Source: Patescibacteria group bacterium (GTDB lineage Bacteria; Patescibacteriota; Patescibacteriia; UBA9934). Taken from it: DNA of 24,975 nt. The stretch covers positions 1-24,975 of the forward strand of contig JBBTSN010000053.1 in assembly GCA_038078775.1 (NCBI GenBank), written 5' to 3'. This document shows, in pieces, positions 1 through 24,975 of the stretch. The notes below the pieces were generated by a model, which did not search any database, was not told the origin of the DNA, and saw only the letters and a list, made by a program, of their open reading frames with translations. The position numbers and the translations under genes are program-made. How positions within the stretch are numbered: position 1 is the first letter of the stretch; the number at the start of each line of letters is the position of its first letter.

Positions 1-801
1 TATTTCAATGAGTAAAGGACCGTTAGCACTGCGAAGAATATCAACACCTGCAAGATCGAGGACTGTGATTTCAGTTGCCTTGAGTGCAAGCGCAGACTCT
101 GCTGCGGAGAGCTCTACCGGAGTTCCAGATCCGCCAAGGGACGCGTTTGCACGTACATCACCCGCTCGAGCAGTACGCTCCATTGCGGCAACTATTTTGC
201 CATGTAGAACAAGAACACGGAGGTCTCGTCGGTTTGCCTCGGAAATGAATTTTTCAATAATAAGCGGATTGCCATCGCGAACATTAAGATACTCAACCAT
301 TGGCAAAAAAGTCTCTGAATCAGTAGCGTAAAAAACGCCTTTTCCGTGGGTTCCAAAAGGAACTTTCATGATGACCGGAAAACCAAGACGATTTGCGGCT
401 TCAAGCGCATGTGCGGGAGCGCGAACAATTGCCCAAGGGGGCATGGGGAGACCTGCGGATTTAAAGCGAAGATGCTGGGTGAGTTTATCTTTAGAGACGA
501 TTAAGGCTTCGGGACTGCCATTCAAAACAGGAATACTCATTTGTTTGAGTGCCTCAAGAGTGGTTGCGTGAGGCATGGGCTCTTCAACAAAATTTGGACG
601 AGCAATCATGACGTTTGGCGCAAAAAAGGGCTTGCCGTCATAATAGGCTTGGAGCCCTTTTTCCGTATGCTCAAACGCAAAAAGCGTTTCGTAAAAAACG
701 CTCATAGTGTGGCCAAGTGCCTGTCCAGCCTCGACCAATCGAACAAAGCCACTTGCCTTATCAAGCAAAGGATCTGAAAAGATGAGAATGCCGATATTCA
801 T
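1..801 (-). CDS. RimK/LysX-family ATP-grasp amino acid ligase (3' end runs off the window)
   Basis: Not in the ORF track. My translation from ATG at 801 is open to base 1: MNIGILIFSD...SKDKLTQHLRF...LGFPVIMKVPFGTHGKGVFY...LIIEKFI...DLRVLV...RANASLGG...LAGVDILRSANGPLLIEI, which contains the ATP-grasp/RimK motifs. Confidence 0.9.
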   Translation of the reverse strand, partial: MNIGILIFSDPLLDKASGFVRLVEAGQALGHTMSVFYETLFAFEHTEKGLQAYYDGKPFFAPNVMIARPNFVEEPMPHATTLEALKQMSIPVLNGSPEALIVSKDKLTQHLRFKSAGLPMPPWAIVRAPAHALEAANRLGFPVIMKVPFGTHGKGVFYATDSETFLPMVEYLNVRDGNPLIIEKFISEANRRDLRVLVLHGKIVAAMERTARAGDVRANASLGGSGTPVELSAAESALALKATEITVLDLAGVDILRSANGPLLIEI

Positions 802-846
802 GTGGCTACAGAATAAAGGAATCTCAGAAAAAGAAAACCCCCTGCG

Positions 847-1067
847 CTAAAGTTTCGCCATTGCGGTTGAAAACTCTTCATCGGTCGCTTCGGGACCCTC
901 AAGTTGCGCAAAAGGGCGCGTCTGCCAGTAGGGAAGTGATTTCATGTTGCGACGGGTCAGACGCTCTCCAAATCGAACTTGCATACAGGCCCCTCGGAGA
1001 GCTTAAGACCAATATCTCCCGCATGATTATCTGCAAAAGGCATTCCGCACGTAATGCATGATTTCAT
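847..1067 (-). pseudogene. Disrupted small zinc-ribbon (CxxCGMP) protein
   Basis: 1067-957 reads MKSCITCGMPFADNHAGDIGLKLSEGPVCKFDLESV*. A second frame (966-847) reads ERLTRRNMKSLPYWQTRPFAQLEGPEATDEEFSTAMAKL*. Together they resemble the N- and C-termini of one zinc-ribbon-2-like protein. Confidence 0.6.
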
Positions 1068-1137
1068 ATGAGGGGAGTGTAGCAAAGAGGCGAGGAAAAG
1101 GAATGAGGAGGAAGGGGATTCGGGTTATGGGTTGTAA

Positions 1138-1180
1138 ATGTAAAAAACTCTTTACATGTGATGTGAAACTCTTTTTACAT
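1138..1180. promoter_or_regulatory. Two tandem 20-bp palindromic operator-like sites
   Basis: ATGTAAAAAACTCTTTACAT (1138-1157) and ATGTGAAACTCTTTTTACAT (1161-1180), separated by 3 bp, in an intergenic region. Confidence 0.5.
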
Positions 1181-1460
1181 TCTGAGAATCTCCGGCAAAG
1201 AAAAATAAACGGAACACAGTATCTGACTCAAGGATGACGTACCCTCTTTAAAAACTTTTTATTTGTCTACGATATTCTGGACAAATTGTTTTTTCTTGTA
1301 GGTCTCACCGGTAGGGGTTGTTGCTTCGGCTGAACCCCCCTCACTCCCCCTTTAAAGAATCACTTTGATACATCAAAAAATAATTCCAAGGATGAATATA
1401 CAAAGAAACAGAATCAAGAAAATATCAAGAATATGAGGGAGTCCGAGGGAGAAACATACG

Positions 1461-2987
1461 TCATCTCCCGTGCTGATGATGCGAAGCCAGAGCGGTTTGT
1501 ATTGGGGAATGACACACACCAGGCTCAATTACTTGTGCAGCGCGTCGTCCGCTTTCCACGGCACCTTCAATGCTCCAAATATCCGCCTCAGTTTTGGTGT
1601 GAGCTCCCGCAAGAAGCAAATTGGGAACAGGAGTTTTTTGTGTAGGAAGATAGGGCTGCGTATGATTGCTCATAACCCACTTGGATTGCTCGGGAGTTAT
1701 TCCCTCGGGGGAGAATTTCCATTCGTGCCACACCTCGATTCTGAGGATAGAGAAATCTTTGAGAGTTTTATTGCGATTCGCTTCGCGGATAAGTGCATCA
1801 AGCTCTTCGCAGCGAAGAAGCTGCGTTGTTATTTCTTCAATGAATTGTTCCTGCGTGCATTTTTCAAGAGGAAGGCCGAATACTTTTCCTGGCTCACTTG
1901 CTACACAAGCCGTTCCCGTCCAAAGCGAAGCCACGCCATCTCCGAGTGATACACCGGGTGACCAGACCTGCTCTTGCGCAAATAGAGTAATATTAAATTC
2001 AGAATCAGGAAGGAGAAAGGCGCTTCGTTCTTTTGGCCAAGCGATGTGTTCTTTGAACGCAATACGAAAAGATACTTGTGTGTGCGGCCCGTCGGTAATG
2101 AGTGGACGAAAAAGATTTAGCTGATCGAGCTTTGCAAGCGCAGGGGTGCGCTCGATAATTTCTGCGGCCGCAAAAGGATTGGTGGCAAGCACGTAGATGT
2201 CCGCGTTGATGTGCTCGCCATCATACGCAAGTTGTTGGAGTGATTTTTTCCAGAAAAAAGAAACATCTTTTTGACGAAGATAGGGGATCCATTTCTCAAA
2301 CCAGAACTCATTACTCGGACCCTTAAGAAGGAGCCATCCGCTTCCTGATCCTTGCGTCCACGTGTCGCCCTCTTCATCTGCTTTGTGCGTATGCGAGGGA
2401 TAGGACAAAATATTCCTTCTAAAGAATTGCCCTACGTGATGGAGAGATGCGCGCGTCCAATCACATCCTACCCACGGGCCAAATGTTGCTCTCCATGTTT
2501 TCCATCCTCGTTCGCTCATGAGTGGGCGCCATGCTTCTGCAGCGTTGAGGGACGAGTAATGCTTTTCTGTACGAACATTCGCGGTCCACGTTTTAAAAAG
2601 CACGATGCTCCACGTGATTTTATCGAACCATGTCATGCGGAATCTGAGAAACATTCCAAAGACGGTATCTTCATTGAAACCGTTTTTTGCCGTATCTCCC
2701 ACCATGCCGTAGTTGATAGGGCGAGAAAGTGCGGCGTCATATACCGTTCTTTTTTCATCAAAGGGAATTTGCTTCATGACATCAAAAACGTTGTGATACC
2801 AAGGTCCAAATCCATGCCAAGAATATTCGGATGGCATTCCCTGATCTTGGGGCATGCGCGCGCTTCTAAAAAATCCTCCAGCGTCAGCATTTGCTTCGTA
2901 TATTGTTACTTTATAGCCGAGATGTGCAAACTCATGCGCCGCGCTTAAACCCGCAATACCCGCTCCAAAAACCGCTACGGATTTCAT
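1461..2987 (-). CDS. FAD-dependent oxidoreductase (amine oxidase/phytoene desaturase-like superfamily), probably frameshifted near its 3' end
   Basis: N-terminal Rossmann motif VAVFGAGIAGLSAAHE...YEA...GG and C-terminal LLLAGAHT...SIEGAVESGRRAA. An alternative-frame hydrophobic tail continues to a stop at 1373. Confidence 0.85.
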   Translation of the reverse strand: MKSVAVFGAGIAGLSAAHEFAHLGYKVTIYEANADAGGFFRSARMPQDQGMPSEYSWHGFGPWYHNVFDVMKQIPFDEKRTVYDAALSRPINYGMVGDTAKNGFNEDTVFGMFLRFRMTWFDKITWSIVLFKTWTANVRTEKHYSSLNAAEAWRPLMSERGWKTWRATFGPWVGCDWTRASLHHVGQFFRRNILSYPSHTHKADEEGDTWTQGSGSGWLLLKGPSNEFWFEKWIPYLRQKDVSFFWKKSLQQLAYDGEHINADIYVLATNPFAAAEIIERTPALAKLDQLNLFRPLITDGPHTQVSFRIAFKEHIAWPKERSAFLLPDSEFNITLFAQEQVWSPGVSLGDGVASLWTGTACVASEPGKVFGLPLEKCTQEQFIEEITTQLLRCEELDALIREANRNKTLKDFSILRIEVWHEWKFSPEGITPEQSKWVMSNHTQPYLPTQKTPVPNLLLAGAHTKTEADIWSIEGAVESGRRAAQVIEPGVCHSPIQTALASHHQHGR

Positions 2988-3033
2988 ATGTGTTTATAGT
3001 AGTCTCCTGCGTGGTATTTGCAATGATTTCCCA

Positions 3034-3090
3034 TAAAAAAACGTTCTTGGCATGGAGAAGAGTGTGAGACTCATTCCATACCAAGAACGT
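3034..3090 (-). terminator. Rho-independent terminator after the major pilin
   Basis: Inverted repeat ACGTTCTTGG(C)ATGGA...TCCAT(A)CCAAGAACGT (3041-3090), followed on - by a T tract (A-run 3035-3041 on +). Confidence 0.7.
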
Positions 3091-3097
3091 ATATTTT

Positions 3098-3592
3098 TTA
3101 GCGAGATACAGAGATCACTGCTCCAGCTTCAGCGTCACATGCTGAGATGGTAATGGTTCCGCTGGCACGACGAATGATTGAATAGTCAGTTTGTTCAGCA
3201 GTACCCGTACTTGGATCAAAAGGAATGCTTCCAAGATAGCCTTCAGTTGCAAGAGCGGTAAGATCAGCACATGCGGCCTCTGTAACGCCGGTGCAGCTAG
3301 AATCGCACCCCGATGCATCGGTTCCTATTTGATATGCAGTATCTGCGGTTAATGCAGCTACTGAAGCAACATATGTTCCGCCGTTATCTGCCTGATCAAT
3401 CTTCAGTGCAGAAAGAATCGCGGCAGTATCGCTTGAACGACGAGCATTGCGAGAGTCTTGAAAACGCTTTGCGGGATTGAGTGCCACGAAAACTGCGGCT
3501 GCGAGCACGATGATGATAGCGATGACAATTAACAACTCCATGAGGGTAAAACCTCCAGGGAGCACTTGTTTCTTTGCTGGTTTTGTTGACAT
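3098..3592 (-). CDS. Type IV major pilin-like protein
   Basis: Class III signal G|FTLMELLIVIAIIIVLAAAVFVALNP with Glu at +5, and C-terminal cysteines. Transcribed divergently from pilB. Confidence 0.92.
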   Translation of the reverse strand: MSTKPAKKQVLPGGFTLMELLIVIAIIIVLAAAVFVALNPAKRFQDSRNARRSSDTAAILSALKIDQADNGGTYVASVAALTADTAYQIGTDASGCDSSCTGVTEAACADLTALATEGYLGSIPFDPSTGTAEQTDYSIIRRASGTITISACDAEAGAVISVSR

Positions 3593-3722
3593 AGGTACAT
3601 GTTATATGCGCTACTCCGCGCTTTGAAGACAGTATAGCTGATACCGCGAGGCACTTTCGATCCCTTGCGCATAACTTTCTTTGAATATGAGCATAGTAAG
3701 GTAAGCTATAGTAAGTATTTCT

Positions 3723-5060
3723 ATGAAAAAGAAGCAAACAACCCCAGAAAATGATGATGTGACAGATGTTCCAGAGGTCCCAGAGGTCCATGTAACTTTA
3801 GATGTAAAAGACGCTAAAAATATTCCTACAAAAGAGGATATTGAGATCTTGATTGCAGAAGCAACAGGTGAAAACGCAAAAGATGATGCAGCGGTTGACG
3901 TTTTTGCGCAGCTTATGATTTTTGCGCACGGTTCGCGTGCATCGGACGTGCATCTAGAGCCCTGGAAAACAAATGCAAAAGTGCGAACGCGTGTTGATGG
4001 CATTTTGCACGACCAATTTGATATGAGCACACAGGTGCACGGACGTGTTATCGCGCGTTTAAAGATTTTGACACGCATGCGCACCGATGAACATCGCGCC
4101 CCACAAGATGGTCGTTTCCAATTTGTAAGCCCTCTTGGCAATGTCGATGTACGTGTTTCCGTTATTCCCACCGCCCTCGGAGAAAAGGCTGTTTTACGTC
4201 TCCTCTCGAGCCAGTCTCACCAACTTACCCTTGAGCAACTCGGGTTTGCAGAAAATGATTTATTGCGTGTACAGCGGGCTATCCGTAAGCCATGGGGAAT
4301 GATCTTGGCAACGGGGCCAACAGGAAGTGGAAAAACAACATCCATTTACGCTATTCTTGAAATTCTCAATAAACGTGAAGTGAACGTGGCGACCATTGAA
4401 GATCCGGTGGAGTTTGAAATTCCTGGCACCAATCAAAGCCAAGTCGATAGTGTCGCGAAGCTTACGTTCGCGACGGGCCTCCGTTCACTTTTGCGTCAAG
4501 ACCCAGACGTTATTATGGTCGGAGAGATTCGTGACCAAGAAACCGCAAAAATTGCAGTAAATGCTGCCATGACCGGGCATAAACTTCTTTCAACATTGCA
4601 TACGAATAACGCCGCAACCACCGTTCCTCGTATGATCGATATGGACGTTGAGCCCTTCCTTATCTCGTCAACATTTATTTGTGCAATTGCGCAACGTTTG
4701 GTGCGCCGTGTGTGTCCAGACTGCGTAACCACCACAATGTTTACAAAAGAAGAAGCAGCAAAGCTTTTCAGTAAGGAAACAGTTGCAGCGATTTTTGATA
4801 AAACAGACTCAATTGAAGTTGCACAACCAGGAAAGTGTAAAAAATGTGGCGAGAGTGGATATAAGGGGCGTATTGGTATTTATGAAGTTCTCGAGAATTC
4901 CCCTGCTATTCAACGTCTTATTATAAACCGTGCAAGTAGTGATGAAATTCAGGAGCAGGCAATAAAAGAAGGAATGACCACGGTGGTACAAGACGGTGTA
5001 CGCAAAGTTCTTGCAAAGCTCACTACGGTAGAAGAGCTGGTTCGCGTAATGCAAGAATAA
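3723..5060 (+). CDS. pilB: PilB/GspE-family pilus assembly ATPase (short N-terminus)
   Basis: ASDVHLEP, RAPQDGR, Walker A GPTGSGKTT, TIEDPVE, LRQDPDVIMVGEIRD, LSTLHTN, and the tetracysteine motif CPDC...CKKC. Confidence 0.95.
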   Translation: MKKKQTTPENDDVTDVPEVPEVHVTLDVKDAKNIPTKEDIEILIAEATGENAKDDAAVDVFAQLMIFAHGSRASDVHLEPWKTNAKVRTRVDGILHDQFDMSTQVHGRVIARLKILTRMRTDEHRAPQDGRFQFVSPLGNVDVRVSVIPTALGEKAVLRLLSSQSHQLTLEQLGFAENDLLRVQRAIRKPWGMILATGPTGSGKTTSIYAILEILNKREVNVATIEDPVEFEIPGTNQSQVDSVAKLTFATGLRSLLRQDPDVIMVGEIRDQETAKIAVNAAMTGHKLLSTLHTNNAATTVPRMIDMDVEPFLISSTFICAIAQRLVRRVCPDCVTTTMFTKEEAAKLFSKETVAAIFDKTDSIEVAQPGKCKKCGESGYKGRIGIYEVLENSPAIQRLIINRASSDEIQEQAIKEGMTTVVQDGVRKVLAKLTTVEELVRVMQE

Positions 5061-5063
5061 TAT

Positions 5064-6191
5064 ATGGCTCTGCCTCCAAAGACGAAGCGTAAAGCCGCGC
5101 CCACTATTTCTGCCCCCGAGGCACCACCAAGGGTCAGTCTTATAGATCGTTTGAATGTTCGTCTTTCGCATACGGAGCAGTTGCTACTTACGAAGTATCT
5201 CTCAGTGCTCTTGCGCTCAGGACTTCCTATTGATGATGCGCTTGACCTTTTATTGCAGCAGGCAAAGGGACCACTCAAGAAAATTCTTACACGATTAAAA
5301 GATGCAGTTACGAGTGGAAAGACGTTGGCAGACGGTCTTTCTAGCTACCCGCATGTTTTTTCAAGTGTATATATCAATCTTATTCGTGCAGGAGAGGCAT
5401 CCGGAATGTTGCAGGAAAACTTTGAGCAACTCTCTTTGCAAATGCAAAAAGAACATGAGCTTCGTAAGAAGATTCAAGGAGCAATGATGTATCCCGCAAT
5501 TGTGCTGATAAGTGCGCTCGGTGTCTCGACGGGTATTGTGGTATTCGTGCTGCCAAACATTGTAAAGCTATTTGATTCGTTGAATGTTGTTCTTCCGCCT
5601 ACAACGAAGGCTCTCTTGTGGATTTCCGCTGTCATGACAAACAACGGCCTTGCGCTTGCAGTGGCCGGTGTGTGTTTAGTGATTGGATTTCTTTTTGCTC
5701 GAACATTTACGCCTGTTAAATGCATTACCCACTGGATTACCCTACACTTTCCTGTTATCGGGACGATCGCTCGTAATACGAACCTTGCACGCATTTCTCG
5801 TCTTCTCGGAACACTTCTTAAATCAGGAATGCCAATTACTGCTGCATTAGCTGTAACGATTTCCGTTTTAAAAAATGTGTACTATCGGCGCTTATTTACG
5901 CAAGTCCAAGAAGCGCTTGCAAAAGGGGGTACTATTGCTTTAGCACTTGAGCCTTATCCGCATCTTACGCCCCCTATTGCTGTTCGGCTGATTCGTGTAG
6001 GCGAAGAAACAGGAACCCTCGGGGATATGCTTATTTATCTCGCAACGTTTTACGAACAAGAAGTGGATGAATCTACAAAGAATGCTGCTACGTTGCTCGA
6101 GCCACTGCTCATCGTAATGATCGGTATTATGGTAGGTACGCTTGCATTTTCCATTATCACGCCAATCTATAAAGTTATTGGATCGATATAG
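5064..6191 (+). CDS. pilC: PilC/GspF-family inner-membrane platform protein
   Basis: Two T2SSF repeats (LLRSGLPI...AGEASGML; LLKSGMPI...VGEETGTL), AMMYP and LLEP motifs, and three TM segments. Confidence 0.95.
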   Translation: MALPPKTKRKAAPTISAPEAPPRVSLIDRLNVRLSHTEQLLLTKYLSVLLRSGLPIDDALDLLLQQAKGPLKKILTRLKDAVTSGKTLADGLSSYPHVFSSVYINLIRAGEASGMLQENFEQLSLQMQKEHELRKKIQGAMMYPAIVLISALGVSTGIVVFVLPNIVKLFDSLNVVLPPTTKALLWISAVMTNNGLALAVAGVCLVIGFLFARTFTPVKCITHWITLHFPVIGTIARNTNLARISRLLGTLLKSGMPITAALAVTISVLKNVYYRRLFTQVQEALAKGGTIALALEPYPHLTPPIAVRLIRVGEETGTLGDMLIYLATFYEQEVDESTKNAATLLEPLLIVMIGIMVGTLAFSIITPIYKVIGSI

Positions 6192-6193
6192 CC

Positions 6194-6688
6194 ATGTACA
6201 ATCCAAGAGGCACCACGTTTATCGAAGTAATGCTTGTCGTGGCTCTTCTCCTCGGTATGTTTACGTTTGGTGGATTTGCGCTTTCTCGTTTTCAAAAATC
6301 AACAGCTTCTATTGCGAGCGATAGGGGAGTGGTAAACGCCCTTTCTATCGCAGCTCGACGTGCAAGAAGCGGTGCATCAGGAACAGTATGGGGAGTGTAT
6401 ATTCCCTATGATGAATCCACGCGATTAGCCTCAAACATTATAGTTTTTTCTGGAACAAGTTATGCTGCACGTACGGTAAGTAAAGATATGGTTTTTTCTT
6501 TGAGTGACAGTATTGCATTCACGAGTGTTGATTTTAGTGGGAGCGGAGTGGATGCAACAAATAGCCACGAAATTGTTTTTGCTCCACTCACGGGAGCTAC
6601 AACGCAGTACGGATCTCTTGTACTTTCATGGTTTGAAACAACGCGAACTATTCTTATAGGATCAAACGGAATTCCTGTTCGGCAATAA
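6194..6688 (+). CDS. Minor pilin/pseudopilin-like protein
   Basis: RG|TTFIEVMLVVALLLG prepilin-like N-terminus; lies in an operon with pilBC. Confidence 0.8.
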   Translation: MYNPRGTTFIEVMLVVALLLGMFTFGGFALSRFQKSTASIASDRGVVNALSIAARRARSGASGTVWGVYIPYDESTRLASNIIVFSGTSYAARTVSKDMVFSLSDSIAFTSVDFSGSGVDATNSHEIVFAPLTGATTQYGSLVLSWFETTRTILIGSNGIPVRQ

Positions 6689-6689
6689 T

Positions 6690-7553
6690 ATGAATTATCC
6701 TCGCGGTTCTATGCTCTTGGAGGCGCTTATCGCCGTAGGTGTAGCGTCAATGTATATCACAGGGATTTTAGGGCTGGTTTTAACGGCAAATCGCTCGAGT
6801 GATCGCGCAGAAGAAACGGAGAGAGCGGTCTGGAATATGAATGAGGGACTTGAGGCATTACAAACCGTTACTTTTGCTGATCTTCCCACAACAAATACAG
6901 GATCACTTACTTTTGGAAGTGGAAGCTGGGCGGTAGGAGCGTTGGGTCCCCAAATACTCTCTGATGGCATGATCCGAACGGTAAAGATACAGAGTGTAAA
7001 TCGCGATGCACAGTGTCTTGTGGTTGCCTCGGGAGGAACCTTGGATCCTGATAGCAAAACGCTCGTGAGTGAAGTTTCTTGGACAGATACTGCGGGTCGT
7101 CTGCATACGATTTCTTCCTCATCACTTCGTACAAATTGGGAGAATCCTACCGGATCTTGTTTTGCGGCTACCATGGTAAATCAGATCACGTTCGATATAA
7201 GCGGTGCGGTGTATTCAGGAGGCAAGCAGTTACGCCAAGTGTATTTCACGAATAACGGAACTACGGCGGCAACCATCGATAAGATTGCAATGACATGGAA
7301 TAATGGTGCCGAATTTGACCAACTATTCATGGATAATTCAAAGGTATGGTCAGCATCTGGCCCAGGTACTCCTGCAGGTAGCCAGCTGAGTGGTACGGAA
7401 TTGGATATCCAAAACTTCGTTCTAGCGCCAGGTGCGACTGCTGAGCTGAATAAAGGACAATTCAATATCAACATGGGAGGAACAACGCTTACCATGACGG
7501 TAACCTTTACCGATGGATCATCATGGACTTCACCCGTTTTTTATCCGCTCTAA
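6690..7553 (+). CDS. Minor pilin-like protein with an extra C-terminal beta-rich domain
   Basis: RG|SMLLEALIAVGV N-terminus; 287 aa with a Gly/Thr/Asn-rich C-terminal half. Confidence 0.75.
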   Translation: MNYPRGSMLLEALIAVGVASMYITGILGLVLTANRSSDRAEETERAVWNMNEGLEALQTVTFADLPTTNTGSLTFGSGSWAVGALGPQILSDGMIRTVKIQSVNRDAQCLVVASGGTLDPDSKTLVSEVSWTDTAGRLHTISSSSLRTNWENPTGSCFAATMVNQITFDISGAVYSGGKQLRQVYFTNNGTTAATIDKIAMTWNNGAEFDQLFMDNSKVWSASGPGTPAGSQLSGTELDIQNFVLAPGATAELNKGQFNINMGGTTLTMTVTFTDGSSWTSPVFYPL

Positions 7554-7554
7554 T

Positions 7555-8118
7555 ATGTGGTCTCATCTTCCTCAAGGAACTTCTCTCATTGAGACCGTTA
7601 TCTACATTGGTCTTATTGTTATTACTCTGCCTGCATTTGTCATTTTTATTCTTCATACGCAGTCCCAATATGTTCTTTTTGATGCCCGGACGCGCATGGA
7701 GCAGACTGCTGCACTTACGTTCTCTGAATTACAAACAACATTCACCGCTGCCGATGCTATCACTACCAGCACTTCAACGCTTGGAGTGAATCCGAGCGTG
7801 TTGCGTTTTCAGAATGCTTCAGGGAATACGGTTGTTATCGACGCTCCTACGGTAGCGACGGCATTTCCTAGTGGAATGCAGAACGTTCGACGTCTTCGTA
7901 TGCAGGTTGGTGCGAGCCCCGCCGTTTATCTTACCGACGGAGATATTGATGTAACGGAATGGCAGGTTTCGGCAGTAAGAAATAGTGTAGGTACATTAAC
8001 GGGTGTTCGAGTAAATATAGACTTTGCTATGTTGGGAGCGACAAACGGCGTCTATCGGGGAAGCACGTTTTCTGCTGATACCACCTTCGGCCTCTCTCCT
8101 CACGCGATAGAAAATTGA
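7555..8118 (+). CDS. Minor pilin-like protein
   Basis: Likely start is ATG 7555 (MWSHLPQG|TSLIETVIYIGL), right after the upstream stop. Confidence 0.78.
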   Translation: MWSHLPQGTSLIETVIYIGLIVITLPAFVIFILHTQSQYVLFDARTRMEQTAALTFSELQTTFTAADAITTSTSTLGVNPSVLRFQNASGNTVVIDAPTVATAFPSGMQNVRRLRMQVGASPAVYLTDGDIDVTEWQVSAVRNSVGTLTGVRVNIDFAMLGATNGVYRGSTFSADTTFGLSPHAIEN

Positions 8119-8119
8119 T

Positions 8120-8506
8120 ATGCAAAGACCTCTCATACAAAAAAATGGCATAGCACTTCTCTTGGTCGTTCTTGCACTTGGCATGTTGAGCATGGGAACG
8201 TTATCGGTGTTGGCAATTAATAGTTTGAATGGATTTTTGGAAGCAAATGATATGCAAGTTGGCCTTGCAACGCGTGCAGAAGTTATGGGATGTCTTGATG
8301 AAGCGCTTATTCAGCTTAAAAAAGATAACGACTTTGCTTCTTCCACAGTTACCACATCAAATGCCACTTGTACGCTGGTAGCAACAACACCCGTAGCAGG
8401 CCAGCGACTTATAGTTCTTTCTCTTACTGATCAAGGATTTACTCGTTCGGTTCGCGCTACCGTTACCCTGAGTCCTTTCGCGGTCACGCAAGTAAACGAG
8501 CCATAA
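8120..8506 (+). CDS. PilX/GspK-like minor pilin
   Basis: KNG|IALLLVVLALGML: hydrophobic helix without Glu5, last gene of the minor pilin run. Confidence 0.7.
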   Translation: MQRPLIQKNGIALLLVVLALGMLSMGTLSVLAINSLNGFLEANDMQVGLATRAEVMGCLDEALIQLKKDNDFASSTVTTSNATCTLVATTPVAGQRLIVLSLTDQGFTRSVRATVTLSPFAVTQVNEP

Positions 8507-8542
8507 GTTGTGGGGTGACACCTCTCTCTTTTTTGTGAAAAT

Positions 8543-8593
8543 TTTGTATGACAAAATGTATGTACAATTCTACATACAAATGTATATACATTT
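8543..8593. repeat. Cluster of nested TGTA-type palindromes
   Basis: TTTGTATG/CATACAAA (8543-8580), TGTATGTA-n6-TACATACA (8557-8578), and the perfect 16-mer AAATGTATATACATTT (8578-8593). Confidence 0.6.
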
Positions 8594-8693
8594 TAAGAGC
8601 CCTTCATAATACGAGAAATGGATAGGGTACCGGACCCGTTCACAACAAGACGACACGCGCCATCACCTCCTCCCACCCCCTAAAAGACTCACT

Positions 8694-10409
8694 TCACTTC
8701 TCTTCATCTGAGACTTTACCCTCAAACAACCACTTCGCAATTTTCAAATCATCGTACGAATATTCTCCTTCAAAGTGATCATAAAGAGGGCGAAGAATTT
8801 TAGCGCCCAGCTTTTTCATGATGGGGTGAACTTCGGTGGTAAGCGGCTTCATGGCTGTTTTAATGTTCACAAAGACCTCGTCCGGAAGCTTGCCGAGCAT
8901 TTGAGCTTCAATAACGTGTTCGAGAATCGTACCAATGGTGCGTTCGCGTTCTTTGGCAACGTCTGCGATTGATTTGCCTTCGAGAATGAGGGTGAGTGTA
9001 GGCACCCACTTCGGTTCTTTTGCTTTTTTAGCGGGAGCAGAAGGGAAGTACACCGAAAATGCATCGAGCGTTTCTTTAACAATCGGTTCTTTTCTTCCGC
9101 CACAATTTTTTATAAATGCATTCGCTTCCTCGGCGCGTTCTTCGGGGGCACGGTTCACAATTGCCGCCTCCGCTTCGAGCGATCGTTCTCGAAACTGTTC
9201 GTCTTTCGCAAGAACAACCGGGTCAATTTCAAGTGCTCGGGTATTAATACCCCCGATGAATAATCCCGCCAATGAGCGAACGCGAGAGAGGGCAACGTAG
9301 CCTTGCCCATAGGCAAATGCACTTCCGAGGTCAATGTATGCACCGTCGAGCGACATGCCTTGGCTCTTGTGCACGGTAATTGCCCACGCCAAACGAAGAG
9401 GAACTTGGCGAAGTGCGGCAAGCGCGGTACCATCCGCATCAATGCTCCATGTTTCAGGTTCAACGCACAGCGTTCGCCCAACTTTGAGTTGCACAACCGG
9501 ATATTTGGTTTTACTATCAAAATCAACCACGTCTCCAATTGATCCATTTACATAACCTTCCGACGGATTATTCCGCGTAAACATGACGCGCGCGCCAATC
9601 TTCAGTTCAAGATTTTCTGGCGAAAGACACCCACGCTTAATTTGTTCAACAAGCTTTGTATTGCCGTGCGTGGTCATTTTGTAGGCTTGCTGTTTGCCAT
9701 GAAGCGTGCGCAAACGGTCGGTATTAATGCGGTCGACATCAGCATTATGTGAGTAGAGTTTGGTAATATTTTTATCGTCAGAGGGTTTACGGCGGTTGTA
9801 AAGATGAGCGATATGGTCTTCAGTAAGCGATCCCCTGCGAAGTGCGGCAAGAATATCTAAGAACTTTTTATCTTCCTGGCGATGTTGTTCAGAAAGGTAG
9901 CAAACGGTACATGCAGCATTTCTCCATGCGGCAGAATCAAATGCAAAACGCACCGGAGGTTCATCGGGCCTTGAAACCGGGGGGAGCTGAAAGAAGTCTC
10001 CTACAAGAACAATCTGAATACCGCCAAACGGCAAATCAATATTGCGAATAACTCGACATACCAAATCAACCGAGTCGAGCATGGCCGCATCGAGCATGGA
10101 AATCTCATCGATAATAAGCACGTGCGTATTTTTAATGCGACGTGCGTACGTTGCATTTGCACCAAGATCTTTGCACTCGCGATGCGTAATATTTTTGCGA
10201 ATCCCAAGTCCACTCCACGAGTGAATGGTCATCCCGCCAATATGCGTTGCCGCAATACCCGTTGACGCCGTCATGGCAGGGCTTATCCCATGCGATTGCA
10301 AAAACTTCACGTATTCACGCACGATATAGCTTTTTCCTGCACCCGGTTCTCCGGTTAAGAAGACATTCACGCCGGTTTTCAGGATATCAAGTGCATCTGA
10401 TTGGGTCAT
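8694..10409 (-). CDS. PIF1/RecD-like SF1B DNA helicase with C-terminal helix-turn-helix
   Basis: FLTGEPGAGKS, ASTGIAA, IIDEISM, GDFFQLPP, LAWAITVHKSQGMSL, YVALSRVR, and a C-terminal GKSIADVAKERERTIGTILEH HTH. Confidence 0.92.
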   Translation of the reverse strand: MTQSDALDILKTGVNVFLTGEPGAGKSYIVREYVKFLQSHGISPAMTASTGIAATHIGGMTIHSWSGLGIRKNITHRECKDLGANATYARRIKNTHVLIIDEISMLDAAMLDSVDLVCRVIRNIDLPFGGIQIVLVGDFFQLPPVSRPDEPPVRFAFDSAAWRNAACTVCYLSEQHRQEDKKFLDILAALRRGSLTEDHIAHLYNRRKPSDDKNITKLYSHNADVDRINTDRLRTLHGKQQAYKMTTHGNTKLVEQIKRGCLSPENLELKIGARVMFTRNNPSEGYVNGSIGDVVDFDSKTKYPVVQLKVGRTLCVEPETWSIDADGTALAALRQVPLRLAWAITVHKSQGMSLDGAYIDLGSAFAYGQGYVALSRVRSLAGLFIGGINTRALEIDPVVLAKDEQFRERSLEAEAAIVNRAPEERAEEANAFIKNCGGRKEPIVKETLDAFSVYFPSAPAKKAKEPKWVPTLTLILEGKSIADVAKERERTIGTILEHVIEAQMLGKLPDEVFVNIKTAMKPLTTEVHPIMKKLGAKILRPLYDHFEGEYSYDDLKIAKWLFEGKVSDEEK

Positions 10410-10455
10410 AGAAAGGTAGTGAGTGGGGCTATGGTACTACGAATGAAGGATGGAA

Positions 10456-10494
10456 AAAAGAAAACCATCAGCAGGGAAGCTGAGGGTTTCTTTT
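10456..10494 (-). terminator. Probable terminator after murI
   Basis: AAAAGAAAACC-A-TCAGC...GCTGA-G-GGTTTCTTTT imperfect hairpin with A/T tails. Confidence 0.55.
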
Positions 10495-10502
10495 GCGTAT
10501 AT

Positions 10503-11273
10503 TTATACGGTTTTTGCGGGAACGGACATCGCCTCTTCATTAAAGAGTAATTGGACAGTGGATGCAAAAGGAAGAGACTCTTGTGAGGTGTAGAAGAGCG
10601 TCTTTCCGTTTCCTTGCGTGCCGTGTCGCATAAGCGCCTCGCTCGCAACATTATCCGCGGGATCAAAAATACGTACAGGAGACTTTGAACTACGAAATGC
10701 ATCTTCGAGAAGCTCTTTGACAAAGGGATAGTGCGTGCAACCAAGAACAAGAATTTCTGTATTGAGTCGCTGTATCTCTGCGACAATAGGAAGTAAGGTT
10801 GCGCGAATATATTTTTCATCTGCCTGCTCCTCAATAAGCTGAGCGAGTTTGGGGATAGCGATAGCATGTGTAGAAATGCCGAGTTCCGCAAATTCCCTTG
10901 CATAGAGTCCTGAGGAAACGGTGGCAGGAGTAGCGATGATAGTAATAACTTTACTGCGTTCAGGCATGAGTGAGCGAACAGTAGGAAGGACCATTTCAGT
11001 AATACTTGTTTCTTTTGCGCCCATGAGGGTGATGAGTGAACGAACAACCGTGGTAGATATGCTATTGCATGCGCTTACCAAATGCGTTGCACCTTGTGCG
11101 CGTAAGAATTTCATCGCACGCAGAGTGAGAATCTCTAATTCTTCGGTACTTTTATTGCCGTATGGCATCTGTGCAATATCGCCAAAATACACAATATCTA
11201 CTTGAGGTGCCTGCGAACGAATAGCGTGTGCAACGGTTAATCCTCCCATGCCAGAATCAAAGATGCCTAACAT
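10503..11273 (-). CDS. murI: Glutamate racemase
   Basis: Start reassigned to ATG 11273: MLGIFDSGMGG, YFGDIAQMPYGNKS, ACNS and LGCTHYP (both catalytic Cys present). Confidence 0.93.
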   Translation of the reverse strand: MLGIFDSGMGGLTVAHAIRSQAPQVDIVYFGDIAQMPYGNKSTEELEILTLRAMKFLRAQGATHLVSACNSISTTVVRSLITLMGAKETSITEMVLPTVRSLMPERSKVITIIATPATVSSGLYAREFAELGISTHAIAIPKLAQLIEEQADEKYIRATLLPIVAEIQRLNTEILVLGCTHYPFVKELLEDAFRSSKSPVRIFDPADNVASEALMRHGTQGNGKTLFYTSQESLPFASTVQLLFNEEAMSVPAKTV

Positions 11274-12235
11274 ATGGGTTGTAAATGCTGTGCAATAACA
11301 CGTGCGGCATTCTTCCAAGATACCTTTTCGATATCTTCTTCGGTATACCCACGAGTACGAAGTTCATCCCAAAGAAGGGGAAGACATTCAAGAGAATCAA
11401 GTTGATGAACGTGTCCGGTAATGATGCCGCCAAAGTCTGTGCCGAGCGCAACGTGATCAATGCCCATAATTTCCTTGAGGTGATCAATGTGGTTTGCGAC
11501 GTCGCTTATTTCTGCATGTGGAGTTCCCGTAACATACGTTCGAGCAAAAAATACCCCTACAACTCCTTGAGTTTTTGCAACGAGATTAAGCTGCTCATCG
11601 GTATAGTTACGCGGATTTTTACAGAGCACGCAAGAATTTCCGTGACTCACGAGAATGGGGCGTCGTACGCACGCGGCAGCATCTGCAAACGTAGGCGCAT
11701 TCATGTGGGCAAAATCAACCAACATGCCCTTTTCTTCACACCAAGCAATAAGCTTTTTTCCAAGAGGAGTAAGGCCCGTTGAGGGGTCTTTGGTACCCCC
11801 ACCCAAACTATTAGTGACATTCCATACAATTCCGAGCGAACGCCAGCCAAGTGTGTACCAGCGCTCAAGCATTCCCCAGTCAGTATCGGTAATCGCATTT
11901 AACCCCTCAATGTGAAGAATGATACCCGTGTGATTTTCCGCGGTAAGTGCAGATGAAAAGTCTTCAGAAGTTTTAATAATGGTATGTTTACCACTTTCTT
12001 TGCATCGAGTGTTGTACTCATTAAAATCACTTTCAATCATGTTATTGGTAACGCGGTCAAGATACTTTTCGTCTGCAGGAACGGGAAATGCCGTTGCAAC
12101 AACCACTTTTGTGTTTGTGCGAAGAAGCATGTCGAAATCGGTCTGCCAATGATCAGGGTAAAGATCGCGACGGTTGATATGCAAAAGGAGATCTTGGTGA
12201 AGATCAACGAGTTTAGGAAAAGAGAGGGAAGACAT
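11267..12235 (-). CDS. Membrane dipeptidase family (peptidase M19)
   Basis: DLHQD, HIEG, VDFAH, VSHGN and HVALGTDFGG amidohydrolase motifs. Overlaps the murI start by 7 bp. Confidence 0.9.
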   Translation of the reverse strand: MSSLSFPKLVDLHQDLLLHINRRDLYPDHWQTDFDMLLRTNTKVVVATAFPVPADEKYLDRVTNNMIESDFNEYNTRCKESGKHTIIKTSEDFSSALTAENHTGIILHIEGLNAITDTDWGMLERWYTLGWRSLGIVWNVTNSLGGGTKDPSTGLTPLGKKLIAWCEEKGMLVDFAHMNAPTFADAAACVRRPILVSHGNSCVLCKNPRNYTDEQLNLVAKTQGVVGVFFARTYVTGTPHAEISDVANHIDHLKEIMGIDHVALGTDFGGIITGHVHQLDSLECLPLLWDELRTRGYTEEDIEKVSWKNAARVIAQHLQPIC

Positions 12236-12253
12236 AGAGTATAAAGAGAAAGA

Positions 12254-12290
12254 GTGGTGAGTGGGGACGGATATACTCCGCCCCCACCAC
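12254..12290 (-). terminator. Hairpin immediately after the GC-rich orphan gene
   Basis: GTGGTG..GGGG.CGGA-loop-TCCG.CCCC..CACCAC, followed on - by a T/C-rich tail. Confidence 0.5.
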
Positions 12291-12291
12291 G

Positions 12292-13437
12292 TTACGACGA
12301 GAATCGTGCGGCGAACTCCCGCTGGCGGGTCGCTTCAGCGATCAGGAGGTCGATGTCCTTGATCGGCGCTTCGAGCGCCCAAGGGTGAGTGAAGAAGGTG
12401 CGGCCTCCCGAGACGATGTCGTGCTGCGTGAAGCAGTTGGCGCGAGCGATGTCGTAGAAGACAGGCTCGGCGGAAACGGCTGCACGGCGCAGACGAAGGA
12501 GATCGCGATCTTTTTCACCGACGCATGCCGCAATGATTGCCTTGCGGCTGTCATCGCTAGCGCCTTTGATGCGCTGTGCACGTTCTTTGTTGCCCTGGCC
12601 AAGCCCAAGCCATGCTTCCACGAGCTCGTTGATTTCGGCCTGGTGCATGGCATCCCCCGCGAGGCGGATGTTTGCGACCGGGACGAGGTTGAGCGTGAGC
12701 GTTTCGGGGAGCGCTAGCGCCTTGCGGACGTAGGCGTACAGGGTCTTGAACTTCCCGAGCAGCCTATCAATATAACGCACCATGTCGGGTCCCGACAGGT
12801 GATACACCTCGGCGTGTCCCGTAGCCTGCGCCTCGACGATGGTATCGACGAGGATGTTGAGGACGTTCGGGAGCACGGCGCCGCACGTGTCGTTGGTCAG
12901 CCCGTAGATGCGGAGCGTGAGCAGGTCATCCCACGACGTCACCCGACAGGGAACGCGGTCACCTTCGGGGGTGACCTGGAACTCCCACACGCTCGAGTCT
13001 TCGCGCGTCACGCTCTCGAGGATCGCGAGCACGAAGTCTGCATGACTGCGCAGGTAGTCGGTGTACGTCACACAGTCTGCGTGCGGCATTGCGTTCCGCA
13101 TTGCTTCCATGTGGCACTCCGTGACCAGGCGGCCTTCCGTGAACGAACCGATACGACACGAAGCGCGCTGCACGCGGGCATGCGTAGTGAGCTTCGTTCC
13201 GCAGGTGACGAGCTCGGGCGTGCCGCTGACAATCACCTGGTGCGGATGAAAGTTGCGGTCGCGAGCGCCGATCGTGCGGTCGTAGAAGTTCATGTGCACA
13301 CCCGCATCGGCCATGATGAGGTTGTTCGTGTACACGTTGCCCACGTGCGGGGTTTTCATAACAGAGTAGCCGCATTGACGCAGCCGCCGCAGATCGTTGA
13401 TGGAGAGATCCGTCCGGTTACGTACGACAAAGCACAT
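12292..13437 (-). CDS. Hypothetical 381-aa protein, GC-rich, with a possible HIGH-like motif
   Basis: Long ORF with an upstream GAGGG SD-like sequence, and KTPHVGN near the N-terminus. I do not recognise the family. Confidence 0.8.
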   Translation of the reverse strand: MCFVVRNRTDLSINDLRRLRQCGYSVMKTPHVGNVYTNNLIMADAGVHMNFYDRTIGARDRNFHPHQVIVSGTPELVTCGTKLTTHARVQRASCRIGSFTEGRLVTECHMEAMRNAMPHADCVTYTDYLRSHADFVLAILESVTREDSSVWEFQVTPEGDRVPCRVTSWDDLLTLRIYGLTNDTCGAVLPNVLNILVDTIVEAQATGHAEVYHLSGPDMVRYIDRLLGKFKTLYAYVRKALALPETLTLNLVPVANIRLAGDAMHQAEINELVEAWLGLGQGNKERAQRIKGASDDSRKAIIAACVGEKDRDLLRLRRAAVSAEPVFYDIARANCFTQHDIVSGGRTFFTHPWALEAPIKDIDLLIAEATRQREFAARFSS

Positions 13438-13529
13438 GTGTTATTCCCTCTGGTGTGGCGAATGAGTGATGAGTGATCGGACAGTCTTCCCTCATCATCG
13501 AGAGAAGACTGTTGAATAACTCGAACGAA

Positions 13530-13563
13530 AGAAAAACACCGCGTGTTATCGCGGTGTTTTTCT
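13530..13563. terminator. Perfect bidirectional terminator-like hairpin
   Basis: AGAAAAACACCGCG-TGTTAT-CGCGGTGTTTTTCT (14-bp perfect stem). Confidence 0.75.
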
Positions 13564-13815
13564 GAATGAGGATTGAAGAGGTAAGCTCTATTTCTTATGG
13601 TCCATCATCAAAATAACACCGAGCAGCGGAGTAATGTGAAGGGTAAAATAGACGCACATGGAGTTGGGCACAGAACTCATAGATACATGTAACATAGCGA
13701 ACTTCGCAAGATGCTGTCAAATAGTGTAGGGGATTTATCTAAAAAAAGGATAACTTCCTTGACGTACCCCCTATCTGGAATACTCTTGAAAGAGTTATTT
13801 TTGACACAAGCTGCT

Positions 13816-14472
13816 ATGAAAAAACTTTTTCTTGCTTCGTTAAGCCTTTTGGCACTGGTTGGTGCAGGATGTGTGGAAGGAAATACCTACGAAGTGGATA
13901 CTACGCGTGAAGAGATCTCGGTGACTACCAATACAACAACTGTCACCTATGCGGCACCCACCTGTGATGATGGAACAAAACTCTATCAGAGTGCAAAGCA
14001 CAACATTGAGTTCTGCTATCCAGAAACTAACGGAAGCGACGGAACAGTAACGGTAGCAGATGACAAAGATGGTGTTGTGCTCTCTGTAGACGGTGAAGCA
14101 ATGCGTAAAGTTTGGGTGGTAGACGTAAATTCAAACATGCCTCGTGAAGATGTCGTCGAAGTTTATGCGCTTGATAACGTTACAACCGTAACGTGTGGAG
14201 TCATGGGTGTGAATGACAGCGTAGACGGTCGCCATGTGTACGTGATTGTAGGTGAAAACATGACGGGCGAACAGAATATTGGATCAGTGACTGCATGTAC
14301 GTATAACGAAGCAGACACAAATGATGGATTCGATATGAATGATCAACGCTCGGGAATGTTCTACATGTACGATCGTACGCCGGGAACGTTGTTTATCTTG
14401 ACGGGCGAGCAAGATGTTTCACTTGGAGAACTTACAGAAAAGTTCACGATGTCAATGCAACCAAAAAAGTAA
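13816..14472 (+). CDS. Lipoprotein of unknown function
   Basis: Start reassigned to ATG 13816: MKKLFLASLSLLALVGAG|C lipobox, followed by an acidic, Thr-rich, Cys-containing mature domain. Confidence 0.85.
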   Translation: MKKLFLASLSLLALVGAGCVEGNTYEVDTTREEISVTTNTTTVTYAAPTCDDGTKLYQSAKHNIEFCYPETNGSDGTVTVADDKDGVVLSVDGEAMRKVWVVDVNSNMPREDVVEVYALDNVTTVTCGVMGVNDSVDGRHVYVIVGENMTGEQNIGSVTACTYNEADTNDGFDMNDQRSGMFYMYDRTPGTLFILTGEQDVSLGELTEKFTMSMQPKK

Positions 14473-15056
14473 TCAAGATGTGAGAAGCTTTTTTCGTTTT
14501 CCAAGTATCATCGCAACAACAACGGCAAAATTAATAACGAAAATATAAAGAGGATAGGAAAGAAGCTCGAAATTAAGCGTTTGAATTGCAAAAATTGCAA
14601 AAAAACCGCCTATTCCCGAAAGTGCCCAGGTGATCATGGTTTCACTTTCAGGATGCTCGTACGCTTTTGCGACGGTAAGCCATGCGCCAAGCGCATCGAT
14701 AATAATGGTGAGGTACACCGCAATTACGGGATTTTTAGTAAAGAACCAAATGAGCAACGTTGCCCCAGCGGCGATAAGAGTAATGCGGTCTCGTTTGGTT
14801 AAGCCCCCAACCCCGTAACGAAGCGAGAGAAAAAAACGATAAAAACACCAAGCCCTTGAACACCCGGAAGCCAGAGCGAATCCGTTGCGCCCACGGCAAG
14901 CTGCGTAAAAAATCCCATCGACGTTAACACACTCCAGATAAGCCAAGAAGCTCGTTCTGGTTTCGCCTTACCCTTCAAAATCGCAATGATGTAGGGCGGA
15001 TACGAGATGGCACTGAAGACACCCGAAAGAATTCCGAAAATGAGATAGGGGGACAT
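14473..15056 (-). pseudogene. Multi-pass membrane protein split by a frameshift in a T7 run
   Basis: Track ORFs 14799-15056 and 14473-14946 join into one ~194-aa hydrophobic protein (…GVFIVFF|LSLRYGVGGLTKRD…) if the T7 run at 14830-14836 were T8. Confidence 0.8.
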
Positions 15057-15062
15057 ATTGGT

Positions 15063-15986
15063 TTACTCAAAATACGGAATCTTCCACCACTCGTACGGGT
15101 CGACATAACGCAGGCCTCGTTCGAGCTTGGCGAGTTCCGACGAATCGTTGGCTGATAATTCGAAGTCAAAAATCTGAGCATTTTCTTTGAGATGTTCGGA
15201 TGAAGTGCTTTTAGGAATAACGACAGTATTGCGTTCGATTCCGAAGCGAAGAAGAATCTGCGCTGGGATTTTGCCGTGTCTCTTTGCAATATTTCTAACG
15301 ACTACATCTTCAAGCAGTGCTGGCTTGTCGTTGTTCATGTCTGTTTGCGAACCAAGAGGAGAATATGCGGTAACTGCAATTCCATGAGCACGACAGAATT
15401 CGATAAGCTTGTTCTGTTGAAGATACGGATGAAGTTCTATTTGGTTTACTGCAGGAATGATTTTTGCATACGTAAGTAAATCAACTAGCATAGGTGCAGT
15501 GAAGTTCGAAACGCCAACGGCCTTTACAAGACCAAGATTCACCAACTCCTCCATCGCCTCCCACGTCTCACGAACAGAAACTTTTTCCGTAATGAGCATA
15601 CCGTTCGCATCGAGTGGTTCAATGCCAAGTCCATGCGGAGACGCAACGCCAAAGTGCATCAAATACAAGTCGAGATAATCGAGTTGAAGATCGGCGAGTG
15701 TTTTTTTACATGCCTCAACGACATGCTCTTTTTTGTGATTATCATTCCAAAGCTTGCTCGTAATAAAAACATCTTCGCGTTTTCGGGCCTCAGAACTAAA
15801 CACTCGATGAAATTTTTCTCCGACTTCCTTTTCATTCTCATACACCCAAGCACAGTCAATGTGCGAATATCCAAACTTGGTGAGCGCTTCTTCGACGGCA
15901 TCTCCAACCCGATCCTTTTTTGCATTCCACGTGCCAAGGCCCAAGAGGGGCATCTTTGCGTCGGTATTGAGGATGATGTGATCCAT
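15063..15986 (-). CDS. Aldo/keto reductase
   Basis: Start likely ATG 15986. Motifs GLGTW, HIDCAWVYENE, FITSKLWN, YLDLYLMHF, GVSNF, NQIELHPY, IPKS; the Asp/Tyr/Lys/His tetrad is present. Confidence 0.95.
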   Translation of the reverse strand: MDHIILNTDAKMPLLGLGTWNAKKDRVGDAVEEALTKFGYSHIDCAWVYENEKEVGEKFHRVFSSEARKREDVFITSKLWNDNHKKEHVVEACKKTLADLQLDYLDLYLMHFGVASPHGLGIEPLDANGMLITEKVSVRETWEAMEELVNLGLVKAVGVSNFTAPMLVDLLTYAKIIPAVNQIELHPYLQQNKLIEFCRAHGIAVTAYSPLGSQTDMNNDKPALLEDVVVRNIAKRHGKIPAQILLRFGIERNTVVIPKSTSSEHLKENAQIFDFELSANDSSELAKLERGLRYVDPYEWWKIPYFE

Positions 15987-16178
15987 ATCAACTATTCTAA
16001 CAGCTCGGACATGCGTCACAAAGCGATGATGCAATGGGCTTTAACATTGATAGATAATGGTTTAATGAGGCATAATCGTGAAGATTGCTCAGTTTTAATG
16101 TACATTCACGTTTATATTTGCAATAATCGTGAATATGAGGTATATTTATCTTATAATTCACGATTATTATGATATTCT

Positions 16179-17051
16179 ATGGCAAGAGTAAAATCGTATT
16201 TTAAGGAGATTGAGTTACTACGAAAGCGTTATTACGCTGCGCTTTCTGGCAAAGAATCGCTTATGAAATTGGTAAGCGAGGCAGAGATTTCCGAGCATGT
16301 ATACAACTCAAACGCCATAGAGAACAGCACGTTGACACTCGAGGAAACAGAGAAAATTTTGCTGCATCTCGATCTTGATCGATATATTAGCGAACGAGAG
16401 CTTTTTGAGGCGAAGAATCTTGCTCGGGTTATGGGCTACATGGAAACACGTGCACAGGGAAAAGTCTTGGATAAGGAGGCCATGCTTCTTTTGCATAAAA
16501 TGCTCATTACGAACATTCGTGACGATATTGCCGGACGATTCCGTTCTCAGGATGAGTGGGTACGCGTAGGGAGTTATATCGCTCCAGGTCCGTTAGAAAT
16601 TGACGGACTTTTAAATGCTCTCCTTACTACATACGCAGCAAGCAGCGATATGCATATCGTGAAACGCATCGCGAATTTTCATCTTACGTTTGAACGCATT
16701 CACCCCTTCGTTGATGGGAATGGTCGCATGGGAAGAGTAATAAATAATTACCTTTTGATACGTGAAGGCTTTGTTCCGATAACCATTCTTTATTCCGTGC
16801 GAGAAACCTATTATCAAGCTTTCAAAGAATTCGAACAACATGGATCAACGACAGTTATGGAAGATATTATTGGCCTTGCATTGAGAGAAAGCTACCACAA
16901 ACGACTTACGTATCTTGAAGGAAAACGCATCATCACGCTGAATGAATACGGAAAGATAAGTGGAATATCGCTATCGGCGCTCCTGAATAAGGCAACACGG
17001 CAAACTATCGAAGCTTTTCGTGAAAAAGGTGTTTGGAAGATTGGGGTATAG
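16179..17051 (+). CDS. Fic family protein (class II, N-terminal inhibitory helix)
   Basis: HPFVDGNGRMGR catalytic motif and SNAIEN inhibitory motif. Confidence 0.93.
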   Translation: MARVKSYFKEIELLRKRYYAALSGKESLMKLVSEAEISEHVYNSNAIENSTLTLEETEKILLHLDLDRYISERELFEAKNLARVMGYMETRAQGKVLDKEAMLLLHKMLITNIRDDIAGRFRSQDEWVRVGSYIAPGPLEIDGLLNALLTTYAASSDMHIVKRIANFHLTFERIHPFVDGNGRMGRVINNYLLIREGFVPITILYSVRETYYQAFKEFEQHGSTTVMEDIIGLALRESYHKRLTYLEGKRIITLNEYGKISGISLSALLNKATRQTIEAFREKGVWKIGV

Positions 17052-17073
17052 TTCTTTTAATGTTAAACGCTTT

Positions 17074-17226
17074 ATGTCCTGGATCTTCACCGAAGACGAA
17101 AAAAGAATCATTGATGAATACGGTAATGGAGAAAGAAATTGGTTTCACCTGTATGAATCGTATCCAAAAGATAATGCGCTCGACATGATGTACGAGCCGT
17201 GGCATTGGCATTACGAAAAAGGCTAA
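17074..17226 (+). pseudogene. C-terminal remnant of an M15B/VanY-type D,D-carboxypeptidase
   Basis: 50-aa ORF ending SYPKDNALDMMYEPWHWHYEKG; YEPWH is the VanY-family C-terminal signature. The upstream zinc-binding SxH motif is absent. Confidence 0.6.
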
Positions 17227-17269
17227 TCGCTCGGTATATTCATGTATTCGTTCATCAAATTCTTTTTTC

Positions 17270-17857
17270 TTATTTACCCTGAAGAAGATAGCTAAGAAAT
17301 GCAGGGACTTCTCGTATGGTTGCGTAGATATCTCGCCATTCGTGATATCGGGCATATGATCTTCCGCATTCGGGTATGTTTACATTTTTACAAGAGAGGC
17401 TCGCACGTGCGAGATGAAAGAATTGGGATACGAGAATGGCTGAACGATAGTCTTTTTCGGAAAAGAGCAAGGAGAGATTTTCCGTTGTTGCATGCGTTGT
17501 TACACCGAGGCTGTCTTGTACGATTGCATCTGCCGGAACGCCCTTCTGTAGAGCATAACGCTTCATTGCGTCTGCTTCATCAACACCTTCGCGACCTATT
17601 CCGCCGCTCACGAAAAGTACTTTTCCGTTTCCTTGGTTATAGAGTTCGATTCCACGATCCATACGTGCTTGTAGGCGAGGGGAGAGGGTTCCGTCTTCAT
17701 TCACGGTATTGCCAAACACGACGATGACGTCGGCAGCGGTGGGGAGAGCTTCGGTAAATCCAAACAGGGAGATGCCGAGAGTCGTCGCGAGGAGCAGTAC
17801 GCCTCCTAGGATGCAAAGACGTCCTATCCATTTTTTGAGAGAAGCTATTCTTTGCAT
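17270..17857 (-). CDS. YdcF/DUF218 (SanA/ElyC-like) protein with N-terminal TM anchor
   Basis: ADVIVVFGN, RMDRGIELY, VSGG, EADAM, VSQFFHLARA, REVPA. Alternative start at 17917. Confidence 0.88.
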   Translation of the reverse strand: MQRIASLKKWIGRLCILGGVLLLATTLGISLFGFTEALPTAADVIVVFGNTVNEDGTLSPRLQARMDRGIELYNQGNGKVLFVSGGIGREGVDEADAMKRYALQKGVPADAIVQDSLGVTTHATTENLSLLFSEKDYRSAILVSQFFHLARASLSCKNVNIPECGRSYARYHEWRDIYATIREVPAFLSYLLQGK

Positions 17858-17906
17858 AGAGAATGTAGTCTGTTGTTTCTGCAAAATGGCGCGGTTATTC
17901 TTTAAT

Positions 17907-18377
17907 CTACTCTCCAATAACCACCGGAACTCTCAGCGAATCTTCATTTTCAGGAAGCCCAGAAGGATTGTCTTTTTGCAGAACAAGTGTTCCCGCATCG
18001 CCGACGATTTGAGCGTCTGCAGTAAACGTAATCGTTGCAGTGAAAGGAACGTAATCGCTCGTCATCCAGTCGCTCTGTGCTTGTGCAATGCCTTGTCCGA
18101 GCATGTTTCCATGCGCATCAAGAAGATAGATAGGGAAGCTTGCTTCAAAAAACCACGAACCGCGCGCTTCTCCACTCACAATAAAGGGACTATTCACCGT
18201 TGCGTGAAGAAGGGGCGTATCAAGAACAACGTCGTCCGTTTCTGCTGAGGTGAGGTAGGTAAAACGAGGTTGAACTTCTTGCGGATTAGTAGGGGTCGGT
18301 GCGTAAAGTGATGCGGCATACAATCCACCTGCAAGAACAATGAGAACGCCGAACACGATCAAAAAGCTTTTCCCCAT
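17907..18377 (-). CDS. Gmad2 immunoglobulin-like domain protein, membrane anchored
   Basis: N-terminal TM, then SPFIVSGEARGSWFFEASFPI...AQSDWMT...KDNPSGLP. Confidence 0.82.
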   Translation of the reverse strand: MGKSFLIVFGVLIVLAGGLYAASLYAPTPTNPQEVQPRFTYLTSAETDDVVLDTPLLHATVNSPFIVSGEARGSWFFEASFPIYLLDAHGNMLGQGIAQAQSDWMTSDYVPFTATITFTADAQIVGDAGTLVLQKDNPSGLPENEDSLRVPVVIGE

Positions 18378-18417
18378 AGGATTTCACTATACTCTCTCCA
18401 CGTGCCTTTGCCTCGAG

Positions 18418-18489
18418 GGCTACTTTACTGAACTGGGGAGTATTTATGTTGAGGTGAAGATCGGTATGGATAAGATGCAAGCGAATTGT
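18418..18489 (+). repeat. Cassette left-end repeat, copy 1 (degenerate, core lost)
   Basis: TTTACTGAACTGGGGAGTATTTATGTTGAGGTGAAGATCGGTATGGATAAGATGCAA aligns with copies 2-4. Confidence 0.85.
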
Positions 18490-18544
18490 CAGCTTATTGG
18501 ATCACCATCATCGCAACACGAGTTACGTCAGTATGAGGCGCGCT

Positions 18545-19477
18545 TTACATGTAGCCTCCTTGAGGTTCGGGGAGTGCCTTGTACGCATCCTTCGATTCAA
18601 TAATCGATCGGATGTAGGTCTCCAAGGATTCTAAGTCTTGATTAACTCCGTCTTCGCATCCGTCCCACGCGATATGTTGTTGTACGGCAAAGGTTTGCGT
18701 AAGGAGATCGTAGTCCGCACATGTACTCATAGTCACTTTCGTCAAACTGTCCTCTGTTGGTCTAAACAAGTTCAACTCTTCGATTTTTTCACGAATACCA
18801 TTCAATTCCTCATCCGTCAGCTTTAGAGAGATTATGATGGGCGCATCAACGATCATATCTTTTGTAAACGTATCATGAAATGTATCCAGCTCGTTCTTCG
18901 CTCCCACTCCATATTTGAACGAGAAATCAAAAGATGGCGATTGGTTCGCGTCTTTCTCTACGAATTGCAACGTACGGAAAATCCTTAAGGCGACATCCTG
19001 TTGAAAAGTAGTAAGATTCTCGCCTGATATTTGAAGGCGATCCATTTTATTGCTTCCTAAATCCTCGAAATACACTCCCGTTGTTCCGCTGCCTCCAACG
19101 ACCGGAACTACGAGCTTTGCGCTATGACCGCCGATGATTTCATAAGTGATCACATAGTCGGTGTCACCATCTTCCGCAAGCGAATTGGAATACCAACCGT
19201 AATCAAAACCGAGCGTCACTTCGTCACCAACAAATTCACCAACATACGAATCTATGCCTGGTAATGCGTTGAATTCCCAGCCTGGTGGTAAAGAAAGCGT
19301 AAAAGAATTTGTGTCTACAAATTGCCAATTCTCCGTAGCTTCACTGGTAATCGCGGGTGCGACTGAGCGATTATTCATGATGACGTATCCGATCGCTCCG
19401 ATGACGGCGACGAGGACAATCGCCATTGCTACTCTGACAAGACTTTTTTTATGCATATTTTGTAGCCACGTTTTCAA
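18545..19477 (-). CDS. Hypothetical membrane-anchored/secreted protein
   Basis: 310-aa ORF with an N-terminal TM helix and two acidic extracellular-type domains. Confidence 0.82.
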   Translation of the reverse strand: MKTWLQNMHKKSLVRVAMAIVLVAVIGAIGYVIMNNRSVAPAITSEATENWQFVDTNSFTLSLPPGWEFNALPGIDSYVGEFVGDEVTLGFDYGWYSNSLAEDGDTDYVITYEIIGGHSAKLVVPVVGGSGTTGVYFEDLGSNKMDRLQISGENLTTFQQDVALRIFRTLQFVEKDANQSPSFDFSFKYGVGAKNELDTFHDTFTKDMIVDAPIIISLKLTDEELNGIREKIEELNLFRPTEDSLTKVTMSTCADYDLLTQTFAVQQHIAWDGCEDGVNQDLESLETYIRSIIESKDAYKALPEPQGGYM

Positions 19478-19686
19478 GATTGAGGCTCGATGGCTAATGT
19501 AGAATGTACCTTAATTCGCCTGATAAATCCACCGAGAACTGTGGTCGGGGTTCGAGCCGAAAAAATAAGGTAAATTTGGCATTTCGGGCATTTAAGAAAA
19601 ATTCGTCTGTTTTGCGTCCCGGGCGCTTCGGTTTTCAATGACGACTTTTTGACAAGGCATGTGGGGTCACCTCACGCGCCTTCTCA

Positions 19687-19771
19687 TGGTTCCCTAGGTT
19701 ACCCTTTTACCGAACTGGGGAGTATTTACGCTGGAGTGAAGGTCAGCATGGAGAAGATGCAGTCAAACTGC
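19687..19771 (+). repeat. Core (TGGTTCC) plus cassette left-end repeat, copy 2
   Basis: TGGTTCCCTAGGTTACCCTTTTACCGAACTGGGGAGTATTTACGCTGGAGTGAAGGTCAGCATGGAGAAGATGCAG. Confidence 0.9.
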
Positions 19772-19881
19772 CATTTTTTCAAAGAGAATCAATAATTTGT
19801 GTCGCAACCTGTTCTGAGGTGAGAAGATTTGTAGTATTCGTTCGGTGATTATTTAATTTCAATTTCTTTTTCTGTTAAATC

Positions 19882-20946
19882 CTACAACTTTACATACCGC
19901 GTTCCTGGACCGCGGCCAATCCGTTTTACTTTTCCAAGCTCAATCAACCGATCTAGTCCTTGGCGGACGGTCGGCATGAGAATATCGGTCGCTTTTACAA
20001 CTTCGCTCGGGCTTGCTTCACCAACATTGGAGATAAATTTCCAGACTTCGTACTGTTTAGGCGAGAGCGTATCCTCGAATTTTTCTTCTTGCAGATAAAT
20101 GAGTGCCTTTGTCACTTGTTCTTTTACAACCGCAAGGAAGAAGTTAAGCCACGGCGAGATTGTATCCTTTTCGGTACGGAAAGTTTCCTGTGATTTACGC
20201 AGTGCGATGTAGTACTCGTCCTTTCGCTTCTCGACAAGTTGCTCATGCGAGACGTATTGTACGAATTGATATCCAGATCGAAGCAAGAGAAGATTTGTCA
20301 GGACACGCGAAAGACGCCCGTTGCCATCTTCAAACGGGTGAATCCTCAAGAACTCAACGATAAAGTTTGCGATGATGAGCAGCGGATGAAACCGATTATT
20401 GTCGAAGGCATCAGCCGTCCATTCCACAAGCTCCTGCATTTCTTTTGGTGTCAGGTAGGCAGGAGTCGTCTCGAACATGATGCGCACAGCTTTGCCATCC
20501 GGACCAAGCACACCGACGGTATTTTCTTTTTTCTTGTATGCTCCGCGCTGCTGTTCATCTTTTGTTGAGTATTTGAGGAGCTCCTTGTGGAGCGACTGAA
20601 TCGTGCCATCTCGAAGCGGTAGCGTTTGGAAGCTATCAAAAACATTTTGCAGCGTCTCAAGGTATCCCTGCACTTCTTGCGAATCTCGATCGGCAAACTT
20701 TGAAACGGCAAGACCTTGCATGATTTTCTGCACTTCCTCGTCGGTAAGTTTCGCGCCTTCAATACGTGTAGATGCACCAGCCGAAGTCACGAGCGTTGAT
20801 CGTTTGAGATTGGTAATTGCCTGCGGTGTCATTCGAAGACCAGATTTAAACTCCCCACGAATACCGTCAATTTCAGCTAAAAGAGCCACGATGTGTGGTT
20901 CGGGCGTTTTTACTCGATGGTCGAACTTTAAGGTGTTTTGGTCCAT
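19882..20946 (-). CDS. Fic family protein with C-terminal winged-HTH
   Basis: STRIEG inhibitory motif, HPFEDGNGRLSR catalytic motif, and a C-terminal wHTH ending IGRGPGTRY. Confidence 0.93.
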   Translation of the reverse strand: MDQNTLKFDHRVKTPEPHIVALLAEIDGIRGEFKSGLRMTPQAITNLKRSTLVTSAGASTRIEGAKLTDEEVQKIMQGLAVSKFADRDSQEVQGYLETLQNVFDSFQTLPLRDGTIQSLHKELLKYSTKDEQQRGAYKKKENTVGVLGPDGKAVRIMFETTPAYLTPKEMQELVEWTADAFDNNRFHPLLIIANFIVEFLRIHPFEDGNGRLSRVLTNLLLLRSGYQFVQYVSHEQLVEKRKDEYYIALRKSQETFRTEKDTISPWLNFFLAVVKEQVTKALIYLQEEKFEDTLSPKQYEVWKFISNVGEASPSEVVKATDILMPTVRQGLDRLIELGKVKRIGRGPGTRYVKL

Positions 20947-20953
20947 AAATGTT

Positions 20954-20987
20954 ACTGATATTTACAATGTATCAGATTATATCAGTT
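20954..20987 (-). promoter_or_regulatory. Extended -10 promoter overlapped by CTGATA/TATCAG inverted repeats upstream of fic
   Basis: TG-A-TATAAT on - (20976-20984). Inverted repeat ACTGATAT (20954-61)/ATATCAGT (20979-86), plus an extra TATCAG at 20970-75. Confidence 0.55.
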
Positions 20988-21049
20988 GATAGCAGATAGA
21001 GCAATATGGGCAGCTGTCTTTGCCTTGAATATGACTCATTTAAAACAAA

Positions 21050-21150
21050 GAAAAAACGACCAGTTTTCACCAGTCATTTCTTCGTGGCTCCGCGTCGTAG
21101 ATGATGTTAGAACCGCAATCGAGCAACGCCAGGGATTTATTACCATCCTT
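21050..21150 (+). repeat. Second-type cassette junction: imperfect hairpin, TGGCTCCG core and recombinase-tail-like sequence
   Basis: TGGCTCCG at 21085-21092 equals the last 8 nt of the tRNA. It reads through as KNDQFSPVISSWLRVVDDVRT. Confidence 0.6.
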
Positions 21151-21172
21151 AATCTTACGTCGCTCACAAGGC

Positions 21173-21790
21173 CTACTCATTGAACCAACGATCATGAATT
21201 TTCTGGAGAGTATCTTTATCTAGTTCGAAACCTGACACATCTGGTAGAACGGCATCGATACTACAGTGTGGGCACATCGCAGTACGCTCTATAGGCATAA
21301 AATCGTCAGGCGTAATCTCTGTCGCGGGATAGACTTTTAAACAATAGTAGCAGCCAACGTTTTTACTTCTCCGAATCGCATCCTCATTATTAGTAGCGTG
21401 TTTAATCGCATCTTCAACTTTTGGCGTGAAACTATTAATACCCTTATCCGCCTGTTTCTGCCTAGCCTCATGAATAAGCATAGCTATCTCATGTGGCTTC
21501 TGACTTCTTACTCGTTCAATGATTGCGTTAGGCGTATTCAAATCGTCCTCAACAACCCCTCCGATATCAACTATTTTTTGTGCCAGGTCACTCTTGGCAA
21601 ATTGCTCTAATAAAAAATCCTTTCCTAATTCGGTAATATCACTTTCACCAATACACATTTCATTAAGAAGGCTTTGGAGCATCTCAGAATTCTCAAAGTC
21701 TTCTTTGAAAAATTCTTTCTTATCAGACTTGTAGTTTCTGTATCCAAGGATTCCCTTCTCAATTGTTATTGTGCTATCGGATGAGTTCAT
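21173..21790 (-). CDS. Hypothetical protein with a C-terminal Cys4 zinc-binding domain
   Basis: GCYYC...TAMCPHCSIDAVL...HDRWF at the C-terminus; acidic N-terminal region of unknown type. Confidence 0.8.
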   Translation of the reverse strand: MNSSDSTITIEKGILGYRNYKSDKKEFFKEDFENSEMLQSLLNEMCIGESDITELGKDFLLEQFAKSDLAQKIVDIGGVVEDDLNTPNAIIERVRSQKPHEIAMLIHEARQKQADKGINSFTPKVEDAIKHATNNEDAIRRSKNVGCYYCLKVYPATEITPDDFMPIERTAMCPHCSIDAVLPDVSGFELDKDTLQKIHDRWFNE

Positions 21791-21820
21791 AATGTAATAC
21801 TAACTATTACCCTTAACGGT

Positions 21821-21970
21821 ACTGTATCAGTTCTAACCCCATCCCGGGTAGTCCCAAAACAATAACAAAACCCCAGCATTTCTACTGAGGCTTCATTGGC
21901 TCCCTAGATTACCTTTTTACCGAATTGGCAAGCATTTACGCTGAGGTCAAGGTGAGTATGGAGCATTTGC
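21821..21970 (+). repeat. Full cassette junction: right-end module, TGGCTCC core and left-end repeat copy 3
   Basis: ACTGTATCAGTTC (21821-33), 63 nt, TGGCTCC (21897), then CTAGATTACCTTTTTACCGAATTGGCAAGCATTTAC…. Confidence 0.88.
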
Positions 21971-21988
21971 AAAATTCATTGAATCCTT

Positions 21989-22813
21989 CTAGACGCATCC
22001 TTCAACCTGAAACTTAGGACGTAACTGTGTCCAATGCTCCCTGAGCTGTTTTTCTATAAAACCAGCTTTAATAAGACGCTGTTCAACGGTATCGATGATA
22101 TCAGTAATAGACCTTTGGATTTCATGTGTCTCGGTCATGTTAAGGAGCAAGTCAATTTGAGTACAAAACTCATTTTCACCGAGATCACGGAGACTAGGGT
22201 ATATATGCTTTTCAAACACAGGATAGCGATCATTTATCATGATGAGCGCATTGGCTAGCAGTTTCACTATCTGTAAACTCAACGAGCGTACATAGAGATT
22301 ATTTTTACGCTCTACAGCTACGACCAGACGATCTTCAAATACAAAAACAGATTCAGCAAAAAGCCATTGGATCTTTTCTTGCAATACCTCACTTGGATAC
22401 CATTTGATCTTTGATTGAATTGTTTTATAGCGATCATGTGGGTCAAGAACGACGAGTGCTGCCGCGTGTTCACGTAAAGCCGAATCGTGATCCCAATCGG
22501 TCAAAGAATTTTCCAATTCGCTAAACGTCATTGGGGAGTGAAGTTGAATCGGAAGTTTTTGTTCCCGTAAGCTCATCTTATACTTTTTAACAACTTCCTT
22601 AATCATAACCCGATCAGATTCGTTCTCGAATAACAGATCACAATCAATGTCACTATATCGATCATAGTGATTCGAGGGTACGGATCCCGTGAGTACGAGG
22701 CTCAACTTATCCTTTAATTCAGGATATTGGCTGAAACAATCTTTTTCAATAAAATCTCTAAAAAGATGTACGATTTCTTCTTGTGAATGTTTATAGAAAT
22801 TTTCCAAGGTCAT
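21989..22813 (-). CDS. Pol-beta superfamily nucleotidyltransferase domain protein (DUF4037-like architecture)
   Basis: LVLTGSV...DRYSDIDCDLL (GS/DxD motif), followed by a helical C-terminal domain. Confidence 0.82.
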   Translation of the reverse strand: MTLENFYKHSQEEIVHLFRDFIEKDCFSQYPELKDKLSLVLTGSVPSNHYDRYSDIDCDLLFENESDRVMIKEVVKKYKMSLREQKLPIQLHSPMTFSELENSLTDWDHDSALREHAAALVVLDPHDRYKTIQSKIKWYPSEVLQEKIQWLFAESVFVFEDRLVVAVERKNNLYVRSLSLQIVKLLANALIMINDRYPVFEKHIYPSLRDLGENEFCTQIDLLLNMTETHEIQRSITDIIDTVEQRLIKAGFIEKQLREHWTQLRPKFQVEGCV

Positions 22814-22822
22814 ATTGAAGCT

Positions 22823-22970
22823 AGTGTATCAGTTCGGTAAGAAATCTGGGAGGTATTCAAAAATATAAAAATCCCTAGCGAATTGCTAGAGATTTTTATG
22901 GCTCCCTAGGTTACCTTTTTACCGAACTGGGGAGTATTTATTCCGAAGTGAAGATCAGCATGGATAAACT
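22823..22970 (+). repeat. Full cassette junction: right-end module, TGGCTCC core and left-end repeat copy 4
   Basis: AGTGTATCAGTTC (22823-35), 63 nt, TGGCTCC (22899). 22863-22905 is an exact 43-bp copy of 23821-23863. Confidence 0.92.
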
Positions 22971-23044
22971 ACGGAGCACGGTGACTCGTTAAGCCCTACC
23001 CTCTACAGAGTATTTCATGGGTTTTTTTGGTATAGTTAAGGAAT

Positions 23045-23368
23045 ATGAAGCAAGCGAGATATAAATTGATTGTACATTCACCCTTAACGCACTCGAAGAT
23101 AATCAGAGATGCACTTGGTGAAATTGGCGCTGGCAAGGTTGGAAACTACGATTTCTGCTCCTTTTCTTATTCTGGCATAGGCCGCTTTCGCGGAAATGAG
23201 AAATCGAAACCTGCTATTGGAGTACCTGGACGGATAGAGGAAGTCGAGGAGGAATCTATAGAGGTAGTGATAGTGGAAGACGTTTTGCGATTAGCCATTC
23301 AAAAACTAAAAGAGGTTCATCCCTATGAAGAGCCTGCTTACGAAGTCTATAAGTTGGAAGATTTCTAA
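23045..23368 (+). CDS. YqfO/NIF3-insert (PII/CutA-like) domain protein
   Basis: GAGKVGNYDFCSF...GIGRF...PAIG...VHPYEEPAYEVY. Confidence 0.9.
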   Translation: MKQARYKLIVHSPLTHSKIIRDALGEIGAGKVGNYDFCSFSYSGIGRFRGNEKSKPAIGVPGRIEEVEEESIEVVIVEDVLRLAIQKLKEVHPYEEPAYEVYKLEDF

Positions 23369-23377
23369 AGCAACAAA

Positions 23378-23770
23378 TTAACGGTTTTTATCAAGGTAAT
23401 CTTTTACCCCCTCAAACAGCGTGGGCATGTAAGTCTGAAGTTTGTCGACATCGATCCAAGTGAAGGATTCGGCATCAATATCTTTGGGAATACTTAGCGT
23501 TTGTTCAGAGTTTTTCTCGCAATGAAAGTAGTAAGTATGGTTCTTGGTGGAAGGATGAATTCTTTCACCAATCTTTCTCATTACTTTTATATCCAAATTT
23601 GTTTGTCTTTTAACTTCTTCAATTAACTCTTTTTCGGCATTCTCCTTATCTTGAACGCTTTCGCAGGGAAATGTATACCTGAGCCCATCATAATCACTCA
23701 GTTTCTCAGGTTTTATTTCACCGATCAGGGCTTTGTCGCCGTCCAGGATAATGGCCAATGCAATATTCAT
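23378..23770 (-). CDS. NUDIX-fold protein with a degenerate Nudix box
   Basis: Start reassigned to ATG 23770 (MNIALAIILDGDKALIG). Nudix-box region reads YTFPCESVQDKENAEKELIEEVKRQTNLDI; C-terminal FTWIDVDKL. Confidence 0.72.
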   Translation of the reverse strand: MNIALAIILDGDKALIGEIKPEKLSDYDGLRYTFPCESVQDKENAEKELIEEVKRQTNLDIKVMRKIGERIHPSTKNHTYYFHCEKNSEQTLSIPKDIDAESFTWIDVDKLQTYMPTLFEGVKDYLDKNR

Positions 23771-23780
23771 AGTTAGTAAA

Positions 23781-23863
23781 ACTATATCAGTTCGACACCC
23801 ATTTGGGGTAATCCAAAAATATATAAAAATCCCTAGCGAATTGCTAGAGATTTTTATGGCTCC
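23781..23863. repeat. Cassette right-end module abutting the tRNA 3' end (includes a terminator-like hairpin)
   Basis: ACTATATCAGTTC (23781-93), 63 nt, TGGCTCC (23857). Hairpin AAAAATCCCTAGC-GAATT-GCTAGAGATTTTT. Confidence 0.9.
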
Positions 23864-23897
23864 GGGGGAGGGGATCGAACCCTCGACCTGAGGATTA

Positions 23898-24281
23898 CAC
23901 ATTGTCTCTCGGTTTCCCGAAAGGGTGGACTATATCACCATCCTTGATATGAAGTGAGTAATCTCTACTACATATCTTTCGGATGCGAGGCGCTTCCGGC
24001 GACGTTACCGTCGGCGTACTCCCTTGCGGGATAGTCTCTGAACCTTCCCAATGACCTCTGTCATTTTGGGCTTGGCTGCTGATTACCATGTCCGCAATGC
24101 GGACGAAGGCTTCCAGACAATTCACCTCGTTTTCATTCCAGAATTTCTCCTGGAAGCTGCGTAATACCCGCGTGAACTTCACGATGACAGCTAGTGCAAG
24201 ACGCACGCTTTATCGTTTCGGCACGTTGGGCATAGGTTCGTTTCTCAACCATATGTTTAAAGTATAGTTGGAAACAGTGCC
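23898..24281 (-). ncRNA. Group I intron (subgroup IA-like), 384 nt, inserted at tRNA position 35/36
   Basis: P AATTGTCTGGAA, Q AATCAGCAGCC, R GTTCAGAGACTA, S GATATAGTCC. P3 GAGGUG/CGCCUC, P7 GACUA/UAGUC, P7.1/P7.2 hairpins, GAAA-capped P9, and terminal G. Confidence 0.93.
24133..24252 (-). pseudogene. Internally deleted HNH homing endonuclease remnant inside the intron
   Basis: 39-aa ORF MVEKRTYAQRAETIKRASCTSCHREVHAGITQLPGEILE*; CxxCHREVH is the terminal Zn/HNH motif. Confidence 0.65.
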
Positions 24282-24339
24282 ACAGTCCTTCGCTCTGCCG
24301 CTGAGCTACCCCGGAACATATTTCCTGATTTCTTCTTCT

Positions 24340-24364
24340 TGCCTCCGCGGGTGGGAATCGAACC
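24340..24364 (-). pseudogene. Orphan tRNA 3'-half fragment (Asn-like acceptor)
   Basis: On -: GGTTCGATTCCCACCCGCGGAGGCA (T-loop, 3' T-stem, acceptor CCGCGGA, G73, GCA). No matching 5' half upstream. Confidence 0.6.
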
Positions 24365-24390
24365 GTAATAGCAAAAAAGAAACCGTACAG

Positions 24391-24419
24391 ATAGTACCAA
24401 ACATTGTTTATGCTCGCAA
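24391..24419 (-). promoter_or_regulatory. Sigma70-type promoter for the tRNA
   Basis: TTGCGA-17 bp-TACTAT with an extended -10 TG. Confidence 0.6.
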
Positions 24420-24432
24420 GCGCAAGGTGGGA

Positions 24433-24463
24433 AAACAAAAGACGCTTTTGCAGCGTCTTTGTT
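24433..24463 (-). terminator. Terminator after the small basic ORF
   Basis: AAAGACGCT-loop-AGCGTCTTT stem, followed on - by TGTTTT. Confidence 0.7.
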
Positions 24464-24482
24464 CTGTACGTTTGAACCGTAT

Positions 24483-24620
24483 TTACTTTGCGGTTGGAGT
24501 AGATTCGAGCTTGCGCATGCGAATTGCCTTGGCCTTGCGGCGCTTTGCAAATCCGTCTACACGCTTGACGGCAAAAGCAGCGTTGGCGCTCTTTCGAGAG
24601 ATATGATGACGAGTTGGCAT
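24483..24620 (-). CDS. Small, highly basic 45-aa protein
   Basis: Below the track cutoff: MPTRHHISRKSANAAFAVKRVDGFAKRRKAKAIRMRKLESTPTAK* (14 K/R versus 2 D/E), followed by its own terminator. Confidence 0.6.
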   Translation of the reverse strand: MPTRHHISRKSANAAFAVKRVDGFAKRRKAKAIRMRKLESTPTAK

Positions 24621-24813
24621 AGGGAGTTGAGTTGGGCTAGTGGGCTAGAAGGTAGGTAAGAACTGCGTCTCTACCTAGCCTGCTAGCACAACTAGCCTTC
24701 TATTTAATTCGAAGGAAATACTACCCTTTATCATCATTTTGGTCAAATATTTGCCAAATTATGTGGTGAAAAGTCCTTGACGGAACTCAAAAACTCCGCC
24801 AAAACAAGGATAT

Positions 24814-24975
24814 ATGCATATCACCGTTTCAAAAGGCCGTCTTTCCCAAAGCGGTGCAGAGGTGCTCGTGGTGCCTGTGTTCGCAGGAAAAGGACTCGCA
24901 GGTATTCCTGTGTTAGCGGCAGAATCGCTTCGTCGTGCGGAGCGTTTAGCAAAGGTACAAGAATTTGTGGGAAAG
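24814..24975 (+). CDS. Probable leucyl aminopeptidase (M17) N-terminus, partial
   Basis: MHITVSKGRLSQSGAEVLVVPVFAGK...QEFVGK resembles the PepA N-terminal domain. The catalytic domain is outside the window. Confidence 0.55.
   Translation, partial: MHITVSKGRLSQSGAEVLVVPVFAGKGLAGIPVLAAESLRRAERLAKVQEFVGK

Follow-up and report, generated by a model that had tools for sequence, protein, structure and literature searches.

The repeat that occurs in four copies to the left of a tRNA-Asn gene in this Patescibacteria (CPR) contig most likely derives from a large serine recombinase (LSR) gene, of which it forms the 3' end and which is split by its own tRNA-Asn insertion site, so that the window, the whole analysed stretch of 24,975 nucleotides, would hold a series of orphaned left ends; we place the probability of this reading at about 0.88. 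A new finding is that orphan tails are under strong purifying selection in three orthologous pairs of cassettes that lack a recombinase.

Organization of the array at the tRNA-Asn gene

The four copies of the ~75-nt repeat lie to the left of an intron-split tRNA-Asn(GUU) gene (23857-24315, minus strand), whose exons (24315-24282 and 23897-23857) are separated by a group I intron (23898-24281), the sole Rfam match in the whole window. The 7-nt core TGGCTCC that precedes the repeat copies is the reverse complement of the tRNA 3' end, GGAGCCA. The outermost copy (copy 1, 18418-18603, plus strand) lacks the core and the first codons, reads ..YFTELGSIYVEVKIGMDKMQANC.. and adjoins a chromosomal Gmad2-like gene (17907-18377). 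Copy 2 (19687-19795, plus strand) carries the core as TGGTTCC (19687-19693), with an open frame of 35 codons and a stop (19688-19795); the in-frame stretch upstream of it ends in ..FLTRH and a hairpin-coded linker, weakly resembling the end of a recombinase body. Copy 3 (21864-22017, plus strand) comprises a hairpin (21864-21897), the core (21897-21903) and a frame of 39 codons and a stop (21898-22017), and its junction forms the left end of an NTase/DUF4037 cassette common to the window and a genome of another family (G088). Similarly, copy 4 (22865-22992, plus strand) has a hairpin (22865-22899), the core (22899-22905) and a frame of 30 codons and a stop (22900-22992). In an attB-like junction (23823-23863, minus strand), which includes the core, the tRNA 3' end is immediately followed by a terminator hairpin, and positions 22859-22905 and 23817-23863 form a 47-nt duplicate of 98% identity. 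The first-pass annotation had described four copies read in the plus frame and a tRNA-Asn target; its positions and readings are confirmed, and the target is specified as tRNA-Asn(GUU).

The window also has a fifth unit boundary, at 21085, which belongs to a different sequence class and is absent from that annotation. It consists of a minus-strand terminator hairpin and the core TGGCTCC (21050-21091, plus strand; core at 21085-21091), after which comes a "class B" arm (GCGTCGTAGATGATGTTAGAAC) instead of the tail repeat. The tail repeat does not occur again in the rest of the 954-kb assembly.

The cargo of these units is small and varied. Unit 1 encodes a 310-aa protein without a family match (18545-19477, minus strand), unit 2 a SoFic-like Fic-domain protein (19882-20946, minus strand), the class-B unit a 205-aa protein without a family match (21173-21790, minus strand) and unit 3 a nucleotidyltransferase plus DUF4037 protein (21989-22813, minus strand), while unit 4 (23045-23770) holds a 107-aa ORF on the plus strand (23045-23368) and a NUDIX protein on the minus strand (23378-23770). 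Recombinase-less stacks at tRNA genes carry defence-type cargo, for instance the SoFic-like protein.

A tblastn search with 24 LSRs detected no recombinase body or remnant in the window, its matches being the tails and the tRNA antisense only, and no tRNA-Asn-type LSR was found in the fragmented assembly of the genome (G000), where five LSRs on other contigs are all of other types. Since no cognate recombinase was found in the array or in the assembly, the window copies are orphans and not pieces of a live gene. Every copy found of the window's tail subgroup (GSLDYLFTELGSIY..) is an orphan, and a narrow-alignment search of genome contigs returned seven loci, all of them orphans; the tails of intact genes are more distant, at ~60-67% identity over 21-22 aa. 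A tyrosine-integrase element of the SSV or lambda type was considered and rejected: PF00589 matches in five genomes amount mostly to one Xer-like gene each, located only on other contigs or far away, and no such recombinase lies near the array. An integron was likewise rejected, with no IntI beside the array and no conserved folded structure of the attC type. The IMG/VR viral contigs yielded no relative, and there is thus no evidence for a phage form.

Relationship of the repeat to large serine recombinase genes

When the tail profile was compared with 1.84 billion proteins, 46 matches were obtained, mostly short ORFs with the motif at the C-terminus. Four of the examined matches continue upstream as "..EKREI.TQVFTEL...AKEGF..L..RH", a stretch that in many CPR genomes makes up the C-terminal region of ORFs of 500-597 aa, and in relatives the motif forms the C-terminus of LSRs of 560-600 aa with Resolvase, Recombinase and Zn-ribbon domains. 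Pfam gave no match for the longer motif-bearing ORFs (P0005, P0014, P0015 and others), whose upstream parts are unrelated read-through. Core and tail lie in frame in three intact genes, P0060, P0062 and P0067 (580 aa), the last on contig L073, where TGGCTCC sits within the ORF. In another genome (G179), a 589-aa ORF with the same three domains crosses TGGCTCC and continues into antisense tRNA-Asn; its GGC TCC shares the codon phase of the tails, and its own tail is found 7.4 kb leftward, at a left junction where the core has decayed. Two genomes of the window's genus (G008 and G006) share this layout, and in all three the integrated gene runs from "...S-GS" straight into antisense tRNA-Asn, with the tail at a distance of 7-9 kb, where the element ends on the left. 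Such an end in antisense tRNA-Asn is present in 14 of 24 homologues, and the recombinases adjoining the core form a decay series from full length through 128, 87 and 55 aa to none.

These intact and split genes support the earlier proposal that the repeats are orphaned C-termini of recombinases spanning their attP. That proposal had left the choice between serine and tyrosine enzymes open; the recombinases that carry the motif are large serine recombinases and not tyrosine integrases, and the integrated ones adjoin tRNA-Asn. P0067 had no match by sequence in the PDB, a profile search reached only the TP901-1 catalytic domain, and sequence links to TP901-1, XisF and CcrB are weak. The AF2 model of P0067 has an LSR-like architecture with a long coiled coil; the tail appears in it as a helix at pLDDT < 50, so that its packing is not given by the model.

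The coding signature of the tail was assessed in a main alignment of 18 copies over 26 codons from 15 genomes. The plus frame contains 0 stops and has a dN/dS of 0.29, compared with 17-39 stops and values of 0.61-1.33 in the other five frames; because the copies were chosen by peptide pattern, the zero-stop count is partly selected, whereas the frame contrast on the same 18 sequences and a DNA-level copy set are free of this bias. The latter, obtained by a frame-blind search, comprises 10 copies in 7 genomes, and all core-retaining copies (9/9) are open for 30-40 codons starting at GGC TCC. The four window copies give a pS of 0.67 and a pN of 0.19. Along the repeat, variation follows a period of 3 nt and includes synonymous switches, among them AGG/CGG, TTG/CTN and ACC/TCT. 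The view that many differences between copies are synonymous and that the repeat evolves like protein therefore holds, both within the window and in the larger set of copies for which dN/dS had been proposed as a check. Start codons are absent from all four window copies, as had also been noted, and the in-frame stretch 5' of the core measures 3-38 codons and is unconserved.

An alternative is that conservation acts purely on DNA, the repeat being no more than the P' arm to which the recombinase binds in an att site, with an incidental open frame. It would account for the first ~29 nt from the core start, which include invariant bases that are never varied synonymously (TTT, GAA and the C of CTN, with zero synonymous variation at GAA and TTT in the first ~10 tail codons). 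It also fits arm classes B and C, which share GAAC at an equal distance and give only a weak coding signal (a ratio of 0.70 and 3 stops in the frame TGG CTC CGN, translated as WLRIVDGFRT..). However, conservation extends to about +75 nt, past a 25-nt LSR half-site, variation has the 3-nt period, stops are missing from the plus frame but number 17-39 in the others, and in intact recombinases the same sequence encodes the C-terminal end of the protein, all of which makes a DNA-only explanation very improbable. Even less probable is that the copies are small genes in their own right, each encoding a 30-40-aa peptide from a non-canonical start: purifying selection on the open frame in recombinase-less cassettes agrees with it, but no ATG, GTG or TTG lies in frame, GGC is preceded by TAT, CAT, ATT, TGT, GCT or TCT, and conservation begins exactly at the core, upstream of which lies a terminator hairpin whose sequence is unrelated from copy to copy.

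We give hardly any credence to a structured RNA, or a degenerate minus-strand tRNA 3' half, that each cargo gene would use for its 3' UTR. The repeat does sit between each minus-strand cargo gene and GGAGCCA with its terminator, and its GTTCGG bears a faint likeness to a T-loop; yet RNAalifold on the 18 copies predicted 0 pairs on the plus strand and, on the minus strand, 4 pairs (-0.8 kcal/mol) that are all invariant and show no compensatory changes, and the repeat has no Rfam match. Conserved RNA structure, which the first-pass annotation had named as a competing cause of the conservation, was thus found on neither strand.

Exchange point, origin of the copies and continuing selection

The cassette comparison with G088, the alignment of tail copies and loose ends in the metagenome at 23864 all place the exchange exactly at the core. 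On this comparative evidence, the element site would have recombined with the 3' end of tRNA-Asn, exchanging at the core. A metagenome joint that "goes back 958", seen in one run, falls within the 47-nt duplicate, is ambiguous and was not counted as a circle junction. Canonical LSRs recombine attP with attB only, and repeated integration at one tRNA, together with units devoid of a recombinase, therefore needs an extra assumption. The motif CGAAC is located at +25..29 in 18/18 tails and at +20..24 in tRNAs, which, for a motif of only 5 nt, is weak evidence; a matching left half-site for it was not found. For the LI integrase, the ZD motif is 5 bp further out in attP than in attB (PMC3783163); the CPR family likewise has a short core and may share such an offset, its putative half-site motif being 5 bp more distant from the core in the element than in the host.

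Local tandem duplication within this genome is a very unlikely source of the four copies. The 98% identity between 22859-22905 and 23817-23863 might suggest it, but that duplicate covers hairpin and core and does not include the tail. The window tails differ from one another at 13-23 of 63 positions, and the nearest relative of every one of them is a copy in another genome, which argues that they are not local duplicates. Their cargo genes show no relationship to one another, and G088 has the copy-3 cassette at 88.5% identity with different neighbours, homology stopping at both cores. Descent from separately diverged parent elements, as originally suggested, is the account that agrees with these observations.

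The coding signal is not merely inherited from parent genes; it continues in recombinase-less cassettes, where synonymous to nonsynonymous changes in the three orthologous pairs amount to 12:1 (the window's pair), 10.5:7.5 and 11.5:6.5. Within the genus, the genes that flank the locus show only ~30% identity and no synteny.

A proposed route of integration and its relation to known systems

The comparisons show that in this CPR family of LSRs the recombinase ORF contains the crossover core TGGCTCC, with 30-60 codons between it and the stop, so that the free element would encode a complete enzyme ending in GS-x-D-Y-L-F-T-E-L-x-x-I-Y-x-x-V-K-x-S-M-E-K... Integration at the CCA end of tRNA-Asn would split the gene: the body would remain beside the tRNA and acquire a new end of ~20-30 residues from the antisense tRNA, and the native tail would end up on the far left, in an attL-type junction made up of hairpin, core and tail. 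By comparison, the array consists of four such tail-bearing left ends and one of the other class, stacked outward from tRNA-Asn; all recombinase bodies are gone and only small cargo units are left. Judging from the pattern of variation, the first ~10 tail codons may also serve as the P' half-site, and codons 11-24, which are probably an amphipathic helix, appear to be constrained at the protein level only.

Selection on tails after recombinase loss would be expected if a unit spreads only when a recombinase body joins a working tail. On this basis we tentatively suggest, as a possibility that we regard as less likely than not, that orphan tails are kept by selection as ready attL ends and spare C-terminal gene pieces, in an integron-like form of gene capture run by a serine integrase. 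Once inserted at tRNA-Asn, a serine-integrase element could use any of the more distal tails of the stack for its excision and carry off the intervening cargo units, and its integrase would be complete only if the distal tail still codes. If so, the system would contain a built-in protein check, and units with a decayed tail could no longer spread.

The enzymes share Resolvase, Recombinase and Zn-ribbon domains and a long coiled coil with known large serine integrases (A118/LI, phiC31, Bxb1, TP901-1; XisF, CcrB). Unlike these, the CPR family has its crossover site inside its own ORF and targets a tRNA CCA end, its last 30-60 residues are replaced on integration by residues read from the tRNA antisense, and its stacks of recombinase-less units retain the tail. 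The myxophage Mx8 IntP/IntX also has attP in the 3' part of the int gene, and integration replaces its C-terminus; it is a tyrosine integrase of a single prophage, for which we know of no arrays of orphan tails. "Suicidal" integrases of the SSV type, tyrosine recombinases described as exclusive to archaea, likewise have the att site within the integrase gene, a tRNA target and a gene partitioned upon integration (PMC8371274), whereas the CPR enzyme is a bacterial serine recombinase from which only a short C-terminal tail is detached. In Prochlorococcus tycheposons, successive integrations at one tRNA displace older elements outward, and degenerate integrase-less remnants form cargo islands at tRNA genes, as here (10.1101/2020.12.28.424599); however, tycheposons mostly use tyrosine recombinases, and their boundary repeats are partial tRNAs and not an integrase gene end. 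As in integron arrays, mostly single-gene units lie between recombination sites and growth proceeds from one fixed site, but arrays of the window type have no IntI or folded attC-type site, and each unit has its own hairpin terminator. Our literature search found no paper on this serine-integrase design.

Genome engineering relies heavily on serine integrases, and what decides whether they integrate or excise is under active study. An enzyme whose C-terminus is rewritten by its own reaction, with one tail when free and another when integrated, may carry a self-contained directionality or "one-way ticket" switch, known so far only for archaeal tyrosine integrases. To our knowledge, the routes of gene exchange in ultra-small CPR bacteria are poorly known; this recombinase family appears to be widespread among them, and protein-level selection on its detached tails offers a testable handle on the mobilisation of units in trans.

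A recombinase gene cut at the core

The tail repeats at 18418-22970 had been read in the first-pass annotation as orphaned recombinase C-termini. A profile built from 17 tails matched 46 of 1.84 billion proteins, most of them short ORFs with the motif at the C-terminal end. Four examined sequences extend upstream into a common segment, '..EKREI.TQVFTEL..KKL.NY.AKEGF..L..RH', which a six-frame search of 400 genomes of the phylum located near the end of ORFs of 500-597 aa. In the related genome G179, this ORF carries Resolvase, Recombinase and Zn-ribbon domains; of the two enzyme types initially considered, serine and tyrosine recombinases, the former stood, next to tRNA-Asn. The ORF reads '...RHDTIS-GS' across the core TGGCTCC into tRNA-Asn antisense, and its detached tail lies 7.4 kb leftward, behind a decayed core. 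G008 and G006, from the window's genus, share this layout, and their junctions are intact: a recombinase of 563-567 aa runs into tRNA-Asn, with hairpin, core and tail 8-9 kb leftward, and G006 holds an additional, older recombinase-less unit further out, with its own tail.

Among homologues of the G008 enzyme, 14 of 24 end in tRNA-antisense residues (GSGGG.RT..), while in the recombinases P0067, P0060 and P0062 the C-terminal end is the tail itself; at locus L073, a 7.2-kb contig without a tRNA, the core lies inside an intact ORF. The GGC TCC codon phase is identical in recombinase bodies and orphan tails. Tails in frame on intact enzymes, together with the cut layout in G179, G008 and G006, support the orphaned C-terminus reading. 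The enzyme has weak links to TP901-1, XisF and CcrB, and an AF2 model (mean pLDDT 77.5) contains the expected catalytic, recombinase and zinc-ribbon/coiled-coil parts, with the tail as a low-confidence helix (residues 543-567).

At 9228-9252 of the G008 locus (L015), the stretch coding in frame for the recombinase linker, immediately ahead of the core, doubles on the other strand as a terminator: an 11-pair hairpin with a T-run, placed directly behind the tRNA-Asn 3' end. The tRNA thus seems to receive a new terminator from the element, carried within the integrase gene. Two further large serine recombinase ORFs of the window's own genome, on contigs C46 and C94, run into antisense tRNA-Ala(GGC) and tRNA-Trp(CCA), so a single organism applies the attP-inside-gene design to several different tRNAs.

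The split tRNA-Asn and its array

The window is a complete contig of 24,975 nt, one of 179 in a 954-kb assembly, and its relatives carry the names Candidatus Uhrbacteria or Patescibacteria. The window's tRNA-Asn(GUU) gene (minus strand, 24315-23857) escapes ARAGORN, since a group I intron (23898-24281; Rfam RF00028) splits the gene into a 34-nt 5' exon, ending in U, and a 41-nt 3' exon, preceded by G, which make a 75-nt tRNA. The intron sits in the anticodon loop, between the second and third anticodon bases; tRNA-Asn also carries one in G006 and G038 and lacks it in G008, G016, G023 and G025. Both halves are matched by uninterrupted tRNA-Asn genes of relatives, and contigs from two groundwater metagenome runs represent intron-less alleles, with a gap of exactly 23898-24281 (384 nt). 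The stretch at 24340-24370, TGCCTCCGCGGGTGGGAATCGAACC, is similar to the 3' part of a further tRNA read in antisense (84% over 25 nt against the 3' exon of tRNA-Asn); tRNA calling there returned none, and the stretch could be what is left of a tRNA or another tRNA in split form.

The tRNA 3' end, GGAGCCA, appears on the plus strand as TGGCTCC (23857-23863); further copies of this core lie leftward at 22899, 21897 and 21085, and at 19687 in the form TGGTTCC. A terminator hairpin directly follows the tRNA 3' end and, on the minus strand, the cores at 22899, 21897 and 21085; the tail follows, on the plus strand, those at 22899, 21897 and 19687, and a fourth tail, at 18418, has lost its core. Each interval between cores holds one or two small genes, chiefly on the minus strand; together these encode a 310-aa unknown, a SoFic-like Fic protein, a 205-aa unknown, an NTase/DUF4037 protein, a 107-aa ORF and a NUDIX protein. 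The Fic gene (19882-20946) matches the PADLOC SoFic model (E 1.8e-43); a second Fic-domain gene, at 16179-17051, is not part of the array but sits to its chromosomal side. Upstream of the 310-aa gene, a 134-nt non-coding stretch (19503-19636) adjoins the copy-2 hairpin and is 77-85% identical to cassette right ends in G070 and G158; it has no Rfam match and may represent a promoter or right-end module common to these units.

Second and third arm classes, GCATCGTGGAGGATGTTAGAAC and GCATACTGGACGGATTCAGAAC, follow the same core (window 21085-21183; L012, in the G023 array; L082, in G088). In the frame TGG CTC CGN they read WLR[IV][VL][DE][DG][VF]RT.., and a coding test in this frame gave a ratio of 0.70 with 3 stops; such arms might act chiefly as half-sites, or might be the tails of a different recombinase lineage. 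The G023 array comprises some 13 units, of more than one class, and extends as far as its tRNA-Asn.

Coding constraint and apparent selection on orphan tails

The four tail-copy peptides agree with those originally quoted, and the statement that none has its own start codon holds for all copies, whose in-frame upstream sequence is short and unrelated between copies. A nucleotide search found the repeat in 7 of 61 related genomes, with all nine core-keeping copies open for 30-40 codons from GGC TCC; a profile search of the order (162 genomes) found it in 19, and the open frames that hold it never exceed 98 aa. Across 18 copies and 26 codons, the plus frame has no stops and a dN/dS of 0.29, against 17-39 stops and 0.61-1.33 in the other five frames. 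Conservation drops beyond about codon 24. No conserved secondary structure of the repeat was found on either strand; the alternative that RNA structure rather than codons is conserved therefore fails.

TTT, GAA and the C of the next codon are invariant in tails, even synonymously, and CGAAC lies at +25..29 from the core start in all tails versus +20..24 in tRNAs. The LI integrase has the same 5-bp outward shift between attP and attB half-sites (PMC3783163). It is suggestive, rather than proven, that the first ten or so codons are both P' half-site and coding, and codons 11-24 protein only.

The tails of the window and G088 cassettes differ by 12 synonymous and 1 nonsynonymous changes (26 and 91 sites), and the neighbouring NTase gene by 46 and 37; from these counts, our binomial estimate of the chance of the 12:1 skew under neutrality is ~1e-7. 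In two more cassette pairs, the cargo is homologous and the DNA fetched around them contains no recombinase; their synonymous:nonsynonymous ratios are 10.5:7.5 (p = 1.6e-3) and 11.5:6.5 (p = 7.6e-5). Close relatives of the window tails in genome and metagenome contigs are all orphans. On these comparisons, selection on the tails at the protein level seems to continue where no recombinase is resident. As a best guess, joining of a recombinase body to a working tail is what a unit needs in order to spread; an element sitting at the tRNA might, for instance, be excised together with a distal tail and the units in between, which would need recombination beyond canonical attP x attB rules.

Origin of the array and precedents

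The recombinase next to the core forms a series: full in G008, G006 and G179, a remnant of 128 aa in G016, remnants of 87 and 55 aa in G038, and none in G023, G088 and the window. This comparison suggests that successive integrations at tRNA-Asn would push older elements outward, the recombinase body then being lost, much like the origin proposed for tycheposon islands. Local duplication as the source of the window's four copies, already doubted in the first-pass annotation, is rejected, since every window tail is nearest to a tail of another genome.

The unit at 21897-22905 (tail 3, NTase gene, promoter and hairpin) has a counterpart in G088, which belongs to another family; the two are 88.5% identical across 1035 nt, the homology stops at both cores, and the neighbours differ. 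The hairpin left of window copy 2 is also found in G158, which carries a different tail, and metagenome contigs track the window to 23863 and then carry a class-B arm in place of the tRNA. From these comparisons we infer that exchange takes place at the core. At G158's own array (L084, contig C10), tRNA-Ile/tRNA-Arg genes stand ~140 nt from the innermost tail copy, and tRNA-Asn is missing beside it; this array has lost its target tRNA or become separated from it.

Mx8 IntP is a bacterial tyrosine precedent. Our literature search found no paper on serine recombinases spanning their own attP, and a review describes integrases that carry the att site within their own gene as exclusive to archaea, and as tyrosine enzymes (PMC8371274). 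The observation is confirmed and its interpretation supported, with a serine recombinase as the enzyme; what is new in the window is the stack without recombinases, together with the apparent selection on its orphan tails.

Follow-up and report, generated by a model that had tools for sequence, protein, structure and literature searches.

In staphylococci, the SCC elements (SCCmec among them) are inserted by large serine recombinases at the 3′ end of the conserved gene rlmH (orfX), where they form tandem arrays with short direct repeats and where members that lack a recombinase are mobilised in trans. These elements measure kilobases to tens of kilobases, and to our knowledge they have no common terminator-promoter end module. 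Phage morons are single accessory genes that carry their own promoter and intrinsic terminator and are expressed independently of their surroundings; we know of no conserved common end sequence in them and of no recombination cores that bound them. Among the tycheposons of Prochlorococcus, 910 of 937 elements have tyrosine recombinases, and the paper that describes them reports no conserved promoter-terminator end and uses the word "promoter" 0 times (10.1101/2020.12.28.424599).

How accessory genes are gained and expressed in CPR bacteria, whose genomes measure about 1 Mb, is poorly known. We analysed a stretch of 24,975 nucleotides (the window) from a groundwater Patescibacteria group bacterium, in which small cassettes without a recombinase gene are stacked behind a tRNA-Asn gene. 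At the tRNA-proximal end of these cassettes lies a conserved module that is probably (at roughly 0.7, judging from its sequence) a compact and portable terminator-promoter joint. We found no description in the literature of a tRNA-linked cassette system with a terminator-promoter end, nor of leaderless promoters in Patescibacteria.

The tRNA-Asn locus and its cassettes

The locus comprises the following features.
23857..24315, minus strand: tRNA-Asn(GTT) gene (exon 1, 24315-24282; group I intron, 24281-23898; exon 2, 23897-23857)
23857..23863, minus strand: core GGAGCCA, the junction common to all cassettes, taken from the 3′ end of tRNA-Asn(GTT): the final 3 bases of the acceptor stem, then the discriminator G and the encoded CCA
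22899..22905, minus strand: core copy (core repeat) at junction J2, cassettes A/B
21897..21903, minus strand: core copy (core repeat) at junction J1
23378..23770, minus strand: cassette A cargo, NUDIX-domain protein of 130 aa (Pfam PF00293)
21989..22813, minus strand: cassette B cargo, nucleotidyltransferase with a DUF4037 domain (Pfam), 274 aa
21173..21790, minus strand: cassette C2 cargo, 205-aa protein with no Pfam match
19882..20946, minus strand: cassette C1 cargo, 354-aa protein with a Fic domain, whose DNA shares 82% identity with the G044 copy
22906..22998, plus strand: left-end repeat, "tail" type 1, of cassette A (frame GSLGYLFTELGSIY...)
21092..21180, plus strand: left-end repeat, type 2, of cassette C2 (frame WLRVVDDVRT...)

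The intron matches the group I family of Rfam (RF00028, 80.7 bits), and removal of 23898-24281 leaves a 75-nt tRNA-Asn(gtt) that ends in GGAGCCA, as called by ARAGORN on the spliced sequence. Further copies of the type 1 left-end repeat lie at 21904-21985, 19694-19799 and 18411-18520. The cargo that adjoins such modules consists of enzymes (NUDIX, nucleotidyltransferases, Fic, a methyltransferase, an APH-type kinase, a uridine-kinase-like protein and a creatininase) together with DUF1761 and unknown proteins. Over 933 nt, cassette B shares 89.5% identity with a cassette of a different genus (G023), and the pilB/pilC DNA of the two genera is about 70% identical; by these sequence identities, cassettes have moved between genera. 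The J3 module, next to the tRNA gene, is 96% identical to a module in the relative G056, where the cargo is unrelated.

Anatomy and spread of the module

Read on the tRNA strand, the module consists of five parts, namely the core GGAGCCA, a hairpin with a U-tract, YTACCC-N5-GGGKT, CGAAC and an extended -10 of the form TGRTAnAnT, and it measures 76 bp, or 83 nt with the core. The window holds four modules, with these parts.
23823..23857, minus strand: J3 hairpin, 15-bp stem and 5-nt loop, then U-tract, directly after the tRNA (MFE -18.1 kcal/mol, z -5.5)
23797..23811, minus strand: J3 element TTACCC-N5-GGGT, a small inverted repeat in the -35/spacer region, at a position conserved in modules
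23781..23793, minus strand: J3 box, CGAAC plus extended -10, TGATATAGT, with the NUDIX gene ATG 10 nt downstream
22865..22899, minus strand: J2 hairpin, same sequence as the J3 hairpin
22823..22835, minus strand: J2 box, extended -10, TGATACACT, with the nucleotidyltransferase gene ATG 9 nt downstream
21864..21897, minus strand: J1 hairpin, with another stem sequence and a 4-nt loop (z -4.2)
21821..21833, minus strand: J1 box, extended -10, TGATACAGT, with the 205-aa gene ATG 30 nt downstream
20976..21091, minus strand: fourth, diverged module upstream of the Fic gene (hairpin z -4.65), with its core at 21085-21091, hairpin at 21050-21083 and box-like CAACTGATATAAT at 20976-20988

The 13-bp box, ASTRTATCAGTTC, has exact plus-strand matches at 21821, 22823 and 23781, and TGGCTCC stands at 21897, 22899 and 23857, so that each of the three spacers between box and core is exactly 63 nt long. 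These exact matches confirm what a first-pass annotation of the window had read at the three sites, and its comparison of the copies also stands: spacers 1 and 3 agree at 35 of 63 positions without gaps, and copies 2 and 3 end in an identical stretch of 43 nt, a count that includes the 7-nt core. The minus-strand reading of the box is GAACTGATAYAST, with an ATG 9, 10 and 30 nt further on. When up to two mismatches are allowed, the window has 5 matches to the box against 1.25 expected, a number reached in no shuffle; the strict box occurs at only 3 sites in the 954-kb assembly, all of them at the tRNA-Asn cassette locus. The diverged fourth module, whose box-like sequence reads ATTATATCAGTTG on the plus strand at 20976, has a spacing of 96 nt.

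We searched every one of the family's 68 genomes with gaps allowed and added genome and metagenome scans, which together gave 21 homologous modules. Of the 185,579 species scanned, only about 10, all from one family, showed the module. The hosts are Uhrbacteria-like CPR bacteria. The spacer is 63 nt in 14 of these modules and 62, 64, 65, 56, 52, 52 and 51 nt in the remainder, which makes 63 nt the modal spacing, preferred rather than obligatory. The annotation had called this distance invariant and had proposed more copies as a check on spacing and covariation; the additional copies brought compensatory changes in the stem, as set out below, and a spacing that varies from 51 to 65 nt, with 96 nt in one window copy. 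One further pattern match with a gap of 63, in G029, lies in coding sequence and has no hairpin, and we treated it as chance; the controls gave 5 hits. We also considered the module as the degraded 3′ end of a recombinase gene and set this aside, as it has no similarity to such ends beyond an A-rich run and a hairpin.

The modal spacing is the sum of rigid parts, with 34-35 nt of hairpin, 10-11 nt of U-tract, YTACCC and 12 nt more. One could instead regard the three copies as inert relics of recent duplication, their constant spacing reflecting a mere lack of indels, as would suit the 75% identity of copies 2 and 3 and the 43-nt suffix that they share. This is very improbable, since nine 63-nt spacers differ widely in sequence (median identity 56%, minimum 41%) without net change in length, the stems have undergone compensatory substitution and no copy departs from the others at the informative -10 positions.

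In each of the three copies with the exact box, a hairpin with a 15-bp stem begins at the last core base, the A of CCA, and runs into a U-tract, much as the annotation had placed a hairpin beside the core. A terminator scan found such a terminator-like hairpin directly after all four cores in the window, on the minus strand. In 8 of 8 modules tested the z-score lies between -3.6 and -7; the hairpins of the window give values of -4.2 to -5.5, and those of relatives cover the full span from -3.6 to -7. The stems are rather AT-rich, with 4 G-C pairs. Among 16 distinct versions of the hairpin, 225 of 240 stem cells are still paired, with compensatory changes, and seven stem positions use three or four pair types. 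Covariation was assessed from single-sequence folds and a stem-anchored count of pairs; given a MAFFT alignment of 14 modules, RNAalifold found no pairs, since such an alignment is blind to structure. The module thus has a stable stem-loop followed immediately by a U-rich tract on the transcribed strand, as intrinsic terminators do, and the stem with its U-tract, the z-scores and the compensatory changes support the annotation's view of the module as a putative terminator. We take the hairpin to be intrinsic-terminator-like, and it would end transcription arriving from the tRNA or from an upstream cassette.

A hairpin stands on the same side of the core at every junction, the chromosomal junctions of relatives included. 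This raises the possibility that the module is simply the native region downstream of tRNA-Asn, a terminator and a neighbour's promoter, that was copied into the junctions as an attachment-site identity block; attachment sites that target tRNA genes often have long identity blocks, and the 43 nt shared by copies 2 and 3, core included, could be one. Such an origin is nevertheless improbable. Module copies inside one genome are only 43-75% identical, the J2-type module accompanies the same nucleotidyltransferase cargo in two genera, the distal chromosomal junctions of relatives have the hairpin and lack the box, and the scans found the module only in the few species given above. For the terminator-promoter joint, the same arrangement has a consequence for the cassette: the crossover core would fall between the 3′ side of the cargo gene and the hairpin, and because every junction has a hairpin on that side of the core, a cassette probably keeps its promoter-gene-terminator unit whatever its neighbours.

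The extended -10 and the module-specific elements

All 13 of 13 family modules read TG-R-TA-n-A-n-T. The last four -10 positions, with A-9 and T-7, lay outside the search pattern, and the conserved TG, T-12, A-11, A-9 and T-7 fit a sigma-70-type promoter. An ATG follows 7-10 nt past the hexamer in 11 of 19 modules; seven others have it at 17-39 nt, with no clear ribosome-binding site, and one module has no ORF. Genome-wide, there are 105 cases of TGnTAnnnT followed at 6-11 nt by an ATG that opens an ORF, where about 27 would be expected, and the reversed motif, used as a control, gives a flat distance profile. This suggests that roughly 100 further genes of the genome have an extended -10 and a leaderless start. 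Both the sequence and the distance to the gene, as gauged within the same genome, are therefore those of a sigma-70-type extended -10. Because some 100 other genes show the same element near their ATG, we regard the -10 part of the module as a putative ordinary promoter for leaderless messages, a reading that the sequence evidence supports. A search for a -35 element found only a weak T bias in the general promoters and no -35 signal in the genome; TTACCC in the module would stand 19 bp from the -10. The extended -10, lying about 28 nt past the hairpin and having no canonical -35, would give a leaderless or near-leaderless cargo mRNA.

The proposal that the box is an extended -10 promoter for the cargo consequently gains support from the conserved positions and from the class of about 100 candidate promoters, and it is plausible, from hairpin and -10 together, that each cassette is an independent expression unit as the annotation had suggested. 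That annotation would have given up its reading of the box if the box occurred at ordinary promoters; its TGnTAnnnT part does so throughout the genome, and the full 13-mer is absent there.

Two parts of the module have no counterpart in these general promoters. YTACCC stands at spacer position 45 in all modules with 63-nt spacing except J2, and it holds this position although the hairpins measure 34 or 35 nt; in J1, a loop shorter by 1 nt is offset by 1 extra nt ahead of YTACCC. GAAC precedes the TG in 0 of 102 general promoters of the extended -10 type. The palindrome-plus-GAAC pattern and the box are absent outside modules in the recombinase-bearing loci, and YTACCC..GGGK alone has one stray match in the relatives' loci and four in the genome itself, none beside a box. 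CGAAC and YTACCC-N5-GGGKT are module-specific, and a promoter role does not explain them. A length held constant at a median identity of 56%, together with the compensating 1-nt shift, hints at a constraint beyond that of a simple promoter.

These elements bring in the question of whether the box and YTACCC-N5-GGGKT are mainly a site for a recombinase, an accessory protein or a directionality factor, phased with the core by 63 bp, or about six helical turns, with the promoter secondary. CGAAC and YTACCC are conserved and missing from general promoters, and part of the box recurs at the other end of the cassettes: the hexamer GAACTG, with which the box opens on the tRNA strand, stands at +19 to +24 past the core in both of the unrelated left-end types, in different frames (TEL vs VRT), and CAGTTCGGTAAGAA, adjoining the J2 box, matches the left-end repeat at 22916-22929 in inverted orientation at 13 of 14 positions. 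The tRNA has GAAC at +14 to +17, 5 bp nearer the core, which is the displacement reported for zinc-ribbon-domain motifs between attP and attB half-sites, the attB motif being the nearer to the crossover (PMC3783163). The GAACTG coincidence was noticed post hoc, however, and serine integrases are known to use sites of 40-50 bp that surround the crossover (PMC3783163). The box, at least 63 nt from the core, falls outside any such 40-50-bp site, and it stands more than 63 bp off in an orientation opposite to that of the right-hand motif. By inspection, the 25 bp left of the core are free of a mirrored GAACTG/CGAAC motif in every hairpin family. Modules with spacings of 51, 52, 56, 62, 64, 65 and 96 nt are still found at junctions, and degenerate copies hold TGnTAnnnT and lose or shift GAAC. 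A mainly recombinational role is thus unlikely, and the annotation's proposal of a recombinase or accessory binding site at the box finds no support here: the recombinases tied to the core in relatives are large serine recombinases, a class with known sites of 40-50 bp, and degenerate copies lose GAAC and keep the -10.

Proposed recombination at the core and comparison with known systems

Insertion of the cassettes at the core would fall to large serine recombinases from related elements. The window has no large serine recombinase gene. The genome encodes four at other sites, with only 23-36% identity to the enzymes that relatives have beside tRNA-Asn, and no cognate recombinase was found in the assembly (92.8% complete, 179 contigs). 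In three relatives, full large serine recombinase genes (Resolvase, Recombinase and Zn_ribbon_recom) adjoin tRNA-Asn and read through the core. The tRNA-Asn-linked recombinases include those of G056 (type 2) and G008 (type 1). In G056, the recombinase element sits exactly between a J3-type module and the tRNA, whereas the module abuts the tRNA here, so that the two loci form a natural before/after pair for a serine integrase site. The G056 insertion suggests that each insertion would restore a usable attB. Neither excision nor circles were evident in Logan contigs from four groundwater runs, in which the joints trace to relatives in the sample (e.g., the G056-type junction), to the 43-nt repeat and to intron-less tRNA-Asn variants.

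We speculate that module and left-end repeat could together bound the units of an integron-like system of CPR bacteria that works by serine recombinases. Cassettes would be inserted in trans at the tRNA-Asn core, attB (module hairpin, core and tRNA) would be restored, each cassette would have its own terminator and leaderless promoter, and CGAAC/YTACCC would serve as a second recognition or control site common to all cassettes; we consider this reading only tentatively. For the terminator-promoter joint itself, a conserved end of 83 nt would provide each imported gene with a terminator and a host-type promoter, and new genes would then be expressible on arrival and the 3′ end of the tRNA gene protected.

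Among described systems, the tycheposons and tRNA-linked islands of Prochlorococcus share with this locus the site-specific integration at a tRNA gene, the newer insertions that push older ones further in, and the scattered degraded remnants with attachment-site repeats; their repeats are partial tRNAs, whereas only 7 nt of the tRNA are repeated here (10.1101/2020.12.28.424599). The likeness to integron cassettes with attC lies in a single fixed site at which cassettes, mostly of one gene each and with diverse accessory cargo, form arrays, in the least degraded units being nearest the attachment point, and in a conserved cassette end that keeps structure more than sequence. In contrast to integrons, the attachment point here is the 3′ end of a tRNA, the site-linked enzymes of relatives belong to the large serine recombinases, and each cassette has its own putative promoter and terminator, where integron cassettes mostly use one platform promoter. 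The window has no IntI-type tyrosine recombinase beside the array, as an intI/attI/Pc platform would have, and Pfam PF00589 (Phage_integrase) matches a single gene of the genome, located on contig C161 with an open frame of 317 aa. Nor do the junctions have the form of attC: sequence similarity is lost to either side of the 7-nt core, and the core stands beside the hairpin and outside the outer inverted repeat. SCC/SCCmec elements are similar in their serine recombinases, their use of the 3′ end of a conserved gene and their arrays bounded by short direct repeats, and differ in that the recombinase gene of the relatives here reads through the crossover into the tRNA. With phage morons, finally, the cassettes have in common single genes bracketed by a promoter and a terminator, to which the present locus adds a common end and recombination cores.

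The tRNA-Asn core and the cassettes behind it

ARAGORN reported no tRNA on the unspliced sequence of the contig (C53, complete at 24,975 bp, from a 954-kb assembly of 179 contigs with a G+C content of 46.5%). Rfam identifies a minus-strand group I intron at 23906-24190, and excision in silico of 23898-24281 yields a 75-nt tRNA-Asn(GTT) that terminates in the 7-nt sequence GGAGCCA, complementary to TGGCTCC at 23857-23863. The core thus corresponds to the tRNA-Asn 3′-end, comprising three acceptor-stem bases, the discriminator, and the encoded CCA. Contigs of the source groundwater samples pass from 23897 straight into 24282, lacking window positions 23898-24281, and thus intron-less tRNA-Asn genes, from relatives or strains, coexist with the intron-bearing one. 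Separately, 25 nt upstream of tRNA-Asn there is an orphan 25-nt tRNA 3′-end fragment at 24340-24364 (minus strand, GGTTCGATTCCCACCCGCGGAGGCA); its full-length parent tRNA is absent from the assembly, and the fragment may mark a former attachment site.

The first-pass annotation had described three copies of a 13-bp box, each followed by 63 nt and then the core. These positions and spacers are exact, as are its hand counts: spacers 1 and 3 are identical at 35 of 63 positions, and copies 2 and 3 share a 43-nt suffix that includes the core. A hairpin beside the core was also reported, and a terminator scan finds one at all four junctions of the window, including a fourth that had gone unnoticed.

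Junctions and left-end repeats in the window
21821: box of the first junction module (J1); core TGGCTCC at 21897
22823: box of the second (J2); core at 22899
23781: box of the third (J3); core at 23857
20976: box-like ATTATATCAGTTG of the fourth junction, 96 nt from its core at 21085; own hairpin at 21050-21083
19687: further copy of the left-end repeat, with core variant TGGTTCC
near 18411: degraded copy of the left-end repeat

From the fourth junction and the extra left-end repeats, it follows that the array holds about five cassettes, the more degraded the farther they lie from the tRNA. In the oldest cassette, the right arm (19503-19686) has neither hairpin nor box and is a second kind of cassette end; its final 55 nt share 96% identity with junctions in one relative (G044) and in a metagenome contig (L059), and a tRNA-like T-arm fragment lies inside it near 19530-19560.

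A probable terminator and promoter in one module

The module is real and reaches into other genera. On the tRNA strand it reads GGAGCCA, hairpin, U-rich tract, YTACCC-N5/6-GGGKT (five or six variable bases), (C)GAAC, TG-R-TA-n-A-n-T, and ATG. The hairpin starts at the A of CCA and in most copies has a stem of 14-15 bp and a loop of 3-6 nt; two have weaker 12-pair stems, one of these with an 8-nt loop. The hairpins are much more stable in folding than shuffled sequences, with z of -3.6 to -7. Across 16 distinct hairpin versions, 225 of 240 stem cells are paired, a count biased towards structure because the pairs are taken from the individual fold of each version, and at seven stem positions three or four pair types occur, i.e., changes on both sides.

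The 63-nt distance, which had been called invariant, is better described as modal. Searching 68 family genomes with TAYCAGTTC-N{40,90}-TGGCTCS, which permits gaps of 40 to 90, gave 14 matches versus 5 for a reversed control, and 13 of the 14 are clear module homologues, with gaps of 63 (nine times, in five genera), 64, 56, 52, and 51. A second, more specific pattern with two free gaps, run against 185,579 species genomes and a metagenome collection, added six modules (63 in five, 62 in one) and found the module in this family only; alignment yielded two more, with gaps of 65 and about 52. Overall, the gap is exactly 63 nt in 14 of 21 modules, as found by searches that, one BLAST search excepted, were anchored partly on the box; other modules have 51-65 nt, and the fourth window junction 96. 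Spacers of equal length are 41-95% identical (median 56%). Nevertheless, YTACCC starts at spacer position 45, 12 nt from GAACTG, in every 63-type module that has it (J2 instead has ATACCT, 3 nt earlier), even though hairpin length differs between families (34 or 35 nt), an additional base being balanced within the U-tract. The distance is thus strongly preferred, and probably under some constraint, without being obligatory. A lone perfect box (GAACTGATATAGT, tRNA strand) at oriented position about 2996-3004 of L027, a contig of G023, has no core within 90 nt and may derive from a module that has lost its core side.

The distal end of the module has the appearance of a promoter. TG-n-TAnAnT is present in 13 of 13 family modules, and A at -9 and T at -7 are invariant even though they lay outside the search pattern; the hexamers are TATAAT, TATAGT, TACAGT, TACACT, TAGACT, TAAAGT, TAAACT, TAAAAT, and TATACT. 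An ATG opening an ORF of at least 45 codons follows the hexamer by 7-10 nt in 11 of 19 modules and by 17-39 nt in seven, and one has no ORF. Genome-wide, TGnTAnnnT is followed at 6-11 nt by the ATG of an ORF of at least 100 codons 105 times, versus about 27 expected from a background of 4-5 per distance, and the reversed control motif gives no peak there. This peak, together with the same layout in the modules, indicates that the TGRTAnAnT of the box is an ordinary promoter of the apparently common leaderless type of this genome, in which about 100 genes have such predicted promoters and leaderless transcription seems common. The strict 13-mer, in contrast to its TGnTAnnnT part, occurs only three times in the genome, all at this array. 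The 102 TGnTAnnnT promoter sites outside the array share no -35 consensus, and none of them has GAAC before the TG. CGAAC and YTACCC-N5-GGGKT are module-specific, occurring next to a box nowhere else, and the promoter reading leaves them unexplained. Taken together, the hairpin pair changes, the -10 conservation, and the genome-wide analogue make the proposed reading of the module as terminator plus promoter well supported by comparison.

Two further genes have similar signals. The 107-aa gene on the plus strand of cassette A (NUDIX) also has an extended -10 promoter (23027-23047). The first gene past the array, a Gmad2-domain gene on the minus strand with its ATG at 18377, has a TATAGT hexamer 8 nt upstream (18340-18400); it is probably the original tRNA-Asn neighbour, with a promoter of the same kind as those of the modules.

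Recombinases at tRNA-Asn and the possible role of the box

The opposite side of each core is occupied by the tRNA or by one of two conserved tails, type 1 translating as GSLxYLFTELGSIY and type 2, in another frame, as WLRVVxxVRT. In three relatives (G008, G056, and G049), full large serine recombinase genes of 525-593 aa adjoin tRNA-Asn on the opposite strand and read through the core into the tRNA complement; Resolvase and Recombinase domains are found in all three and Zn_ribbon_recom in two. G016, G023, and G062 retain C-terminal recombinase fragments only.

Large serine recombinase genes ending at tRNAs
L033:7163-8851, minus strand: tRNA-Asn-linked, in a relative
L029:3311-5089, minus strand: tRNA-Asn-linked, in a relative
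L032:4804-6378, minus strand: tRNA-Asn-linked, in a relative
contigs C46 and C94, strand opposite to the tRNA: own-genome genes ending in the 3′-ends of tRNA-Ala (one) and tRNA-Trp (the other)

In both G008 and G056, the far end of the island carries the tail type whose frame is the one used at the core, suggesting that in circular form the recombinase gene would continue into its own tail. The C-termini of recombinases whose genes end in an opposite-strand tRNA 3′-end would differ between integrated and excised states. The four large serine recombinases of the own genome are all distant from those linked to tRNA-Asn, leaving the array there without a visible cognate enzyme, and DNA contigs from the source samples contained no excision products. 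In G056, a recombinase-bearing element of about 11 kb is flanked immediately by a J3-type module on one side and the tRNA on the other, whereas in the window the same type of module directly adjoins the tRNA; this natural comparison argues that module-core-tRNA is a used integration site.

The first-pass annotation had thought a recombinase or accessory binding site probable within the 76-bp part, and several features bear on whether the box is such a site. GAACTG or GAACCG occupies +19 to +24 past the core in both of the unrelated tail types despite their differing frames, TEL versus VRT (window 22906-22935 and 21092-21120; L029, L027, and L061), and the GAAC of the tRNA lies 5 bp further inward, at +14 to +17, which fits the reported placement of the zinc-ribbon-domain motif of serine integrases, 5 bp further inward in attB than in attP (PMC3783163). 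The box holds the hexamer inverted, and around the J2 box 13 of 14 positions repeat the tail in inverted orientation, although the hexamer coincidence was spotted post hoc. However, the box is more than 63 bp from the core and known serine integrase sites cover 40-50 bp, no mirrored motif was found within 25 bp left of the core, real junctions have spacings of 51-65 and 96, and degraded modules keep the -10 while GAAC is lost or shifted. A recombinase site in the box is not supported by these data, and we consider it unlikely to be the main function of the box, which may nevertheless have a secondary role of this kind.

Proposed exchange of cassettes

Genes next to modules are diverse, including NUDIX, two kinds of nucleotidyltransferase, Fic, methyltransferase, APH-type phosphotransferase, a uridine-kinase-like P-loop protein, creatininase, DUF1761, and several unknowns. 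One module in G056 shares 96% identity with J3, but the likeness ends at the -10 and the cargo beyond is unrelated; together with the varied cargo, this indicates that the module acts as an end common to the cassettes rather than as a piece of any single gene. Cassette B (nucleotidyltransferase), module included, matches a cassette of G023, from a different genus, at 89.5% identity over 933 nt, and the Fic cassette matches one of G044 at 82%, whereas the pilB/pilC DNA of these genomes reaches 66-71% identity, in its best-conserved part only. These identities indicate that cassettes have moved between genera.

Returning to the terminator and promoter reading, we infer the steps of exchange from this anatomy. 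The crossover core sits between the downstream side of a cargo gene and a hairpin, and all partner sites carry a hairpin on that side of the core, including the 3′-ends of the recombinase genes, where it lies inside the coding sequence. After any exchange, the tRNA would still end in a putative terminator and each cargo gene would stay flanked by a putative promoter upstream and a putative terminator downstream; once a cassette is circular, its module hairpin would act as its own terminator. A need for the hairpin as terminator after every exchange would explain why its structure is kept while its sequence drifts. We place the system among tRNA-linked cassette islands, serine-recombinase arrays, and moron-like expression units.

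Follow-up and report, generated by a model that had tools for sequence, protein, structure and literature searches.

The window, by which we mean the whole stretch of 24,975 nucleotides that was analysed, very probably carries the sole tRNA-Asn(GUU) gene of its genome, split by an IA-like ribozyme that comes from a mobile group I intron with an HNH endonuclease gene. The gene lies on the minus strand and occupies positions 23857-24315, exactly the span given for it in the initial annotation. Exon 1 (24282..24315, minus strand) is 34 nt long, covers tRNA positions 1-35 and has the 3' end CUGU, U35 being the nucleotide at -1. The IA-like group I intron (23898..24281, minus strand) has a length of 384 nt and ends with the omega-G at 23898; it is supported by the match to Rfam RF00028, the insertion point in relatives and covariation. 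Exon 2 (23857..23897, minus strand) comprises 41 nt, corresponding to tRNA positions 36-76; it begins with UAA, has the discriminator G73 and encodes the CCA. A terminator-like hairpin with a T-run (23823..23856, minus strand) is located directly 3' of the CCA end.

The joined exons were recognised by ARAGORN as a canonical 75-nt tRNA-Asn(gtt). With default settings, ARAGORN reported no tRNA in the window; with introns allowed the gene was found, but it was named Thr(tgt) and the intron was placed at 33. The expectation of the initial annotation that standard tRNA finders would miss the gene was thus confirmed. tRNAscan-SE 2.0 is by its own statement not designed for the detection of group I introns in tRNAs. 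An uninterrupted tRNA-Asn is present in genome G001, which belongs to the same genus; both of its halves are 100% identical to the window exons, and they are joined exactly as CTGT|TAA. Upstream of the tRNA-Asn the flanks of G001 and the window are syntenic (75% over 525 nt), so the G001 gene represents the empty site of the same locus. The uninterrupted tRNA-Asn genes of further relatives also read CTGTTAA. From the comparison of these sequences the intron junction is assigned to position 35/36 of tRNA-Asn, because the identical exons of G001 read CTGT|TAA at the syntenic locus. Removal of the intron gives a cloverleaf with GUU, and the gene is orthologous to the uninterrupted genes. The split of tRNA-Asn(GUU) at 35/36 that had been claimed earlier agrees with the ARAGORN result for the joined exons and with the uninterrupted gene of G001, and the restored loop CUGUUAA, the U at -1 and the omega-G are likewise borne out by the joined exons and the relatives.

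A search with the Rfam group I covariance model RF00028 (Intron_gpI), a check that the initial annotation had named, gave a match on the minus strand at 24190-23906 with 80.7 bits (E 2.4e-19; gathering score 50), which spans the whole model (positions 1-253). The ribozyme parts of 26 introns, from the guide sequence to the omega-G, were aligned (alignment A1). The prediction made by RNAalifold itself from these 26 introns contains 59 pairs. Compensatory changes occur in 39 of the 59, and the pairs form P2, P3, P4, P5, P5a, P6, P6a, P7.1, P7.2, P8 and P9. P1 and P7 are invariant in the family, and covariation supports neither; P7 is a pseudoknot and hence lies outside the RNAalifold prediction. 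The omega-G was found in 28 of 28 copies, as was the U at -1.

All elements of the fold are given here for the minus strand. The internal guide region (24157..24165) consists of AUUA (24165-24162), a C and GCAG (24160-24157). GCAG is the P1 partner of the exon-1 CUGU, with U35.G as a wobble pair; GCAGC is invariant in 26 of the 26 aligned introns, and P1 (CUGUg/cGCAG) emerged when the first 168 nt were folded (MFE) without constraints. The AUUA (24165-24162) may form P10 with the exon-2 UAAU, a pairing that appears weaker in several relatives. The P2 hairpin (24136..24155) has 8 bp and a GAAA loop, and 7 of the 8 pairs show compensatory changes. P3 is made up of 7 pairs between the 5' strand GAGGUG (24128-24123) and the 3' strand CGCCUC (23987..23992), with many compensatory changes in 3 of the 7 (GC/AU swaps in 10-12 sequences). 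Within the P4-P5-P5a-P6-P6a domain (24041..24119) P4 and P5 are nearly invariant, and P5a and P6a covary. The P7 5' strand, or R element (24032..24038), is GAGACUA with a bulged A, and its partner is UAGUCC at 23932-23927; both strands are invariant in the 26 sequences and match the Rfam consensus. P7.1 (24031-24020) has a GCAA loop and 3 pairs, one with double changes (4 sequences), while P7.2 (24016-23997) has a GUAA loop and compensatory changes in 7 of 7 pairs. P8 (23939..23985) bears an extension of ~30 nt that is peculiar to the window copy. The stretch 23906..23938 comprises J8/7 (GUGAUA), the P7 3' strand UAGUCC (S element) and P9, a hairpin of 7 bp with a GAAA loop, 5 of whose 7 pairs show compensatory changes.

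P7.1 and P7.2 between P7 and P3' are the hallmark of subgroup IA. In the Rfam alignment this region of the window intron stands out as an insert of 37 nt that separates the P7 5' strand from P3', and with the covariation in both helices the intron is IA-like. The helices P3 to P9 have comparative support (P7 being uninformative), P1 contains the U.G pair and the intron ends with a G, as expected of a group I intron. The initial annotation had described a complete P/Q/R/S core with P7.1/P7.2 extensions, which is upheld by the Rfam alignment and the covariation, and its IA-like subgroup is supported by the RNAalifold covariation together with the Rfam insert. In four other loci (L016, L029, L030 and L032) an extra 40-60 nt were observed in the region of the P4 5' strand (A1 columns 49-111). 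The insert is situated between AAUUGU and CUGGAA and resembles an added hairpin. In a wastewater RNA contig, 62 nt are inserted at the equivalent point, which is 24116/24117 in the window.

The genome to which the window belongs has a size of 954 kb in 179 contigs and is 92.8% complete. The initial annotation had proposed looking for another tRNA-Asn; neither a second tRNA-Asn nor a second group I intron (Rfam) was detected in this 92.8%-complete assembly. tRNAs for every other amino acid were present, those for Met and Trp being recovered at a lower threshold. Eleven further split-tRNA calls were obtained from the genome with ARAGORN when introns were allowed, and none of them overlaps a group I match. 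One of these calls (C108) is a ghost composed of an ordinary tRNA and upstream sequence, and the other 10 are taken to be ghosts of the same kind. Two related genomes of 95-100% completeness (G006 and G019) contain the interrupted copy of tRNA-Asn only. The window copy keeps 84 of the 84 invariant columns of the 26-intron alignment. It would still have to splice, because another tRNA-Asn is absent from the assembly, and self-splicing is very likely in view of the sole tRNA-Asn, the same situation in relatives and the conserved invariant columns.

Transcription of the minus strand would produce a precursor of ~460 nt with the ribozyme between the anticodon nucleotides 35 and 36. The guide GCAG would pair with the exon end CUGU and place U35.G at the cleavage site, where a free guanosine would attack. 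The terminal G (23898) would subsequently enter the G site, and ligation of the exons would result in the loop CUGUUAA. The ancestor would have been a mobile intron whose P1 loop housed the gene of an HNH homing endonuclease of 106 aa; in the window genome this gene has collapsed to a remnant of 39 codons. The window copy of the intron is probably immobile. The analysis shows the structure of the gene, its junction, the fold of the ribozyme (by covariation) and the decay of the endonuclease gene; catalysis, as well as homing by the HNH enzyme, is something that we infer.

Two other readings of the gene were weighed. Splicing two nucleotides earlier (CU|...G|UGUAA) would yield the anticodon UGU (Thr), likewise with a U at -1, a G at the intron end and a 7-nt loop; this is the register called by ARAGORN with introns allowed, and it is formally possible in 73 or more homologues. 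The initial annotation was right in choosing the Asn register but did not mention this second register compatible with U at -1 and omega-G. The uninterrupted orthologues, one of which lies at the syntenic locus and matches the exons with 100% identity, nevertheless read CTGTTAA, and the invariant guide GCAG sets U35, not U33, opposite the G. On these intronless orthologues and the geometry of P1 the Thr(UGU) register was rejected, and its probability is considered negligible. The tRNA body also resembles the tRNA-Asn genes of relatives and has G73, and the genome already possesses two tRNA-Thr(tgt) genes, whereas Asn would otherwise be absent. A ribozyme that fails to splice, with tRNA-Asn supplied from an unassembled contig, is somewhat easier to imagine but still improbable. 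With 179 contigs and a completeness of 92.8%, a second tRNA-Asn could sit in the missing 7%, and two features, the ORF deletion and the ~30-nt extension of P8, are private to the window copy. Yet none of the 84 invariant columns is lost, every core helix can form, the exons match the functional gene of a relative with 100% identity, and the deletion affects a peripheral loop that is wholly missing from the versions of 222-296 nt. In addition, the relatives with 95-100% completeness carry nothing but the interrupted gene. A sole tRNA-Asn gene with a ribozyme that splices at 35/36 is accordingly the preferred reading.

The P1 loop of the long intron versions (524-638 nt) accommodates an ORF of 106-107 aa. 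The 106-aa ORFs of the relatives scored 22.5-23.6 bits with Pfam HNH (PF01844; cut-off 21.4) and matched PHROG HNH endonuclease families at ~1e-29. The 3' codons of the ORF traverse the P10 strand as well as guide and P2, with the TGA stop in J2/3. As the last ~11 HNH codons double as P10 strand, guide and P2 in all ORF-bearing copies, a ribosome reading the ORF would unfold P1/P2. The P1 loop of the window copy, with 121 nt, is peculiar to that copy and contains an HNH gene remnant of 39 codons (24133..24252, minus strand). The window peptide retains the N-terminal ~17 residues and the last CxxCH segment; Pfam gave no HNH match for these 39 aa, so the peptide is regarded as a remnant and not as a family member. 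The lengths of the at least 117 intron copies are bimodal: 57 copies have 222-296 nt and no ORF, 47 have 524-638 nt with ORF, and 13, including the window copy, are of intermediate length. Three long copies (L005, L007 and L032) have a frameshifted ORF. The lengths, frameshifts and remnants form the series expected when a homing-endonuclease gene decays. Independent in-frame internal HNH deletions were observed at L024:1359-1562 (G105) and L030:1544-1759 (G119), leaving 67 and 71 aa, respectively. One of the two joins the first CxxC to the second, which suggests loss between repeated Cys-codon motifs.

The 39-codon ORF might be under selection, either for its small protein product or because splicing is controlled by translation across the guide and P2. 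The deletion in the window copy leaves reading frame, start and stop intact, and the two other independent deletion derivatives (L024 and L030) are also in frame. On the other hand, only 3 of the 7 intermediate introns with ORF remnants are in frame, which is near the one-in-three expected by chance, an ORF is missing from about half of the copies, and the 39-aa peptide is devoid of the HNH catalytic segment. Selection for in-frame mini-ORFs was rejected, as the 3 of 7 gave no signal, and we attach very little probability to it. The notion that the in-frame remnant is a translation-dependent switch on the maturation of the sole tRNA-Asn seems just as far-fetched. Because in-frame retention does not exceed chance, the minigene is read as debris of the HNH gene.

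Twenty-seven other genomes of the order share the intron and its insertion site, and their copies measure 224-638 nt. The insertion point with U at -1 and omega-G recurs in at least 117 loci overall. Of the 162 genomes of the order, at least 35 carry the intron (34 at E<=1e-8, plus G054), and within the genus of the window a match to the intron was obtained in only 3 of 18 genomes. DNA of the window was also present in groundwater metagenomes. A motif spanning P7, P7.1/P7.2 and P3' was used to scan contigs of one genome per species. This yielded at least 120 loci, nearly all with Patescibacteria titles, a few with Omnitrophota titles and some in evidently mislabelled records; about 100 further species, mostly Patescibacteria, carry the class. 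The term rare, which the initial annotation had applied to the intron, is wrong within the lineage in view of the at least 35 of 162 genomes and the at least 120 motif loci.

Among the matches listed with a split tRNA around the motif (n=107), 97 were called Asn at 35/36 directly, and 4 more proved to be Asn on inspection. One of the 107 (L092) has the motif in an intron of tRNA-Asp(GUC) at 35/36, and two (L149 and L157) have it in introns of tRNA-Phe(GAA) at 33/34; closely related ribozymes thus occur in other tRNAs. Free jumping among tRNAs with G34-U35 (Asn, Asp, His, Tyr) was considered and rejected, most of the non-Asn calls being boundary errors of ARAGORN. A single clade for the introns of family f1 was rejected by the AU test (p 9e-6), and the monophyly of the three introns from the same genus was not rejected (p 0.32), both values coming from a poorly resolved tree. 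The non-monophyly of the f1 introns suggests movement between families or an old polymorphism.

Near-identical contigs containing the intron were present in four metatranscriptome runs from freshwater and wastewater. These RNA contigs reach from one border of the tRNA gene to the other and run across both splice junctions. They represent unspliced RNA or else DNA carry-over in the library; none of them skips the intron, but they are assembled contigs, in which mature tRNAs are poorly captured. In one contig the ORF remnant is shorter by another 42 nt and the P8 extension by 33 nt. Another has a 214-nt insert at the ORF deletion of the window, which is about the size of the missing part of the ORF. 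The RNA contigs are consistent with transcription of the precursor in close relatives.

The final 7 nt of the tRNA-Asn gene together with 40 nt of the terminator region downstream are repeated 958 bp away with 98% identity (23817-23863 and 22859-22905). The initial annotation had called the gene the anchor of a cassette array, a claim for which this repeat of the tRNA end and terminator provides a partial check. The repeats fit small elements integrated in tandem at the 3' end of the tRNA. A 75-nt repeat was observed after each TGGCTCC-like core, in four copies (18399-18473, 19681-19755, 21891-21965 and 22893-22967). Downstream of its tRNA-Asn, G001 has no similarity to the window, although it is syntenic upstream. 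On the minus strand at 24340-24365 there is a 25-nt fragment that resembles the T-arm and acceptor 3' end of the tRNA-Asn of other lineages. It has three mismatches or fewer to several relatives, and 25 nt separate it from the tRNA-Asn gene downstream. A 5' half that would match this tRNA-like fragment was not found, and at the same stringency it is absent from the syntenic spacer of G001. The GC content of positions 12001-13000 is 0.57, compared with ~0.45 in the rest of the window.

The current understanding of group I introns is not changed by the window intron. Since tRNA finders miss the gene or call it tRNA-Thr, genomes of Patescibacteria seem to be without tRNA-Asn. The family represents a predicted IA-type ribozyme on which the cell depends, and within one bacterial order it displays the homing cycle as a natural series, with a full HNH gene, deletion remnants and no ORF. 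The HNH enzyme is presumably specific for the DNA of the tRNA-Asn anticodon loop.

The classical IC3 introns in tRNAs are those of Anabaena/Nostoc tRNA-Leu (34/35), Azoarcus tRNA-Ile, Agrobacterium tRNA-Arg and cyanobacterial tRNA-fMet; they reside in other tRNAs and at other positions than the window intron. Michel and Westhof are said to have described IC3 introns in 1990 as being without P7.1 and P7.2. The window intron has both helices, supported by covariation, unlike the classical IC3 introns, and is thus not assigned to IC3. To our knowledge, an endonuclease gene is absent from most IC3 introns in tRNAs. Phage introns of subgroup IA with HNH endonucleases include those encoding I-HmuI in Bacillus phage SPO1 and I-TevIII in T4 nrdB. 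They share with the window family the IA-type core, P7.1/P7.2 and an HNH-family gene in a peripheral loop. The phage introns interrupt protein-coding genes, whereas the window intron interrupts a tRNA, and in the window family, as opposed to the phage introns, the ORF is located in the P1 loop with its 3' end over the guide and P2. A blastn comparison with 50,697 phage records gave only short matches to the conserved core.

The introns in the T-loop of tmRNA are likewise group I introns in a tRNA-like RNA, but the host RNA and the loop are different. Their endonuclease genes, where present, are of the LAGLIDADG type and not HNH (PMC11915505). The tmRNA introns, too, have P7.1/P7.2 columns in the seed alignment of Williams (bioRxiv 2020, 10.1101/2020.01.27.920355). 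Group I introns were reported to be frequent in tRNAs of CPR genomes (Lui et al. 2021). Williams extended the bacterial intron-bearing tRNA types from the four classical ones (Leu, Arg, fMet and Ile2, all IC3) to 21, and the classes Asn.4Ug and Asp.4Ug are listed there (10.1101/2020.01.27.920355). The initial annotation had referred to reports of introns at 35/36 of tRNA-Asn and tRNA-Asp and had judged the intron probably not new; both statements are correct. The preprint gives no subgroup, endonuclease description or biochemistry for Asn.4Ug, and a limited literature search yielded no paper on a P1-loop HNH gene of the class, on the overlap with the guide or on a splicing assay. The seed alignment of Williams contains Pam37.Asn.4Ug, Wba81.Asp.4Ug, Mba143.Tyr.4Ug and Mpe6.Lys.4Ug and has P7.1/P7.2 columns. 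The Pam37.Asn.4Ug line of this alignment, read by eye, has the same order of elements as the window, with P3, P4-P6, GCAGAGACUA and a hairpin insert before AGCGCC, and it continues as in the window with CAUCC...GGAUG, GAUAGUCCAC and the end ...AAGUG. The window intron falls into class Asn.4Ug, since it shares with it the tRNA, the insertion after the 4th loop nucleotide (35/36), the U at -1 and the omega-G. Asn.4Ug and the window intron show no essential difference, and the latter is real and well supported, adding one more member to a class that is already catalogued and, locally, common.
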